DNA of 64,000 nt from an uncultured Candidatus Binatia bacterium (GCA_965215605.1 OZ244070.1:256001-320000), one strand, 5' to 3'; counted from the stretch's first letter, positions 1-64,000 are shown. Program-made: numbers and translations. Notes: generated by a model not told the origin, from the sequence alone.

Positions 1-778
1 GCATGTCGGAGTCCTGCTCGATATCGGCCACGGCCCTGCGTGCCGCCTCCCGGAACAGCGCCTCCGACGGCTTCTCCCCCATCACCGCGGCCGCCGCGTC
101 GCGGGCCCGGATGGGTGCGGAACCGGTGAGGGTCAACCGGGCGTCCGCCACCGCGCCGTCGCGGCCGAGCGTCACCAGCGCCGCCGCCCCCGCCAGCGCG
201 AAGTCACCGTAGCGGCGGCTTACCTCCTGGAACGCCGCGCCGCTGCCGGCCGCCGGCGACGGCACCCGGACCTCGCGGAGCAGCTCGCCGGGCTCCAGGG
301 CGGTAGTCATGGTGCCCAGAAAGAAATCCTCGGCCGCCACGGTGCGCTCGCCGCCTCCCTCCTGCAGCACGAAGCTCGCGCCCAGCGTGACCATGGCCAC
401 GGGCAACTCGGCGGACGGATATGCGTGGGCCAGGCTGCCGCCCACGGTGCCGCGGTTGCGTATCTGGACGTGGCCGATGAATCCGGCTGCTTCCCGCAGC
501 AGCGGCCATCCCGCGGCCGCCTCTTCGGAGCGCTCCAGCGCCCGCTGCCGGGTCATGGCGCCGATGCGCAACTCGCCGCCCTCAACGGTCAGGAAGTCCA
601 GTTCCGCCACCCCGTTCAGGTCCACCAGGTGCGCGGGGCGGGCGAGGCGGAAGTTCATGAGCGGTACCAGGCTCTGGCCGCCGGCCAGCACCCGGGCGTC
701 CTCGCCCAGACGGGCCAGCAGCGCGGCGGCTTCGGACAAGGTCGTCGGATCGTGGTACTCGAAGCCTGCGGGTTTCAT
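1..778 (-). CDS. Xanthine dehydrogenase/CoxM-family FAD-binding subunit (3' end runs off window)
   Basis: Manual translation from ATG at 778: MKPAGFEYHDPTTLSEA...VLAGGQSLVPLMNFRLARPAHLVDLN...IRNRGTVGGSLAHAYPSAELP. AGGQS and RNRGTVGG are CoxM motifs. Not in the ORF track because there is no stop in the window. Confidence 0.9.
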   Translation of the reverse strand, partial: MKPAGFEYHDPTTLSEAAALLARLGEDARVLAGGQSLVPLMNFRLARPAHLVDLNGVAELDFLTVEGGELRIGAMTRQRALERSEEAAAGWPLLREAAGFIGHVQIRNRGTVGGSLAHAYPSAELPVAMVTLGASFVLQEGGGERTVAAEDFFLGTMTTALEPGELLREVRVPSPAAGSGAAFQEVSRRYGDFALAGAAALVTLGRDGAVADARLTLTGSAPIRARDAAAAVMGEKPSEALFREAARRAVADIEQDSDM

Positions 779-975
779 TTCGCCTCGGAAAAGGGTTGGG
801 GCGGGAACGGCACGGCCCGCCGCTCCACCTTCATGGCGCGGGATTGTAGTACCGGCTGCCGGGAAATGCCAGCCGCCGAAAACTGCGCCAGCCATGATGT
901 TTGCGGGACGGACGGGTTTGGTTCTATGAGTAGGAAATGATCCTGTTGAAGAGATCGATCCGGAGGTCGGCATAG

Positions 976-3291
976 ATGGACACCGCACACGCGAAACGCA
1001 TTCAAACGTCCCTCCACTGGGGCGCTTACCAAGTCGATGTCCAGGGTGGGCGCATCATCGCCGTGCATCCATTGGCCGGTGACCCGGACCCGTCGCCCAT
1101 CGGACAGTCGATCCCGGACGCCGTGCACCACCCCTGCCGGGTGGCCCGGCCCATGGTGCGGAAGGGTTGGCTGGAGCGGGGGCCCGAGCATCACGGAGGT
1201 GGCCGCGGGACGGAGCCGTTCGTCCCGGTGAGCTGGGACGAGGCCCTGGACCTGGTGTCTGGAGAGCTGCGGCGCGTGCGGGAATCCTGCGGCAACTCGG
1301 GAATATTCGGCGGCTCCTACGGCTGGGCCTCCGCGGGCCGCTTCCACCACGCCCAAAGTCAGCTTCACCGCTTCCTGAACCAGTCGGGCGGCTATGTCCG
1401 GTCCGTCAACACCTACAGCTTTGCGGCGGCGGAAGTCATCGTCCCCCATGTCTTTGGCTATGACTGGGGCGCCGTCCGCGGCAGATCCACTTCGTGGCCG
1501 GTGATCGCCAGGCATGCGGAGCTTGTGGTCAGCTTCGGGGGCATCCCGCTCAAGAATACCCAGGTCAGCGCCGGCGGCTTGAGCAGACATGCCATACGGG
1601 GCTGGCTCGAGGGCTGCAGGGAGAACGGGGTCGAGTTCGTGAACATCAGTCCGCTACGGGACGATGCCGCGGACTTCCTCGAGGCGGAATGGCTGGCGCC
1701 GCGCCCCAACACCGACACCGCGCTGATGCTGGGCCTGGCCCACGCGCTGGTTCACGAGGGGCTCCACGACCGGACGTTCCTGGACAAGTACTGTACCGGG
1801 TTCGAGTCCTTTCGGACCTACCTCATGGGTGAGCAGGACGGTCAACCCAAGGACCCTGAGTGGGCGGCGGCCCTGTGCGGCATCCCGGCCGACACCATCC
1901 GGAGCCTAGCCCGGCGCATGGCGGCGGCGCGGACTTTCATTACCGTGAGCTGGTCGCTGCAGCGCGCCGACCACGGCGAACAGCCCTATTGGATGGCGGC
2001 GGTCCTGGCGGCGATGCTGGGCCAGATCGGGCTTCCCGGAGGCGGCATCGGCTACGGCTACGGCGCCACCGGCTCCATGGGCAATCCCGTGAAGTCCGTC
2101 GGCGGGATGGCGCTGCCGCAGGGCGTGAACCCGGTGAGCTCCTTTATTCCGGTGGCGCGCATCGCGGACATGCTTCTCCATCCCGGCGAACCGTTCGACT
2201 ACAACGGACAGCGGTTGCGGTATCCCGACATCCGTCTCGTCTACTGGTGCGGCGGCAACCCCTTTCATCACCACCAGGACCTCAACCGGCTGGTGGAAGC
2301 ATGGCAGCGTCCCGAAACCATCATCGTCCACGAACCCTGGTGGAACCCTCAGGCGCGGCACGCGGACATCGTGCTGCCGGCCACCACCCCCCTGGAACGC
2401 AACGACATCGGCTGGCAGGCCGCCGACCCCGAGGTACTGGCCATGGCACAGGCCATCCCTCCGGTGGGCGAGGCGCGGAACGACTACGACATCTTCTCGG
2501 GCCTCGCCGATCGACTGGAGTTCAAGGACGGCTTCACCGAGGGCCGGCAGGAGAAGGACTGGCTGCAGCACCTCTACGACACGTTCCGCGGGCAGTTCAT
2601 CCGCGAAGGGATAGAGTTGCCGCCGTTCGATGAGTTCTGGCGCGCCGGTCATGTCACCTTGCCGACAGCGGGCGACGAGAAGGTGCTGCTTGCCCAATTC
2701 CGGGAAGATCCGGTCGCGCACCCGTTGCCGACGCCGTCCGGGCGTATCGAGATCTTCTCCGAAACCATCGCCGGCTTCGGCTACGACGACTGCCCCGGAC
2801 ATCCGGCCTGGATCGAGCCGGAGGAGTGGCTGGGCGGAGAGAAGGCCAGCCGTTTCCCGCTCCACCTCATCTCCCATCAGCCAACCACGAGACTTCACAG
2901 TCAGCACGACCCGGGAGCGGTCAGCGTCGCCAACAAGGTGCAGGGCCGCGAGCCGTTGCTGATACACCCCGCCGCCGCGGCCGCCAGGGGGATAGCGGAC
3001 GGCACCGTGATACGCGTGTACAATGATCGCGGAGCCTGTCTCGCCGGCGCCCGCGTCACCCAGAACGTCTCGCCGGACACCGTCGTGCTGGCCACCGGAG
3101 CCTGGTTCGACCCCGCCGCGCCGGGCGGTCTGGAACGGCACGGCAATCCCAACGTCCTGACCCTGGACAAGGGCACCTCGAGGCTCGCTCAGGGCCCCGT
3201 CTCCCAGACGGCGCTTGTGGAGGTCGAGGCGTTCGAGGAGGAGTTGCCGGAGGTGCAGGCTTTCACCGCGCCCGGTGCCGCGGGGACCTGA
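976..3291 (+). CDS. Mo-bisPGD oxidoreductase, biotin/methionine sulfoxide reductase (BisC/TorA/DMSO reductase family), no Tat signal
   Basis: 771 aa; SLHWG start, GGSYGWASAGRFHHAQSQ, NTYS (Mo-ligating Ser), GGNPFHHHQD, C-terminal RLHSQ molybdopterin dinucleotide-binding domain. Confidence 0.9.
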   Translation: MDTAHAKRIQTSLHWGAYQVDVQGGRIIAVHPLAGDPDPSPIGQSIPDAVHHPCRVARPMVRKGWLERGPEHHGGGRGTEPFVPVSWDEALDLVSGELRRVRESCGNSGIFGGSYGWASAGRFHHAQSQLHRFLNQSGGYVRSVNTYSFAAAEVIVPHVFGYDWGAVRGRSTSWPVIARHAELVVSFGGIPLKNTQVSAGGLSRHAIRGWLEGCRENGVEFVNISPLRDDAADFLEAEWLAPRPNTDTALMLGLAHALVHEGLHDRTFLDKYCTGFESFRTYLMGEQDGQPKDPEWAAALCGIPADTIRSLARRMAAARTFITVSWSLQRADHGEQPYWMAAVLAAMLGQIGLPGGGIGYGYGATGSMGNPVKSVGGMALPQGVNPVSSFIPVARIADMLLHPGEPFDYNGQRLRYPDIRLVYWCGGNPFHHHQDLNRLVEAWQRPETIIVHEPWWNPQARHADIVLPATTPLERNDIGWQAADPEVLAMAQAIPPVGEARNDYDIFSGLADRLEFKDGFTEGRQEKDWLQHLYDTFRGQFIREGIELPPFDEFWRAGHVTLPTAGDEKVLLAQFREDPVAHPLPTPSGRIEIFSETIAGFGYDDCPGHPAWIEPEEWLGGEKASRFPLHLISHQPTTRLHSQHDPGAVSVANKVQGREPLLIHPAAAAARGIADGTVIRVYNDRGACLAGARVTQNVSPDTVVLATGAWFDPAAPGGLERHGNPNVLTLDKGTSRLAQGPVSQTALVEVEAFEEELPEVQAFTAPGAAGT

Positions 3292-3363
3292 GCTGCCGCG
3301 GACAACAGCAACATCCTGTGCATCCGGGTCAACGTGCCTGCGAAACGCGGCACCGGCCGGCTT

Positions 3364-3392
3364 TTGCCTCCATGATGGCCGGCTGCTAACTT
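3364..3392 (+). promoter_or_regulatory. Putative sigma70 promoter for tRNA-Sec
   Basis: TTGCCT-17 nt-TAACTT with extended TG, 12 nt upstream of the tRNA 5' end. Confidence 0.5.
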
Positions 3393-3404
3393 GTGGGCTC
3401 ACGT

Positions 3405-3499
3405 GGAGAAGGAAGGTGCCCGGTGGTGCCGCTGGTCTTCAAAACCAGTCTGAGGGCCGTAAGGTTCTCGGAGGGTTCGACTCCCTCCCTTCTCCGCCA
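3405..3499 (+). tRNA. selC: tRNA-Sec (anticodon UCA)
   Basis: 8-bp acceptor GGAGAAGG/CCTTCTCC plus GCCA, 6-bp D stem with 4-nt loop, anticodon arm CTGGT-CTTCAAA-ACCAG, long variable arm, 5-bp T stem GAGGG-TTCGACT-CCCTC; the bacterial 8/5 Sec fold. Confidence 0.96.
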
Positions 3500-3627
3500 C
3501 CACGCGAGCCTGCGCATGGCAAGCGGCCGGAATACCCGTGGGGAACGCTTCGCCCCACCCTTCAGGGTCCGCGGCGAACGGAAGCGCGCCGGAGCCGCCG
3601 CCCCTTGAGCCGGGGCGGGAATACGCG

Positions 3628-4857
3628 ATGAGCACCTCCGCCGACCTCACAGCCGCACCCGACGCCGCAGCGCCGGAACCATCCCGTAGCCGCGTGCTCG
3701 GGCTGCTGACCGTGGGCCACGGCGTCACGCACATATTCCAGGGCACCATGGCCGTGTGCCTGCCGCTGGTGGTGCGCGACTTCGGCATCTCCTACACCGA
3801 GATCGGCGTGTTGCGCTCGGCGCAGCGGGTGTCCCACATCCTGAGCATCACCATCGGCGGCCTGGCCACCGACCTGCTGCGGGACCGCAGAGGCATCCTG
3901 CTGCTGTCGCTCCTGTGGCCCTCCCTGTTCTTCTCGCTCCAGGGATTTGCCGCGACCTTCTGGATCTTCGGCGCCCTGGTGTGCACCCAGGCCCTGTTGG
4001 GCGGTTTCCTGTGGCACGCGCCCGCGCGCGCGGTGGTGGGCGAGAAGTTCCCGGACCGCATGGGTTTCGCCTTGGGGGTACACGCCATGGGGGCGAACGT
4101 CGGCGCGGCCCTGGCCCCCATCGTGGTGGGCGCGCTGCTCACCTGGATCACGTGGCGCACCGCCTACCTGTTCCAGTTCGTGCCGGGCGTCGCCATTGCG
4201 CTCTTTCTCTGGGCGGTGCTGCCGCCCCTGCGGCACGACGCCACGGCGCGCAACCGTTCCGCTTCCTACGGCCGGGCCCTGCGCGCCGACATCCTCACCA
4301 ACCTGCCGCTGATGGGCGTGACCCTGGTGGCGGCGCTGCGCTCCATCGGGGAGAACCTGGTCCCCACCTTCCTGCCGCTCTACCTGACCACGGACCTGAA
4401 CATGGGCATCGTCACGGTGGGCGTCTACCTCGCGTGCCTGGCGCTGGTGGGCACCATCTTCGCGCCGGTCATCGGGCACCTCTCCGACCGCTTCGGACGG
4501 AAAGGCACCATCTTTCTCTCGCTTCTCACCGGGGGCCTGCTCATCGGCTCCATACCGTTGATGCCGTCCGGGTGGTTCCTGCTTCCGGTGGTGTCCCTCG
4601 GCGGCATGGCGCTCTTCGCCGTGGGACCCATCATCCAGGCCAGCGGGCTGGAGCACGCGCCCAGGGATATCTGGGGCGCGGCCCAGACCTTCATGGACGT
4701 GGGGCGCTCGACCCTGTCGCTGGTGTTCCCGCTGGTGGCCGGCGCCGTGGCCGACATTTACGGACTGCGCTACACGTTCTATCTCTTCGGCGCCATCAAC
4801 CTGTTGGGTGCATTCACCATCCTGGTGGTTCCCGCCGCGCGCACGCGGAAGCGGTAG
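3628..4857 (+). CDS. MFS transporter
   Basis: About 12 hydrophobic segments; motif A GHLSDRFGRK; start could be 3538. Confidence 0.88.
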   Translation: MSTSADLTAAPDAAAPEPSRSRVLGLLTVGHGVTHIFQGTMAVCLPLVVRDFGISYTEIGVLRSAQRVSHILSITIGGLATDLLRDRRGILLLSLLWPSLFFSLQGFAATFWIFGALVCTQALLGGFLWHAPARAVVGEKFPDRMGFALGVHAMGANVGAALAPIVVGALLTWITWRTAYLFQFVPGVAIALFLWAVLPPLRHDATARNRSASYGRALRADILTNLPLMGVTLVAALRSIGENLVPTFLPLYLTTDLNMGIVTVGVYLACLALVGTIFAPVIGHLSDRFGRKGTIFLSLLTGGLLIGSIPLMPSGWFLLPVVSLGGMALFAVGPIIQASGLEHAPRDIWGAAQTFMDVGRSTLSLVFPLVAGAVADIYGLRYTFYLFGAINLLGAFTILVVPAARTRKR

Positions 4858-4943
4858 CAAGGCGTAGAAGTCCGGACACAGCCTGTGAGACGGAGCCGGC
4901 CAAGGCTCCCATCCAAGTCGAACAATCCCAAGGAGGAGAATTC

Positions 4944-6035
4944 ATGACGGCGGTAAGAATCGGGGTCATCGGAGGCGGCTTCGGCACCCAACACCTGCAA
5001 GGCTACCGCGCCACCGACAACGCGGAGGTGGTGGCGTTCTGCCAACGGACGCCGGAAAGAGCGGAGGCGACCGCCAAGGCATTTGGCGTGCCCCACGTGT
5101 ACACCGACTACCGCCAGCTCCTGGACCACCCCGGCCTCGACGCCGTCAGCATCGTGGCGCCGCCGCATCTCCACGCGGAGATGGTCGCGGCGGCCGTCGA
5201 CCACGGACTGCACCTGCTGTGCGAGAAGCCCCTGGCCATGAACTCCGCCCAGGCCGAGACCATGCTTTCGCAGGCAGAAGCCGCCGGGCGCGTGCACATG
5301 ACCGCCTTCAACCACCGCCACATCCCGGCGCTGGCCTACATGAAGGAACTGCTGGACGGCGGCTACGTGGGCGCGCGCGTGTACCAAGTGGAGGCCCGCT
5401 GGTTCAGCGAGAACCGCGCCACGCCCGGCCTGACCCACTACTGGCGCCACCAGCGGGAGCTGGCCGGCTTCGGCGTGATGGGGGACATCGGCGTACACAT
5501 GGTGGACCGGCTCCGCTGGCTAATCGGCGAGTTCGAGAGCGTCTGGGGCCACGCCGACACCTTCATCCCGGAGTTGCCGGATGGGAGCGGCACACCGCGG
5601 CCGGTGACCGTGGAGGACAGCTTCACGCTGCTCGGGCGTCTGTCGGGCGGCGCCACAGCGTGCATCCGCCTGAGCGCGGTGGCGCGCAAGAGCAATTACC
5701 AGAACCTGGAGATCTACGGCGACGCCGGGATGCTGCGCTTCGTCTTCGACCGCAACGTCCGGGGCTGGGTGCGCGGCCACCTCTGGGGCGCCCGGGGCGA
5801 CGCGCGCTCCCCCGAACCGTTGGACATTCCCGAACGCTACACCCGCGGACTCGACGACTCCGACCCCCAGCGCGCCCAGGGCGAGTTCATCTTCGCCAAG
5901 CTCACCCGCGACTTCGTCGACGCCGTCCGCAACGGCACACCCGCCGCACCCACCTTCGCCGACGGACTCGCCGCCCAACGCGTGCTCGACGCCGCCCTGC
6001 GCGCCGCGGAGCAGGAACGGTGGGTATTCGTATGA
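4944..6035 (+). CDS. Gfo/Idh/MocA family oxidoreductase
   Basis: RBS AAGGAGG; RIGVIGGGFG, LCEKPLA, GVMGDIGVH. Confidence 0.92.
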   Translation: MTAVRIGVIGGGFGTQHLQGYRATDNAEVVAFCQRTPERAEATAKAFGVPHVYTDYRQLLDHPGLDAVSIVAPPHLHAEMVAAAVDHGLHLLCEKPLAMNSAQAETMLSQAEAAGRVHMTAFNHRHIPALAYMKELLDGGYVGARVYQVEARWFSENRATPGLTHYWRHQRELAGFGVMGDIGVHMVDRLRWLIGEFESVWGHADTFIPELPDGSGTPRPVTVEDSFTLLGRLSGGATACIRLSAVARKSNYQNLEIYGDAGMLRFVFDRNVRGWVRGHLWGARGDARSPEPLDIPERYTRGLDDSDPQRAQGEFIFAKLTRDFVDAVRNGTPAAPTFADGLAAQRVLDAALRAAEQERWVFV

Positions 6036-6103
6036 CCACAAGGCGACCTATCCAGGAAGCCGCATCAACCGTCCAGACAGAATTCACGAAGCACCCCGTG
6101 CAA

Positions 6104-6141
6104 CCGTTTGTCCTGAGCGTAGCGAAGCGGAGTCGAAGGGC
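6104..6141. repeat. REP-like extragenic element at left edge of the atypical block
   Basis: CCGTTTGTCCTGAGCGTAGCGAAGCGGAGTCGAAGGGC resembles the common ...CCTGAGC...GTCGAAGG REP-type element (recognised by eye). Confidence 0.5.
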
Positions 6142-6240
6142 GCCATTCTCAGTCTCAGGCATCCGGCGCCGAAGCCGCCTCGGCCAAAAGCCACGAACAC
6201 GCGGAGAGCCGATCCGTCCGAACATCAAGGGAGAAGCCGT

Positions 6241-7824
6241 ATGTTGACACTCAAGATGTCCAAGCCCCACTGCAAGACAGAGCAAAGTCATTTCAGGCCT
6301 CACTCCATCATCCTCGCTCTCATCCTCCTGGCGGGTTTGGTGGGTTGCGACCAGCGCGAAGAGCAGCAGAACGAATCAAAACTCGCAAATCCGCGGCAAC
6401 CGGGAACCCAGTCCGCTCAATTGGATGCGCTGAAGGACCAGATACAACAACTGCAAAGCGCCTTTGGCGCGCAGTCCGACATTCTGCAACAGATACGGGA
6501 CAACACCATGCCTCCTGAGTGGGAAAGCCGCCTCGCGGAACTTGAAGAGCAGGTGAGCGACGTCAGCCGATGGCCGAAGAACCCCGGCGAGGCCGAGAGT
6601 TTCCTTGAAGGGGTATCCGCACTGGTCACTGGCCTCCCATTATGGGCCGAACCGCAGTACCTTCCGCGGCTCTCGCGGATCCGTTGGGCAGCGATGGTAT
6701 TCACGACGTTGAATGACGCGCCGGATGCAGATTCGCCGCTCGCCACGAGTACAACCCCAACGACATGCAGGTACGGCTGGAAGCATCTGAATGCGCCGCC
6801 CGATGAGGACCTGTCGCCTGACCAACTGGACCAACGGGTCGACCAACTGCGCGCCTTGGCGACAGCCACACCGGAAGGCACCGCTGAGGAGTTGGTTTCA
6901 CTGATACAGGAGTGCGCCAACGCACTCTCTGGCGAGGCTGTTCGGCGGCGCGTCTCCGAGGCCGTACAGGAGGCGGAACAACTCCTGGAGGGACCTCAGG
7001 ACGCCACCGCCAACATGGCAGAGGTTGTCGCGCTCGAACTCGATGCAGTAGAGCAGGAGGCCGTTGACCCCGACGTCGATATCCCGGCCCTGCGACAGAA
7101 GCTATACAAAGAGGTCCTGCGACGCCAAGCCGTTGAGCAGGTCGACGGTTTGCGAAGCGATTGGCAGACCGTACGGCAATTCAAGCCCGATCTACCCTCC
7201 ATCTATGAAGCTCATCAGCCTCAATGGCGTCAGTACTTGCTTCGGAGAGCGGAGCGCGCTCAACAGGCAGTCCGCGTGACCGCTCTCAGGACACTACTGC
7301 AGCAGGTGGCATCGTCCCGTATGGCACTGGTTCTGGACGGCGTCCACGCGCCGGCCCACGAACGGCTGGAAAGAGAGTTGCGTCATGCCGTAGCCATTCA
7401 CGAAACCGAAGCGACTCGCCAGGCTGAAGAGCGCCACGCTCGCGCGGTGCGGTCGTATCAGCGTTGGGCGCTTGCCGAAATCAGGAAGTTCAATGATCAG
7501 TTTCAAGAGATATCCGAAAAGGCTGTTCAAGCTAGTTCGTGGTTGGACACAGCAAGGGTGATCGTCAGGCGTAGCCCCGAGGCCCGTGGGCGTATGGCGT
7601 ATAAGGACATCGTACAGTATCGAGAGGTCCGACAAGCCATGATCGACCACCTCCTGCCCATCAACCGCGCTTTGCTGGACCTGCCCGTTCACAAACTCTA
7701 CGAACAGGCGTTTGAGAAAGGTTGGACGAAGTTGGCCGGACGCCGCGAGCAGACGGAGGTGGCGGAGGCCACAGCGTCGGCCAAGAAAGAACCGCTACGA
7801 GCATTTCTGGAGGACGGCTCGTGA
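6241..7824 (+). CDS. Hypothetical coiled-coil lipoprotein
   Basis: 527 aa; hydrophobic IILALILLAG then lipobox LVGC with Asp at +2; long Q/E/L/A-rich helical stretches; start may be 6256. Confidence 0.75.
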   Translation: MLTLKMSKPHCKTEQSHFRPHSIILALILLAGLVGCDQREEQQNESKLANPRQPGTQSAQLDALKDQIQQLQSAFGAQSDILQQIRDNTMPPEWESRLAELEEQVSDVSRWPKNPGEAESFLEGVSALVTGLPLWAEPQYLPRLSRIRWAAMVFTTLNDAPDADSPLATSTTPTTCRYGWKHLNAPPDEDLSPDQLDQRVDQLRALATATPEGTAEELVSLIQECANALSGEAVRRRVSEAVQEAEQLLEGPQDATANMAEVVALELDAVEQEAVDPDVDIPALRQKLYKEVLRRQAVEQVDGLRSDWQTVRQFKPDLPSIYEAHQPQWRQYLLRRAERAQQAVRVTALRTLLQQVASSRMALVLDGVHAPAHERLERELRHAVAIHETEATRQAEERHARAVRSYQRWALAEIRKFNDQFQEISEKAVQASSWLDTARVIVRRSPEARGRMAYKDIVQYREVRQAMIDHLLPINRALLDLPVHKLYEQAFEKGWTKLAGRREQTEVAEATASAKKEPLRAFLEDGS

Positions 7825-7825
7825 G
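7803..7825 (+). repeat. 23-bp direct repeat, copy 1 (RBS plus GTGA stop/start overlap)
   Basis: ATTTCTGGAGGACGGCTCGTGAG; 22/23 identical to 10973-10995. Confidence 0.85.
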
Positions 7826-8039
7826 CCACCGTCCAGTGGAGCAGCTTGACACTACCACTCCGGCCTTCAACGTGTTGCCGGCTTGTGCTTTGCCTTGGGT
7901 TCTGACCAAATGGGCTGTCGATGCTGGTGAAAAGGACTCCACCCGAACCGACCGCCGGGCGGGATCGACACGACCCAACCGCGACGACGCGTCGATCCCA
8001 AGAGATGCCGGCCGCACTCAAAGGACTCATACGACATGA
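7821..8039 (+). CDS. Small hypothetical protein (72 aa), translationally coupled at both ends
   Basis: GTG overlaps the lipoprotein stop (GTGA) after GGAGG; its TGA overlaps the ycjX ATG (ATGA, 8036-8039). Confidence 0.4.
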   Translation: MSHRPVEQLDTTTPAFNVLPACALPWVLTKWAVDAGEKDSTRTDRRAGSTRPNRDDASIPRDAGRTQRTHTT

Positions 8040-9406
8040 TATTCGACTTGACGACGAAGAAAAGAAAGATTGCCATCACCGGCCTGTCCGGAAGCGGCAA
8101 GACGGCCTTCCTGACCTCTCTGTTATGGCACCTGCACGAATTCGACAACATGAACTTTGAACTCGACAACAAGGCGAAGATTACTCAATTTCGCGAAGTT
8201 CCGGGCCCACTGGCTTTTCCGTTCGAGCAGTTTCGGAGTCTCATGGCCGCGGAAGAGAGTCGTTGGCCCATGAAGACGACACACGACCATCGTTACGTAT
8301 GCACCTTCACCCGCTCTGACCAACGATGGAAACAACAGCTGGAATTCTTCGATTTCCCCGGCGAGCGTATCGCGGACGTGGGGATTGCGCTGCATGACGA
8401 TTTCGCCCTTTGGTCCCGCTACATGCTTGCACAATTGGCCAGCGACTCCTCTCGCTGGGACGCGGTCCAGGCATTCGAGCAGGATCTGGAGGCCATCCTG
8501 GCTGCATCCGCCAAACCGTCACAGAACGACACTGGGACGTCTTTCGACCGGTTGCAACAGGTCGTCGGCAGCTATTGGAGGCTCCTGGCGCGATTCGCAT
8601 TGAATTGCCGGCTCCTGGTATCGCCGTCAGAGTTCATGTTGAGTCGTCACGGCGATGTGGCCAGACGCGATCAACCGGATAAATTGGCCGAGGACCGGCT
8701 TCATCGTTCGGATCTGTCGAGTCGGTTCGCCCCGCTGCCGGCACACCTGTTGGACAAGGATCCCAGTTTGTCACATGCGATGCACGCGCGCTACAAACAC
8801 TACCGCAAGGATGTGGTCATGCCAGTATTCGAGAAAATGACCAGCGTTCACAGCCTGATCGTACTGGTGGATATCCGATCACTACTTCTCGGCGGCGTTG
8901 ATCGTTACAACGACAATCGCCAGGTCCTGCAGGCCTTGTTCGAAAACATGCAGGATCATTCCTCCATCCGCCGCCTGTTCAGGAAATTGAAATTTTGGTC
9001 ACCCGCGGTGCAACGGGTGGCCTTTGTCGCCACAAAAGCCGACCTCGTCAGGAAGGACGACCTGGACAAGGGTCGCATGAAGTCCTTGTTGCACAGCATG
9101 ACTCGGCGCGTAAAGGAACTGTGTCCCAAAGCAGACGTAAGATGGTTTGATTGCAGCTCCTGCGTCTCCACCTTTCGGACGGACAAGATGGACGATGACA
9201 AGCTGGGCGGTGTCCCGGTCCACGACAACAATCCAAACCGTTCAGACATGGAGTTTTTCGTGTCCTCGTTGCCAGAGGATTGGCCGGACGACTGGGATCC
9301 GGATTGTTACCAGTTCCCCGATGTGGCCCCTCGTTTGCCGCGCAATCGCCAGAGGCCTCCTCGGCATCGAAATCTGGACGCCGTATTCGACTTTGTCGCC
9401 AAGTAG
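8036..9406 (+). CDS. ycjX: YcjX-family P-loop NTPase (DUF463)
   Basis: IAITGLSGSGKTAFLTSL (Walker A), DFPGE, IVLVD, FVATKAD, HRNLDAVFDFV; all parallel YcjX motifs. Confidence 0.88.
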   Translation: MIFDLTTKKRKIAITGLSGSGKTAFLTSLLWHLHEFDNMNFELDNKAKITQFREVPGPLAFPFEQFRSLMAAEESRWPMKTTHDHRYVCTFTRSDQRWKQQLEFFDFPGERIADVGIALHDDFALWSRYMLAQLASDSSRWDAVQAFEQDLEAILAASAKPSQNDTGTSFDRLQQVVGSYWRLLARFALNCRLLVSPSEFMLSRHGDVARRDQPDKLAEDRLHRSDLSSRFAPLPAHLLDKDPSLSHAMHARYKHYRKDVVMPVFEKMTSVHSLIVLVDIRSLLLGGVDRYNDNRQVLQALFENMQDHSSIRRLFRKLKFWSPAVQRVAFVATKADLVRKDDLDKGRMKSLLHSMTRRVKELCPKADVRWFDCSSCVSTFRTDKMDDDKLGGVPVHDNNPNRSDMEFFVSSLPEDWPDDWDPDCYQFPDVAPRLPRNRQRPPRHRNLDAVFDFVAK

Positions 9407-9417
9407 GGAGGGCTGCC

Positions 9418-10890
9418 ATGGATACCAAAACAACGGACAAGGATACACCGGGATCACGGCAGGGCGACCACGGGTTGGGAACACCCCGATCCCGGATGGA
9501 CGGCGCCCGAGTGCTGAGCGATCAGGAGATCGAGGAAACGCAGCGCCTGGAACAGGAGGAGTCGCGGCAGCAGTCCGACACGGAACCGCAACAATTCGCA
9601 ACCGTGAAACCCAACACCACGACTACAGAGCCCCCGGAACCGGCGACAGGCGACCACCGGTCGGAAACACATCCATCTCCGCGGGACGCCGCCGCCGTGC
9701 TGAGTGTTCAGGAGATCGAAAGGACGCCTCGCCTGGTCGACGAGGAGTCACGGCAGAGTTCCGACACGGAACCGCGGCAGCTCGCAAAAGTGGATGCCGA
9801 GACCACGACCACAGACTCTCCCGAACTGAGGCAGGGTGACCACGGGTTGGGAACACCCCGATCCCGGATGGACGGCGCCCGAGTCTTGAGCGAACAGGAG
9901 ATCGAAGAGGCCAGGCGCGTGGAGGACGAAGCGTTGCGGCGACAGTTCGAGAAGGAGCTGCAACAGCCCGCGGCCTTCGCGTTGCCCTCCGGCATCCGTC
10001 GCGCCCTGACTTGGAGCGGGCTTGCCTTGGCGGCCGTGCTCGGACTCTTCGTCGTGTCTCAGTTTACGGCGGCCGTTACCAGCATCGCGACCCTCCCGGT
10101 ACCGTTCGACTGGATCGTGGGCCTTTTGGCCGTTCTCTTTGCCGGGATTCTGAGTTGGATGATATTACGACTCGCCGTCGCGCTGTTCCGTTTGCAGCGC
10201 AGCCCATCCGTCAACCTCCGCGCGATCCAGGCCCTTCAAGAGCGCCGGCACATGCAGGCTCTGGTCGCGGAACATGCAGAACAGGCCATTCACGAATTGC
10301 GGAATTACCTTGAAAACTACCAACTCAACGACGAGGCTCGCAGGCGTTTGAAGGGCCTCGGCTTGACCGACGGCGAGTGGGACGACCTTGTATTCGCGCG
10401 GCGGTCGCTCTTGGCGAACGACGAATCCATGCCGGCGGACGCGTGGCTCTCGGCGTTCCGCAGCCAGTTCCAGTCGGTCCTGGATGGCGCGGCGGAACGT
10501 CGTGTCAGACATTACGCCAAGCATGTGGGGCTTGGTACGGCCCTTGCTCCGTTAGCCGTGCTCGACAACGCAGTCGTGCTGTACGCATGCGTAGCTTTGA
10601 TCAAGGATCTCACGTTCCTCTACGGACTGCGCCCGGCACTCGGGCAGACAGCGACGATTCTGGCACGTTCGATAATACAAACTTACCTTGGCGGGCTGTC
10701 CCAGCAAGGCGCTGCCGCGGTCTCCGACAACTTACAGAGCACCTTGCAGAGCGAAATGAGCGGATTTCTGGCATCAACACTATCCGTTGTGGCCACCAAG
10801 GTTACGGAAGGAGCCGTGAATGGTGTTCTCCTGTGGCGGCTGGGGAGACGGGCGATTACTTTCCTTCAACCCGTACAGCCCGCCGACTGA
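9418..10890 (+). CDS. ycjF: YcjF-family (DUF697) membrane protein with N-terminal tandem repeats
   Basis: Two TM helices, TALAPLAVLD...LYG, C-terminal EGAVNGVLLWRLGRRAITFLQP; directly follows ycjX with RBS GGAGG. Confidence 0.85.
   Translation: MDTKTTDKDTPGSRQGDHGLGTPRSRMDGARVLSDQEIEETQRLEQEESRQQSDTEPQQFATVKPNTTTTEPPEPATGDHRSETHPSPRDAAAVLSVQEIERTPRLVDEESRQSSDTEPRQLAKVDAETTTTDSPELRQGDHGLGTPRSRMDGARVLSEQEIEEARRVEDEALRRQFEKELQQPAAFALPSGIRRALTWSGLALAAVLGLFVVSQFTAAVTSIATLPVPFDWIVGLLAVLFAGILSWMILRLAVALFRLQRSPSVNLRAIQALQERRHMQALVAEHAEQAIHELRNYLENYQLNDEARRRLKGLGLTDGEWDDLVFARRSLLANDESMPADAWLSAFRSQFQSVLDGAAERRVRHYAKHVGLGTALAPLAVLDNAVVLYACVALIKDLTFLYGLRPALGQTATILARSIIQTYLGGLSQQGAAAVSDNLQSTLQSEMSGFLASTLSVVATKVTEGAVNGVLLWRLGRRAITFLQPVQPAD
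9458..9910 (+). repeat. Intragenic 186-bp (62-aa) tandem repeat, about 2.4 copies
   Basis: GACCAC anchors at 9466, 9652 and 9838 (period 186); GDHGLGTPRSRMDGARVLS.QEIEE in copies 1 and 3. Confidence 0.9.
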
Positions 10891-10972
10891 ATGTCGCGGC
10901 CGAGCCTATCGTTGACGGAGTTGCGAACGCCGTTGGCGGTGATTCGGAGGCCGAAATGAACCCATCGCAGGA

Positions 10973-10995
10973 ATTTCTGGAGGACGGGTCGTGAG
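10973..10995 (+). repeat. 23-bp direct repeat, copy 2 (RBS plus GTG start of the nuclease-like gene)
   Basis: ATTTCTGGAGGACGGGTCGTGAG. Confidence 0.85.
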
Positions 10996-12385
10996 AATCC
11001 ATCAGTTAATCGCTGTAACCGTGTTCGTATTGGCCACGACGGTTTTCAACGCAGTACCAGCCGTCTCGAACGCCTCAACCCTGAGCCTGCCCCTGACACC
11101 ACGGGAACAGGCGGCCCGGCTTTGGTTCGTGGCCACACCGGAGACGGCACAAAAGCTCTTTCCGTCTGCGGAAGCCAAGCCCAAATACTATTTTCAGCGC
11201 GACTATCGACGCGAGTATGGTGGCGCGCTGTTGTATGATCGAGCCCGTCTGGCGGAAAGAATAGGGGAGCAGGGGCGCGCCAGATTCGCTGCGGAGCGCG
11301 GTTGGAGCCAGTTGCTCGGCTCCAGGAACCGCGGCATGCGCCAAGGACCGGACTCCGTGCATTGGGACCGCCGGACGGGTTTCGTCCGTGTGATCGAAGC
11401 GAAAGGAGGCAACTCCAGGCCCACTATCTCCTACGGTTCTTCACAGGGCACGAACCCAAATACGATCTGGTCTGCTCGAAGGGTCCTCATGTCGCCAAAC
11501 GCAACCAGACAAGCCCGGGTCGCGTCGGCCCGCGTAATCGTGGCCGCGCAGAAGAATCGCCTTGTCACGGGTGTCGTAAGGACCCCTCACACGATGGGCC
11601 GGCCCGGTGAGCCCCAGCTCGAGGGTCGGTGGAATCGCGCCAACGTGAGGGGGGAGGCGCGCGTGATCGAACGAGCGGTGACCCGGGAGAGTTCCGATGC
11701 TCGACAAATCTTCCGGGAAGCGCGGAGGGGCCAGTCCGCCGCAATGCTGAAATACCGAGCCGGACAGGGCGTGGCAATCCTCGGCCTTGCAGGGGCGGCC
11801 GGACTGGCGTGGGATGCGTACCAGCAGGCCGGGGTCGCATGGGAAATGTTCAACGATCCTACCCTGCAAGGGAGTCTCCTGCCCCACATGCAGACAAGCG
11901 TCGCCATCGGCAGGATCGGCCAAGCAACAGCCCTGGGCGTGAGTTCCGCCGCTCGATTGACGACTTTCAATCTGGCCGCAAGCAGGGTACTGGTCCCGGC
12001 CGCCAACGCCGCGTTGCTGCCTGTCACGTTCGCGGCAGAGGGACTTCGGCTGGTTACGGCGTATCACGAGTACAACCTGGGCCGCATCAGTCGGCGTGAT
12101 CTATACCGTCGCGCCACTCCGACGGCGGTCTACGCCGGGGCTACAACCGTTGGCGCCATCGTTGGCGCCATCGCTGCTTTTCCGGCCGGCGGCGTGACTG
12201 CGGGAGCGGGAGCTTGGACCGGCGCCACGATCGGCGGCATCATAGCGATACCGTTCCAGTTTGGCGCTGATTATCTCTGGGGATGGTACTACCAGGGCTT
12301 CGACGCCAGTCAGCGCCGCCACGTGGATGAGGCCGTCTATAGGCACTATGGCCTTGAAGCCGCCAACGGAGCGGGTCCGCACTGA
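10991..12385 (+). CDS. Signal-peptide protein with PD-(D/E)XK nuclease-like domain and hydrophobic Gly/Ala-rich C-terminus
   Basis: N-terminal MRIHQLIAVTVFVLATTVFNAVPA; ERIGEQG...QGPDSVHWD...VIEAKGG...QGT; C-terminal GAIVGAIAAFPAGGVTAGAGAWTGATIGGII. Confidence 0.7.
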   Translation: MRIHQLIAVTVFVLATTVFNAVPAVSNASTLSLPLTPREQAARLWFVATPETAQKLFPSAEAKPKYYFQRDYRREYGGALLYDRARLAERIGEQGRARFAAERGWSQLLGSRNRGMRQGPDSVHWDRRTGFVRVIEAKGGNSRPTISYGSSQGTNPNTIWSARRVLMSPNATRQARVASARVIVAAQKNRLVTGVVRTPHTMGRPGEPQLEGRWNRANVRGEARVIERAVTRESSDARQIFREARRGQSAAMLKYRAGQGVAILGLAGAAGLAWDAYQQAGVAWEMFNDPTLQGSLLPHMQTSVAIGRIGQATALGVSSAARLTTFNLAASRVLVPAANAALLPVTFAAEGLRLVTAYHEYNLGRISRRDLYRRATPTAVYAGATTVGAIVGAIAAFPAGGVTAGAGAWTGATIGGIIAIPFQFGADYLWGWYYQGFDASQRRHVDEAVYRHYGLEAANGAGPH

Positions 12386-12444
12386 CGGCTGAGGTGGGAG
12401 GACTCTATTGCGGATGTGCGGTCACGTTAGCGTCCAGGACGGGA

Positions 12445-12653
12445 TCATGCCGGCTCGTCGTGCTGCGCCGCCGCTGCGAGGCGCTCCTTGAGAGCGCGGA
12501 ACCGTGGCTCGTCGATCCCCGTCGCCGACGTGATCACATCCCAGCTCACGCCGATTCTCAGAAAGCCTTGACGGCCTCTACCTTGCCGCGCTGCAAGCCT
12601 TCTTCCTTGCCCTCCGCCCGGCCTTCCTCCAGAAGTTCTTGAGCGTATGACAT
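12445..12653 (-). pseudogene. Orphan C-terminal fragment of an Rpn/YhgA-like (PD-(D/E)XK transposase-like) gene, frameshifted
   Basis: RBS AAGGAGGAGG then MSYAQELLEEGRAEGKEEGLQRGKVEAV; after one missing base at 12569/12570 it continues GFLRIGVSWDVITSATGIDEPRFRALKERLAAAAQHDEPA*. Confidence 0.7.
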
Positions 12654-12703
12654 GATTCCTCCTCCTTGGCCGTCAAGAGGCGGCGGCATGGCCGCCCAAG
12701 CCC

Positions 12704-13225
12704 CTACAGCGGCGGGATGAAGGCTCCGAAGATGACGCCGGCGAAGAGGTCGACGGCCAGCGTTTCCTCGAAGATGAAGTAGAAGAAGCCCAACGCCAGG
12801 GCGGTGATGAAGACCGCCCCGGGCCAGCCGATGCCGCCCTGCAAACGCGTGAATGCCAAGGCGAACACCAGGGTGGAGACGTAGAAGCCGGTGATGAACA
12901 CGAGCACCCCGAAGACGACGAACCACAGGAACATGCGGGTGATGAGGCCCATCTCACCGGCCTTCGGGCCTGTCTCGACTTCCTCGCCGGGGATGCTGCC
13001 TTCGGTTCCCGCGGCCGAGCTGAGGACGTCTTCAAGGCTCACCTCGAAGGCCGACATGATGCGGGGGTAGCGCTCGCCGGCCAGACACAGAATCGCCAGC
13101 GCCACCGTCGGGAACGACAGCACCAGCGGCACGAAGCCCGCCATGCCGCCGTACGAGAACGACCACCCGAAGAACAGCAGCGACGTGGACACCAGGATCA
13201 CACCGAGGAGCGTAGAGCCTTTCAT
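12704..13225 (-). CDS. tctB: Tripartite tricarboxylate transporter small membrane subunit TctB
   Basis: Hydrophobic, GFYVSTLVF, FYFIFEETLAVDL; ATG overlaps the tctA stop. Confidence 0.8.
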   Translation of the reverse strand: MKGSTLLGVILVSTSLLFFGWSFSYGGMAGFVPLVLSFPTVALAILCLAGERYPRIMSAFEVSLEDVLSSAAGTEGSIPGEEVETGPKAGEMGLITRMFLWFVVFGVLVFITGFYVSTLVFALAFTRLQGGIGWPGAVFITALALGFFYFIFEETLAVDLFAGVIFGAFIPPL

Positions 13226-14715
13226 GACGACGCCTTCCCTTTCCGGCTCGTCAACCACGGCAGACACAGCAGCAGGATACTCAGCAGCATCAGCACGATG
13301 GTGACGGGCCGGTTGAAGAAGATGGCATAGCTCCCCGCGGAGATCTGCAGCGACTGAACGAAGGACAACTCCGCGCGAACCCCCAGCAGAAAGCCGATGA
13401 CCAGCGTGACCAGCGAGAAACCGAACCGGTTGAACGCGAAGCCCATGATGCCCGCGGCGATGGCGATGCCGATGTCCCAGACGTTCTCCCGGGCGGCGTA
13501 GGCGCCGCCGACGGACAGCAGGAACGCGGCCGGGACCACGTATCCCACGCGCAGGGTGGTGACCCGGGCGAGGATGTCGGCGCCGAAGGCGGCCATGAGG
13601 CTCGCCAGGAAGTTGGAGATTACGAAACCGAAGATCAGCACGAACACGATGTCCATGTGCTCGCGCACGAAGAAGAAACCCGGCTGCAGTCCGTGGAGGA
13701 TGAAGGCGCCCAGGAGCACGGCCATGCCGGCGCTGCCGGGAATGCCGAAGATGATGGTGGGCAGCAGGGCGCCGCCGTCCTTGGCGTCGTTGGAGGCCTC
13801 GGAGGCGATGATGCCCTCGGCCGTGCCGGTGCCGAACTTTTCCGGGTTCTTGGAGAACTGCACGGCCATGGAGTAGGAGAGGAAGTTGGCCAGCACCCCG
13901 CCGATGCCTGGAATGATGCCCGCGAGGATGCCGATGGCCGAGCTCCGCACCAGCGTCACCTTGTAGTGGAAGACCTCCAGGAATCCCCTGAAGGCGCCGA
14001 ACAGGCCCACCTTGAGACGCTGGCCGCCCTCGGCGATGGTATCGCCCCGCAGCACATGGTTGACCAGCTCGGCGATGGCGAACAGCCCGATGAAGAACGG
14101 CACCAGCGGGATTCCGTCCCACAGGTAGTTGTCGCTGCCGAAGTTGAACCGGAGCACCCCGTGAACCGGGCTGAAGCCGATGAGGGACAGGAGCACGCCG
14201 ATGCCGGCGGACACGAGCCCCTTGAGCATGTTGCCCCGGGCGGCGTAGGCCACGGTGAGGAGGCCGAACACCACCAGCATGAAGAACTCGGGCGGGCCGA
14301 AGGACAGCACGATGATCTTCACGAAAGGGATCAGGATCATCAGGAAGCACATGCCGACGACGGCGCCCAGGAACGACGAGGCCGCGGCCAGCCCCACCGC
14401 CCGGCCCGCCTCGCCCCGGCGGGCCATGGGATGGCCGTCAAAGCAGGTGGCGGCGTTGGGCGCCTCACCTGGAATGTTCAACAGGATCGCGGGAACCGAC
14501 CCCCCTTCGGTGGCCGCCCCCATCATTCCCGCCATGAGGAACATGGCGGTCTCGGCGTCCCACCCGAAGGTGAATGTCATGCCGATGGTCAGGCCGGCCA
14601 GGAACAGTCCCGGGAGCGCTCCCAGGATCAGGCCGGACACCGCGCCCACGGCCAGCACCGCCAGGTTGGTGGGCTGGCTGAGCATGCCCAGGGCTTGGAG
14701 AAGAGGTTCCCACAT
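13222..14715 (-). CDS. tctA: Tripartite tricarboxylate transporter large membrane subunit TctA
   Basis: GALPGL, ILLNIPG, DGHPMARRGEAG, ASEASNDA, GIPGS. Confidence 0.93.
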   Translation of the reverse strand: MWEPLLQALGMLSQPTNLAVLAVGAVSGLILGALPGLFLAGLTIGMTFTFGWDAETAMFLMAGMMGAATEGGSVPAILLNIPGEAPNAATCFDGHPMARRGEAGRAVGLAAASSFLGAVVGMCFLMILIPFVKIIVLSFGPPEFFMLVVFGLLTVAYAARGNMLKGLVSAGIGVLLSLIGFSPVHGVLRFNFGSDNYLWDGIPLVPFFIGLFAIAELVNHVLRGDTIAEGGQRLKVGLFGAFRGFLEVFHYKVTLVRSSAIGILAGIIPGIGGVLANFLSYSMAVQFSKNPEKFGTGTAEGIIASEASNDAKDGGALLPTIIFGIPGSAGMAVLLGAFILHGLQPGFFFVREHMDIVFVLIFGFVISNFLASLMAAFGADILARVTTLRVGYVVPAAFLLSVGGAYAARENVWDIGIAIAAGIMGFAFNRFGFSLVTLVIGFLLGVRAELSFVQSLQISAGSYAIFFNRPVTIVLMLLSILLLCLPWLTSRKGKASS

Positions 14716-14810
14716 CGATTCGATCCTTGAACGCGGCCCTTACGGTTCCCGGGTGTTGTGCCGATGGCCCGCACCCCGAAACAGGGCGCGGGCCATCTGG
14801 AACCCGCCCC

Positions 14811-15794
14811 CTACTTGGCCTTGGCGGCTTTTTTCATCTCATCGAGATTCGCGCGGAACAGGTCCTCGTAGTACTTGAGGTCCTGGGCCACGCTGGAGCC
14901 CGGCCCCTCCACCAGCACGGCTGAGGCTTGCTTTTTCCAGTCGATGTAGAGTTGGTCCCTCATGGCCTTGAGCAGGACGTCCTCGAGAATCTTGGCGCGG
15001 TCCGCGGGGATTCCCGGAGGGCCGCCAAAGGCGCGCAGGTCGCTGAAAGAGAGGTTATGACCCGTCTCGTAGGAGGTCTTGACGTCGGGGGCGTTGACCG
15101 CGCGTTTCTTGTCCAGTTGGGCCACCGGCCGGAGATCGGTCCCGAGATACGAGATGACGGAGTTGTGGTCGATGGGCTGGGCCCACACGTCGAAGTCGCC
15201 GCGCAGGAGCGCGGGCAGCGACTCGCCGGTGCCGCGGTAGCCGGCCACCACGTGAAAATCGATGCCGTAGGCCTTGGCGGCCAGGAACGAGCCCATCCAG
15301 CGTCCGACGCCGATGCCTTCGACCCCCCAAGTAACGCGCTTGGCCTTCTGCAGGTCCTCAATGGACTTGTGGGGGCCCTTGGCCGAGACGTGCAGGCCGA
15401 ACGCATCCGCCCCCACCCGGGCGAGCCAAGTGAACTTGCTGGTCTCGAAGCCGACGGGCGTGTCCGACAGCATCTGGTCCCCGAGCATCCCGGAGGCCTG
15501 GAAGTGGGCGATGGTGTAGCCGTCGGGCTTGGCGCGGTACATGAACACCGAGGCGCGCCGGCCGGCGGCGCCGGTGACGTTCTTGACGATGACGTTGACG
15601 CCCTTGGGCAGGTACCGCTTCATGCTCCTGGCCACGGCACGGGCGATCCCGTCGTAACCTCCGCCGGGCGAGAACGGCACGATGATGGTGATATTGCGGT
15701 CGGGAAACGCGGCCTGGGCCTGGGACAACGGCAGGCTCGCGGCCAGACCGAGCACCGCGGCGCCCAACACGATTCTGGTTAGCAGATTGCGCAT
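14811..15794 (-). CDS. tctC: Tripartite tricarboxylate transporter substrate-binding protein (TctC/Bug)
   Basis: Signal peptide, FPDRNITIIVPFSPGGGYD, NVTGAAG, KPDGYT. Confidence 0.92.
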   Translation of the reverse strand: MRNLLTRIVLGAAVLGLAASLPLSQAQAAFPDRNITIIVPFSPGGGYDGIARAVARSMKRYLPKGVNVIVKNVTGAAGRRASVFMYRAKPDGYTIAHFQASGMLGDQMLSDTPVGFETSKFTWLARVGADAFGLHVSAKGPHKSIEDLQKAKRVTWGVEGIGVGRWMGSFLAAKAYGIDFHVVAGYRGTGESLPALLRGDFDVWAQPIDHNSVISYLGTDLRPVAQLDKKRAVNAPDVKTSYETGHNLSFSDLRAFGGPPGIPADRAKILEDVLLKAMRDQLYIDWKKQASAVLVEGPGSSVAQDLKYYEDLFRANLDEMKKAAKAK

Positions 15795-16109
15795 GGTAAT
15801 CCTCCCGTGATTTCGTCGGAATCGTTTGCTGTCGGTTTCGATCAGTGTATGGGGCTAAAGTAACGTCGCTGGTTGCCGATATGGGAAAGAGGGCAATAAA
15901 GATGACCTTTTATGGGTGTACCCCTTACTTGTCAAGGGTCGCCCCCAAATTGTCTGTCGGAAGTGGCCGGAAACAAATGGGTTCGAGGGGCCGGGCGGCA
16001 AGCGCCGCGGGATCGGGCCATGGCCCCCTCGGAAGTTCATATTGACTCGGGACGGCGCAAGCGATAAGGTCCACGCAAGCTCCGTCTCAACCACCCTTGT
16101 GAGGTCGTC

Positions 16110-16535
16110 ATGGCAGTGAACATCGCAATCGTCGTCGGGAACCTTGGGAAGGATCCGGAGGTCCGTTTCACGCAGAGCGGACGCGCGGTAGCCAACTTCT
16201 CCGTCGCCACCTCCGATTCCTGGACCGGACAGGACGGCAACCGCCAGGAGCGCACCGAGTGGCACAACATCGTGGTGTGGGGCAAGCAGGCCGAGTCGTG
16301 CGGCCAGTACCTCGCCAAGGGACGGCAAGTCTTCGTCCAGGGCAGGATCCAGACCCGCAAGTGGACCGACCAGAACGGCCAGGACCGCTACACCACCGAG
16401 ATCGTCGCCCAGCGGGTCCAGTTCCTCGGCGGCGCCGGCGGTGCCCGTGCTTCCCAGGAGTCACAAGACCAGGGCTTCGGCGACCCCTCGCCGTCGTTCC
16501 AGCCGCCTGCCATCGACGACGACATCCCGTTCTGA
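16110..16535 (+). CDS. ssb: Single-stranded DNA-binding protein
   Basis: [22 protein letters not shown], acidic tail DDDIPF. Confidence 0.97.
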
Positions 16536-16765
16536 CGCCCTCGCGTCCCGCATCCGAACCGCCCGGACCAGCCTCGACCCGGTTCCGTTCATACGTTCGC
16601 CCCCGAAGCGCCGCGGCACTCCCTCCCCCGTGCCGCCGTCATGGATTTGTTGGCCGGCCTGAAGCCGTGCGCTGAATTCACGTCCGAAACAATAACAGTA
16701 TCCATGTTTCACAATTGTCGGGATAAACCTCATTTGCAGATTTTTTGCCCTATTGGGTGGCTGCA

Positions 16766-17641
16766 ATGCGCAAGAAGAGTGTCCCGCCAGATCCGCGTCA
16801 TCCCAGGAGCCAGATCAGAGACTTCATCGACGACGAGAAATCCCTCGGACGGGCAAAGAAGGGACAGATCGCGGCGGCCATCGGCATCCGGCCCAGCCAC
16901 TTCTCGAATCTGCTGAACGGAAGGAACGAGTGGAAGCTCACTCACCTTCACAAATTGGCGGAATTTCTCGGCGTACCCTTGGCACGGCTGTTCGAAGAAC
17001 GCGGCAGGGAGGCTGGAGCCGACTCTCGCGGGGAAGGGCAAACGGCCTCTATCGAAGCCTCTATCGAAGAGAGTATCGTCCGCATCCTTCAGACCGAGGC
17101 AAGGTCATTGCGAGGGGCGTTGCGCGAGGATCTGGCCGCGCTTCTGCGCGAGCGCGATGCGGACAAGCATGAATTCACCGGCGAGGCGATAACGGTCGCC
17201 GAGACGCCCGTCGTCTACACGGATACGTCCGCGGACCGTTCCGTTGCCCGTGCGGTGCAGATCGGGGAGTTTGACGCCGCGTACGACGGGGCGGCCTTGT
17301 CCTCCCTCGCCACGCCGGAAACCCTCTGGTTCGGACGCGACTGGTTTCGCCGGCAAGGACTGGATCCTTCCCGCTGCCTGGTGCTCAGGGTCCACGGCGA
17401 TTCCATGGAACCCACGCTGCCCGCGAACTGTTGGGTGCTGGTGAATCGGGCTCAGCGGAGGAGGCGGGCGGGACGCATCTACGCACTGCGCACCGCGCAA
17501 CGTCTCACGATCAAGCGCGCCGCCAGGGACAAGGCGCGGGGATGGTTGCTGGCAAGCGATCAACCGGGCCGGGAAGACGTCGCATGGCCCGATGACGCCG
17601 AGATCATCGGCGAGGTGCGGTGGATGGCGCGCACGTTCTGA
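16766..17641 (+). CDS. XRE-HTH plus peptidase S24 (CI/LexA-like) transcriptional regulator
   Basis: HTH KGQIAAAIGIRPSHFSNLLNG; S24 motifs VHGDSMEPTL, TIKR, IIGEVRW. Confidence 0.85.
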   Translation: MRKKSVPPDPRHPRSQIRDFIDDEKSLGRAKKGQIAAAIGIRPSHFSNLLNGRNEWKLTHLHKLAEFLGVPLARLFEERGREAGADSRGEGQTASIEASIEESIVRILQTEARSLRGALREDLAALLRERDADKHEFTGEAITVAETPVVYTDTSADRSVARAVQIGEFDAAYDGAALSSLATPETLWFGRDWFRRQGLDPSRCLVLRVHGDSMEPTLPANCWVLVNRAQRRRRAGRIYALRTAQRLTIKRAARDKARGWLLASDQPGREDVAWPDDAEIIGEVRWMARTF

Positions 17642-17866
17642 CAGGCCACCCCAAAGACTTCCTCACCCGAACCGCACGTACACCGGGACCGCCCCGCCCA
17701 CGGTCAGCACCGCGCCGGCCGGAACCCGCCATGGCCGACCGGGAGGACGCGACCTTGACCCCGGACCCCGCGGGTTGTAAGAAAAATCCTGAGCCGCCCA
17801 CGGACGCCGGCAGGCGGGCCGGGTGCGGACGGACTCGCATTCCGCACCCGAAAGGAGAGCGAAGAC

Positions 17867-18778
17867 ATGGCTGAACTGGTCAAGATAAACGTGGAGAGCG
17901 CCGAGGCGGTGCTCGGACTTCACTGGTTCGTGGCGCAGGAGGAGGGGTTGTTCGAAGAAGAAGGCATGGAGGTCGAAATCTTCCTGCCGGGCGTGCGCGA
18001 GACCAGGTTCGCCGACGACGATCCGCGCCGCACCGACCACACCCTGGTGAAGTCCACCAACTACCAGTTCCTGTACGAGCAGAAGAAGGTGGACATCATG
18101 CGGGCCTGCTCATGGGGACAGGTGCGGCGGGCCTACGACAGCGAGCGCGGCGCACCCATCTGGACCAAGCGCCCGGCAGTGGTCTGCCAGGGCATCTACG
18201 TCCTGCCCGACTCGCCGGTGAACGCGCCCATGCAGCTCGCCAACAAGAGCGTCGGCGTCCAGTACCACCAGGGATCGCACTACCACACGCTGTCCCTGCT
18301 GGAGGGCTTCGTCGCCCGGGACGAGATGAACGTGGTGCATGCCGGCACGGTGCACGAGCGGTTCGCGGCGCTGGAGAACGGCGAGGTGGACGCGGCCACC
18401 CTCATGGAGCCGTGGATCTCGCTGGCCCAGAAGCGCGGTTACAAGATGATTACCGAGGGCCACTACCTGGGGGTCGAGAACGGACCCGCCGACATGGACC
18501 CCGAGCTGCTCAAGCGCATGCTGCGGGCCATCAAGAAGTCCGTCGCCTACATCAACAAGAACCCCAGGAAGTACATCAAGCACATGCTGGCCGAGATCCC
18601 GGAGCACTACGCCAACGAGCTCACCCCGGACGACTTCTACCTGCCGCGGCTGCGCTACGTCGACCCGGAGCCCTACACCGAGGAAGAGTTCGAACGCCAG
18701 TACAAGTGGATGCTGACCTGGAACCTGATTCCCGAGGATGCGGACTACACCGAATTGGTGTGCAACGTGACCGTCTAG
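17867..18778 (+). CDS. SsuA/NMT1(THI5)-like substrate-binding-fold protein without signal peptide
   Basis: FVAQEEGLFEEEGMEVE, GSHY, GEVDAATLMEPW; no hydrophobic N-terminus. Confidence 0.75.
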   Translation: MAELVKINVESAEAVLGLHWFVAQEEGLFEEEGMEVEIFLPGVRETRFADDDPRRTDHTLVKSTNYQFLYEQKKVDIMRACSWGQVRRAYDSERGAPIWTKRPAVVCQGIYVLPDSPVNAPMQLANKSVGVQYHQGSHYHTLSLLEGFVARDEMNVVHAGTVHERFAALENGEVDAATLMEPWISLAQKRGYKMITEGHYLGVENGPADMDPELLKRMLRAIKKSVAYINKNPRKYIKHMLAEIPEHYANELTPDDFYLPRLRYVDPEPYTEEEFERQYKWMLTWNLIPEDADYTELVCNVTV

Positions 18779-18818
18779 ACGTAACGGTCCAGGAAAGACG
18801 ATGACGAAGGCCCGCGCC

Positions 18819-21221
18819 TCACTTCGAGGCGCGGGCCTTTTCGATTTCCGTCCACACCCGCTCGGGCGTGAGCGGGAGGTGGTCGAAGGTGCAGCCCAGC
18901 GGCGCCAGCGCGTTCTCCACCGCGTTGCAGATGGCCGCGGGGGCGGGAATGGCGCCGCCCTCCCCCACCCCTTTCATCCCCAGAGGCGTATACGGCGACG
19001 GCGTCACCAGGTGGTCCATGCGCACGTCGGGGATCTCCACCGCGGTGGGTTTCAGGTAGTCCACAAAGGTGGTGGCCTTGAGGTTGCCCTCCGCATCGTA
19101 GTCGAATTCCTCGAACAGCGCCGCGCCGATGCCATGGGCGGTGGCGCCCTGCACCAGCCCCTCGACGATGGACGGGTTGAGCACGGTACCGCAGTCGTGC
19201 ACCACGCCGTACTTGAGGATGGTGACGCCGCCGGTGCCGGGGTCCACCTCGACGATGACGCCGTGGGCGGCGTTGCTGGCGAAGAGCTGGTTCCGCACCC
19301 GGCGGTTCTCGTCGGGCACGTTGGCAATGTCCGGCTTGTAGTAGAAGCGGCCCTCCAGGCCGGGCTCCATGTCCGGGGGCAGCGACAGCAGGTCGCGGTA
19401 GGCCACGAAGGCCAGCTCGGCCAGGGTCTTGCGATGCTCGTGACGCTCGCGGGAGCGCACGCAGCCCTCGGCCAGTTCCAGTTGGTCCACCGGCTCCTCC
19501 AACAGGTGGGCCGCCAACTCCAGCAGCTTGCCGCGTACCTTGCGCGCGGCCCCGAGGATGGCGCCCACGTCCGTGCCGGCGAACTTGTTGGAGTAGTTGC
19601 CGGTGGCGTAGAGCCAGGGCGTCACCGAGGAGTCGAAGAAAGGCGACACCCGGACGCCGTCCATGGCCACGCCCAACTCGTCGGCGACGATCTGCGCCGC
19701 GGCAGTCTCGTGCCCCTGGCCGCTGCCCACGTCCCCCAGCAGCACCAGGATGCTGCCGTCGTGCTCCACACGCACCATGGCCGCCTCGGCCGCGCCCGAC
19801 GCGCTGCGCCGCCCGGACGACAGCATGTAGGCCGAGGCGTTGGAGGTGCTGGGCTCCAGTCCGATGGCGATGCCGATGCCGAGATACCGTCCCTGGGCAC
19901 GGGCCTCCCGCTGCTCCCGGAGAAAGTCCTGGTAGTCGATGAGCGGCAAGAGCTTGTCCAGGGTGCCGGCGAAGTCGCCGCTGTCGATCAGCGCGCCGCT
20001 GGGGCCGGTGTAGGGCATGGCCTCGGGCGGCACCAGGTTCCTGCGCCGCAACTCGATGGGGTCCATGCCGAGTTGCCCGGCCATGTAGTCCATCATCCGC
20101 TCCATGGCCAGACACATGAACGGCTTGCCGATGCCCCGGTTGGCGCCCGACGGGCACTTGTTGGTCATCACCGAGTTGACCTCGTAGCGCACCACCGGGA
20201 TGCGGTAGCAGTTGGTGAGGTTGCCGAGCTTCAGGATCGAATGCACCGTGGGGTTCAGGACGTTGGCGCCCTCGTCGGCGATGTCCCGCACCTTCAGGCC
20301 GAGGATGTGGCCGTCCTCGTCCAGCGCCGCCTCCAGGTCCATGACCCCGTTGCAGGCGTGGATCAACGCCATGAGGTTCTCGCGGCGGTCCTCCAGGTAG
20401 TGCGCCGGCTTGCCGCCGCTCAGCCTGGACAGGAGCGCCGCGATGATCAGGTAGTGGGCCTTGCGCTTGTTGCCGAAGCCGCCGCCCACGTCGGGCGTGA
20501 CGAAACGGATCTGGGAGTGGGTGAGGCCCAGGCTGTGGGCGACGATGGGCATGGCCTGGCCAGGCCGCTGGTCGTTGGACCAGATGGTGAGTTGTTCCCG
20601 GTGGTCGTCGTAGACCGCGGTGCAGCCGAAGGTCTCAAGCGCGGTGGAGGAGTACCGCTGGATGAAGAAGCGCTTCTTCAACACCCGGGCGGCGCGGCCG
20701 AAGGCCTCGTCGGCGTCGCCGTAGTCGAAGCGGTCCTGCCACATGACGTTGGTGCCCATGGACTCGAACAGGAGCGGCGCGTCCGGCTCCATGGCCGCCT
20801 CGGGGTCCACCGCCGCGGGCAGCGGCTCGTATTCCACCCGGATCTTCTCCAGCGCGTCTTCCGCCAGGTATCGGCTGGCGGCCAGGATGGCGGCCACCGG
20901 CTCGCCCACGTGGGTCACCTTGCCGTAGGCCAGGCAGTAGGCGTCGAGCTGGACGGGAATGGGGATGAGGGAGCGGAGCGGCTCGCTCATGCGCGCCGCG
21001 TCCTCGCCGGTGAGGCCGCACACCACGCCGGGCATGGCCAGCGCCTCGCTCAAGTCCACCTCCCGGATGCGGGCGTGAGCGTGGACGCTCCGCAGCAACG
21101 CGACGTGGAGCGTGTCCGGGAACTTCATGTCGTCGATGTAGGTGCCCCGGCCGGTGGAAAATCTCAGGTCCTCGCGGAGCCGAACCGCCTGACCCTTCCA
21201 TTGCGTGGAGGATGCTTCCAT
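18819..21221 (-). CDS. Xanthine dehydrogenase family molybdopterin-binding large subunit (CoxL-like, not a true CODH)
   Basis: REDLRFSTGRGTYIDD, DVGGGFGNK, GANRGIG, GQGHET, KGVGEGG. Confidence 0.92.
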   Translation of the reverse strand: MEASSTQWKGQAVRLREDLRFSTGRGTYIDDMKFPDTLHVALLRSVHAHARIREVDLSEALAMPGVVCGLTGEDAARMSEPLRSLIPIPVQLDAYCLAYGKVTHVGEPVAAILAASRYLAEDALEKIRVEYEPLPAAVDPEAAMEPDAPLLFESMGTNVMWQDRFDYGDADEAFGRAARVLKKRFFIQRYSSTALETFGCTAVYDDHREQLTIWSNDQRPGQAMPIVAHSLGLTHSQIRFVTPDVGGGFGNKRKAHYLIIAALLSRLSGGKPAHYLEDRRENLMALIHACNGVMDLEAALDEDGHILGLKVRDIADEGANVLNPTVHSILKLGNLTNCYRIPVVRYEVNSVMTNKCPSGANRGIGKPFMCLAMERMMDYMAGQLGMDPIELRRRNLVPPEAMPYTGPSGALIDSGDFAGTLDKLLPLIDYQDFLREQREARAQGRYLGIGIAIGLEPSTSNASAYMLSSGRRSASGAAEAAMVRVEHDGSILVLLGDVGSGQGHETAAAQIVADELGVAMDGVRVSPFFDSSVTPWLYATGNYSNKFAGTDVGAILGAARKVRGKLLELAAHLLEEPVDQLELAEGCVRSRERHEHRKTLAELAFVAYRDLLSLPPDMEPGLEGRFYYKPDIANVPDENRRVRNQLFASNAAHGVIVEVDPGTGGVTILKYGVVHDCGTVLNPSIVEGLVQGATAHGIGAALFEEFDYDAEGNLKATTFVDYLKPTAVEIPDVRMDHLVTPSPYTPLGMKGVGEGGAIPAPAAICNAVENALAPLGCTFDHLPLTPERVWTEIEKARASK

Positions 21222-21230
21222 CGGAAACGA

Positions 21231-21731
21231 TCAGCCTTTCATGCGCGGCGCGGCGGCGCGCACCGCCCGGATGATGCCGGCATAACCGGTGCACATGCAG
21301 AGATTGCCGGACAGGGCCTCGCGCACCTGAACCTCGGTGGGGTCGGGGCAGCGCTTCAGCAGGTCCACGGCGGCCAGCAGCATGCCCGGCGTGCAGAAGC
21401 CGCACTGGAGCGCGTGGTGGTCCACGAACGCCTGTTGCAGCGGGCTCAACTCCTCCTCGCCGCCGAGGCCCTCCACCGTGACGATCTCGTGACCGTCCGC
21501 CTGCACCGCGAAGAGGATGCACGACCGGATCACCTCGCCGTCCATCAGCACCGAGCAGGCGCCGCAGACGCCGTGCTCGCAGCCCACGTGGACGCCGGTG
21601 AAGCCCGCATCCTCCCGCAGGAAATCGGCGAGGGTCTTGCGCACCTCCACCTCGCCCTGCCAGCGCGTTCCGTTAACCGTCACCGAAATGGCGCGCCTGT
21701 CCGCCGGTTGATCCGTCAATTGCGACTCCAT
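21231..21731 (-). CDS. (2Fe-2S)-binding small subunit (CoxS-like)
   Basis: GCEHGVCGAC, QCGFCTPG, NLCMCTGY. Confidence 0.94.
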   Translation of the reverse strand: MESQLTDQPADRRAISVTVNGTRWQGEVEVRKTLADFLREDAGFTGVHVGCEHGVCGACSVLMDGEVIRSCILFAVQADGHEIVTVEGLGGEEELSPLQQAFVDHHALQCGFCTPGMLLAAVDLLKRCPDPTEVQVREALSGNLCMCTGYAGIIRAVRAAAPRMKG

Positions 21732-22597
21732 CGCTCCAGCGCCTGGGCCACCGCGCGCTTCACCAGCACCGCGGCAAGCCGGCGCTGGTAGGGGGTGGCG
21801 TCGGCGTGGACCGGCAGTTCTTCCAGCGCCGCTGCCGCAATCCCTTCCACCTCTTCCACCACTTCGCGTTGCCGGGCATCGTCAGCCCCGGAAACCCCAG
21901 CCGTCGCCACCAGACGCTCCACCGCACCGAGCCGGGAAGGCGTCCAGGCCGGCCCCGCCGCCGCCACCCGCGCTCCGCTCACGGTTCCGTTGCCCTCCAG
22001 CACCACGGCGGCCTCCGCCAAGGCGAAGTCGCCGTGACGGCGGCTGAACTCCACGAAGCTCGCGGCCGGCGGCGCCACCGGCACCCTCACCTCCACCAGG
22101 ATCTCCCCGGATGACAGCGCCGTCTCGTAGGGCCCAAGGAAGAACTCGCCGGCGCCTACCACCCGTTCACCTCCCGCGCCGGCCAGCACCAGATCGGCTC
22201 CCAGTGCCATCATCACGCAGGGCAGTTCCGCTACAGGATCGGCGTGGGCCAAGCTGCCGCCGACGGTGCCGCGGTTGCGGATGGCCGGATGCCCCACCTG
22301 GGTCAGCGCCTCGACGATGATCGGACAGCGCTCCGCCAGCAGCGCCGAGAACTCCGCCTCCCGCTGCCGGGTCATGGCGCCGATGCGGAGCCGGTCGCCG
22401 TCCTCGCGAATATAGGAAAGACCATCCACCCGATTCAGATCCACCAGGACCTCGGGATAGGCCAGCCGCAGGTTGAGCAGCGGAACCAGGCTCTGGCCCC
22501 CGGCCAGGACGCGCGCATCCCCCGGCGCTTCCCGCAGGAGATCCAGCGCTTCGGACAGGGACCGGGGCGTATGGTAACGGAACGGCGGCGGTTTCAT
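21716..22597 (-). CDS. FAD-binding medium subunit (CoxM-like)
   Basis: MKPPPFRYHTP, LAGGQSL, IRNRGTVGGS, RRHGDFAL. Confidence 0.92.
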   Translation of the reverse strand: MKPPPFRYHTPRSLSEALDLLREAPGDARVLAGGQSLVPLLNLRLAYPEVLVDLNRVDGLSYIREDGDRLRIGAMTRQREAEFSALLAERCPIIVEALTQVGHPAIRNRGTVGGSLAHADPVAELPCVMMALGADLVLAGAGGERVVGAGEFFLGPYETALSSGEILVEVRVPVAPPAASFVEFSRRHGDFALAEAAVVLEGNGTVSGARVAAAGPAWTPSRLGAVERLVATAGVSGADDARQREVVEEVEGIAAAALEELPVHADATPYQRRLAAVLVKRAVAQALERWSRN

Positions 22598-22710
22598 GAC
22601 GGGAGGCTTACAGGAATTGCGAAAAGTGACAGGGTGCAGACACAGCAAGCTACCGTAGCGGCCCTCGTAACGGCCGTCAAGTACCAGCTTGGGCGATCCC
22701 GGTCCCCTCT

Positions 22711-22740
22711 CCGTCATCCCGGGCTCGACCCGGGATCCAG
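22711..22740. repeat. REP-like palindrome
   Basis: CCGTC-ATCCCGGG-CTCGA-CCCGGGAT-CCAG; GTCA-headed hairpin. Confidence 0.6.
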
Positions 22741-22821
22741 AGGTGGGTGTGATGAGAGGGGGCGGCTCTCCCGGCTGCCTCGTTTGCCTATGCCCTCCGT
22801 ATCGGCTAGACGGGAATCTGC

Positions 22822-23685
22822 ATGCGCCCCGAAATCGTTCCGTTCCTCTCCGCCATGGGCTGGGCCGTGGACTCGATCATGGTGCGCAAGGGCGCACGCA
22901 CGTCGAGCGTTCTCAGCGCGGCCTTCCTGAGCTACGTGGTGACCACCGTCCTGATGTGGTCGTACGTGGCGATCAACTTCCCGTTGTCGATCGTGCGCTC
23001 CCGCGCGGCCTTCTACTTCATGACCAGCGGCACCCTGCAGCCCCTGCTGGCGCGGATCTTTCTCTACATCGGGATCGAGCGCCTGGGGGTCGCCCGGGCC
23101 ATGCCCCTCCGCGGCATCGGGCCGCTCTTTTCCGTGGCCATCGCGGTGATGTTTCTCGCCGAACGCCCGGTCGCCTCGGTCTATCTCGGGGGGCTCTTCA
23201 TCGTCGCCGGCGGTTGGATGGTGCTGTACCGCAAGGGCTCCACCAAGCGCGACTGGCGGCTCCTCGACGCCCTCTACCCGGTCATGGCGGCATTCCTGGC
23301 GGGGGTTTCGCAGAACTTCCGCAAGGCCGGCCTGCTCATCCTGCCCAACCCGTTCGTGGCCGGCGCCGTGACCACCGGCACCTCGCTCACCATCTTCGTG
23401 GTCTACCTGTGGATCAAGCGGCAGTTCTCGGAGGTCATTCCGAGCCGGGAAAGCGTGCCCTACTTCGTGCCCACCGCCTTCGTCTCGGCCATCTCCCAAT
23501 TGCTGGTGTTCACCTCCCTGAACCTCGGCGACGTGTCGGTGATGATCCCGCTGCTCAACACCACCCCCCTCTTCTCCCTCATCTTCAGCGCAATCTTCCT
23601 GCGGGATCTCGAGAGAATCACGGTCCCCATCGTCCTCGGGGCGCTGTCTCTGCTGGGCGGCGCGGCTCTCATCACCGCGCGCTAG
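22822..23685 (+). CDS. EamA/DMT family transporter
   Basis: About 10 TM in two repeats, FLAERP and IFLRDLERIT. Confidence 0.85.
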   Translation: MRPEIVPFLSAMGWAVDSIMVRKGARTSSVLSAAFLSYVVTTVLMWSYVAINFPLSIVRSRAAFYFMTSGTLQPLLARIFLYIGIERLGVARAMPLRGIGPLFSVAIAVMFLAERPVASVYLGGLFIVAGGWMVLYRKGSTKRDWRLLDALYPVMAAFLAGVSQNFRKAGLLILPNPFVAGAVTTGTSLTIFVVYLWIKRQFSEVIPSRESVPYFVPTAFVSAISQLLVFTSLNLGDVSVMIPLLNTTPLFSLIFSAIFLRDLERITVPIVLGALSLLGGAALITAR

Positions 23686-23814
23686 TGACCTGTCCCACTC
23701 CGAGGAGATACCGGAATCGGCCACCGCGAGGCACAACCCGTTGACACGCAAGGGCCAGCCACACCTGACGCCACTCCTTCCAGGCGTCCGGTGCGAGCCT
23801 TTGAGACAGGCGGG

Positions 23815-24783
23815 TCAGTCCACCCGGTTCCGCCGCTCGCCGCGCCGGAACGCCTGGACGTTCTCGAACACTTCGTCCATCAGGCGCTGGCGGGTCTCGC
23901 GGGCGGCCCAGGCGCAGTGGGGAGTGATCAGGAGGTTGTCCAGCCGGGCCGCCGCCTCCATCATCGGATGACCCTCGTCCGGCGGTTCCTGGGAGATGAC
24001 GTCCAGGGCCGCGCCCGCGATCCACTCCTGCTCCAACGCCTCGATCAGGGCCGCCTCCTCCACCAGCCCGCCGCGTGCGGTATTGACGAGGTAGGCGGTG
24101 GGTTTCATCAGGGACAGCGTGTGCGGGTTGATGAAGCCTTCGGTGAGAGGCGTCAGCGGACAATGCAGGCTCACGAAGTCGGCCTGCCGCAGCAGTGCCT
24201 CCACCGACATCCGGTCCGGCTGCGGCGGGTCCTCCCCCACCCGGCCGGCCACGATCACCTTCAGCCCGAAGACCCGGGCCATCTCCGCCACCTTGCGCCC
24301 GATGTTGCCGTAACCGACGATGCCCAGCACCCGCCCCTGGAGCTCGAAGCTCGGGTAGTCGTGGCGGGTGAAGATGGTGCTCTCCTGCCAGTGGCCCATG
24401 CGCGTTCCCTGGGCATAGCGTGCCGCCTGGGTAGCCAGTTCCAGGATCAGTGCCAGGGTGTACTGGGCCACCGCCGTGGTGGCGTAGCCCGGGACGTTGC
24501 ACACGGCGATGCCGCGTTCCCTGGCGCAGGCGACGTCGACGTTGTCCGTGCCGGTGGCGCCGACGGCGATCAACTCCAGCTTCGCCGCCGAAGGGTGCTC
24601 CAGCCGCGGCCGGTCGAGGACGAACTTGTTGATGACCGCGCACTGGCGGCCCTTGAGCCGCGCGGGCCACTCGCCGGCCTCCGTGAGCTCGTACACCTCG
24701 CAGCCGCCGGCTTGCTCGAACCGGTCCAGCGAGAGGACCCCGAAGGTCGCCGCGTCCAGAAACGTCACGCGGAACCCGCTCAC
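23815..24783 (-). CDS. D-2-hydroxyacid dehydrogenase (glycerate dehydrogenase/hydroxypyruvate reductase-like)
   Basis: ATGTDNVD, GIVGYGNIG, SLHCPL, NTARGG, TPHCAW. Confidence 0.92.
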   Translation of the reverse strand: MSGFRVTFLDAATFGVLSLDRFEQAGGCEVYELTEAGEWPARLKGRQCAVINKFVLDRPRLEHPSAAKLELIAVGATGTDNVDVACARERGIAVCNVPGYATTAVAQYTLALILELATQAARYAQGTRMGHWQESTIFTRHDYPSFELQGRVLGIVGYGNIGRKVAEMARVFGLKVIVAGRVGEDPPQPDRMSVEALLRQADFVSLHCPLTPLTEGFINPHTLSLMKPTAYLVNTARGGLVEEAALIEALEQEWIAGAALDVISQEPPDEGHPMMEAAARLDNLLITPHCAWAARETRQRLMDEVFENVQAFRRGERRNRVD

Positions 24784-25298
24784 GGCCGTTCCTTCCCTCC
24801 GGGGCCGATCTCATCCTGGTAATACGGCACCTCGGTCCCCTTCTTGTAGATGCCGCGGAACGGCTTTCCGCCTCCCGCCCCCGGGCCGGCGTAAACCCCC
24901 ACCTTGCCGGAGTCCGGGTAGTGCACGATGTCCGGATACTGCATGGTGCTCACGCACAGGTAGCGCAGGTCCGCCCCGGACGTGTTGACGAGCTGGTGGG
25001 CCATCTCCACGCCGCCCGGGCAGGCGATGAACGTGCCGGCTCGCACCGCCACCTCCTCGTCGCCGAACCGAAGCGTCCCCTCGCCCTCCAGGATGCAGAT
25101 CAGCTCCTCGTTGAGGGTGTGGACGTGAATCGGAAACGCGGTCTTGCCCGGGGGAACGGAAAAGAGCCCATAGCCCAGTTTTTGCGCGCCCACGGCCAGA
25201 CCGACCCGCTGCCGTGTGCCGCCGAAAGACGTGCCCTCCGGGGCCGAGATGGGCTCCTCGGGGACATCGGAAACGTGAACGATATGCTTGTGGCTCAT
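24780..25298 (-). CDS. Cupin domain protein
   Basis: HVHTLNEELICILEGEG...AHQLVN, YPDSGK. Confidence 0.88.
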   Translation of the reverse strand: MSHKHIVHVSDVPEEPISAPEGTSFGGTRQRVGLAVGAQKLGYGLFSVPPGKTAFPIHVHTLNEELICILEGEGTLRFGDEEVAVRAGTFIACPGGVEMAHQLVNTSGADLRYLCVSTMQYPDIVHYPDSGKVGVYAGPGAGGGKPFRGIYKKGTEVPYYQDEIGPGGKERP

Positions 25299-25402
25299 GG
25301 GTGGTCCTCCCTGACGTTCCTTGTAAACCATTCACGGCGATGGATCAGGCTTGCGCGGACTGGCCGGTTTCGTTCGAAGTGCTGCATTGCTACGGTCCCG
25401 CC

Positions 25403-26023
25403 ATGAGCCTGCTGCTCGCCTATGCCATGGGGTTCTCCGTCGCCTCCATGCCGGGTCCCATCCTCGCCCTCATCGCCACCGAGACGCTGCGCAGGGGCGC
25501 GTGGCCGGGCGCGCAGACGGCGCTGGCGCCCATGTGCGTGGACGCCTGCGTCATGCTGCCGCTGGTCATGGCGCTCCAGTCCTCGGTCCCGTCGGGTGCC
25601 GGCGCCGTGGTCATCGGCCTAGCCGGCGGCGCGTTCCTGTTGTGGCTCGGACTTCAGTCCCTCCGCGCCGGACCGGCGCCCGTGGTACCGGCCGCCCGCC
25701 ACGGCTCACGAACGCTGCCCCCCTTTCTCAAGAGCGTTCTGACCCAGCTCATGAATCCCTATGCCTACATCTTCTGGGGCACCGTGGGGTTCGCGTTCGT
25801 GCGCGACGGTTTCGAGGCCCACGGCCTGAGGGGCGCGCTGTCGTTTCCCGCCGGTTTCTGGCTCGGGGCCGGCACCATGAACTTCCTGGTGGTGTATCTC
25901 GTGAGCCGGGGCAGGCGCTACCTGCCGGCCCGCACGGAGCCTTACGTGCACGTCTTCTCGGGCATCCTGCTGATCGCGGCCGGGGCGTTCCTGGTCTGGG
26001 CCGTGTTCAGCGACCACCTGTAA
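25403..26023 (+). CDS. LysE family translocator
   Basis: MPGPI, LMNPYAYIFW, six TM segments. Confidence 0.82.
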   Translation: MSLLLAYAMGFSVASMPGPILALIATETLRRGAWPGAQTALAPMCVDACVMLPLVMALQSSVPSGAGAVVIGLAGGAFLLWLGLQSLRAGPAPVVPAARHGSRTLPPFLKSVLTQLMNPYAYIFWGTVGFAFVRDGFEAHGLRGALSFPAGFWLGAGTMNFLVVYLVSRGRRYLPARTEPYVHVFSGILLIAAGAFLVWAVFSDHL

Positions 26024-26039
26024 CCCGCCGCGGCACGGC

Positions 26040-26864
26040 TCATCCGGCCTTCTCCCCTTGTCCGAGGGTCTTGGCCTCGTCCCACAACGCGTCCATTTCC
26101 TCGAAGGACGCCTCGCCCACGGTCTTGCCACGGGCCGCGAGCTCCCTTTCGATGTGGGCGAAGCGCTTGTGGAAACGCTCAATGGTGCCCGCCAGCGCCT
26201 CTTCCGCCTGGACCTTCAGGAACCGGCTCAGATTGACCACCGAGAACAGCACGTCCCCGAGCTCCGCCTCCACGCGAGACGCTTCGCCGCTTGCGGCCGC
26301 CTCCCTCAGTTCCTCCAACTCTTCCTCGACCTTGCGCCACACGGGTTCCGCGTCCGGCCAGTCGAACCCGACCCCGGCGGCCTTGTCGCCGATGCGCTGG
26401 GCCCGGGCCAGCGCCGGCATGGCCCGGGGCACGGACGTGAAGAGGGAATGCCCCTGGGCGCCGTCCGAGGACTTCTCCAGCGCCTTGACCTTCTCCCAGT
26501 TCCGCAGCACCGCGCCCGAGTCCGCGGCCTGCTCGCCGCCGAAGACATGCGGGTGCCGCCGCACCAGCTTGTCCCGCAGGCCGGTCACCACCTCCCCGAT
26601 GGCGAACCGATCCTCCTCGCCGGCCATCTGGGCATGGAACAGCACCTGCAGCAGAACATCGCCGAGCTCGTCCTGAATGGCGGAGTCGTCATTTTCGTCG
26701 ATGGCTTCCAGGAGCTCGTAGGTCTCTTCCAGGGCGTAGCGCTTGAGCGACGCGTGAGTCTGCTCCCGGTCCCACGGGCACCCGTCCTTGCCCCGCAAAC
26801 GGGCCATGACTCCGACGAGCTCCTCGAAAAGCTCGCCCGTGTTCTTCTGCCTTCCGTCGCCCAC
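26040..26864 (-). CDS. mazG: Nucleoside triphosphate pyrophosphohydrolase MazG
   Basis: LRGKDGCPWDREQT, EETYE, DELGDVLLQV, RRHPHVFG, GFDW; start uncertain (26864 or 26903). Confidence 0.93.
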   Translation of the reverse strand: MGDGRQKNTGELFEELVGVMARLRGKDGCPWDREQTHASLKRYALEETYELLEAIDENDDSAIQDELGDVLLQVLFHAQMAGEEDRFAIGEVVTGLRDKLVRRHPHVFGGEQAADSGAVLRNWEKVKALEKSSDGAQGHSLFTSVPRAMPALARAQRIGDKAAGVGFDWPDAEPVWRKVEEELEELREAAASGEASRVEAELGDVLFSVVNLSRFLKVQAEEALAGTIERFHKRFAHIERELAARGKTVGEASFEEMDALWDEAKTLGQGEKAG

Positions 26865-26875
26865 GCGAAATCCGT

Positions 26876-27265
26876 CTAGTCTTCCCGGGGCGCCCCGACC
26901 CATCCGGTATCGGAGACGTCGATCTCCTGCTCGTCCGGGCCGGTGACCTTGACCTCGAAATAGGACTGGGGGTGGGACGGGTCCGTGGGATTGATCCGCG
27001 CCATGTCCGTAAGCTGCCCGCCGCCCAGCCCCGCGACCCGCTCCACCGCCTTCTCGAGGTTGTCCACCTGAAAACCGAAATGGTCCACGCCCGCGGGCGA
27101 GGTCGGCGTCCTCAGGTTCAGGATCGCCATATTGATGTGGCCGTCGGACAGGTAGACGCCGCTCCGTCCCTTGCCTACCTCCTGGAGGTCGAACGCCTCT
27201 TTGTAGAACGCCGCCGTCTTGGCCACGTCGCGGGTCCTTATCGCAATGTGCTTGAGTCGCGCCAT
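26876..27265 (-). CDS. VOC/glyoxalase family protein
   Basis: LKHIAIRT...FYKEAF, VDHFGFQV. Confidence 0.85.
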   Translation of the reverse strand: MARLKHIAIRTRDVAKTAAFYKEAFDLQEVGKGRSGVYLSDGHINMAILNLRTPTSPAGVDHFGFQVDNLEKAVERVAGLGGGQLTDMARINPTDPSHPQSYFEVKVTGPDEQEIDVSDTGWVGAPRED

Positions 27266-27392
27266 GTCACCCTCCCGTGAACAGGTTTCTGGGCCACACT
27301 CTATAGCAAAACCGGCCAAGTTTCATTCCTTCTCCGAGCTCGTCCGGCGTCGTCGCTCACAAATGCGGTGGTGAACCGCTAGACTCCGCTCC

Positions 27393-28628
27393 ATGAGCTT
27401 CGGGCGCCCCGGCTTGTCCATCTCCGTGTTCTGGTTCACGTTCTTCGGGGCGCTGGGCATCTTCTTCCCCTACTACAGCCTCTACCTCAACGAGAACGCG
27501 GGCCTCAGCGGCACCCAGCTCGGGCTGGTGCTCTCCGTCATGCCGCTGGTGGGCATCGTCGCACAGCCGTTCTGGGGGCAGGTGGCGGACCGCACCGGCG
27601 CCCGCGGCCCTCTCGTGGCGTTCCTCTGCATGGTAGCCGCCACGGGATTCGTGCTGCTGGGGCTGGCGCCGGGGTTCGTGCTGATTCTCCTGGCCGCCGT
27701 CTTCCTGGCGTTCTTCTCGACTCCGGTGATCCCCCTGTCGGTGTCCGTGGCGCTGGCGGCGTTTCGCTTTTCCGGGCCCCACGCCTACGGTTTCGCGCGT
27801 TCGTGGGGCACCGTGGGTTTCCTGGTCTCGGTACTGGTCTTTCCGCTGGCCCTGGACCGGGTACAGGTATGGCGGGGACTGAGCCCGGTGCCGGGCGGCC
27901 CGTCGGAACCGGGCCTGGGGGTCATGTTCCTGGGCACCGCCGCCGTCGTGCTGCTGGCGTCGGCGCTGGCCCTGGCTCTCCCACGGGAGGGCCTCGTATC
28001 CCAACGGGCGGTACGAGGCGAATGGCGCGTCCTGCTCCGCCGAGGCCCCATGCGCCGCATGTTGTTCTTCGCCTTCAGCGCCTACCTCTTCGTGACCGGC
28101 CCCATGGGACTCCTGCCGGTGTACGTTCGCGCCCAGGGCGGCACCCTGGAGACGGTACAGAACATGTGGATCCTCATGTTGGTCGTCGAGGTCCCGCTGA
28201 TCCTGTGCACCGGCATGGGGCTCAAACGCATCGGCGCCCGGGGACTGCTGGCCGCGGGGGTGCTGGCCGGCGGCGTGCGCTGGACGGTGTGCGGACTCAC
28301 CGCCAACCCCTACTGGATCTATCCCGTGCAGATGCTCCACGGCGTGATGGTGACGGGCCTGATGATGGGCGGGCCGCTGTACGTGGACCGGGTAGCCCCC
28401 GGGCGGCTGCGGTCCACCGCCCAGGGCCTGGTGGCCATGGTGGGACTCGGGCTCGGCGGCATCGCCTCCAACACCGCCGCCGGCTGGATACTCGATCACT
28501 TCGGCGCCAACGCACCGTACCTCATCGGCGGCATCGGCGCGCTGGTAGTAGGGCTGGCCATCGGCTGGATCCTGCCGCCGGTGGCGCACGAGGACGAGAC
28601 GGGGAAGGCCACGTCCGCGGGCGACTAG
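27393..28628 (+). CDS. MFS transporter (MFS_1_like/HcaT type)
   Basis: WGQVADRTG, RSWGTVGF, QMLHG; about 12 TM. Confidence 0.88.
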   Translation: MSFGRPGLSISVFWFTFFGALGIFFPYYSLYLNENAGLSGTQLGLVLSVMPLVGIVAQPFWGQVADRTGARGPLVAFLCMVAATGFVLLGLAPGFVLILLAAVFLAFFSTPVIPLSVSVALAAFRFSGPHAYGFARSWGTVGFLVSVLVFPLALDRVQVWRGLSPVPGGPSEPGLGVMFLGTAAVVLLASALALALPREGLVSQRAVRGEWRVLLRRGPMRRMLFFAFSAYLFVTGPMGLLPVYVRAQGGTLETVQNMWILMLVVEVPLILCTGMGLKRIGARGLLAAGVLAGGVRWTVCGLTANPYWIYPVQMLHGVMVTGLMMGGPLYVDRVAPGRLRSTAQGLVAMVGLGLGGIASNTAAGWILDHFGANAPYLIGGIGALVVGLAIGWILPPVAHEDETGKATSAGD

Positions 28629-28653
28629 CCGGAGAGGGCGGCCGCGGCGGGGA

Positions 28654-29616
28654 TCAATCCAGCTTCACCAGCTTCTGCAGGCTGCGCATCTCCCGCGGCG
28701 GTTCCAGCCGCCGGCCCATGATGGTCCAGGACACCTCGGCCACGTAGAGGTTCCGGTTGGAATCCAGGCAGATCCCGTGGGGGGCGATGAACTGGCCCGG
28801 CCCTTCGCCCATGACCGGATCGCCGAAGCGCCCCAGCTCGATGCCGTCGGCGTCGCGGATGACGATGCGGTGGCCGATGTTGGGATAGGCGCCGTTCTGG
28901 GAGGTGCCGGGGCCAAGCTCGCCGATGTAGCAGACGGGCTTGGCGCCGCTGCCCAGGGTCTCCATGTAGAGCGCGCAGGGACGGTGCAGGTTGTCGCACC
29001 ACTGGGTCTCGAAACGACCCTTGCCGTCGAACACCTGAATGCGGTGGTTCTCACGGTCAGCCACGTAGACCCAGCCGTCGCCATCGGTGCAGACGTTGTG
29101 GACCAGGTTGAACTGGCCCGGGTCGGTGCCGGGCTCGCCCCACGAAAAAAGCAGCTTGCCGTCCGGCGAGTACTTGTGCACGCGCGAGTTGCCGTAGCCG
29201 TCCGAGACGTAGATCTCGCCCTGCGGCGAGAAGGCGACATGGGTGCAGCGGTTGAAGGGGTCGCCTTTCTGAAACTCCGCCGCCTTGCCCGGAACCCCGA
29301 GGGTCATCAGCACCTTGCCGTCCAGCGTGCACTTGCGCACCGTGTGGTCGCCGTCGTCGGTAAGGAAAATGGTGTCGTCCTGCCCCATGGTGACGCCGTG
29401 CGCGCGGGCGAACACACCCTCGCCCCAGGTCCGCAGGAACCGCCCGTCCTTGTCGAACACGATCATCGGGTGCTCGCCCCGGGTGAAGCAGTAGACGTTG
29501 TCCTTTCCGTCCACCCCGACCCCGGCCACTTCCTTGAAGGTCATGCCGTCCGGCAGTTGCGCCCACCCTTCCTGAACCTCGTAACGGAACGAGCCGCTTC
29601 CCAGTATCGTGCTCAT
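28654..29616 (-). CDS. NHL-repeat protein (peptidyl-alpha-hydroxyglycine alpha-amidating lyase family)
   Basis: YVSDGYGNSRVHK, PGQFNLVH, YVADRENHRIQVF. Confidence 0.88.
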   Translation of the reverse strand: MSTILGSGSFRYEVQEGWAQLPDGMTFKEVAGVGVDGKDNVYCFTRGEHPMIVFDKDGRFLRTWGEGVFARAHGVTMGQDDTIFLTDDGDHTVRKCTLDGKVLMTLGVPGKAAEFQKGDPFNRCTHVAFSPQGEIYVSDGYGNSRVHKYSPDGKLLFSWGEPGTDPGQFNLVHNVCTDGDGWVYVADRENHRIQVFDGKGRFETQWCDNLHRPCALYMETLGSGAKPVCYIGELGPGTSQNGAYPNIGHRIVIRDADGIELGRFGDPVMGEGPGQFIAPHGICLDSNRNLYVAEVSWTIMGRRLEPPREMRSLQKLVKLD

Positions 29617-29873
29617 GCAACCCCCTTCATCTCACGGTCCTCGTTTGTGTCCCTGTCGTTCGCAGAGCCTGAGATCACCATCGACTGCAACGCGAAACGC
29701 GTGCCTCAAGCTGTTTGTCGCAGCGGCGGGTCAAGCGCCACTCGTTGAACGTAAGTACTTTGGCGTCGAACAGCAACCGGCTCCATTCCGCCACCGATGG
29801 AGCCGATCTCACTCGCTACCGCCGCGGGACCACCCGGCTTGAACAATCACCCTCCCCTGTCTAAGATCGCCCG

Positions 29874-31607
29874 ATGGCGGTTCGGCTGGAAACGGATGTG
29901 CTGGTCATCGGCGGCGGCATCGCCGGGGCTTTCGCGGCTTATCGGGCGCGGGAGGCGGGGGCGCGGGTGCTGCTGGTGGACCGTTCCTACTTCGGCCGAA
30001 GCGGCTGCAGCGCGCTGGCTTCCGGAGTCTATCCCGCCTACATGCCGGGCGACGACAAGAACGCGTGGATGCGGGCCTTCGGCGGACCGCTGGTGAACCA
30101 GCCCCTGGTGGCCAGGTCGCTCCCGGTCATGCACGAGCACGTGATGCTCATGGACCGCTGGGGCGTCAACTGGGTCAAGGAAGGCCGCAAGATCGTCCGC
30201 ATGGGCGCTCCGGGACGCTCCTTCGCCAACGGCGTCTGGATGGCCGAAGGCGGCCCGCAGATGATGATGGCGGTGCGCTCGGGCGTCGTGGGAAGCGGCG
30301 TCGAGGTGCTGAACCGGGTGGCGCTGACCGAGCTTCTGACCTCCGACGGCCAGTTGCCCACCGCGGGGCGCGTGGTCGGCGCCTGCGGCTTCCACACCCG
30401 AACCGGGGAGGTTCACGAGATCACGGCCAAGGCGACCGTGGTCTGCACCGGCCCCTACAAGTTCCCCTACCCCTGGCCCGGAAGCACGCTCGGCTACATG
30501 CCCATCGACCTCTCCGGCGACGGCATCGCGATGATGATGCGCGCCGGCGCGGAGCTGTCGCGCCTGGAGCTGGGCGGCATCAACCTGAACCCGGACAACG
30601 CGCTTTCCGCTCCCGGCCTGGAGTCGCTGATGCCGTCGGGGGCCAAGTGGGTGGACAAGGACGGCCGGCGGTTCCTGGAGGACTACGACCCCAAGCGCAT
30701 GGAGATGACCCAACGGGCGCTGCTCTACTTCGCCGTCGCGCACCAGAAGGAAAAGGGACAGGTGCCCTCCATGGACCTGCGAGAGGTATCGCCGGAGCGG
30801 ATGCAGCTCATCCGGCGGGTGATCCCCATCGTCGTCAACAACCAGGAAGCCATGGTGGGCGACCTCACCGAGAAACCGGTCCCCTACACCTTCCAGGTGG
30901 CCGGCACCAGCGGCATCTTCGGCGCCGGCGCACGGGTCACCGAACGGGGGGAGACCACCGTGCCGGGGCTCTACGCCGCCGGCACCTGCACCGACATGAC
31001 CTATCTCCCGGGCGGCAACCTGCCCTTCTGCTCCGTCACCGGCGACTGGACCGGCCGGGCCGTGGGGGCGGCCGTGGGGGCGGCGGAGCCGCCGCAAGCG
31101 CCCGCCGAGCAGGTCGAGCGGGTGACGGCGCGGATCGTCGAGCCGCTCCAGCGCCGGGACGGTATCGCCTTCGAACCGGTCCACCGCCGGCTCGGCGAGA
31201 TGCTGATGGAGAAGGTCGGGCTCGTGCTCCACGCCGACCGCTTGGACGCCGCCTTGGCCGAGCTCCGTGACATGCGCGCTCATCAGGTGCCGCGGCTCAC
31301 CGCGCGCAACCCTCACGAACTCGCCAAAGTCTGGGGCCTCGACCAGTATACGCAGGTACTGGAGGCGACGCTCCGCGCCTACCGCCACCGCACCGAAAGC
31401 CGAGTGGCCTTCATCCGCGAGGACTACCCGGTGATAGACAACGTCAACTGGGTGAAGATGGTGGTGGTGAAGCAAGAGAACGGCGCCCTCAGGCTGTGGG
31501 ACGAACCCCTGCCCGAGTCCTGGCACGACCCCCATCCGGTGCGGCCCACGCAACACCCGCATCTCGTTTTCCGCAACCGCGAGGAGGCCCCCGGTGCCGC
31601 GCGTTGA
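29874..31607 (+). CDS. FAD-dependent oxidoreductase, SdhA/FrdA/AprA superfamily
   Basis: DVLVIGGGIAG, GDGIAMMMRAGA, TTVPGLYAAG, RTESR...REDYP. Confidence 0.85.
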   Translation: MAVRLETDVLVIGGGIAGAFAAYRAREAGARVLLVDRSYFGRSGCSALASGVYPAYMPGDDKNAWMRAFGGPLVNQPLVARSLPVMHEHVMLMDRWGVNWVKEGRKIVRMGAPGRSFANGVWMAEGGPQMMMAVRSGVVGSGVEVLNRVALTELLTSDGQLPTAGRVVGACGFHTRTGEVHEITAKATVVCTGPYKFPYPWPGSTLGYMPIDLSGDGIAMMMRAGAELSRLELGGINLNPDNALSAPGLESLMPSGAKWVDKDGRRFLEDYDPKRMEMTQRALLYFAVAHQKEKGQVPSMDLREVSPERMQLIRRVIPIVVNNQEAMVGDLTEKPVPYTFQVAGTSGIFGAGARVTERGETTVPGLYAAGTCTDMTYLPGGNLPFCSVTGDWTGRAVGAAVGAAEPPQAPAEQVERVTARIVEPLQRRDGIAFEPVHRRLGEMLMEKVGLVLHADRLDAALAELRDMRAHQVPRLTARNPHELAKVWGLDQYTQVLEATLRAYRHRTESRVAFIREDYPVIDNVNWVKMVVVKQENGALRLWDEPLPESWHDPHPVRPTQHPHLVFRNREEAPGAAR

Positions 31608-31785
31608 AGTCAACCCACAGGCGTGCACCGGCTGCGGCGTCTGCGTCGACACCTGCCCCACCGACGTCCTGCGCCTCGACCCACAACGGAAGGCATCCAT
31701 GGCCTATCCCGCGGACTGCCAAGGCTGCTTCGTGTGCCAGTGGGACTGCGCCTACGGCGCCATCCGCGTCGTGGTGAAGGACTAG
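31594..31785 (+). CDS. 2x[4Fe-4S] ferredoxin (AprB-like)
   Basis: CTGCGVCVDTCP and CQGCFVCQWDC; overlaps the flavoprotein stop. Confidence 0.88.
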   Translation: MPRVEVNPQACTGCGVCVDTCPTDVLRLDPQRKASMAYPADCQGCFVCQWDCAYGAIRVVVKD

Positions 31786-31946
31786 GAGCCTGCGCCGCAG
31801 GGATTCGCGAAAGCGAAAATTCGCTATCGCCGTCCCTTCGGTCGGTCGATTGAGGAGAATATCATGTCATATTTGACGAAATCGAGCGGCCGAAGGGACG
31901 GATGAGAGCGGATTTGCAGCCGTGAATTCCTGCGGCGCAGGCTCCT
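31784..31946. mobile_element. About 163-bp imperfect palindrome (MITE/REPIN-like)
   Basis: AGGAGCCTGCGCCGCAGGGATTC at 31784-31806 pairs with GAATTCCTGCGGCGCAGGCTCCT at 31924-31946; inner arms CCGTCCCTTCGG/CCGAAGGGACGG. Confidence 0.6.
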
Positions 31947-32031
31947 CGGAGCCTGCGCCGCAAGTAGAGGCAGGAGCCTGTCCGCTTAGGGGCGACCCGC
32001 GGTGGCCCCAGGTGCAGGCCGGCGCCGCTCT

Positions 32032-33639
32032 TCAGGCCGCGCTGCCCACGCGTTCCCGCAGCGCCCGCTTGTCCACCTTGTCGCCCGACGCCACCTTGGG
32101 GAACGCGTCCATCAGTTCCAGCCGATCAGGACGCTTGAAGGAGGCTAGTCCCTGGTCAAGGAGGAAGGCGGTCACCTCTTCCAGCGTCAACGCGGCGCCG
32201 TTCTCGGTAATCACGCACGCCGCGATGCGCTCGCCCATCTCCGGGTCGTCGTAGCCCACCACGGCAGCCTCGCGCACCTTGGGGTGGCGCGCCAGCAGGT
32301 TCTCGATGTCGGCCGGAAAAATGTTCTGTCCGCCGCGGATGATGAGGTCCTGATCCCGGCCCATGAGGTAGATGTTGCCCGCGTCGTCCATGCGGCCCCA
32401 CTCCTCCAGGTCCAGGAAGCCGTCGGCGCGCCGGCGCGCATTGAGGTCGGGGTTGTCAAGAAAGCGCGCGTCCGAGGGCAGCCCACGGACCCACAGACGG
32501 CCGGTGACGCCGCGTGGAACCTCGTGGCCCCTCGCGTCCAGGATGCGCATCTCGTTGCCTTCGAGAGGGCGACCCACGGAACAGATGCGAACGTCGGCCG
32601 GGTCGTCCCACGAGGTGGCGCACAAGCCGCCGCAGTCCACGCTGCCGTAGCCCTGCATGATACGGCAGCCCAGCCGCGCCTCGGCCGCCCTTCCGAGCTC
32701 GTGGGGCAGTGGGGAACCGTGGCTCACGACGATGCGCAGGGAATCCAGGTCATGGCCCCCCAGATCGGGCAGCGCCAGCAGGCGGGAGATCATGGTCGGA
32801 ACCATGGGCAGGACGTTCACCCGTTCCCGCGCCACGGTCTCGCAGGTGACGCGCGGGTCGAAGTGGTCCAGCAGCACCACCCGCGCCCCGGCTTCGCACA
32901 CACCGTTGTACACGAGCCCGTCCGCCACCCCGGAAATGATGGTCGTGACCGCGCACAGGGTGTCGCCGGGTCCGACCCGGAACCGTTGGAGGTGGAGCCA
33001 CGCGGTCAGGAGGCGCGTGTAGAGCGGCACCGCCGCGCACTTGGGAGTGCCGGTGGAGCCGCTGGTGGTGGCGAGTTGGCACACATCCTCCACGCCGTAG
33101 CGTGTGGCGGCAAGGCGCCGCCGGCCCTCGTCCGTCACAGGCTGGGAAAGGGCGTCCTCCAGCGGCAGGCAGCCAGCGGGCGCTTCGTCCCACGCCGCCA
33201 GCACATGGCGCAACTCCGGGACCCGCACCTGATCGAGAAGGTCGGCGTGGTGGAAGCCCCGCCAAGCGGCAGGAATGATGGCGACCTCGGGCCGGGTAAA
33301 GCCCACGATGGCTTCCAACTCCGCGCGTCGCAGGCTCGGCGCCACGGTCACGAGCTTGAGACCCGCCTTCTCGCACGCCAGGCGGGCCAGAAACAGCTCC
33401 GCCGAATTGGGCATCTGGATGAGAACGCGACCGTCCCGCCGAAGGCCCAGGTCCAGCAGCGCCAGCGCCAAGGCGTCGGACCACTCCGCCACCTGGCTCC
33501 AGGTGAGACGCCGCCGAACGTCCACCAGCGCCTCCCTGGAGGCGAAACGGCGGGCGTTGCCGTCGCAAAAGTCGGCCGCGGTCTTGAGCGGCATATGGCG
33601 CGAGACCGCGTCCCGCAGAACCCCGCGCGGGTCCAACAT
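32032..33639 (-). CDS. AMP-binding enzyme (acyl/aryl-CoA ligase)
   Basis: TTSGSTGTPK, QGYGS, GRDQDLIIRGGQN, DKVDK. Confidence 0.9.
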   Translation of the reverse strand: MLDPRGVLRDAVSRHMPLKTAADFCDGNARRFASREALVDVRRRLTWSQVAEWSDALALALLDLGLRRDGRVLIQMPNSAELFLARLACEKAGLKLVTVAPSLRRAELEAIVGFTRPEVAIIPAAWRGFHHADLLDQVRVPELRHVLAAWDEAPAGCLPLEDALSQPVTDEGRRRLAATRYGVEDVCQLATTSGSTGTPKCAAVPLYTRLLTAWLHLQRFRVGPGDTLCAVTTIISGVADGLVYNGVCEAGARVVLLDHFDPRVTCETVARERVNVLPMVPTMISRLLALPDLGGHDLDSLRIVVSHGSPLPHELGRAAEARLGCRIMQGYGSVDCGGLCATSWDDPADVRICSVGRPLEGNEMRILDARGHEVPRGVTGRLWVRGLPSDARFLDNPDLNARRRADGFLDLEEWGRMDDAGNIYLMGRDQDLIIRGGQNIFPADIENLLARHPKVREAAVVGYDDPEMGERIAACVITENGAALTLEEVTAFLLDQGLASFKRPDRLELMDAFPKVASGDKVDKRALRERVGSAA

Positions 33640-33739
33640 GGGCTGTCCTCCGGTCCGGCGCGCGGCGGCGCTCCCGTCCACAACGGGGTATGCGCTTCGG
33701 TGTCCGCCCCCGTCCGGGCGCGTGCCTCGCCGCCCCGCG

Positions 33740-34555
33740 TCAAGGGGAATAGGGGCCGAGGAACCGCTTGGCGGCCCTTCGTTCCTCAATGCACTTGCGG
33801 TACTTCCAGCCCTGACTCAGGAACTCGAAGAGACCGCCCTCCTGTTTGGGATTCAGCGTGTCCAGCAATCCGAGAGCATTGGGGGTTGGGGGACTCATGG
33901 CCCAGAGACGTTCGGGGAGCTGCACCCGGGGTCCTGACAGTTCGAGCGTCCGCCCGTTCGTCCGGTTGCGCAGAATGAGCGCCAGCTCGAACTCGTCCCG
34001 CGGCCGCTCCCTGGCCCGATCCGGCACCTCGAAGGCCAGCTCCGGGCCGTGGTGGTAGAAGCGGTCGGCGCCCTTCCGTTCGTCGCCGGGTTCCACGAAC
34101 GTGATCCAGTCCAGGGTTCCAGACCCGCCGGTGCGGAATCCAATCTCGCCCACCCCGTCCTCGACGTACGTGTCGGCTTCCGGTCCTTCCACCGCCGCGC
34201 CAGCACCACGAGCCACGAGACGCATCGTGAACGGCGCATCACGCCAGCCGTGGGGCGCGTCAAGCTTCAGCCGCTGCAGCCGCACGTCGATGCGCACCGT
34301 CCTTCCACCCATCCCCCGGTATCCCGCCCACACCGCCACCACCGCCCGCGCCCGGCCGTCGGTGGACTCCATCCGGGCGTATGCCTTGACCCGGTGCGGT
34401 TCCTCGTCCGCGCACATCCGGCTGAAGACGACGCGCCCGCCGGGCGGATGAAGCATCGGTTCCGGAGCGGTGACGGGTTCGGTGACCTGCGCGCCGCAGG
34501 CCGTGCTTGCCAAAAGAAGCGCCAGCATCGCCGTCTGGCACAGCTTGTTGCTCAT
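33740..34555 (-). CDS. Hypothetical lipoprotein
   Basis: MSNKLCQTAMLALLLASTAC with a lipobox-like STAC; RBS GAGGAAGG upstream. Confidence 0.6.
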   Translation of the reverse strand: MSNKLCQTAMLALLLASTACGAQVTEPVTAPEPMLHPPGGRVVFSRMCADEEPHRVKAYARMESTDGRARAVVAVWAGYRGMGGRTVRIDVRLQRLKLDAPHGWRDAPFTMRLVARGAGAAVEGPEADTYVEDGVGEIGFRTGGSGTLDWITFVEPGDERKGADRFYHHGPELAFEVPDRARERPRDEFELALILRNRTNGRTLELSGPRVQLPERLWAMSPPTPNALGLLDTLNPKQEGGLFEFLSQGWKYRKCIEERRAAKRFLGPYSP

Positions 34556-35003
34556 CGGCGAACCTTCCTCGGTCTTCATGCTCGGAGCCTGCGCCCCGAG
34601 ATCCGTGACCCGACGTTCTCCCTCCAGCGCGACCGCCGGTCGCCCTTGCCCTCGACCGGGTGTTGCGTTTCGCTCCGGCTCGCCCTGAATTCCCCGTACC
34701 CGAATATCAAGCGGGGGTTGGACGTGCAACGTTTTGACCGAGGGATAGGTGGTCCCGAAGAACGGGCCAGGTTGGCAGCGCGACTCGCCTGCCTCGCCGC
34801 CGGCTCTGCCGGAACAGCAGAACATGTTAAACAGAACCCTGGCGGCACGATCCATTACCGCGGAATACACATTGTTTTCGCCGCCCAACTGTCCGACGAT
34901 GTGGGACCATCGCATCTGTCCGCCCATGATCCACAAGGGTCATCGGCACGTGAAGCGCAAGTCCGTCGCAGAGAAGCGGCGGGCGAACAAGGAGACGAAT
35001 CGC

Positions 35004-36092
35004 ATGGTGATGATCATCAACGAGGAGGAAGGCAAGGAACTGCTCACCATGGGTGAGTGCATCGACCTCATGGAGGACGTGTTCCGGGAGTTCGGGCGGG
35101 GGAGCGGGGTCAACCCGCCCCGGCTGCGCTACTCCTGTCCGACGCCCGACCCGGACGCGAAGTATTTCGCCAACATCCACGCCGGAGCGCTGGCCAAGTA
35201 CGGGGTGGCGGCGGTGCGGCTGAATTCCCGGCTCGCGGCGGAAAAGGACGACGAGACGAAACGGGTGGAGTTCAAGCACCCCACCCGGCGCTACTGGGGC
35301 CAATTCCTGCTTTACAGCCTGGAGACGGCCGAGCTTCTGGGCATCATCGTGGACGGCACCATATCGCCGCTGCGGGTGGGGGCCACCAGCGGCGCCGCCG
35401 TCCGGCTGCTGGCCCGGCCGGACTCCCGGGTCGCCGGCCTGTTCGGCACCGGCCATCAGGCCGAGTTGCACGCCCAGGCGCTGGCGGCGGCCCTGCCCCT
35501 GCAGCGCATGAAGGTGTACAGCCCATCGCGGGAGCACAGGGAGGAGTTCTGCGCGCGTTTCGGCGACGAGCTGGGCATTCCGGTCACCGCGGCAGCCGAC
35601 CCGGGCGACGTGGTGAAGGGCTCCGACGTGATCTGCTGCGCCACCAGCTCGTCGGCCCCGGTGTTCGACGGCAAGGACCTGGAACCGGGCCAGACGGTGG
35701 TCTCCATCGTCAACAGCGACGTGGTGTTCGAACGCCACGAGGTGGACCGGGAGACCTTCCGCCGCAGCGATCTCATCGTGGTCAACGGGCGCGAGAGCGT
35801 CCATGCCAACCGCCAGAAGGAACTGCTGGACCCCATCGATGCCGGCGAGACCTCCTGGGAGAAAGTGGCGGAGTTGGGAGAGGTGGTGAACCAGACCGCG
35901 CCCGGCCGGCAAGACCCCGCGGACATCATCTACTACAAGAACAACTCCGGCATGGCGATCCAGTTCGCCGCCGTGGGCAAGGCGATGCTGGACAAGGCCC
36001 GGGAGAAGGGCGTGGGCCGGGAGCTGCCGGGCGAGTGGTTCTCCGCGGACCTGGAACCCTGGTTCGCCAGGGGGTATTCGCCGGCGTCGTAG
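35004..36092 (+). CDS. Ornithine cyclodeaminase/mu-crystallin family protein
   Basis: LRVGATSG, GLFGTGHQA, CCATSS, NNSGMAIQ; RBS AAGGAG. Confidence 0.9.
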   Translation: MVMIINEEEGKELLTMGECIDLMEDVFREFGRGSGVNPPRLRYSCPTPDPDAKYFANIHAGALAKYGVAAVRLNSRLAAEKDDETKRVEFKHPTRRYWGQFLLYSLETAELLGIIVDGTISPLRVGATSGAAVRLLARPDSRVAGLFGTGHQAELHAQALAAALPLQRMKVYSPSREHREEFCARFGDELGIPVTAAADPGDVVKGSDVICCATSSSAPVFDGKDLEPGQTVVSIVNSDVVFERHEVDRETFRRSDLIVVNGRESVHANRQKELLDPIDAGETSWEKVAELGEVVNQTAPGRQDPADIIYYKNNSGMAIQFAAVGKAMLDKAREKGVGRELPGEWFSADLEPWFARGYSPAS

Positions 36093-36145
36093 GAGCTTGT
36101 GTTGTATTCCCTCGGCGGCACGGGCTCCCCGGAGGACGCCGCGCA

Positions 36146-37219
36146 ATGACCGACACGGATCTCGACGGGTTGGCCCAACGCATCAAGGCGTGGGGCCGGG
36201 AGTTGGGGTTCCAGCAGGTGGGTATAGCCGGCGTGGATCTGACCGAGGACGAGGCGTTGCTGGAGCGCTGGCTAGCCGAGGGGCGGCACGGCGAAATGGC
36301 CTACATGGAACGGCACGGCAGCCGGCGCACTCGGCCCGCGGAGTTGGTGCCGGGTACGGTCCGGGTCATCTCGGCCCGTATGGACTACCTGCCGGAGAGG
36401 GGGGCGGACCCGTGGCAGGTGCTCGACGACCCCGGCCTCGGCTACGTCTCCCGCTACGCGCTGGGACGGGACTACCACCGGCTCCTGCGGAAGCGGCTGC
36501 AGGCCCTGGCGGACCGGGTCGCCGGCTTCGCGGGCCCCTTCGGCTACCGGGTGTTCACGGACAGCGCGCCGGTGCTGGAGAAACCGCTGGCGCGCAACGC
36601 CGGCCTGGGCTGGATCGGCAAGCACACCAACCTCATCAACACCGGCGCCGGCTCGTGGTTCTTCCTGGGCGAGATCTACACCGACCTCGGACTGCCCGTG
36701 GACCGCGCCGCCGAGGACCGCTGCGGCACCTGCCGCGCCTGCATCGACGTGTGTCCCACCGGCGCCATCACCGGCCCGTACCGACTGGATGCCCGCCGCT
36801 GCATCTCCTACCTCACCATCGAGCTCCGCGGCTCCATCCCGGTGGAGTTGCGGCCGCTCATGGGCAACCGCGTCTACGGCTGCGACGATTGCCAGCTCGT
36901 GTGCCCGTGGAACCGCTACGCGCGTTTCACGGCCGAAGCCGGCTTCCTGCCCCGGCACGGCCTCGACGCGCCGGCGTTGCTGGAACTCTTTCGCTGGAGC
37001 GAAGCCGACTTCCTGCGCATCATGAGCGGGAGCGCGATCCGCCGCATCGGCCATGCCTGCTGGCTACGGAACGTGGCGGTGGCGTTGGGCAACGCGCCCT
37101 ACGATCCCTTGATCGTCCAGGGACTGAGGGAGCGGAACGACGATCCGTCGCCGCTGGTGCGGGAACACGTGGCGTGGGCGCTGGAACAGCAGCGCCGCAA
37201 GCAGTCGCGGCCAGTATGA
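36146..37219 (+). CDS. queG: tRNA epoxyqueuosine(34) reductase
   Basis: SRYALGRDYH, DSAPVLEK, CGTCRACIDVCPT, RCISYLTIE, GCDDCQLVCPWN. Confidence 0.96.
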   Translation: MTDTDLDGLAQRIKAWGRELGFQQVGIAGVDLTEDEALLERWLAEGRHGEMAYMERHGSRRTRPAELVPGTVRVISARMDYLPERGADPWQVLDDPGLGYVSRYALGRDYHRLLRKRLQALADRVAGFAGPFGYRVFTDSAPVLEKPLARNAGLGWIGKHTNLINTGAGSWFFLGEIYTDLGLPVDRAAEDRCGTCRACIDVCPTGAITGPYRLDARRCISYLTIELRGSIPVELRPLMGNRVYGCDDCQLVCPWNRYARFTAEAGFLPRHGLDAPALLELFRWSEADFLRIMSGSAIRRIGHACWLRNVAVALGNAPYDPLIVQGLRERNDDPSPLVREHVAWALEQQRRKQSRPV

Positions 37220-37268
37220 AGACGCGGTGACGAAGTAGCGGGCGGGTTGGCAACCCTCCACGCCAAAC

Positions 37269-38084
37269 CTATCGGTGCGCGCGGGGCAAGCCGCTGGGCA
37301 CCTCGAAGACCCGCCCATCGTCCAGTCTCAGCGCGGTCAGCGACCCGCCCCACACGCAGCCGCTGTCCAGGCACACCGTGCCGTTCTCGCGGTGGAACCC
37401 CAGAGTCGCCCAGTGCCCATACAGAACCGTCTCGCCCGCTTCCGCGCGGTGCCAGGTAAACCAGGGACTGTAACCCTGCGGCGCGTCCGCCGGCGCCCCG
37501 GAGAACGACAGCGCCATGCGGCCGCCGGCCGTGCAGCACCGCAGTCGCGTGAACACGCCGACGATGCTGCTCCATCTCTCCGGCCCGGCGAGATCGTCGG
37601 ACCACATGTCCACGGAGTGCTCCATCTGCCGCCGCAGGAACTTCCCGTAGCCGTCGGCCCGCATCCGCGATTCCACCTCGCGCGCCAGGTCCAGGGCCTT
37701 TCCGGTGGTCCACTGGGGCAACAAACCGGCGTGGGACAGGACGTATCCGTCCTCGCGGTGGATCAGCGGAAGACGCCGCAGCCAGTCGATGATCTCGTCG
37801 CGGTCGGCAGCGGCCAGGACCTTGTCCAGGGTATCCCGGCGCTTGGGTGCGGAGATGCCCCCGGCCCGGCAGATGAGGTGAAGGTCGTGGTTGCCGAGCA
37901 CCGCGACGCCAGCCGGTCCGAGCCCCTTCACGAAACGCAGCACCGAGAGGGAGTCCGGGCCGCGGTTCACGAGGTCGCCGGCAAACCAGAGGCGGTCGGC
38001 GGCCGGATCGAAGGCGACGAGATCCAGCAGCCGCCGCAGGGGCTCGTAGCAGCCTTGCACGTCGCCGATGGCGTAGGTGGCCAT
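37269..38084 (-). CDS. apaH: Symmetrical bis(5'-nucleosyl)-tetraphosphatase
   Basis: YAIGDVQGC, GDLVNRGPDSL, LGNHDLH, GHWA, LDSGCVWGG. Confidence 0.95.
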   Translation of the reverse strand: MATYAIGDVQGCYEPLRRLLDLVAFDPAADRLWFAGDLVNRGPDSLSVLRFVKGLGPAGVAVLGNHDLHLICRAGGISAPKRRDTLDKVLAAADRDEIIDWLRRLPLIHREDGYVLSHAGLLPQWTTGKALDLAREVESRMRADGYGKFLRRQMEHSVDMWSDDLAGPERWSSIVGVFTRLRCCTAGGRMALSFSGAPADAPQGYSPWFTWHRAEAGETVLYGHWATLGFHRENGTVCLDSGCVWGGSLTALRLDDGRVFEVPSGLPRAHR

Positions 38085-38091
38085 GGGCTCG

Positions 38092-38487
38092 CTAGCCGGA
38101 TCTGCCGAGGCTGAACGGTCCGCCGCCCCGGCACGCGATGTACAGGAACACCACACAAAAGAGCACCGCCAGTTCGCCGCCGTTCTCGATGGGCCAGAAA
38201 CTCCTCCCGGCGTGGGCCATGAAGTAGGCCGCGGCCATCTGGCCGCTGCAAACGAATGCCGCGACGCGGGTCAGGAGCCCAACCGCCACCAGCAGGCCGC
38301 CCACGAACTCGATGGCGCCCGCGAGGCCCATGAGCGAGAGCATCTCCACCGACCCGCCGCTGCCATCAGCGCCGCCGAGCAACCCGAACAGCTTCTGCGC
38401 GCCGTGCTGCGCGAACGCGAGTCCAACGACGATTCGCATGAGCGGGTAGGCGTAGCGCGAGGAGCCGCGAGCAAAACCTTCCAACAT
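38092..38487 (-). CDS. DoxX family membrane protein
   Basis: HGAQKLFG, IEFVGGLL, NGGELA. Confidence 0.9.
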   Translation of the reverse strand: MLEGFARGSSRYAYPLMRIVVGLAFAQHGAQKLFGLLGGADGSGGSVEMLSLMGLAGAIEFVGGLLVAVGLLTRVAAFVCSGQMAAAYFMAHAGRSFWPIENGGELAVLFCVVFLYIACRGGGPFSLGRSG

Positions 38488-38517
38488 TGCGTATCCCTCC
38501 CTCGTTCCCTCGGTGCA

Positions 38518-39123
38518 TCAGCGGCCCGGGCGAGCCGTGGCCCGATGCCTGAAACACTGCACCAGGTGATCGTTCACCATCCCCACCGCCTGCATGAAAG
38601 CATAGCAAATGGTCGGCCCGACGAACCGGAATCCACGGCGGCCGAGGTCGCGGCTCATGGCTTCCGACTCCGGCGTGAGAGCCGGGACGTCCTCCTGGGA
38701 GCACCAGCCATTGACCCGCGGCCGTCCTCCGACGAACTGCCAGATGTAACGGTCGAACGTTCCGTGTTCCTCCCTGACCCGAAGGAACGCCTGGGCGTTG
38801 GCGACCGCCGCGGCGATCTTGAGGCGGTTCCGGACCAGGCCGGCGTCCTCCATCAACTCACGCCGCTTCCGTTCATCATAGCGGGCCACGGCGTCGGGGT
38901 CGAAGCCGCTGAAAGCCCGCCGGTAGCCATCCCGCTTCTTGAGGATGGTTTCCCAGCTCAGTCCCGCCTGCGCGCCCTCGAGGATCAGGAACTCGAAGAG
39001 CGTCCGGTCATCATGGCACGGCACGCCCCACTCGGTGTCGTGATACGCCGTCGAAAGCTCCGTCCTGGCCCATGCGCAACGTGCGCGCGAGTCCTCGGTG
39101 GAAGGCGGAAAAGCCGGCGGCAT
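38518..39123 (-). CDS. tag: DNA-3-methyladenine glycosylase I
   Basis: YHDTEWG, LEGAQAGLSW, RNRLKI, FVGPTICYAFMQAVGMVNDH. Confidence 0.96.
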   Translation of the reverse strand: MPPAFPPSTEDSRARCAWARTELSTAYHDTEWGVPCHDDRTLFEFLILEGAQAGLSWETILKKRDGYRRAFSGFDPDAVARYDERKRRELMEDAGLVRNRLKIAAAVANAQAFLRVREEHGTFDRYIWQFVGGRPRVNGWCSQEDVPALTPESEAMSRDLGRRGFRFVGPTICYAFMQAVGMVNDHLVQCFRHRATARPGR

Positions 39124-39166
39124 CGTGCGGTTCCCTTGCCGGGCGCTGTCACCACCCGGCGGACTC

Positions 39167-39571
39167 CTATTCGTGTCCCGCCAGGTAGGTGATCAGGGTC
39201 AGCACCGCGCCCTGGGGATCCTGAATGACGCAGAAGCGGCCGACGCCCGGTATGTCCTTCAGCGGCACGACGACCTTGCCGCCGAGGTCCCGCACCTTGC
39301 CCGCGGCCGCGTCCACGTCGTCCACGGTCACGTAGGCGCCCCACGACGGGGGCATCCCCAGGGCCTGGGCAGGAACCGCCATGATCCCGCCGATCTCGGT
39401 GCCGTCCGCCTTCACCAGACTGTATTCGAGATCTTCGTCGTTCTCGAAACTCTCGTGGACCACCGTCTCCACGGTCCACCCCAAGAGCTCGGAATAGAAC
39501 TTCTTTGCCCCCTCCACGTCCGTGGTCAACAGCTCACACCAACTGAACATCCCATGCTTCGAAGCACTCAT
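39167..39571 (-). CDS. VOC family protein (glyoxalase/bleomycin resistance)
   Basis: FSWCELLTTD, FYSELLGW, YVTVDDVD, DPQGA. Confidence 0.9.
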   Translation of the reverse strand: MSASKHGMFSWCELLTTDVEGAKKFYSELLGWTVETVVHESFENDEDLEYSLVKADGTEIGGIMAVPAQALGMPPSWGAYVTVDDVDAAAGKVRDLGGKVVVPLKDIPGVGRFCVIQDPQGAVLTLITYLAGHE

Positions 39572-39761
39572 GCACGATCCTTTCCGCTCCACGACCCCAA
39601 CAGGATACAGGCACGGCCCGACCCTCCTGATCGATATGCCAGCGCGGGTCCGCGTTGGCAACTCTCCGCCGTCGCCACGCGATGGACGCCCCGGCCGGTT
39701 CGTAGTAGGCTCGTGGCCGGCCCGAAAGCTTTCCCATTTCATGTGTTCCGGAGGTGTCTTC

Positions 39762-40493
39762 ATGCTGAAACTCTACCATTGGTGGAGCTCCACCTGCTCG
39801 CGCCGCGTACGCATCGCCCTGGCGGCGAAGCGGCTCGACTGGGAGAGCGTCTACGTCAACCTGGCGAAGTTCGAGAACCTGGAGCCCTGGTACGTCGAGT
39901 TGAACCCCAACGGCGTGGTGCCCACCCTGGTGCACGACGGCCGCATCGTCATCGAGTCCAACTTCATCCTGGAATACCTGGAGGATGTGTTCCCCGAGGC
40001 GCCGTTGCGGCCCGAGGACTCCTACGAACGCGCGCGGATGCGCGTCTGGATGGACCGGTTCGAGCACGAACTGCACCGCAACGTCAACATCATCTCCTTC
40101 ATCAAGCAGGGCCGCATGAAGCGCTACGAGCACCTGTCCGAGGAAGAGCGCGAGGCCGCGGTCATGCAGCAGCCCACCGAGCCGAAGCGGGCGCTTCTGA
40201 GGGACCGGCTCAGGAACGGCATCTCCGAAGAACAGATGGCCTACGCGGAGGCCCGGCTGGGCGAGATCCTGGACGACGTGGAGGAAACCCTGGCGGACCG
40301 GCCCTGGCTCACCGGCGACCGGATGTCGCTGGCGGACTGCTCCATCGCTCCTTTCATCGAGCGGTTCGAATCCAACAAGCTGGAGCGGCTGGTGGACTGG
40401 AACGCGCGGCCGGCGCTGGGAGCATGGTGGGCGCGGATGCAGGCCACGGAAGCCTTCCGCACCGCCCATTCCTTCAAGGCGCCTGAGACGTAG
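39762..40493 (+). CDS. Glutathione S-transferase family protein
   Basis: STCSRRVR, LNPNGVVPTL, IESNFILEYL, SLAD. Confidence 0.92.
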   Translation: MLKLYHWWSSTCSRRVRIALAAKRLDWESVYVNLAKFENLEPWYVELNPNGVVPTLVHDGRIVIESNFILEYLEDVFPEAPLRPEDSYERARMRVWMDRFEHELHRNVNIISFIKQGRMKRYEHLSEEEREAAVMQQPTEPKRALLRDRLRNGISEEQMAYAEARLGEILDDVEETLADRPWLTGDRMSLADCSIAPFIERFESNKLERLVDWNARPALGAWWARMQATEAFRTAHSFKAPET

Positions 40494-40507
40494 GGTTCCC
40501 GGCCCGC

Positions 40508-42592
<2,085 letters not shown>

Positions 42593-42596
42593 GGCG

Positions 42597-44027
42597 TCAA
42601 AGTCCCCCGAGGATCCGCGAGCGCACCCGGGACGTGGTGTTGGTGACGCGTTTCATCGCCTCCGAGCGAATGCCCACGATGACCTGGTCGCCGGCTTGGA
42701 GACCCGAGACGATCTCCATGTTCCTGGCGTCGGTGGCGCCGAAACGGATACGCTTCCGGGCCGGCTTGCCGTCCTGGTACACCCACACGCCGCCTCGGCC
42801 TTCCAGCATCCACCGGCGCCGCTGCTCGGCGCTGGGACGGCCCCTCCGGCGTCCGCCTCCGCGCCTGGGCTGGTCGGGGTAGAGCTGCCGAATATCCCGG
42901 CCGCTGACCCGCAACGCGGAACCCGGCGCGACGAGCACATCCTGCCTCCTGGCCAGGATGATGGTGACGTTGGCGGTCATGCCGGGCTTGAGGGCGAGAT
43001 CGTGGTTGGGCACCCGGATCTCGGTGTCGTAGGTGACGACGTTGTCCTTGATGAGCGGCGACGGGAAGATGCGCACCACCTTGCCCCTGAAGGTCCGCCC
43101 GGGATACGAGTCCACCTGGAACTCCACCTGCTGATCCACCTTGACCTTGCCGATATCCGCTTCGTCCACGAAGGCCGAGACCTTCATCTCCTCGAGTTCG
43201 GCGATCTTCACCAGCGGCGGCGACGAAAGGCTCGCCGCCACCGTCTGCCCGGCCTCCACGGTCTTCCGGATCACCACGCCCGAGATGGGCGCCCGGATGA
43301 CACTGCGGTTGAGCCGGACCCGCGCCATCTCCAACTCGGCCTCGGCCTGCTGCACATCCGCGCGGATGCCGGCGATGACCGCCTGCTTGACCTTGACCTC
43401 GTCGACCCGGGCGGACTCCTCCCGAAAACGGGCGTCGGCACGCACGTATTCCGACTGGATGGACTCGTACTGGTCGCGTGAGATGAGGTTGCGGCCCACC
43501 AAGTCCTTGTTGCGCCGGTGCTTCTCCTCCAGGTTCTCCATCGCCGCCCGGGTGCCCGCGATGCTCGCCGCCACCCGGGATTCGAGCATCTGGACTCCGG
43601 CCAACTCCTTGGCGAGATTGGCCTTGGCCTTGGCCACCCGGGCCCCCGCCTGGAGCATCTGCGCCCGGAACAAGTCCTGATCCAGGCGGGCGATGAGATC
43701 CCCCTTCTCGACCCTCATCGGCACGTCCACCGGGAGATCCTTGATGGTGCCCGAGACCTGGGTGGAGACCGTAACCGACGAAACCGGATTCACCGTTCCC
43801 GTGGTGGTGATGCGGGAGAAGATCTCGCCCTTCTCGACCTTGGCGAGGCGGAAGGGAAACACTTCCTTCTCTTCGGCGGGAAGGAGCCTGCCGGTCAGCG
43901 CGGACAGCCCCCCTCGGACCGAGCCGACGCTGCTCTCCACCAGCGCCGGATCGTACCAGAAGAGGCCCGCGGCCCCGGCCCCTGCCAGGACCACAGGGAG
44001 AACAAGTATCCAAATAAACCGCTTCAT
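42597..44027 (-). CDS. macA: MacA-like periplasmic adaptor (membrane fusion protein)
   Basis: N-terminal TM, VSTQVSGTI, IRAPISGVV, GQTVAAS, LKPGMTA. Confidence 0.88.
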   Translation of the reverse strand: MKRFIWILVLPVVLAGAGAAGLFWYDPALVESSVGSVRGGLSALTGRLLPAEEKEVFPFRLAKVEKGEIFSRITTTGTVNPVSSVTVSTQVSGTIKDLPVDVPMRVEKGDLIARLDQDLFRAQMLQAGARVAKAKANLAKELAGVQMLESRVAASIAGTRAAMENLEEKHRRNKDLVGRNLISRDQYESIQSEYVRADARFREESARVDEVKVKQAVIAGIRADVQQAEAELEMARVRLNRSVIRAPISGVVIRKTVEAGQTVAASLSSPPLVKIAELEEMKVSAFVDEADIGKVKVDQQVEFQVDSYPGRTFRGKVVRIFPSPLIKDNVVTYDTEIRVPNHDLALKPGMTANVTIILARRQDVLVAPGSALRVSGRDIRQLYPDQPRRGGGRRRGRPSAEQRRRWMLEGRGGVWVYQDGKPARKRIRFGATDARNMEIVSGLQAGDQVIVGIRSEAMKRVTNTTSRVRSRILGGL

Positions 44028-44239
44028 CTTGCTCTATCCGGTTGGCGGCCGCGTTTAGTGTCCCTCAATTAGACGGCCGCCGGTTCCTCGGCAGATGCCG
44101 GCTACTGAAAAGGCTACACCCTGTAGCTGCTGGTGGGCAACTGTGGAGCACCCCTCGAAACTCCGCTCTCGCCACCCGCGGTGGTATCTGGTAGACCGAC
44201 AAACGGACAATCGTGGAACCCGTTACGGAGGCGACGCCC

Positions 44240-45118
44240 ATGTTCAGCACACGTTACGACTACAGTCCGATCATTCACCGGCCACGGCTGGAGTGGCCCG
44301 GAGGAGCCCGCGTGGCGCTCTGGCTGGGCCCCAACATCGAGTGCTTCCACATCGACAAGGCCCTGCCGAGGGTCCCCGAGCCGCTGCCGGACGTGCAGTC
44401 CTATTCGCTCCGTGACTACGGCTCCCGGGTGGGTATTTTCCGCATGATGGAGGTGTTCGACCGCTACGACATGCGCGCCAGCGTGCTGCTCAACGCCGAG
44501 GTCTGCAACCAGCACCCGGCCATCATCGAAGAGGGCAACAAGCGTTCCTGGGAGTGGCTGGGCCACGGCATGAACAACAACACGCGGATGAACTCCTACG
44601 GCGCGAAGAAGCAGCGCAAGGTGATACGCAAGGTGCGCGACATCATCGCCCACGCCACCGGCAAGGCGCCCAAGGGCTGGCTGGGGCCGGGACTCTCGGA
44701 GACCCGCGACACGCCGGACTTCCTGGCCGCGGAGGGGTTCGAGTACTTGTGCGACTGGGGCCACGACGACCAGCCGGTGCCCATGCGGGTGGAGGCCGGC
44801 CGCATGGTCACCGTGCCGTACCAGCAGGGCATCAACGACATCTCCATGTTCGTCCACGCCAACCATACGCCGGCCGACTATTACCGGATCGTGTGCGACC
44901 AGTTCGACACCCTCTACCGGGAAGGCGCGAACGGCGGGCGGGTCATGTGCATCCCGCTGCACCCCTACGTCACCGCCATGCCCTTCCGCATCGGCGCCCT
45001 GGACCGCGCGCTGGACTACATCTGCTCCCACGACGGCGTCTGGAAGACCACCGCCGGCGACATCGCCGACTGGTACTACCAGCGCTACTACAAGGCCCCG
45101 GAGAAGCCGGACGACTAG
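44240..45118 (+). CDS. Polysaccharide deacetylase family protein (PuuE-like), paralogue 1
   Basis: RDYGSRVG, WLGHG, GWLGPG, DDQP, PLHPY. Confidence 0.88.
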   Translation: MFSTRYDYSPIIHRPRLEWPGGARVALWLGPNIECFHIDKALPRVPEPLPDVQSYSLRDYGSRVGIFRMMEVFDRYDMRASVLLNAEVCNQHPAIIEEGNKRSWEWLGHGMNNNTRMNSYGAKKQRKVIRKVRDIIAHATGKAPKGWLGPGLSETRDTPDFLAAEGFEYLCDWGHDDQPVPMRVEAGRMVTVPYQQGINDISMFVHANHTPADYYRIVCDQFDTLYREGANGGRVMCIPLHPYVTAMPFRIGALDRALDYICSHDGVWKTTAGDIADWYYQRYYKAPEKPDD

Positions 45119-45140
45119 ACACAACCGGGAGGTTACGGGA

Positions 45141-45953
45141 ATGGCAAAGGAATGGTCGACCCTGGTGCTGGAGCGGCCGGCCGGCGGCGTGGTGAGGCTC
45201 AACTTCAACCGGCCCGAGAAGCGCAATGCCCTCAACCGGGCGCTGACGGGCGAGATTCTCGAGGCCCTCGAGACCGTCCGATCGGATCCCGACGTCAGGG
45301 TCGTCATCACCCGCGGGAACGGACCGTGCTACTCCGCCGGGGCGGACCTCCATGATCTCCGGGCCATCCATGCCGAGCCGCCGCGGGACTGGGACCGCTC
45401 CCATCCCAACATGATGTTCTACGAAGCCTTCCGGAACTACCCCAAGGTCACCATCGCCCAGGTGCACGGCCACTGCCTGGGCGGCGGCATGGCGCTCATG
45501 ACCGCCCACGACATCGCCATCGCGGCGGACACCGCCAAGATCGGCATGCCCGAGATCCTGCGCGGCAGCTTCGGGCAGATGGCCCTGAGCTCCCTCTACC
45601 ACACCGGAATAACCGCCAAGAAGGCGGCCCTGATGCACTTCAGCGGGCGGAACTTCTCCGGCGCCGAAGCGGACCGGTTCGGCCTGGTATCGGCGTCGGT
45701 GCCCGAGGCCGAGCTCGATGAGGCGACCCTCCAACTCGCCGGGGAGATCGGCACCCGCCACCCCGCGGCCCTGGCCTGCGCCAAGATCGCGGTGCAGGTG
45801 GGCAAGGACCTTCCCCTGTCGCAGGCCCTGCGCACGGACCAACTCGTGGCCGCGCGCCAGCAGTTGATGATGGATTCGTTCTCGGACGTGGAGGAGTATC
45901 TACGGTCCCAGAGCGGCGGCACCAATACGGCCTACCGGCGCTCCGATACCTGA
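45141..45953 (+). CDS. Enoyl-CoA hydratase/isomerase family protein
   Basis: NRPEKRNAL, SAGADL, CLGGG, GMPE. Confidence 0.92.
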   Translation: MAKEWSTLVLERPAGGVVRLNFNRPEKRNALNRALTGEILEALETVRSDPDVRVVITRGNGPCYSAGADLHDLRAIHAEPPRDWDRSHPNMMFYEAFRNYPKVTIAQVHGHCLGGGMALMTAHDIAIAADTAKIGMPEILRGSFGQMALSSLYHTGITAKKAALMHFSGRNFSGAEADRFGLVSASVPEAELDEATLQLAGEIGTRHPAALACAKIAVQVGKDLPLSQALRTDQLVAARQQLMMDSFSDVEEYLRSQSGGTNTAYRRSDT

Positions 45954-45971
45954 CCCGGCGTGAGGCCGGCC

Positions 45972-46067
45972 TCAGGCCTCGCCGATGGCCCACAGCCGGT
46001 GCAGAAAGACTTCATACCTGACGGGATCGATATCCAGAACCTGTCCCCGCGTTGTGTTCGTTGCCAT
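45972..46067 (-). pseudogene. 31-codon N-terminal remnant of a hydantoinase B/oxoprolinase-family gene
   Basis: ATG coupled to the upstream stop (TGATG); MATNTTRGQVLDIDPVRYEVFLHRLWAIGEA*, like the DPV..EV..HRL..I.EE start of this family. Confidence 0.6.
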
Positions 46068-47194
46068 CAACCCGCGGTGAGCGACGCCGCCGCTTTCAGG
46101 ACCTCCGCGGCCCGGGAGACCATGCCTTCGACGATCTCGGCCGCGGGACGCACATCGTTCTCGCCCAGCAGCCCGGCGATCTGGCCGCCCGGGACGCTCA
46201 TGACGGCCACCCGGCTGCCGCTTTCCGCGGCCACCCGGAACTGGTCGTTGAGCACCCCCTGGAACGGCATCTCCAGCGCCTGCAGGCCCGATTCCTCCCA
46301 CTTGCGAATCACCGGGCTGCGGTAGTGGCGGCTGGGCTTGCCGCTGGGAAAGCGGTCGAGCACGAAGTCCTCGGTCCGGCCCCCGATGAGCTGGCTCTTG
46401 TAATCGGCGTGGATCTCGCTCTCTGCGCTGGCCAGGAACACCGTGCCGCACCACACCCCCACCGCCCCAAGGCTCAGCGCCGCCGCCAGGCCCCGGCCGT
46501 CGGCAATGCCGCCGGCCACCACCACGGGTGTGGGCTTCACGGCGTCCACCACCTGCGGGATCAGCGGGAAATTGGCGATCCTGCCGGTGTGGCCGCCGGC
46601 CTCGTAGCCCTGGGCGATGACCACGTCCACGCCGTTGGCCGCGTGCCCCACGGCCTGCTTGACGTTACCGCACAGCGCCAGCACCTTCATGCCCCGTTCG
46701 TGGGCCAGCGGCACCACCTGGGCGGTATCGCCGAGCCCCACCGCCAGCACCCGGACACCCTCCTCCAGGATCACGTCCAACTGGCGCTGCACCATGTCCG
46801 GGGTCTTGACCTTGGACCACGGATCCGGGCCCTGGGTCTCCAGCCCGAACTCCTCGATGGCGTCGCGCACGAAGCTTACGTGGTCGGGATGGGTCTGCTC
46901 CAGGAACTCCCGGACATTGCCGACGTCCGCGTAGGGCGTCTGCGCCAGCCGCGGCAGCGTGATGTCCACGCCGAAGGGCCGGTCGGTCAACTCCCGGGTG
47001 GCGCGGATGCGCTCCCGGATGAACTCCGGCTGAAGCGGGCTGCCGCCGATGACCCCCAGGCCGCCCGCGTTGGACACCGCCGCCACCAACCTGGGCGGGG
47101 TCGTGGAGCCGCGGCTGTCCCAGCCCATGCCCGCCTGGATGATCGGGTGCTCGATGCCGAGCACTTCGCACAAAGCAGTCTTCAGTTTCACCAT
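46067..47194 (-). CDS. Nitronate monooxygenase/FabK-like flavoprotein
   Basis: HPIIQAGMG, AVSNAGGLG, QGYEAGGH, AGGIADGRG. Confidence 0.9.
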   Translation of the reverse strand: MVKLKTALCEVLGIEHPIIQAGMGWDSRGSTTPPRLVAAVSNAGGLGVIGGSPLQPEFIRERIRATRELTDRPFGVDITLPRLAQTPYADVGNVREFLEQTHPDHVSFVRDAIEEFGLETQGPDPWSKVKTPDMVQRQLDVILEEGVRVLAVGLGDTAQVVPLAHERGMKVLALCGNVKQAVGHAANGVDVVIAQGYEAGGHTGRIANFPLIPQVVDAVKPTPVVVAGGIADGRGLAAALSLGAVGVWCGTVFLASAESEIHADYKSQLIGGRTEDFVLDRFPSGKPSRHYRSPVIRKWEESGLQALEMPFQGVLNDQFRVAAESGSRVAVMSVPGGQIAGLLGENDVRPAAEIVEGMVSRAAEVLKAAASLTAG

Positions 47195-47369
47195 GCCGCC
47201 TCCACTACATGTCTTGAGGTCCCTGATCCTCTAACCCGAACCGGCATGCATTGCCAACGGGCGCGAGGACCCCGCTCGTGGACAGCCGCGACCGAACCGT
47301 GCTAGGGCCTGTCCCAACGGACGCGACCCGATTGCTCCGAACGGAACACCCAACTCACGAGGGCATGAC

Positions 47370-48251
47370 ATGGAGAACCGCCGCTACGACTATCAGCCCA
47401 TCACCGCACGGCCCGGGCTCAAGTGGCCCAACGACGCCAGGGTGGCTGTCTGGGTGAGCCCCAACATCGAGTACTTCCACATCGACCAGCCGATCCCCAA
47501 TTTCGGCATGTCCCAGGTCCCGGACGTGCGCGGCTACTCCCAGCGCGACTACGGCGCCCGGGTGGGCGTCTTCAGGATGATGGAGGTGCTGGACAAGTAC
47601 GGCATCCGCGCCAGCGCCCAGTTGAACTCCGAGGTCTGCAAGCATCACCGGGAAATCGTCGAGGAGGGCATCAAGCGGGACTGGGAGTGGCTGGGCCACG
47701 GCGTCACCAACAACCTTCCCCTGACCGCCTATCCCGCCGACGACGAGTCCTCCGTCATACGGCAGGTACGCGACGAGATCGCCGCCGCCACCGGCAAGGC
47801 GCCCCGGGGTTGGCTCGGACCCGCTTTGGCCGAAACCTTCGACACCCCGGACCACCTGGCGGCGGCGGGCTTCGACTACCTGTGCGACTGGGGCTTCGAC
47901 GACCAGCCCGTGGCCATGCGAGTCGAGACCGGCCGCATGATCGTCATCCCCTACGAGCAGGGCCTCAACGACATCAACTTCTTCCTGCGCTCCAACTACA
48001 CCCCCAGGGAATATCTGCGGCAGGTCTGCGACCAGTTCGACGTGCTTTACCGGGACGGCGAGCGCAGCGGCACGGTGTTGTGCATCCCGTTGCACCCCTT
48101 CATTATCGGCGTCCCCCTCCGCATCAAGTACCTCGACCTCGCGCTGGAGTACATCTGCTCACACGACGGCGTGTGGCTGACCACCGGGGGAGAGATCGCG
48201 GACTGGTACTACCAGCGCTACTACGAGGATCCGGGGAAGCCGGACTCTTGA
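47370..48251 (+). CDS. Polysaccharide deacetylase family protein (PuuE-like), paralogue 2
   Basis: RDYGARVG, WLGHG, GWLGP, DDQP, PLHPF. Confidence 0.88.
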   Translation: MENRRYDYQPITARPGLKWPNDARVAVWVSPNIEYFHIDQPIPNFGMSQVPDVRGYSQRDYGARVGVFRMMEVLDKYGIRASAQLNSEVCKHHREIVEEGIKRDWEWLGHGVTNNLPLTAYPADDESSVIRQVRDEIAAATGKAPRGWLGPALAETFDTPDHLAAAGFDYLCDWGFDDQPVAMRVETGRMIVIPYEQGLNDINFFLRSNYTPREYLRQVCDQFDVLYRDGERSGTVLCIPLHPFIIGVPLRIKYLDLALEYICSHDGVWLTTGGEIADWYYQRYYEDPGKPDS

Positions 48252-48313
48252 ATGCGCTTGGGTAAGGATGCCGCGGCATTGTAATCACATATTCAACCAC
48301 GCCAAGACCCTTC

Positions 48314-49252
48314 ATGGCCCACTCGTTCGAGATCATCCCGCGGGCTCCGTATTCGTTCGACTTCACCGTGGCGCGCTTCATGCGCTTCACGAGCGAGAAC
48401 GTCGACCTCGTGGAGGGCGGGCGGTACCGGCGCCTGCTGGCCGCCGGCCGCCAACTCGCGCTGGCCACCGTGACCAACGCCGGGACGGTGGCCAGGCCGC
48501 AGCTGGCGGTGGCGCTGCACAGCCCCTCCAGAGTCCCGCTCAAGCTCGCCGAGTTCGAGAGGCAGCTTCGGCACATCCTGTGTACGGACCTCGATCTCCA
48601 GCCGTTCTACCGCATGGCGCGCGCGGACGGAATGCTGGCGCCGATGGCGGGCCGGTTCCGCGGGCTACGCATCACCGCGAGCCCGACGCTTTTCGAGGCG
48701 CTGGTCACCGCCGTCCTCTCCCAGCAGGTCAACCTGACCTTCGCGTACTCCATCAAGCAGGCGCTGGTCGAAAGCTTCGGCCGCCGGTGGCGCCGGCAAG
48801 GGACCGTCTACCACGCGTTTCCCGAGCCGCGCCGGTTCGCCGCACAGACGCTGGAAGCCATGCGCGGCTTCCGGCTGAGCAACGCCAAGGCTGCCACGCT
48901 GATCCGCCTCGGCGAGGCCTTCGCCTTCGATCCCACGCTCCGCGGGTTGACCGCATTGTCCGATGAACAGATCGTGGAGCGGCTGACCGCCATCAAGGGC
49001 ATCGGCCGCTGGTCCGCCGAGATCGCGCTGATGCGCGGACTGGCACGCCCGGACACGTTCCCGGCCGGCGACCTGGGCGTGGTCAAGTATGTGGCCCAGG
49101 GCCTGCTGGGCAGGACCGGCAAGGCCACCGAGGACGAGATGCGCGCCTTTGCCGAACGCTGGCGGCCCTACCGCGCCCTGGCCTTGGCCTATTGCTACGC
49201 CGAGCTGGCGGTACGCCGGGGCGCCTCCACACCGGGGATCGCCGCCGATTAG
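48314..49252 (+). CDS. alkA: DNA-3-methyladenine glycosylase II (AlkA family)
   Basis: VLSQQV, HhH LTAIKGIGRWSAE, FPAGDLG, WRPYR. Confidence 0.88.
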   Translation: MAHSFEIIPRAPYSFDFTVARFMRFTSENVDLVEGGRYRRLLAAGRQLALATVTNAGTVARPQLAVALHSPSRVPLKLAEFERQLRHILCTDLDLQPFYRMARADGMLAPMAGRFRGLRITASPTLFEALVTAVLSQQVNLTFAYSIKQALVESFGRRWRRQGTVYHAFPEPRRFAAQTLEAMRGFRLSNAKAATLIRLGEAFAFDPTLRGLTALSDEQIVERLTAIKGIGRWSAEIALMRGLARPDTFPAGDLGVVKYVAQGLLGRTGKATEDEMRAFAERWRPYRALALAYCYAELAVRRGASTPGIAAD

Positions 49253-49381
49253 GGAGAGTCCAAGCCTGCGCTCCCGGGCAACGGCCCCTTTCTCCACGCT
49301 CCACTGTTGTCATTGGCGCCGATCTGTTGAATGCTGGACGGAACGAGAAGCGAACTCCCCGGCCCTACCCACGCGAACGAC

Positions 49382-50509
49382 ATGTCGAATACGTCCGACG
49401 ATCCCGGAAACACAGACCAGACACTGTCCATCATCGTGCCGACGTTCCGCGAAGCAGCCAACATTGCCCCGCTGGCCGGGCGCATCGCCGGGGCGCTGTC
49501 CGGCACGGGCATCGAGTGGGAGCTGTTGCTGGTGGACGACGACTCCGGCGACGGCAGCGAGGCCGTGGCCGCCGAGCTTGCCCGGCGCCTGCCCGTGCGC
49601 ATGATCGTCCGCCGCGAGCCGCCCCGGGACCTGTCCCTGGCGGTGATCGAGGGCATCCGGCAGTGCCGCTTCGACCGCCTGGTGGTGATGGACGCGGACC
49701 TGTCGCATCCCCCCGAGAGCATCGTGGACCTGCTGGCGGCGCTGGACGCGGGCTGCGACATGGTCATCGGCAGCCGCTATGTGCCCGGCGGCGTGATCGA
49801 CCGCTCATGGGGTCTCTACCGCGCGCTGAACTCACGGCTTGCGACCTGGCTGACGCGACCTCTGGTGAAATGCGCCGACCCCATGTCGGGGTTCTTCGCC
49901 ACGCGGCGCGGCGCCCTGCCCGATCTCCCGACCGTGCGGCCCATGGGGTACAAGATCGCCCTGGACCTCATGGTGCGCGGACGGCTGCGGGTGCGGGAGG
50001 TCCCCATCGAGTTCCGCGACCGGAGCCAGGGTTTCAGCAAGATGAACTGGCGGCAGCAGGTCCGGTTCCTGCGCCACCTGTCGGGGCTGTACAATCACAG
50101 GTTCGGCAGCATGGCGCGCGTCCCGTTCTTCAGCGCGGTGGGGCTCAGCGGCCTTGCCATCGACCTTGCCTGCTATCTCGGCCTCCAGTGGGCCGGGGTC
50201 GAGCACCGGCTGGCGCGCCTGCTGTCCTTCGGGCCGGCGGCCGGTTGGAACTGGGCCCTGAACCGCGGCCTGACCTTCAGCGAGCGGGCGCGACAGCCCC
50301 ACCTCGGGCAGTTGGCCAGATCCATGGCGAGCAGTCTCGCCGGACTCGGGGTGAATGTCGGCAGCTACGCGCTGGCAACGAGCTACGTGGATATGTTCGA
50401 CCGCCACCGGCTGCTGGCCTTCTTTTGCGGCGTCGGCCTCGGCAGCATCGTCAACTTCGTGGTGGCCGATCTTTACGTCTACAAGCGTCGCGCCCAACCC
50501 GGACGCTGA
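49382..50509 (+). CDS. Polyprenol-phosphate mannose synthase-like GT2 fused to a GtrA domain
   Basis: IIVPTFRE, VDDDSGDG, MDADLSHPP, DPMSGFF; four C-terminal TM segments with NWALNRGLTF. Confidence 0.88.
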   Translation: MSNTSDDPGNTDQTLSIIVPTFREAANIAPLAGRIAGALSGTGIEWELLLVDDDSGDGSEAVAAELARRLPVRMIVRREPPRDLSLAVIEGIRQCRFDRLVVMDADLSHPPESIVDLLAALDAGCDMVIGSRYVPGGVIDRSWGLYRALNSRLATWLTRPLVKCADPMSGFFATRRGALPDLPTVRPMGYKIALDLMVRGRLRVREVPIEFRDRSQGFSKMNWRQQVRFLRHLSGLYNHRFGSMARVPFFSAVGLSGLAIDLACYLGLQWAGVEHRLARLLSFGPAAGWNWALNRGLTFSERARQPHLGQLARSMASSLAGLGVNVGSYALATSYVDMFDRHRLLAFFCGVGLGSIVNFVVADLYVYKRRAQPGR

Positions 50510-50586
50510 ACGGCGCCGGCGAGCCAGTGTCGTGTCCCGCGTAAACGTTGACAAAGAACCGCAGGATTTTTGCGTGGGACAGGACG

Positions 50587-52047
50587 CTATTCCTCCCGCT
50601 CCGGACCGCCCGGGTCCGCGCGTCCGTAGGCATCCTCGTAGCGGACGATGTCGTCCTCTTCCAGGTAAGCGCCCAGTTGCACCTCCACCAGCTCCAGGGA
50701 CACCTTGCCGGGGTTTTCGATCCGGTGCTTCGTTCCCTTGGGGATATCGGTGAACTGATTCTCCGACAACGTGAACGTTTCGTCCCCGCGGGTGACCCGC
50801 GCGGTGCCGCGCACGACGACCCAGTGCTCGGCGCGGTGGCGATGGGACTGCAGGGACAGGGCGTGGCCGGCATGGACGGTGATGTGCTTCACCTTGAAAC
50901 CGTCGCCGCGGTACACGTCGTCGAAGGCGCCCCAGGGTCGATGGACCTTGCGGTGGAGCCGGTGCTCGGTCCCGCCCGCCGAGCTGAGCCTTGCCACCAC
51001 CTTTCCGATATCCTGAATTCCGTTCCTGTCCGCCACCAGCACCGCGTCCGCGGTGTCGACGATGACGAGGCCGGACACCCCGACCGCGGCCACCGGGCGC
51101 TTTTCGGCGCGGATGTAGGTGTCACGCACCCCTTCCAGGAGGGTGTTTCCGCGGGCCACGTTGCCGGCGGCATCGCTTTCACCGAGATCGGCCAGCGCCG
51201 CCCAGGAACCCACGTCCGACCAATCGGCCGCGAGCGGCACCATCGCCGCGCCGGACGTGTGTTCCATGACCGCGTGGTCCGCCGACAGCGCCGGCGACCG
51301 GCCGAGTGACTCCGCCTCCAGCCGCAGGCAGCCGGCGTCCGCCGCCGCCCTCCCGTGGGCCCGTTCCACGGCTTCGCGGACGGCCGGCGCGTGAACGCCC
51401 AGCTCCCGCAGGTATCCCGAGGCCGGAAACACGAACATGCCGCTGTTCCAGTAGTAGCCGCCCTCTTCGAGATAGCGCGCGGCCGCCGCGGCATCCGGCT
51501 TCTCGACGAACCGCTCCACCCGGCGGCCGTGCTCGCTGACGCCGGTGGGGCCGCCGGCCTTGATGTAGCCGTACCCGGTCTCCGCACGGGCCGGAGCGAC
51601 GCCGAAGGTGACGAGATGGCCGGCGGCGGCTTCCCGGACGGCGGCCCTCACCGCGCCGGCGAACCGACTCTCGTCACCGATCACATGATCCGCCGGCAGC
51701 ACCAGCAGGAGGGGGTCTTCGCCGTCGTGGTCCAGGGCCAGCGCTTCCAGGGCCGCGGCGGCGATGGCCGGGGCGGTGTTTCGTCCCGACGGCTCCAACA
51801 GCACGGCGGATGGCGTGACATCGATGGCGCGGAGCTGCTCGGCCACGATGAAGCGGTGAGCCTCGTTGCACACCACGATGGGTCCGCGAGCCTCGCCGAG
51901 TGCGGCCAGGCGGCGGGCGGTGGCCTGCAACAGGCTGCGCTCCTCCACCAGCGGGAGAAACTGCTTGGGATGAAGCTCACGGGAAAGGGGCCAGAGCCGG
52001 GTACCGGCGCCGCCCGAGAGAATCACGGGGAAGAGGACTTGGCTCAT
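50587..52047 (-). CDS. manC: Mannose-1-phosphate guanylyltransferase/mannose-6-phosphate isomerase
   Basis: PVILSGGAGTRLWPLSR, FVEKPD, WNSGMF, WSDVGSW, HRPWG, HRAEHW. Confidence 0.95.
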   Translation of the reverse strand: MSQVLFPVILSGGAGTRLWPLSRELHPKQFLPLVEERSLLQATARRLAALGEARGPIVVCNEAHRFIVAEQLRAIDVTPSAVLLEPSGRNTAPAIAAAALEALALDHDGEDPLLLVLPADHVIGDESRFAGAVRAAVREAAAGHLVTFGVAPARAETGYGYIKAGGPTGVSEHGRRVERFVEKPDAAAAARYLEEGGYYWNSGMFVFPASGYLRELGVHAPAVREAVERAHGRAAADAGCLRLEAESLGRSPALSADHAVMEHTSGAAMVPLAADWSDVGSWAALADLGESDAAGNVARGNTLLEGVRDTYIRAEKRPVAAVGVSGLVIVDTADAVLVADRNGIQDIGKVVARLSSAGGTEHRLHRKVHRPWGAFDDVYRGDGFKVKHITVHAGHALSLQSHRHRAEHWVVVRGTARVTRGDETFTLSENQFTDIPKGTKHRIENPGKVSLELVEVQLGAYLEEDDIVRYEDAYGRADPGGPEREE

Positions 52048-52170
52048 GGAAGTGGACTCGAAAGCAAAGGCCTGAAACGCCTGTGGTCGACTATACCAGA
52101 GACACGGCGCCCACAAACAGGCTCACGGGCGCGCCGTGATCGGCGGGACGGCGTGCTCCGGAAGCCGGCA

Positions 52171-52824
52171 TCATTCGCGCGTGGCGCCCCGAAGCGAAAC
52201 CGCACCCCGTATGACCCGCCGGTTCCACCAGACGATCAAGGGCGTGATGAGGAGGGTGGGCAGAATCCATGCCAGCCATGCCGGGTCGCTTTCCACGTTG
52301 ACCACCACCACGGCGGTGACGGTGGCGATGGTGCCCGCCAGCATGTTGGTGAGGTGCCGGGCGATGCGTTGCCGGCCGGAGCGAAGCGGCCCCCGGTGAT
52401 GCCGCAGGTCGGCGGCGCTCAGGGCCAGTGCGATGAAACCGAACAGCGCCATGGTGATCCACTGGGAGCTGCCCCGCAGGAGAAGCGTGGCGCCGTAGCC
52501 CCACATGCCCAACCCGGTGAGCCCCATGACCGCGACGGCGGCCCAGTCCACTGCCCGCGGGCGTCCGCTCGCGTTCCGGGCGAAGCGCCAGCCGGCGAAC
52601 ACGAGATAGAAACTGAAAACGGCCACCAGCAGCAGCACGACATCGGACCCGAGCACGGCCAGCGGCAGCGCGCTCACGCACACCACCGCCATGGACGCGG
52701 CATAGACCCGCCCCGCCCTTATGTGAGGCGACCCTCCCTTTGCCGTGACGAGCGCAATGGCCGCGGCGGCCATCGCCGCCGAACCGGCGGCGATGTGAAT
52801 CACCAGGAGAAGGCTGCCGGGCAT
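52171..52824 (-). CDS. DUF2306-like membrane protein
   Basis: HIAAG...KGGSPHIRAGRVY...HLTNMLAGTIATVTA. Confidence 0.72.
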   Translation of the reverse strand: MPGSLLLVIHIAAGSAAMAAAAIALVTAKGGSPHIRAGRVYAASMAVVCVSALPLAVLGSDVVLLLVAVFSFYLVFAGWRFARNASGRPRAVDWAAVAVMGLTGLGMWGYGATLLLRGSSQWITMALFGFIALALSAADLRHHRGPLRSGRQRIARHLTNMLAGTIATVTAVVVVNVESDPAWLAWILPTLLITPLIVWWNRRVIRGAVSLRGATRE

Positions 52825-52874
52825 GTCACATGCTCCACAGGGGCCGAGGGTCCCTGACTCCTGACCGGTTGCCG

Positions 52875-53699
52875 TCAACGCCAGATGTCGAACCGGCGGA
52901 CAAGGGCCAGCCGGATGATCACCAGGTGGTTCTCGATCTTGTAGGGACAGGCCGTTCGAGGCCCTCCGGGTCCGCACGGATTGTTCCCGGACCGGTTGAC
53001 GTAGCGGGTGGTGCGGCCGAAACCCAGATACGAACCGTCCAGCCGCCACCTCCAGGAGTCCAGCGCCGGGGTCTCGATACCGAGGCCGAGGACCCACCCG
53101 ACTCGCGTCGCGCCGTGGTAAAAGGAGTCGTCGGGATCCTTGTGCCGCGGTATGTTCCGGGTGGAATCGAAGTCGATGTCGGTCAGGGAGTTCGTGATCC
53201 TCGCCACGGCCGCTCCGCCGTTGATGAAGATCGTCACCGGGCCTTCCTGGTGCTCCAGCCCCAGACGCGCCGTGGCCGCCCATCGGACGGCTGTTTTCGC
53301 GGTCTCGTCCCGGCCGGCGGGGTCGACCCGGTCGGTGCTCGCCGACATCTTGCCGAAGATGCCGTCGACCTCGATCCTGAACCGCGCGCCGTTCAGTTCG
53401 AACTTCCTTCCCAGCAACAGACCTCCGACCAGGTCGGCGCCGTCGTAGTCGGTGGACCAACCGGGCCGGCCAAAGTTACCGAAACCAGACGGGTCGATGA
53501 TGCGATTTTCGGACCGGCCGCCGCCGAGGAAGATGCCTCCATAACCTTCCCCCCAGGACACCTCCCCGCGCGCGCCGCCGGCGCCGGCAAGGAGCAGGAG
53601 GGCCGACGCCATGAGCACCGCGAGGAGACGGGAAGTTCCGTTTCCTCGTTCCCGACCGACGGCTGGGGTGGGGCAGACCATGTCGAGCAATGTTATCAT
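52875..53699 (-). CDS. Outer-membrane beta-barrel protein (Omp25/RopB-like)
   Basis: Signal peptide, W.EGYGGIFLGGG, ARLG, GWVLGLGIE, alternating beta strands; start uncertain (53612-53699). Confidence 0.7.
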   Translation of the reverse strand: MITLLDMVCPTPAVGRERGNGTSRLLAVLMASALLLLAGAGGARGEVSWGEGYGGIFLGGGRSENRIIDPSGFGNFGRPGWSTDYDGADLVGGLLLGRKFELNGARFRIEVDGIFGKMSASTDRVDPAGRDETAKTAVRWAATARLGLEHQEGPVTIFINGGAAVARITNSLTDIDFDSTRNIPRHKDPDDSFYHGATRVGWVLGLGIETPALDSWRWRLDGSYLGFGRTTRYVNRSGNNPCGPGGPRTACPYKIENHLVIIRLALVRRFDIWR

Positions 53700-53751
53700 G
53701 AACGTCCATCAATGCAGAAACCGGCGCCTCGGCGGACAGGACACGGGTGCG

Positions 53752-53780
53752 TTGACGGACGGCAGCGCCCTGAATATAAT
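53752..53780 (+). promoter_or_regulatory. Near-consensus sigma70 promoter
   Basis: TTGACG-17 nt-TATAAT. Confidence 0.75.
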
Positions 53781-53782
53781 CC

Positions 53783-53830
53783 CACAAACGAGCAAGCCCG
53801 CTGGAAGTCCAGGGGGCTTGCTCGTTTGTG
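53783..53830. repeat. Perfect 17-bp inverted repeat (long hairpin) directly after the promoter
   Basis: CACAAACGAGCAAGCCC ... GGGCTTGCTCGTTTGTG with an inner CTGG/CCAG stem. Confidence 0.8.
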
Positions 53831-53872
53831 ACCAAGGCGCCGCACAGACCCGCGGGGGCACCGGGGAGCACG

Positions 53873-54325
53873 ATGGGTACCGTCCACGAGATCTACGTCA
53901 CACCGGAAGGCAGCGCCCGCATGCGGCGGGTCGATGAGGCCGAGGCCGTGGCCAGCATGGGACTCAAGGGCGACCGTTACTGCGAGCGGACCGGCTACTA
54001 CAGCGGCTGGGACGAGTGTCAGGTGACTCTCATCGAAGCCGAGGAGCTTGAGGCCATCGCGGCCGACTCGGGCCTCCAGGTGCTCAACGGGGAGCACCGG
54101 CGCAACATCGTCACCCGGGGCATCCACTTGGCCGAGCTGGCGGGAAACGCGTTTCGCGCCGGAGAAGCGGTCCTGGCGTTCGATCGGCCGCGCCCGCCGT
54201 GCGCCTATATCCAGTCCATCACCGAACCGGGCATGACCCGGGCCCTGGCCGGCAAGAGCGGCATCTGCGCGCTGGTGGTCAAGGGCGGCGTCATCCGGCC
54301 CGGCGACGAAATCGCCGTGCTCTGA
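53873..54325 (+). CDS. MOSC domain protein
   Basis: GLKGDRY, HRRNIVTRG, RPPCAY, GICALVVKGG. Confidence 0.88.
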   Translation: MGTVHEIYVTPEGSARMRRVDEAEAVASMGLKGDRYCERTGYYSGWDECQVTLIEAEELEAIAADSGLQVLNGEHRRNIVTRGIHLAELAGNAFRAGEAVLAFDRPRPPCAYIQSITEPGMTRALAGKSGICALVVKGGVIRPGDEIAVL

Positions 54326-54333
54326 CCACGGCA

Positions 54334-55626
54334 GTGCAAGCCCCGCCACCCCATCCAGCCCGGGCCGGCTCACCGTCCACGTTCTTCTACGGCTGGATCA
54401 TCCTGCTGGGAGGCTTTCTCATCCTGGTGGTGGACGGCGGCGTGCGCTTCTCCTTCGGCGTCCTGGTGAAGCCGCTGGCGGCCGAGTTCGGGTGGGACCG
54501 CGGCGCCATCACGTTCGCCTACACGCTGAACATGCTGGTTTTCGGCTTCGGGCAGATGATGGCCGGACGCCTGTTGGACCGCTACGGGCCGCGGCTGCTG
54601 TTTTCGGTCTCGGCGCTGGTGGCTTCCGCCGGTCTTTTCCTGACCTCCCGCACCAGCTCCATCCCCGAGCTCTACCTCTATTACGGCGTCGTCACCGCGG
54701 TGGGAGTCTCGGGAATCACTATCGGCGTGGTCTCCTCCACCGTCTCCCGGTGGTTCAAGAGCCTCCGCGGCCTCATCGGCGGCATCGCCGTCACCGGCAC
54801 CTCCTTCGGTCACTTCGCGATCATCCCGGTGCTGGCTTGGTCCCTGGAACGCTTCGGCTGGCGCGGGTCGTGGATGGGGCTGGGCGTCCTGGTCTCCGCG
54901 GTGGTGGTCCCGGTGGCGCTGGGGCTCATGAAGAAAGAGCCCGCGGACATGGGCCTGGAGCCCTACGAAACCGCCGGCGCGTCCTCAGTTCGGCGAACCT
55001 CCCCTGCGCCGGACTTCTCACCCAGGGAGGCATTCCTGTCCCGCAGCTTCCTGTTCGTGGCCCTGGCCTACGGCCTTTGCGGCTTCCAGGATTTCTTTTT
55101 CGTGACCCAGTTCATCCCCTTTGCCACCGACGCCGGCCTCACCAGCCAGCACGCCTCGAACATCCAGGGCCTGGCCGGCTTGGTAAGCCTGGCCGGCGTC
55201 CTGGTCTTTCCGGCGCTGACGGAAAAGGCAGGCCACGGCATTCCCCTGTCGTTCATGTTTCTCTTGCGCGCCGTCTGCTACGGATTGCTCGTTTTCTCGT
55301 CCGCGCAACCGGCCATATTCGCGGCGGCCCTGTTGATGGGGTTCACGCTCATGGCCACCGCGCCCCTTGCCGCCGCCATGACCGGCGACTACTTCGGGGT
55401 CAGGAACATCGGCCTGATCACCGGCGCCATCCTCTGGGTCCACCACACCGGCGGAGCCCTCGGCGCACTGCTGGGAGGGGTGGCGCACGCGGCCACCGGA
55501 TCCTACGCCGGGATGTTCATGGCCTGCCTCGTCATGGCCTTCACCGGCGCGGCCGTATGCCTGGGGATCCGGCCGCCCGGGGGACCGCTGGTGCCGCGGG
55601 CCGGCAGATCTCCATCTGATCCCTGA
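54334..55626 (+). CDS. MFS transporter (MCT/OFA-like)
   Basis: FFYGWII, GRLLDRYGPR, SRWF, DYFG; start uncertain. Confidence 0.87.
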   Translation: MQAPPPHPARAGSPSTFFYGWIILLGGFLILVVDGGVRFSFGVLVKPLAAEFGWDRGAITFAYTLNMLVFGFGQMMAGRLLDRYGPRLLFSVSALVASAGLFLTSRTSSIPELYLYYGVVTAVGVSGITIGVVSSTVSRWFKSLRGLIGGIAVTGTSFGHFAIIPVLAWSLERFGWRGSWMGLGVLVSAVVVPVALGLMKKEPADMGLEPYETAGASSVRRTSPAPDFSPREAFLSRSFLFVALAYGLCGFQDFFFVTQFIPFATDAGLTSQHASNIQGLAGLVSLAGVLVFPALTEKAGHGIPLSFMFLLRAVCYGLLVFSSAQPAIFAAALLMGFTLMATAPLAAAMTGDYFGVRNIGLITGAILWVHHTGGALGALLGGVAHAATGSYAGMFMACLVMAFTGAAVCLGIRPPGGPLVPRAGRSPSDP

Positions 55627-55696
55627 CCGCTACACGGTTGACTCGCCGCTTGCGGGCGAGTAAGCCGCTCAGGACCGCGACACTATCGGAGGAAAC

Positions 55697-56383
55697 ATGA
55701 TCGACGCATATTCCTGGCGCACCAGCAACGGCCGCAAGCTGCACATCGGGCTGGAGGAGTTGGGCCTCGAATACCGCATCCATCCCATCGACATCCGCAA
55801 GGGGCAACAGTTCGAGGCCGACTTTCTCAAGATCAGCCCCAACAACAAGATCCCGGCCATCGTCGACCAGGACGGCCCCGGCGGAAAGCCCTACGCGGTG
55901 TTCGAGTCGGGAGCCATCCTCATGTATCTCGCCGAGAAGACCGGCAAGCTCATGCCCCAGGACACGGAGCGGCGCTACGTGGTGATCCAGTGGCTCATGT
56001 TCCAGATGGGCGGCATCGGTCCGATGCTCGGGCAGGCCAACCACTTCCGCGGCCAAGCCCCGGACAACGAGTACGGCGTCAGGCGCTACACCAACGAAGC
56101 CGGACGCCTCTACGGCGTCATGGACACGCGCCTGCGGGACCACGAGTACCTGGCCGACGAATACTCCATCGCCGACATCGCCTGCTATCCCTGGCTCCAG
56201 GGCCACGAGAAGCAGGGACAGGACCTGAACGACTTACCCCACGTCAAACGCTGGTTCGAAGCCGTCACCGCCCGTCCCGGCGTGCAACGCGGCCTCCAGG
56301 TCATGGCCGACGTACCCGTCACCCCCATGGACGACAAGGCCCGGGAGATCATGTACGGGGCGAAGCAGTACGAAAGGCGCTGA
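55697..56383 (+). CDS. Glutathione S-transferase family protein (YfcG/YghU-like)
   Basis: TSNGRK, SPNNKIPAI, FESGAILMYLAEK, QWLMFQMGGIGPM. Confidence 0.92.
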   Translation: MIDAYSWRTSNGRKLHIGLEELGLEYRIHPIDIRKGQQFEADFLKISPNNKIPAIVDQDGPGGKPYAVFESGAILMYLAEKTGKLMPQDTERRYVVIQWLMFQMGGIGPMLGQANHFRGQAPDNEYGVRRYTNEAGRLYGVMDTRLRDHEYLADEYSIADIACYPWLQGHEKQGQDLNDLPHVKRWFEAVTARPGVQRGLQVMADVPVTPMDDKAREIMYGAKQYERR

Positions 56384-56405
56384 CGGCGTTTAACACGGGC
56401 CCCGT

Positions 56406-57434
56406 TCAATCCTCCGCGCTCAGCTCCTTCCGGTACTTGCGCCAGCGGCCGCGGAACTGGTGATAGGTCAACCCCAGCGTGTCGGCCGCTTCACGCTGGT
56501 TGTATCGCGCGGCCGCCAGGCTTTCCCGTATCATGCGCACCTCGAGGTCTCGCACCGCTGCTTCCAGTGAACGGCTGTTCCCGTCGGGCGGACCTTCCGG
56601 ACTGGCCGGCGGGGGCGCCTGAGCCGGCGCCGCGGCATCGTGCCCGGGGCCCGCGGCCGCACCGAAGGGCGAGACGAAGGGATCGAACGCGATCTCGTCG
56701 ACGTCGGGGCCGGCGGATCGATACACGGCCCGCTCCACCAGGTTCCTGAGCTCGCGCACGTTACCGGGCCAGGGATAGCGTTCCATCCGCGCGACCACCC
56801 CGGGGCTGAACCGGGGCAGCTCCGTCCAGCACAACTCGTGGGCCATCCTCGCGGCGAAGTGGACGGCCAGCAGCAGGACATCGCCCCGGCGCGCCCGAAG
56901 CGGCGGGATGAACAGGACATCGAACGAGAGCCGGTCGAGCAGGTCGCGCTTGAAACGGCCCTCACGGGCCAGTGAAGGCAGATCCGCGTTGGTGGCGCCG
57001 ATGATTCGGGCCTCCACGTGTACAGGCGTGGACGACCCCACCCGTTCGAAGCTGCCGTACTCCACCACCCGGAGGATCTTCTCCTGCACTTCCATGGGGA
57101 TGAGGGCGATCTCGTCCAGGAAGAGCGTTCCGCCGGCGGCCGTCTCGAACCGTCCGGTGCGCCGCCGGTGCGCGCCAGTGAAGGCGCCTTCTTCGTGTCC
57201 GAACAACTCGGACTCCAGCAGCGCAGGCGCCAGCGCCGCGCAGTTCAGCGTGACCAGAGGCCCGCGCCAACGCGAGGACAGGTAGTGGAGCTTGGCTGCG
57301 GCCAGTTCCTTGCCGGTCCCCCGCTCGCCTATCAGCAGGACCGGACGGTCAACCTTGGCCGCGCGGGACAGCGTTTCCTGAAAGTCGAGGAAGGCGTCCG
57401 ACTGTCCGATGGGCTCCGTGTATGACTCGGGCAT
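56406..57434 (-). CDS. pspF: Phage shock protein operon sigma54 activator
   Basis: GERGTGKE, GAFTGA, WPGNVRELRN, LTYHQFRG HTH; no regulatory domain; divergent from pspA. Confidence 0.95.
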   Translation of the reverse strand: MPESYTEPIGQSDAFLDFQETLSRAAKVDRPVLLIGERGTGKELAAAKLHYLSSRWRGPLVTLNCAALAPALLESELFGHEEGAFTGAHRRRTGRFETAAGGTLFLDEIALIPMEVQEKILRVVEYGSFERVGSSTPVHVEARIIGATNADLPSLAREGRFKRDLLDRLSFDVLFIPPLRARRGDVLLLAVHFAARMAHELCWTELPRFSPGVVARMERYPWPGNVRELRNLVERAVYRSAGPDVDEIAFDPFVSPFGAAAGPGHDAAAPAQAPPPASPEGPPDGNSRSLEAAVRDLEVRMIRESLAAARYNQREAADTLGLTYHQFRGRWRKYRKELSAED

Positions 57435-57569
57435 CTACGTCCCCGTATGGTGTAAAATACTATTTTACGGTTTTTTTAACTTAAATCTAGTTTTATTGAC
57501 GATAATATCGAAACGCTGTGACACTTGCAAACCCAACGAAAACAGAAGGTTGCACGTGGCAGGTCATTG

Positions 57570-57585
57570 CGGCACGGTCCGTGCT
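57570..57585 (+). promoter_or_regulatory. Putative sigma54 -24/-12 promoter of pspABC
   Basis: CGGCACGGTCCGTGCT (GG-N10-GC) about 50 nt upstream of pspA; AT-rich tract at 57445-57520 could hold UAS/IHF sites. Confidence 0.6.
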
Positions 57586-57634
57586 TTATCCATGCGTGTA
57601 ACCGTTTCCGCAAACCTGCCGAGGGAGGAGTCAA

Positions 57635-58303
57635 ATGGGGATCTTTACACGCCTGAGCGACATCGTCAGCTCGAACATCAGCTCCATGCTGGACAAGGCC
57701 GAGGATCCGGAAAAGCTCATCCGGTTGATGATCCAGGAGATGGAGGACACGCTGGTGGAGATCAAGGTCGCCTGCGCCCAGGCGATGGCGGCGCGCAAGA
57801 AGGTCGAGCGCGAACTGGATGAGGCGCGGCGGCGCGGCGACCAGTGGGAAGAGAAGGCGAAGCTCGCCGTCGCCAAGGGACGGGAGGACTTGGCGCGGGA
57901 GGCGCTGGTGGAGAAGCGGCGTTACCGTGAGCGAGCCGAGGTCCTGGAGGACGAGGCCGTCCAGTGCGCCGGCATCATCGAGCAGTACCAGTCGGACATG
58001 GTCCAATTGGAGGACAAGCTGGCGAAAGCGCGCGAGAACCAACGGATTCTGGTACAACGCCACATCCAGGCGCACAAGCGCAAGCGGGCGCAAACCGGGA
58101 TCCGGAAGATGACCAGCGCCGACACCATGCTGCGGTTCGAGCAGTTCGAGAACCGCATCGAGCGCATGGAAGCGGAGGCCGACCTAGTGAATTTCGCGCA
58201 CAAGCCGGACCTCGATGACGTGTTCGCCCGCCTGGAGCAGGACGAGGAGATCGAAGCCGAACTGCGCAGGCTCAAGGACGGCGCCGGGCGGTCCGAGACC
58301 TGA
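57635..58303 (+). CDS. pspA: Phage shock protein A
   Basis: MGIFTRLSDIVSSNI, AEDPEKLIRLMIQEMEDTLVE, coiled coil. Confidence 0.96.
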   Translation: MGIFTRLSDIVSSNISSMLDKAEDPEKLIRLMIQEMEDTLVEIKVACAQAMAARKKVERELDEARRRGDQWEEKAKLAVAKGREDLAREALVEKRRYRERAEVLEDEAVQCAGIIEQYQSDMVQLEDKLAKARENQRILVQRHIQAHKRKRAQTGIRKMTSADTMLRFEQFENRIERMEAEADLVNFAHKPDLDDVFARLEQDEEIEAELRRLKDGAGRSET

Positions 58304-58347
58304 GGCGCGGCCGCGGTCCCAGCGCATGATCCCCACGCGCGGGGACC

Positions 58348-58587
58348 GTGCCGGAAGGCGTCATGGAAGTCATGGGAATCATAATGGGAGTGCTCGGGAT
58401 CCTCTTGATCCTGGGAGCGATACTGATCGTCATGGTGGTGTGGGCCATCCGGGCGCTGCGCAGGAACGGAGCCGGCAGTGACGAGGCCCGCCTGATGCAG
58501 GAGATATACCAAGGCCTCAGCAAACTCGAGGACCGGGTGGAATCCCTGGAGACCATTCTACTCGACAGAAAGGAAAGACAGCCATGA
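58348..58587 (+). CDS. pspB: Phage shock protein B
   Basis: Single TM then LEDRVESLETILLD; lies between pspA and pspC. Confidence 0.85.
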   Translation: MPEGVMEVMGIIMGVLGILLILGAILIVMVVWAIRALRRNGAGSDEARLMQEIYQGLSKLEDRVESLETILLDRKERQP

Positions 58588-58979
58588 CTCAAGGCAGTTC
58601 CCGCATCTATCGCTCGCGTCGCGGGGTCATCCTCGGCGTATGCCGCGGTCTTGCGGAACACCTGGACCTGTCGGTTTTCTGGGTCCGGGTGATCGCCGTG
58701 GTGATTCTGATCAGCACCGGATTCTGGCCGGTGGCCGGCCTCTACCTGCTGGCCGCCCTGATCCTGAAGCCGGAGCCCGTGCTGCCGTTGCAGACGGCGA
58801 GAGAACAGGACTTCTACAACAGCTACGCGCACTCGCGCGCCCACGCGTTGGACCGGCTGCGCCACACCTTCGGTCAACTCGACCGCCGTATCCGCCGCAT
58901 GGAGAGCGTGGTCACCAATCGCGAGTACGATTGGGAGCGGCGGCTGCGGACCGGAGAACGGAAACCCGAGCGGGATTGA
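58584..58979 (+). CDS. pspC: Phage shock protein C
   Basis: IYRSRRGVILGVCRGLAEHL, RIRRMESVVT. Confidence 0.92.
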   Translation: MTQGSSRIYRSRRGVILGVCRGLAEHLDLSVFWVRVIAVVILISTGFWPVAGLYLLAALILKPEPVLPLQTAREQDFYNSYAHSRAHALDRLRHTFGQLDRRIRRMESVVTNREYDWERRLRTGERKPERD

Positions 58980-58996
58980 CAGTGGCGTCGGGCGCG

Positions 58997-60139
58997 TCAA
59001 CTGCGGGTCACGCGGAACCGCGCCATGAAACGGCCGTCCACCCGGTCCTTCAGCAGCCAGCACCAGCGGGCGTGGGCGGCCCACCCCTTGTAGTCCATCA
59101 GCGCCTTGCCGTCGCCGGTGTTAAGGAGCCGCAGGAAATCATGCTGCGGCTCGTAGCGGGCCGGCGGCTCGCCGCGCACCAGCGCGTCGATGTTGCGCCA
59201 CAGGACCGGCCCCTGGCGGACGGCGTACACTCCCGCCTTGGGCGCGGCGGCGCCCGTCATGGTGCCGCTATCCCCCACTGCAAAGACGTTGTCCGAGCCG
59301 GTGGACTGGAGCGTGTCGCGGGTGAGCAGGAAGCCCCTGGGGTCTTTCGGCAGGGTGGTGTTCTCCAGCACCGGCGGCGGCGCCGCGCCCGCGGCCAGGA
59401 TGACCAAGTCCGCGGGAATGCGCCGTCCGTCGGCGCACGCCGTTTCCCGGGCGTCCACGCGGGTGACGCGCGCCCCCGCGACCACCTCCACGCCGCGTGC
59501 AGCCAGCAGCGCCTCCGCCTTGCGCAGGGCCCGGGGAGACAGTCCCCCGCCGATGTGCTTTCCCGCGTCAACGATGGTGACGGTGTGGCGTGCCGCTCCC
59601 GCAACCCGGTGCAGGTAGGCGGGCAGGCACAGGCCGATCTCGATGCCGCCCACGCCGCCGCCGATGACCAATATCCGCAGTTCCTCGCGACCCTGCCGCT
59701 CCAGTTCCTGCAACCGTTCGTAGAGGCGCATGAGAAACGTCTGCATGGGCTTGATGGGAACCCAGGCGTCGTCAGGCGCGTCGATGCCGGCGCGGTAGGG
59801 CACCGAGCCCGCGCCCACGGACAGGACGTCGAAGGGGACCGGCGCGTGTTGCTCGAAGCGGACGGTCCGGCTCTCCATGTCCACGCTCAGGGCGGGCTCC
59901 ACCACCAACTCGGCCCGGGCCGCGTGGACGAGGCTCCGCAGGTCGATCTCCAGCCTGCCGGGCGGGTACTGGCCCGACAGGGTGCCGGGCAGCATGCCGG
60001 AATAGGTGGCGGCGGCGAAGCTCGACACGCACACGAGGCGGGCGCCCGGAAGGGGTTCGCGCCGCCACCTGTCCAGGACATGGGCGTTGGTGTGGCCGAT
60101 GCCGAGGAGGACGATCCGCGCGGAGTCAGCCAAGGGCAC
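58997..60139 (-). CDS. Pyridine nucleotide-disulfide oxidoreductase of the type found N-terminal to SelD, stand-alone
   Basis: LLGIGHTN, YSGMLPG, PIKP, IGGGVGGIE, FAVGD, PKAGVYAVRQGP, LKDRVDGRFM. Confidence 0.82.
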   Translation of the reverse strand: MPLADSARIVLLGIGHTNAHVLDRWRREPLPGARLVCVSSFAAATYSGMLPGTLSGQYPPGRLEIDLRSLVHAARAELVVEPALSVDMESRTVRFEQHAPVPFDVLSVGAGSVPYRAGIDAPDDAWVPIKPMQTFLMRLYERLQELERQGREELRILVIGGGVGGIEIGLCLPAYLHRVAGAARHTVTIVDAGKHIGGGLSPRALRKAEALLAARGVEVVAGARVTRVDARETACADGRRIPADLVILAAGAAPPPVLENTTLPKDPRGFLLTRDTLQSTGSDNVFAVGDSGTMTGAAAPKAGVYAVRQGPVLWRNIDALVRGEPPARYEPQHDFLRLLNTGDGKALMDYKGWAAHARWCWLLKDRVDGRFMARFRVTRS

Positions 60140-60737
60140 GGACGGACGGACGCGCGGTCATGCGTTCATACCACGCCTGCAGCAGCGGCAGGCTCGGGTC
60201 CGGCAGGATGCCCCACTGGACGTGGCGCATGATCCGGGGCAGGTGGGCCGCGTCGAGAAGCGAGAAGTCGCCGGCCATGTAGTGACGCCCTTCGAGCTCC
60301 TGCTCCAGCGGTTGCAGATCCTGGATGAACCGGGCCTTGGCCGCGGCCAGCGCGCCGGCGTCGCGCTCGTCCTCGGGCTTCATCATCTCCGTGCGGATGG
60401 CCTGGTGGCTGTCGTTGGTGTGGGTGACGCCATAGTCGATGAGGATGCGTATCCGGGCGCGCGCCGAGGCGTCGGCGGGCAGCAGCGGCGGATCCGGGTA
60501 CTTCTCTTCCAGGTACTCGTTGATGATACACGACTCGTAGAGCACCGTGTCGCCGTCCACCAGCACCGGCACCTTGCCGTGGGGATTCATGGCGAGGTAC
60601 TCCGGATCCTTCTGCTCCCGCTTGCGCAGGTCCACGGGAACCGTCTCGTAGGCCAGCCCCTTCTCTTCCAGCACCACCTTCACCCGCTGACAATTGGGCG
60701 AGGTCGCGAAATCGTACAGCTTGATGGCGTCGCTCAT
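60126..60737 (-). CDS. Glutathione S-transferase family protein
   Basis: SPNCQRV, NPHGKVPVL, YESCIINEYLEE. Confidence 0.92.
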   Translation of the reverse strand: MSDAIKLYDFATSPNCQRVKVVLEEKGLAYETVPVDLRKREQKDPEYLAMNPHGKVPVLVDGDTVLYESCIINEYLEEKYPDPPLLPADASARARIRILIDYGVTHTNDSHQAIRTEMMKPEDERDAGALAAAKARFIQDLQPLEQELEGRHYMAGDFSLLDAAHLPRIMRHVQWGILPDPSLPLLQAWYERMTARPSVRALG

Positions 60738-60801
60738 TTTCGTGCTCCCTTTCGGCGGGACCTCGGCACGCGCCGTCATGGCGCGGGCAGGAGCCCAACC
60801 C

Positions 60802-62280
60802 CTATTGCCGGTGTCCCCGCACCACCCGGTCCAGCTCGTCTTTCCACTTGCCGGCCACGCTGTCGTGGGTCTCCTTGTCGATCTGGCTCACCGCCGGGAA
60901 CTGGTCCTTCCACTCGAAGGGCCGGGTGGCGTCGATGATGGCGCGGGAGTTGAGGCCCTTCTTGTCACGGGGAATGATGGGGTCCAGCGGCCCGCTCCAG
61001 GTGCGCCGGATGATGTCGATGGAATCCACGGGGTTGGAGCGGGTGCACATGGCCCACACCACCTCGTTCAGGTTGGTGATGTCCACGTCGTCGTCCACCA
61101 CCACCACGTAGCGGCCGAGGTAGGCGCCCGCGTGGCACTGGGCGGCCATGAGTGCCGCCTGCTTGGCATGGCCGGGATAGCGCTGGCGGATGGAGACGAC
61201 GATCATGAAGCGCTGGGCCGGCGGCGGCACGTACACGCCGACGACGTCCGGCACCCCGCCCCTCTCGACGCCGTTCCAGATCATCGCCGAACGCAGCATG
61301 GAACGGTACATGCCGTGGATGGTGGGCCGGAACGGCGGCGCGCTGGTGAGGATCGGATCGTCCCGGTGGTAGAGGGCCTTCAACTGCACCACCGGCTCGG
61401 CCCGGCGGGCGCTGGCGTAGTAGCCGGTCCACTCGCCGAAGGGGCCCTCGGGACGGGTGTCGCCCGGGATAATCTCCCCTTCCACCACGATCTCGGCCGC
61501 GGCTGGCACCCGGAGGCCGGTGAGCGGGGCCTCGATGACGCTCAGGGGCTGATCCACCAGGCCGCCGGCCCAGGCGTACTCGCTCACCCCCGGCGGCACC
61601 GCCTGGGACGCGGCCACGAACATCAGCGGGTGCTGGCCGAAGGCCATGGCCACCTGCACCGGCTTGCCCGCCTTGAGCGACTTCTCCATGTGCATGCGCC
61701 CGTGCTTGCCCGGGGAGATGTAGAGCGCGAGCTTGTCGGCCTCGTGGACCATGACCCGGTAGCAGCCGACGTTCTCCTCGCCGGTTTCCGGGTCCCGGGT
61801 CACCACCAGATGCGCGGTGCCGAGGTAGCGGCCGCCGTCGCCCGAGTGCCAGCGCGGAACCGGGATGTCGAGGATGTTGATGTCCTTGCCCGTATGGCGG
61901 TTCTCCATCACCGGGCCGGTGGGCACCACCCGGGGCTCGAGAGGCGTGAGATCGGCCAGCCGGGTACGCAAGCGGTCGATGACCTCGATGGTGCTGAGGT
62001 CCAGCGGCAGGCCGAGGGTCAGCGCCGTCCGCTCCATGGTCTCCATCATATTGGCGAGGACCCGCCCCTGGCCCTTGTGGCCAGCGACGTTCTCGAACAG
62101 AAGCGCCGGCGGCGCCGGCGACCGCTCGCAGACGATCTCGTTCAGGGCGCCCACCTCAAGGTCCCAGTGGGCGCCGGAGATGCGCTCCAACTGGCCGATT
62201 TCCTCCACCTGCCGGAGCCACACCCGAAGATCGTCAAAGGTCGTCGGCTCCTGGTCGTGCTTGCGTTCTGGTCTTGCCAT
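60802..62280 (-). CDS. UbiD family (de)carboxylase
   Basis: PALLFENV, DGGRYLGT, NVGCYR, EGPFGEWTGYY, VVVVDDDVD. Confidence 0.93.
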   Translation of the reverse strand: MARPERKHDQEPTTFDDLRVWLRQVEEIGQLERISGAHWDLEVGALNEIVCERSPAPPALLFENVAGHKGQGRVLANMMETMERTALTLGLPLDLSTIEVIDRLRTRLADLTPLEPRVVPTGPVMENRHTGKDINILDIPVPRWHSGDGGRYLGTAHLVVTRDPETGEENVGCYRVMVHEADKLALYISPGKHGRMHMEKSLKAGKPVQVAMAFGQHPLMFVAASQAVPPGVSEYAWAGGLVDQPLSVIEAPLTGLRVPAAAEIVVEGEIIPGDTRPEGPFGEWTGYYASARRAEPVVQLKALYHRDDPILTSAPPFRPTIHGMYRSMLRSAMIWNGVERGGVPDVVGVYVPPPAQRFMIVVSIRQRYPGHAKQAALMAAQCHAGAYLGRYVVVVDDDVDITNLNEVVWAMCTRSNPVDSIDIIRRTWSGPLDPIIPRDKKGLNSRAIIDATRPFEWKDQFPAVSQIDKETHDSVAGKWKDELDRVVRGHRQ

Positions 62281-62300
62281 TTTCCACCTCTCGGTAGCCG

Positions 62301-63308
62301 CTATTCCGGTTCCTTCAACTCCCAGGTCTCCGGCGCGAACAACTCCTCGGGCGAGAGGTTGCGCTCGCAGATGCCCTGGGCCTCGCAGTATTCGATGAAG
62401 GTATTGAGGACGTCTCGGTTGGCGTCCAGGCCGTAGGGACACGGATCGCCTCCGAACACCGCGCTTTCTTCATCCAGCGCGTGCTGCCGCCACGCCATCA
62501 CCATGCTCGGGATGTTGGCGTACCAGTGCCGCGCCTGCCGCTTCGCCTGGCTGAACAGCTCGAAGAGGGCGGCCGCGACCTCGGGTTTTTGCTCCAGCAC
62601 CGATTTCCGGACGGCCAGCACGTGCATGATGGGAAAGATCCGGGTCTTCCTGAAGTACTCCGCCTCGACGTCCCGGTAGTCCCCGAACAACCGCTTCAGT
62701 CCCGGGTCGGCCAGGAGCGGCGGAAGCTGCGTCTCGGTGACGCCCAGCATGTCCAGGCGCCCTTCCCGGATCGCCGCCATGGCGCGGTCGGCGGCGCTCC
62801 CTTCTCCCTGCAGCACCTCGATGACGGCCCCGCCGGGCAGCTTCACCAAGGTCTCGGGACTGCCGTCGTCCCAGTGGTGCAGGGAAGCCGCGTGCCATTG
62901 GGAATTGGACGGCGTCACGCCGTACTCGTTCATCAGAGTGCCGCGGATCCACACCGCCGCGGTCTGGACCCAACGCAGGAAGCCGAGCCGCTTGCCCACG
63001 AGATCCTCCGGCGTGTCGATGCCGGCGTCCCGCCGGACGACGATGAAGCCGTGGCGGAACATACGGGACGGAAAGACCGGAATGCCGATGAAGTCGCTCT
63101 GGTTCCGCGACGTGTAGTAGATGAGCTCGGCCAGCGACATCTCCGAGACGTCGAACTCGCCCCGGTACATGGCGGCGAACATGCCCTGCACGCTCACCTG
63201 CTCTACGGCCTCCAGCTCGATTCCGGGAGCGCCGAGGACGCCCCGGAGAATGGCGTTGGTGCCGTCGTAGTTGCGGCAGGCAAGACGGAGTTGGCAGGGG
63301 TCGGCCAT
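62301..63308 (-). CDS. 4,5-dihydroxyphthalate decarboxylase-like protein (substrate-binding fold)
   Basis: FDVSEMSL, IPVFPSRMFRHG, QTAAVWIRG, IFPIMH, PYGLDAN. Confidence 0.85.
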   Translation of the reverse strand: MADPCQLRLACRNYDGTNAILRGVLGAPGIELEAVEQVSVQGMFAAMYRGEFDVSEMSLAELIYYTSRNQSDFIGIPVFPSRMFRHGFIVVRRDAGIDTPEDLVGKRLGFLRWVQTAAVWIRGTLMNEYGVTPSNSQWHAASLHHWDDGSPETLVKLPGGAVIEVLQGEGSAADRAMAAIREGRLDMLGVTETQLPPLLADPGLKRLFGDYRDVEAEYFRKTRIFPIMHVLAVRKSVLEQKPEVAAALFELFSQAKRQARHWYANIPSMVMAWRQHALDEESAVFGGDPCPYGLDANRDVLNTFIEYCEAQGICERNLSPEELFAPETWELKEPE

Positions 63309-64000
63309 CAGCCCGGCTTCACCCGGCGCTTCGCCAGCTTGGCGCCGGTCTGGAGATAGTCGCTCTTCACCGCGAGCCGGGCCTCCTCCTCCCACTCGTC
63401 GTCCCATTGCCCCAGCGAATAGCCGTACCACGGCGCCTGGGGCGTCAGCGGCGGCAGCTCCAGCCGGTTCCACAGCTCCCGGGCGTGCTCCATGAACTCG
63501 CGCTTGGGCAGCGAAATCGGCGGAAAAGGCTCCTTCAGGATGGCGTTGATGAGCATGCCCGAGTCCGTGGCCGGCTGGTAGAACATCTCCTTGGCGGTGA
63601 CCAGGTGGCCCTCGTCCTCGAACGGCGGCGAGTGGCCCTTGACCCGCCCCGGCAGGATCAGCACGTCCTGGTGCGGCTTGGAGCGGTAACAGATGGCCCA
63701 CCACACGGCGTCGAGATTATGGGGATCGATGTCGTCGTCCACGGCGATGGCGATCTTGCCGACGCCGTGCTGGTAGTTGGCGATGCTGTTCAAGGCGCGC
63801 CAGACGTCCCCTTCCGCGGGCTTGCTCATCTGCACGATGACGAGCTTGCGCAGGTTGGTGAGAGGCTCGTGCATGGCCACCTGGGTGACGCTCTTGATGC
63901 CGACGGTGTCGCGCAGGTAGCGGCGCAGCAACGGCTCGTAGCCCACCTTCTTGATGACGCTGGACTCGCTGGGAGTCACTTGGCTGATGAACGAGCACAG
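63308..64000 (-). CDS. UbiD family (de)carboxylase, C-terminal part (5' end outside window)
   Basis: PSESSVIKK, MHEPLTNLRK, KIAIAVDDDIDP, ISLPKREFM. Confidence 0.85.
   Translation of the reverse strand: MCSFISQVTPSESSVIKKVGYEPLLRRYLRDTVGIKSVTQVAMHEPLTNLRKLVIVQMSKPAEGDVWRALNSIANYQHGVGKIAIAVDDDIDPHNLDAVWWAICYRSKPHQDVLILPGRVKGHSPPFEDEGHLVTAKEMFYQPATDSGMLINAILKEPFPPISLPKREFMEHARELWNRLELPPLTPQAPWYGYSLGQWDDEWEEEARLAVKSDYLQTGAKLAKRRVKPG

Follow-up and report, generated by a model that had tools for sequence, protein, structure and literature searches.

To our knowledge, YcjX and YcjF are conserved, stress-induced proteins whose function is not known, with a solved structure for YcjX. In a 64,000-nucleotide stretch of DNA from an uncultured Candidatus Binatia bacterium (the window hereafter, with positions counted from its first letter), genes of this kind lie between a lipoprotein gene and a gene for an exported protein of 464 amino acids (p464), and the question is whether these genes form one module and what YcjX-YcjF (YcjXF) might do in it. 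YcjXF of gammaproteobacteria has been linked to heat-shock and psp responses (PMC3041696, PMC9239133), ycjX and ycjF are induced along with psp genes in phiX174 infection (PMC8125068), and YcjX has been named a DO-GTPase-family protein with a predicted role in membrane stress (PMC11237479), as given in the available excerpts of these papers. The features of the locus are as follows:

6104-6146, no strand assigned: REP-like short dispersed repeat with a ∼35-nt core, in the spacer upstream of the lipoprotein gene
6241-7824, + strand: lipoprotein gene (ORF, 527 aa); lipobox LVGC followed by Asp, all-helical product, C-terminal ∼180 aa conserved
7803-7825, + strand: direct repeat copy 1, at the lipoprotein 3′ end and the GTGA stop/start junction; 22 of 23 nt identical to 10973-10995
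7821-8039, + strand: 72-codon ORF, a probable junction fossil
8036-9406, + strand: YcjX-like GTPase (456 aa), PF04317 (DUF463)
9418-10890, + strand: YcjF-like membrane protein (490 aa) with a DUF697 C-terminal part, PF05128
9458-9906, + strand: tandem repeat of 186 nt in 2.4 copies, encoding a charged N-terminal extension of YcjF
10945-10995, + strand: fossil 3′ end of a lipoprotein gene, immediately 5′ of p464 and containing direct repeat copy 2 (10973-10995)
10991-12385, + strand: p464 (464 aa), with a signal peptide, a basic enzyme-like head (∼62-232) and a glycine-zipper helical tail (∼235-453)
12445-12672, − strand: Rpn/YhgA-family remnant, frameshifted, with only the C-terminal 85 of ∼334 residues

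Organization and composition of the block

The sequence-only reading of the block at 6241-12385 described five co-directional ORFs joined by a GTGA overlap (7821-7824), an ATGA overlap (8036-8039), an 11-nt gap and a 100-nt gap, with a REP-like element and an Rpn remnant at its borders, and all of these features were found in the sequence. The five ORFs are real, but the number of genes is four, as the 72-codon ORF is probably not a gene. The lower GC3 suggested by that reading was also recovered, with values of 0.67-0.72 in the block genes versus 0.85-0.92 in the flanking genes; the block genes lie at the ∼7th-13th percentile of this genome, in which 2932 heuristic ORFs of 150 aa or more have a median of 0.87. 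The closest relatives are recorded as Candidatus Binatia MAGs, not enterobacteria, and all four products are predicted from sequence to be membrane- or periplasm-associated. No named anti-phage system was matched in PADLOC-DB 2.0, where YcjX gave P-loop-level matches only (E 0.0016 or weaker) and the other four ORFs gave none, and searches of PHROGs returned no match. The lipoprotein and the p464 head are covered by no family in Pfam, NCBIfam, PADLOC, or PHROGs.

YcjX and YcjF

Both proposed family assignments were confirmed by profile scores, YcjX reaching 143.9 bits against PF04317 (cut-off 25) over profile positions 2-438 of 443 and YcjF reaching 62.6 bits against PF05128 (cut-off 27.7). 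The YcjX gene is the sole DUF463 gene of the genome, and its product matches the solved YcjX chains 6nz5 and 6nz4 (E 2e-11). Its translation shows GLSGSGKT, DFPGE, and TKAD, which we take to be the GTPase motifs G1, G3, and G4, and G1 and G4 align with the solved chain 6nz5. The match to PF19993 (DO-GTPase2) is below the cut-off (25.1 bits, cut-off 27), and a precomputed table lists PF19993 for the cluster of this protein. The DUF697 partner follows directly downstream after the 11-nt gap and has hydrophobic segments at residues 202-220, 232-250, and 377-395. Its repeat extension was delimited with Tandem Repeats Finder (72% matches), and tblastn matches in relatives are offset by the repeat unit.

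The arrangement thus resembles gammaproteobacterial YcjX-YcjF (6nz4/6nz5/6nz6) in having a GTPase with G1, G3, and G4 followed by a DUF697 membrane protein. It differs in that YcjX is divergent (144 bits to PF04317, whereas a canonical copy from this phylum reaches 384 bits) and in that YcjF carries the 186-nt repeat extension and falls below the TIGR01620 cut-off (72.2 bits, cut-off 160). Unlike the gammaproteobacterial genes, the pair is not beside psp, the sole PspA match in the genome lying at 57638-58279 of the window, ∼45 kb away; it sits instead inside a low-GC3 accessory module with a lipoprotein and an exported enzyme-like protein.

The lipoprotein and p464

The signal peptide of the lipoprotein ends in LAGLVGC followed by D, as in the lipobox of bacterial lipoproteins, so that lipidation and sorting are predicted, and the Cys-Asp pair pointed out from the sequence alone is indeed conserved (Cys36 and Asp37, at least 90% in 28 relatives). 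The protein probably has its anchor in the outer face of the inner membrane, with the proviso that the Cys-Asp rule is enterobacterial and may not suit this lineage. Its family comprises 36 proteins, every one unnamed or "hypothetical," and an AF2 model contains only helices, with blocks of pLDDT 80-98 across ∼residues 371-520.

The p464 family comprises 61 proteins with an invariant E..GPD..EAKGG..Q..H head, and signal peptides occur throughout, distant members included. Residues E89, G119-P120-D121, E136, K138, G139-G140, and Q152 are invariant in the family alignment; among 123 representatives that are at most 50% identical to one another, E136, K138, G119, and Q152 are conserved in 100%, D121 in 98%, H200 in 95%, and E89 in 93%. 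Residues 30-255 contain 42 K/R versus 19 D/E. The conserved acidic/lysine set (E, PD, ExK) is of the PD-(D/E)xK type, and the AF2 model (pLDDT 74.3) places in the head a helix, three strands, two helices, and two strands, followed by long helices, an order that fits the PD-(D/E)xK core. As in PD-(D/E)xK nucleases such as Mrr_cat (PF04471), the first E would lie in the first helix and PD and ExK on consecutive strands. Unlike these nucleases, p464 has a signal peptide for export and a membrane tail as its tether, and no significant sequence, profile, or structure match to them was found: hhalign puts the D and xAK motifs of the head in register with Mrr at a probability of 0.2-1%. One Atlas cluster (score 0.91) was a restriction-endonuclease (Mrr_cat) cluster, which we treat as a lead for the head. 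Profile searches of the PDB gave no match for the head, and relatives of p464 matched none of the Pfam nuclease families (searches of 35 and 70 members). Judged by its conserved motif and predicted secondary structure, the head may be described as nuclease-like.

The tail of p464 recalls a different family. The match of p464 itself to PF21724 (DUF6861) is below the cut-off (18.1 bits, cut-off 28), and PF21724 matches were obtained in 33 of 35 relatives at E up to 10 (best 1.1e-7), with a precomputed table assigning this family to several relatives. Fusions of DUF6861 glycine zippers to toxins, as described in the available part of a preprint (bioRxiv 10.1101/2022.08.23.504947), likewise combine a helical membrane region with an enzyme-like domain. 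In that description, however, the glycine-zipper domain is N-terminal, whereas it is C-terminal in p464, and the p464 head matches none of the toxin families listed there.

The lipoprotein/p464 pair as the conserved core

In each of the 24 loci examined, p464 is immediately preceded by a lipoprotein gene; these loci comprise this locus, eight in seven same-genus genomes, six new genome-contig loci (the genome-contig scan gave 11 pair loci, five of them in genomes already counted), and nine metagenome loci. The two genes are translationally coupled, and the pair is the conserved core of the block. Tandem duplication of lipoprotein/p464 pairs is seen in two genomes (G012 and G020). Relatives of the p464 head are more widespread, forming 292 clusters at 50% identity in several phyla, mostly as single genes. 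In other taxa, the pair adjoins ORFs that by eye are phage-, IS-, and Uma2-like.

One explanation makes p464 a bacteriocin-like toxin and the lipoprotein its immunity protein. Sec-exported p464 would then hit competitors, its tail entering the target membrane and its head cutting nucleic acid, the lipoprotein would shield the periplasm of the producer, and YcjXF would buffer self-inflicted membrane stress. The signal peptide, basic head, and glycine-zipper tail of p464 are consistent with it, as are the tandem duplications, the raised dN/dS reported below, the reported fusion of DUF6861-type domains to toxin domains (the same preprint excerpt), and weak matches of the p464 family profile to the pore-forming domains of colicin B (E 0.027), colicin A (E 0.069), and colicin S4 (E 0.17). 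These matches, which fall in glycine-rich sequence, are not significant, however; among the matches of 35 family members at E up to 10 there was no Pfam colicin model, and in fold searches with p464 the listed matches were dominated by the helical tail and included no colicin chain. Each of the 16 distant p464 members examined is a solitary gene: the lipoprotein-family HMM found no relative beside them, no lipoprotein gene recurs upstream, and no other neighbor is conserved, a pattern that is hard to reconcile with a strongly self-toxic toxin. The pair also departs from polymorphic toxin/immunity pairs. The p464 head is conserved, and in every one of the 150 matches listed (of 292) it forms the N-terminal part of a protein of 140-555 aa; in none of them is it the variable end of a long polymorphic toxin. 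Neither a release gene nor a means of crossing the outer membrane was recognized, and we regard this explanation as unlikely.

Association of YcjXF with the pair

The expectation that the lipoprotein and the 464-aa protein would co-occur with ycjXF in other genomes held, in three gene orders (lipoprotein-X-F-p464, X-F-lipoprotein-p464, and lipoprotein-p464-X-F) and at two chromosomal sites, the set of G024 occupying the second. YcjXF adjoins the pair in 8 of the 24 loci, all from one Candidatus Binatia genus, so that the events were few and related, and 16 loci are without it. YcjX occurs in this genome and in 5 of 24 same-genus relatives, always within ∼3 kb of the pair, and the four genes are also together on one metagenome contig (L093). 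YcjXF is dispensable for the pair, because DUF463 is absent from all five whole pair-bearing genomes that were checked (G012, G020, and G041-G043). DUF463 is also rare in the phylum (4 of 401 genomes above the cut-off, this one included), and at three other YcjXF pairs of the phylum (L060-L062) neither the lipoprotein gene nor p464 is close by. The operon-like block of the sequence-only reading is therefore not upheld as a fixed five-gene operon; it is a composite of a lipoprotein/p464 core and a YcjXF add-on.

The sequence around YcjXF suggests how the add-on was accommodated. The fossil at 10945-10995 aligns with the lipoprotein/p464 junctions of G012, G020, G019, and G024 and encodes a match to the lipoprotein C-terminus ending in FLEDGS, with a score reached by 3 of 500 shuffles. 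YcjXF sits precisely where the lipoprotein gene and p464 would otherwise meet, flanked by 23-nt direct repeats, and the insertion keeps the coupled start sites. The 72-codon ORF at the other end of the insertion has a GC content of 0.611 at each of the three codon positions, is confined to genomes with the same gene order, is frameshifted in G021 C1, and has a dN/dS of 0.70 derived from very few changes. At its start, ∼58 nt align with the beginning of the p464-variant gene of G012, and at its end, ∼50 nt align with the ycjX leader of G024, while at the protein level the comparison with the p464 variant is not significant (score reached by 33-57 of 500 shuffles). Most likely, it is a junction fossil and not a gene.

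A variable site with fast-evolving genes

The module sits in a presence/absence hot spot shared with an Rpn gene. The site between an oxidoreductase gene and tctB is empty in seven genomes, holds Rpn alone in two (G017 and G007), and holds the module in five of the located ones. In metagenome run X5, a contig of depth 61 joins position 6010 to 12406 without the module, and the module contigs there have a depth of ∼3. A full-length Rpn gene flanks the module in G022, G019, G020, and L047, and the module lacks Rpn in G012. The remnant in the window is 76-86% identical, in two frames (tblastn), to the 333-aa neighbor in L047, which is full-length and matches PF04754 (E 3.6e-39). The Rpn/YhgA toxin-antitoxin genes therefore occupy the same variable site as the module but are neighbors and not components of it, as each is also found there without the other. 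The Rpn family has been reported as an anti-phage toxin-antitoxin (bioRxiv 10.1101/2023.05.02.539157, in the portion available), and the argument for a defense island rests on this single neighboring gene family. At the other border, the core at 6104-6146 is called REP-like because blastn of 6036-6240 against the whole genome gave eight further copies (24-37 nt, 91-97% identity).

The block genes evolve rapidly. Their dN/dS is 0.38-0.66 in the four genes (0.66 for the lipoprotein, versus G022), 3-6 times that of eight flanking genes (0.05-0.21), and against non-A genomes the module shows 68-77% nucleotide identity and most flank segments 82-87%, the exception being an MFS gene (67-76%).

Another reading is that YcjXF is a mere neighbor, the recombination hot spot by Rpn collecting unrelated accessory cassettes and YcjXF having no function in common with the pair. 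The existence of empty, Rpn-only, and module-bearing states agrees with this, as do the majority of pair loci without YcjXF, the five whole genomes without DUF463, and the phylum's YcjXF pairs that stand apart from the lipoprotein and p464. A chance neighborhood nevertheless seems improbable, given that all six YcjX-bearing genomes of the genus hold YcjX close to the pair in three orders, that the four genes are united at a second site and on a metagenome contig, that the insertion keeps the coupled starts between the repeats, and that low GC3 and raised dN/dS are common to YcjXF and the pair.

A role in envelope maintenance or stress and none in conflict, with p464 and the lipoprotein processing a periplasmic or membrane substrate and YcjXF acting alongside, is also doubtful. 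It would agree with the excerpted reports tying gammaproteobacterial YcjXF to heat-shock and psp responses, with a broad head family that is mostly single-gene, and with the membrane or periplasm association predicted for all four products. On the other hand, presence/absence polymorphism inside one genus and one metagenome, low GC3, raised dN/dS, and the phage-, IS-, and Uma2-like neighbors in other taxa fit accessory conflict genes better than housekeeping genes.

A possible envelope conflict module

The explanation that we favor, tentatively and with some doubt, is that the block is a mobile, fast-evolving, cell-autonomous envelope conflict module; it builds on the gene linkage, export signals, conserved residues, mobility, and rapid evolution described above, from which we infer a defense or toxin role and all activities and protein contacts. 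Both products of the core pair would be exported, with the lipoprotein probably anchored at the outer face of the inner membrane, and the basic head of p464 would carry the PD-(D/E)xK-like catalytic set while its glycine-zipper tail would be embedded in the membrane or insert there. YcjX, a cytoplasmic GTPase, and YcjF, its partner in the membrane, would have been recruited to this pair in a single genus of Binatia. The module may act at the envelope, where phage or other invading DNA could be among its targets, with the variable lipoprotein as a guard or sensor, p464 as an effector that could cut periplasmic nucleic acid and/or perturb the membrane, and YcjXF as a GTP-dependent switch or a buffer of membrane damage on the cytoplasmic side. 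A counterpoint to the envelope conflict module is that a periplasm-facing nuclease head has no obvious resident substrate. The more specific proposal that YcjX-YcjF is a GTP-driven switch over a periplasm-facing, membrane-tethered nuclease-like effector and a lipoprotein guard, and hence a new type of envelope immunity, is distinctly less probable than the general one.

Among known systems, the DO-GTPase conflict systems (Kaur et al., 2020; PMC7159879), as far as the available part of that paper describes them, are similar in combining a GTPase, membrane components, and a variable effector-like partner and in their fast evolution and patchy distribution. They differ from the present block, where PF19993 is below the cut-off, no second GTPase is paired with the first, and the effector is exported, not cytoplasmic. 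The block neighbors matched no additional family in Pfam, a collection that may not include GAP1 models, and no GAP1-like protein was recognized among them.

Significance

A mobile, fast-evolving lipoprotein/p464 pair captured YcjX-YcjF in one genus, which places YcjXF in a new genetic context. The locus also documents a small recombination hot spot with an Rpn gene, the states of which can be traced between strains. Both the lipoprotein family and the p464 head domain are undescribed, and the head, with its invariant catalytic-looking set and constant export, is a candidate new enzyme family of the periplasm or membrane. The joining of YcjXF to an exported enzyme-like membrane protein and a lipoprotein in three arrangements gives a testable idea of what YcjXF regulates. 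If the GTP-switch proposal is true, the long-unexplained YcjXF family would gain its first concrete set of partners, and canonical YcjXF may likewise couple membrane damage to an effector.

Gene content and layout of the block

All five co-directional ORFs described in the sequence-only reading are present, together with their GTGA and ATGA overlaps and their 11-nt and 100-nt gaps, but the 72-codon ORF is probably no gene and the count becomes four. The features of the block are as follows (the ORFs are co-directional).

6104-6146: ~35-nt core of a REP-like element, which recurs 8 times elsewhere in the genome
6241-7824: lipoprotein gene
7821-8039: small ORF of 72 codons, probably no gene
8036-9406: ycjX (PF04317, 143.9 bits, cut-off 25)
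9418-10890: ycjF, DUF697 (PF05128, 62.6 bits, cut-off 27.7)
10991-12385: gene of p464, an exported 464-aa protein with an enzyme-like head and a glycine-zipper helical tail

The lipoprotein, the small ORF, and the p464 head matched no family in Pfam, NCBIfam, PADLOC, or PHROGs, and the PADLOC search of the block gave nothing specific, with PHROGs likewise, in agreement with the proposal that this is no named defence system. The codon usage noted by eye was borne out, with GC3 values of 0.67–0.72 in the block vs. 0.85–0.92 in the real flanking genes and a median of 0.87 in the genome (2932 heuristic ORFs; 4.06 Mb, ~67% GC). The Rpn remnant was also found, and consists of the final 85 of the 334 residues of a YhgA-like protein, frameshifted. 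More Rpn/YhgA-like copies, several of them within 5 kb, were detected by tblastn elsewhere in the genome (G000:C1:1269445-1274266 and 387036-387842). Further upstream, a tRNA-Sec gene is located at 3405-3499 (+; anticodon TCA, Rfam 73.1 bits), with a molybdopterin oxidoreductase gene (976-3291) just 5' of it.

The small ORF has a GC of 0.611 at each of the three codon positions, i.e., no codon-position signal, is restricted to genomes with the same gene order, is frameshifted in the related genome G021, and has a dN/dS of 0.70, from few changes. One of its ends is like the 5' end of a p464-variant gene (as in the related genome G012) and the other is like the ycjX leader. It is therefore excluded from the gene count due to its flat GC, gene-order restriction, frameshift, dN/dS, and the likeness of its ends to those other sequences. 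At the protein level, its match to the p464-variant proteins was not significant.

The layout also shows that the block is composite. The final 46 nt 5' of the p464 start are a fossil of the 3' end of a lipoprotein gene, alignable to the junctions between lipoprotein and p464 genes in G012, G020, G019, and G024, and encode the same ...FLEDGS-stop-over-GTG junction. A 23-nt stretch spanning the real lipoprotein stop (7803-7825) recurs, identical at 22 of 23 nt, at 10973-10995. The segment with the small ORF, ycjX, and ycjF is thus an insertion located exactly where the two genes of an older lipoprotein/p464 pair met.

Distribution of the pair and of YcjXF

The lipoprotein gene lies directly 5' of the p464 gene in 24 of the 24 loci examined, which comprise the locus described here, 8 loci in 7 same-genus genomes, 6 from a scan of genome contigs (11 loci returned, 5 in genomes already counted), and 9 from a metagenome scan with the p464-family alignment A1 (25 loci, of which the close relatives L093–L101 were used). 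The predicted co-occurrence of YcjXF with this pair in other genomes stood in part: YcjXF adjoins the pair in 8 of the 24 loci (the present one, G022, G021 twice with one copy degraded, G019, G024, G015, and metagenome locus L093) but is absent beside the other 16, of which 7 are contigs of <6 kb, too short to exclude it. In addition, DUF463 is absent genome-wide from 5 whole genomes holding the pair.

YcjX is rare in the phylum, with 4 of 401 genomes above the cut-off including the present one, and neither a lipoprotein nor a p464 gene is close to any of the other three copies. Within the genus, 5 of 24 relatives carry YcjX and it adjoins the pair every time, in the orders lipo-X-F-p464, X-F-lipo-p464, or lipo-p464-X-F. 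YcjXF could be a mere hot-spot neighbour of the pair, as its absence beside 16 loci might suggest; this is considered doubtful when set beside the constant adjacency within the genus and the four-gene set of G024, which occupies a different chromosomal site from the usual one. The YcjXF-linked loci are all from one genus and therefore represent few independent events.

Several loci depart from the simple arrangement. G012 and G020 contain two tandem lipoprotein/p464 pairs (L038 and L039 among the extracted loci) without YcjXF, where the first p464 copy (407–410 aa) has no head and an internally duplicated WDAYQQ...MF.DP motif, and the second lipoprotein copy has no signal peptide. G021 holds the whole arrangement twice (L041 on C1 and L042 on C4, a 37-kb contig), with both ycjX and ycjF frameshift-broken in the C4 copy; this genome is listed at 9% contamination and may mix two strains. 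In other taxa, the pair lies near ORFs of capsid-, transposase-, or Uma2-like look (by eye). For example, in L049 (a MAG labelled Candidatus Entotheonella) a gene upstream of the pair (5144-7360) encodes a membrane protein of 738 aa that lacks a Pfam match and has a tail rich in Gly/Ala, and two short ORFs beside it (7532-8157) resemble by eye a split Uma2-type endonuclease. Both pair genes are broken in L053 (8632-11232 and 11426-14794), next to two 509-aa ORFs that are identical to each other and transposase-like by eye.

The exported protein p464

The signal peptide of p464 is typical and conserved, in distant members as well as across the family, and the N-terminal portion is basic (42 K/R vs. 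19 D/E in residues 30–255). The head (~residues 62–232) has a predicted order of helix, three strands, two helices, and two strands, and E89, G119-P120-D121, E136-A-K138-G-G, Q152, H200, and G203 are 93–100% conserved over 123 representatives of ≤50% identity. A profile of the head returned 292 clusters at E ≤0.001, and the 150 listed among these are all 140–555 aa in length with the head near the N-terminus. The earlier designation of p464 as nuclease-like held in part: by its motif and predicted secondary structure only, the head is PD-(D/E)xK-like, and profile and fold tests gave negative or uninformative results. Alignment of the head with the Mrr_cat alignment (29 loci) by hhalign gave probabilities of 0.2% (35 sequences) and 1% (123 sequences), and the A1 profile had 0 matches in PDB at E ≤10. 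The profile of the diverse alignment A4 gave weak glycine-rich and colicin matches only in PDB, and searches with the whole p464 model (Foldseek pdb, VIA wide, and VIA second look) retrieved generic helical bundles only, at Z up to 10, a value inside the noise range given for helical models; these lists were filled by the tail and hence give no reading on the head.

Long helices make up the tail (~235–453), which has hydrophobic segments rich in Ala/Gly and sub-threshold matches to DUF6861 and glycine zippers. The published description of DUF6861 (bioRxiv 10.1101/2022.08.23.504947) is of an N-terminal membrane domain of the glycine-zipper type to which toxin domains are fused; the similar region of p464, below threshold, is C-terminal. 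The tail was also considered as a relative of DUF697, an idea dropped because hhalign against the YcjF and YcjX alignments gave probabilities of ≤0.6%. Matches of the tail to pore-forming colicins are weak and non-significant; with these in view, the pair could be a bacteriocin with its immunity lipoprotein, but such a role is held to be unlikely, and a cell-autonomous role is tentatively preferred over a secreted toxin because the p464 family is membrane-tethered and its distant members need no partner.

The lipoprotein, YcjX, and YcjF

The Cys-Asp lipoprotein was recognised correctly from the sequence, with a single hydrophobic segment ending in LVGC-D and both Cys and Asp at least 90% conserved. 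Since the genome is that of a Candidatus Binatia bacterium, retention by Asp+2 and linkage to psp are enterobacterial rules that may serve here as analogies only. The lipoprotein model is all-helical and confident only at ~residues 370–520, the N-terminal two-thirds being variable with insertions and deletions. Its fold search (Foldseek pdb, VIA wide) returned generic helical bundles only, again at Z no higher than 10 and inside the noise for such models, and an Atlas search with the C-terminal part gave no usable match. The predicted complex of lipoprotein residues 37–527 with p464 residues 30–464 had a median score of 0.27, with the mark at 0.32.

YcjX retains the G1, G3, and G4 motifs, and YcjF has a TM hairpin and a third hydrophobic segment, with a charged N-terminal extension encoded by a 186-nt tandem repeat (9458-9906). 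The repeat copy number seems to vary among relatives, the alignment of G021 being ~50 residues longer (L041 and L042). Both proteins belong to their Pfam families yet are divergent, with YcjF below the TIGR01620 cut-off. Unlike gammaproteobacterial ycjXF, this copy is not psp-linked, PspA being ~45 kb off; the sole PspA/IM30 match of the genome is at 57638-58279 (+; 144 bits). YcjX has been placed in the DO-GTPase family and predicted to play a part in membrane stress (PMC11237479), and DO-GTPase systems are reported to couple GTPases with variable effectors (PMC7159879), but the present YcjX scores just under the DO-GTPase2 cut-off and no GAP1 partner is recognised at its locus. A tie between YcjXF and such a lipoprotein/enzyme-like pair was not found in the literature searched, gene-context tables in the supplements to psp and DO-GTPase studies aside.

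Mobility and rate of evolution

The module (the pair, with YcjXF where present) lies in a hot spot between a GFO/IDH/MocA oxidoreductase gene and tctB, which has several states within the genus.

Empty, gap of 0.5–1.1 kb: G003, G004, G006, G013, G014, G016
Rpn gene alone: G017 (full length), G007 (C-terminal half)
Rpn and p464 remnant: G024
Module: G000 (the present genome), G022, G019, G020, G012

At this site in G024 the Rpn gene is full, and p464 is represented by a short remnant containing stop codons (L121, G024:C1:866900-869200); the intact four-gene set of G024 is ~1.2 Mb away. In sequencing run X5, positions 6010 and 12406 are linked across 324 letters of other sequence in a contig of depth 61, and contigs of the module are at ~depth 3; run X7 gave a single 16.8-kb contig with the entire arrangement of the window. 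Nucleotide identity to genomes of other gene order is 68–77% for the module and 82–87% for most flank segments, with an MFS gene as the exception in the flanks (67–76%). Compared with G022, the lipoprotein has a dN/dS of 0.66, YcjX 0.45, YcjF 0.38, and p464 0.47, and eight flanking genes are at 0.05–0.21. This mobility and fast evolution of the module are typical of conflict genes. That the module is a stress module without a role in conflict is regarded as improbable, to the same degree as the bacteriocin and hot-spot-neighbour readings.

Proposed function

The cell-autonomous role, tentative as it is, is also preferred because Rpn genes, which have been reported as anti-phage toxin-antitoxins (bioRxiv 10.1101/2023.05.02.539157), occupy the hot spot too, and because E. 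coli ycjXF responds to membrane damage inflicted by phage (PMC8125068). In such a role, the lipoprotein would be a guard or sensor on the inner membrane's outer face, p464 would act as an effector that is tethered to the membrane and has a PD-(D/E)xK-like active site, and YcjXF may act from the cytoplasmic side as a GTP-dependent switch or damage buffer. With this function put forward as a hypothesis, the gene module itself is real and previously undescribed, a tightly coupled, exported pair whose link to YcjXF is facultative yet repeatedly retained.
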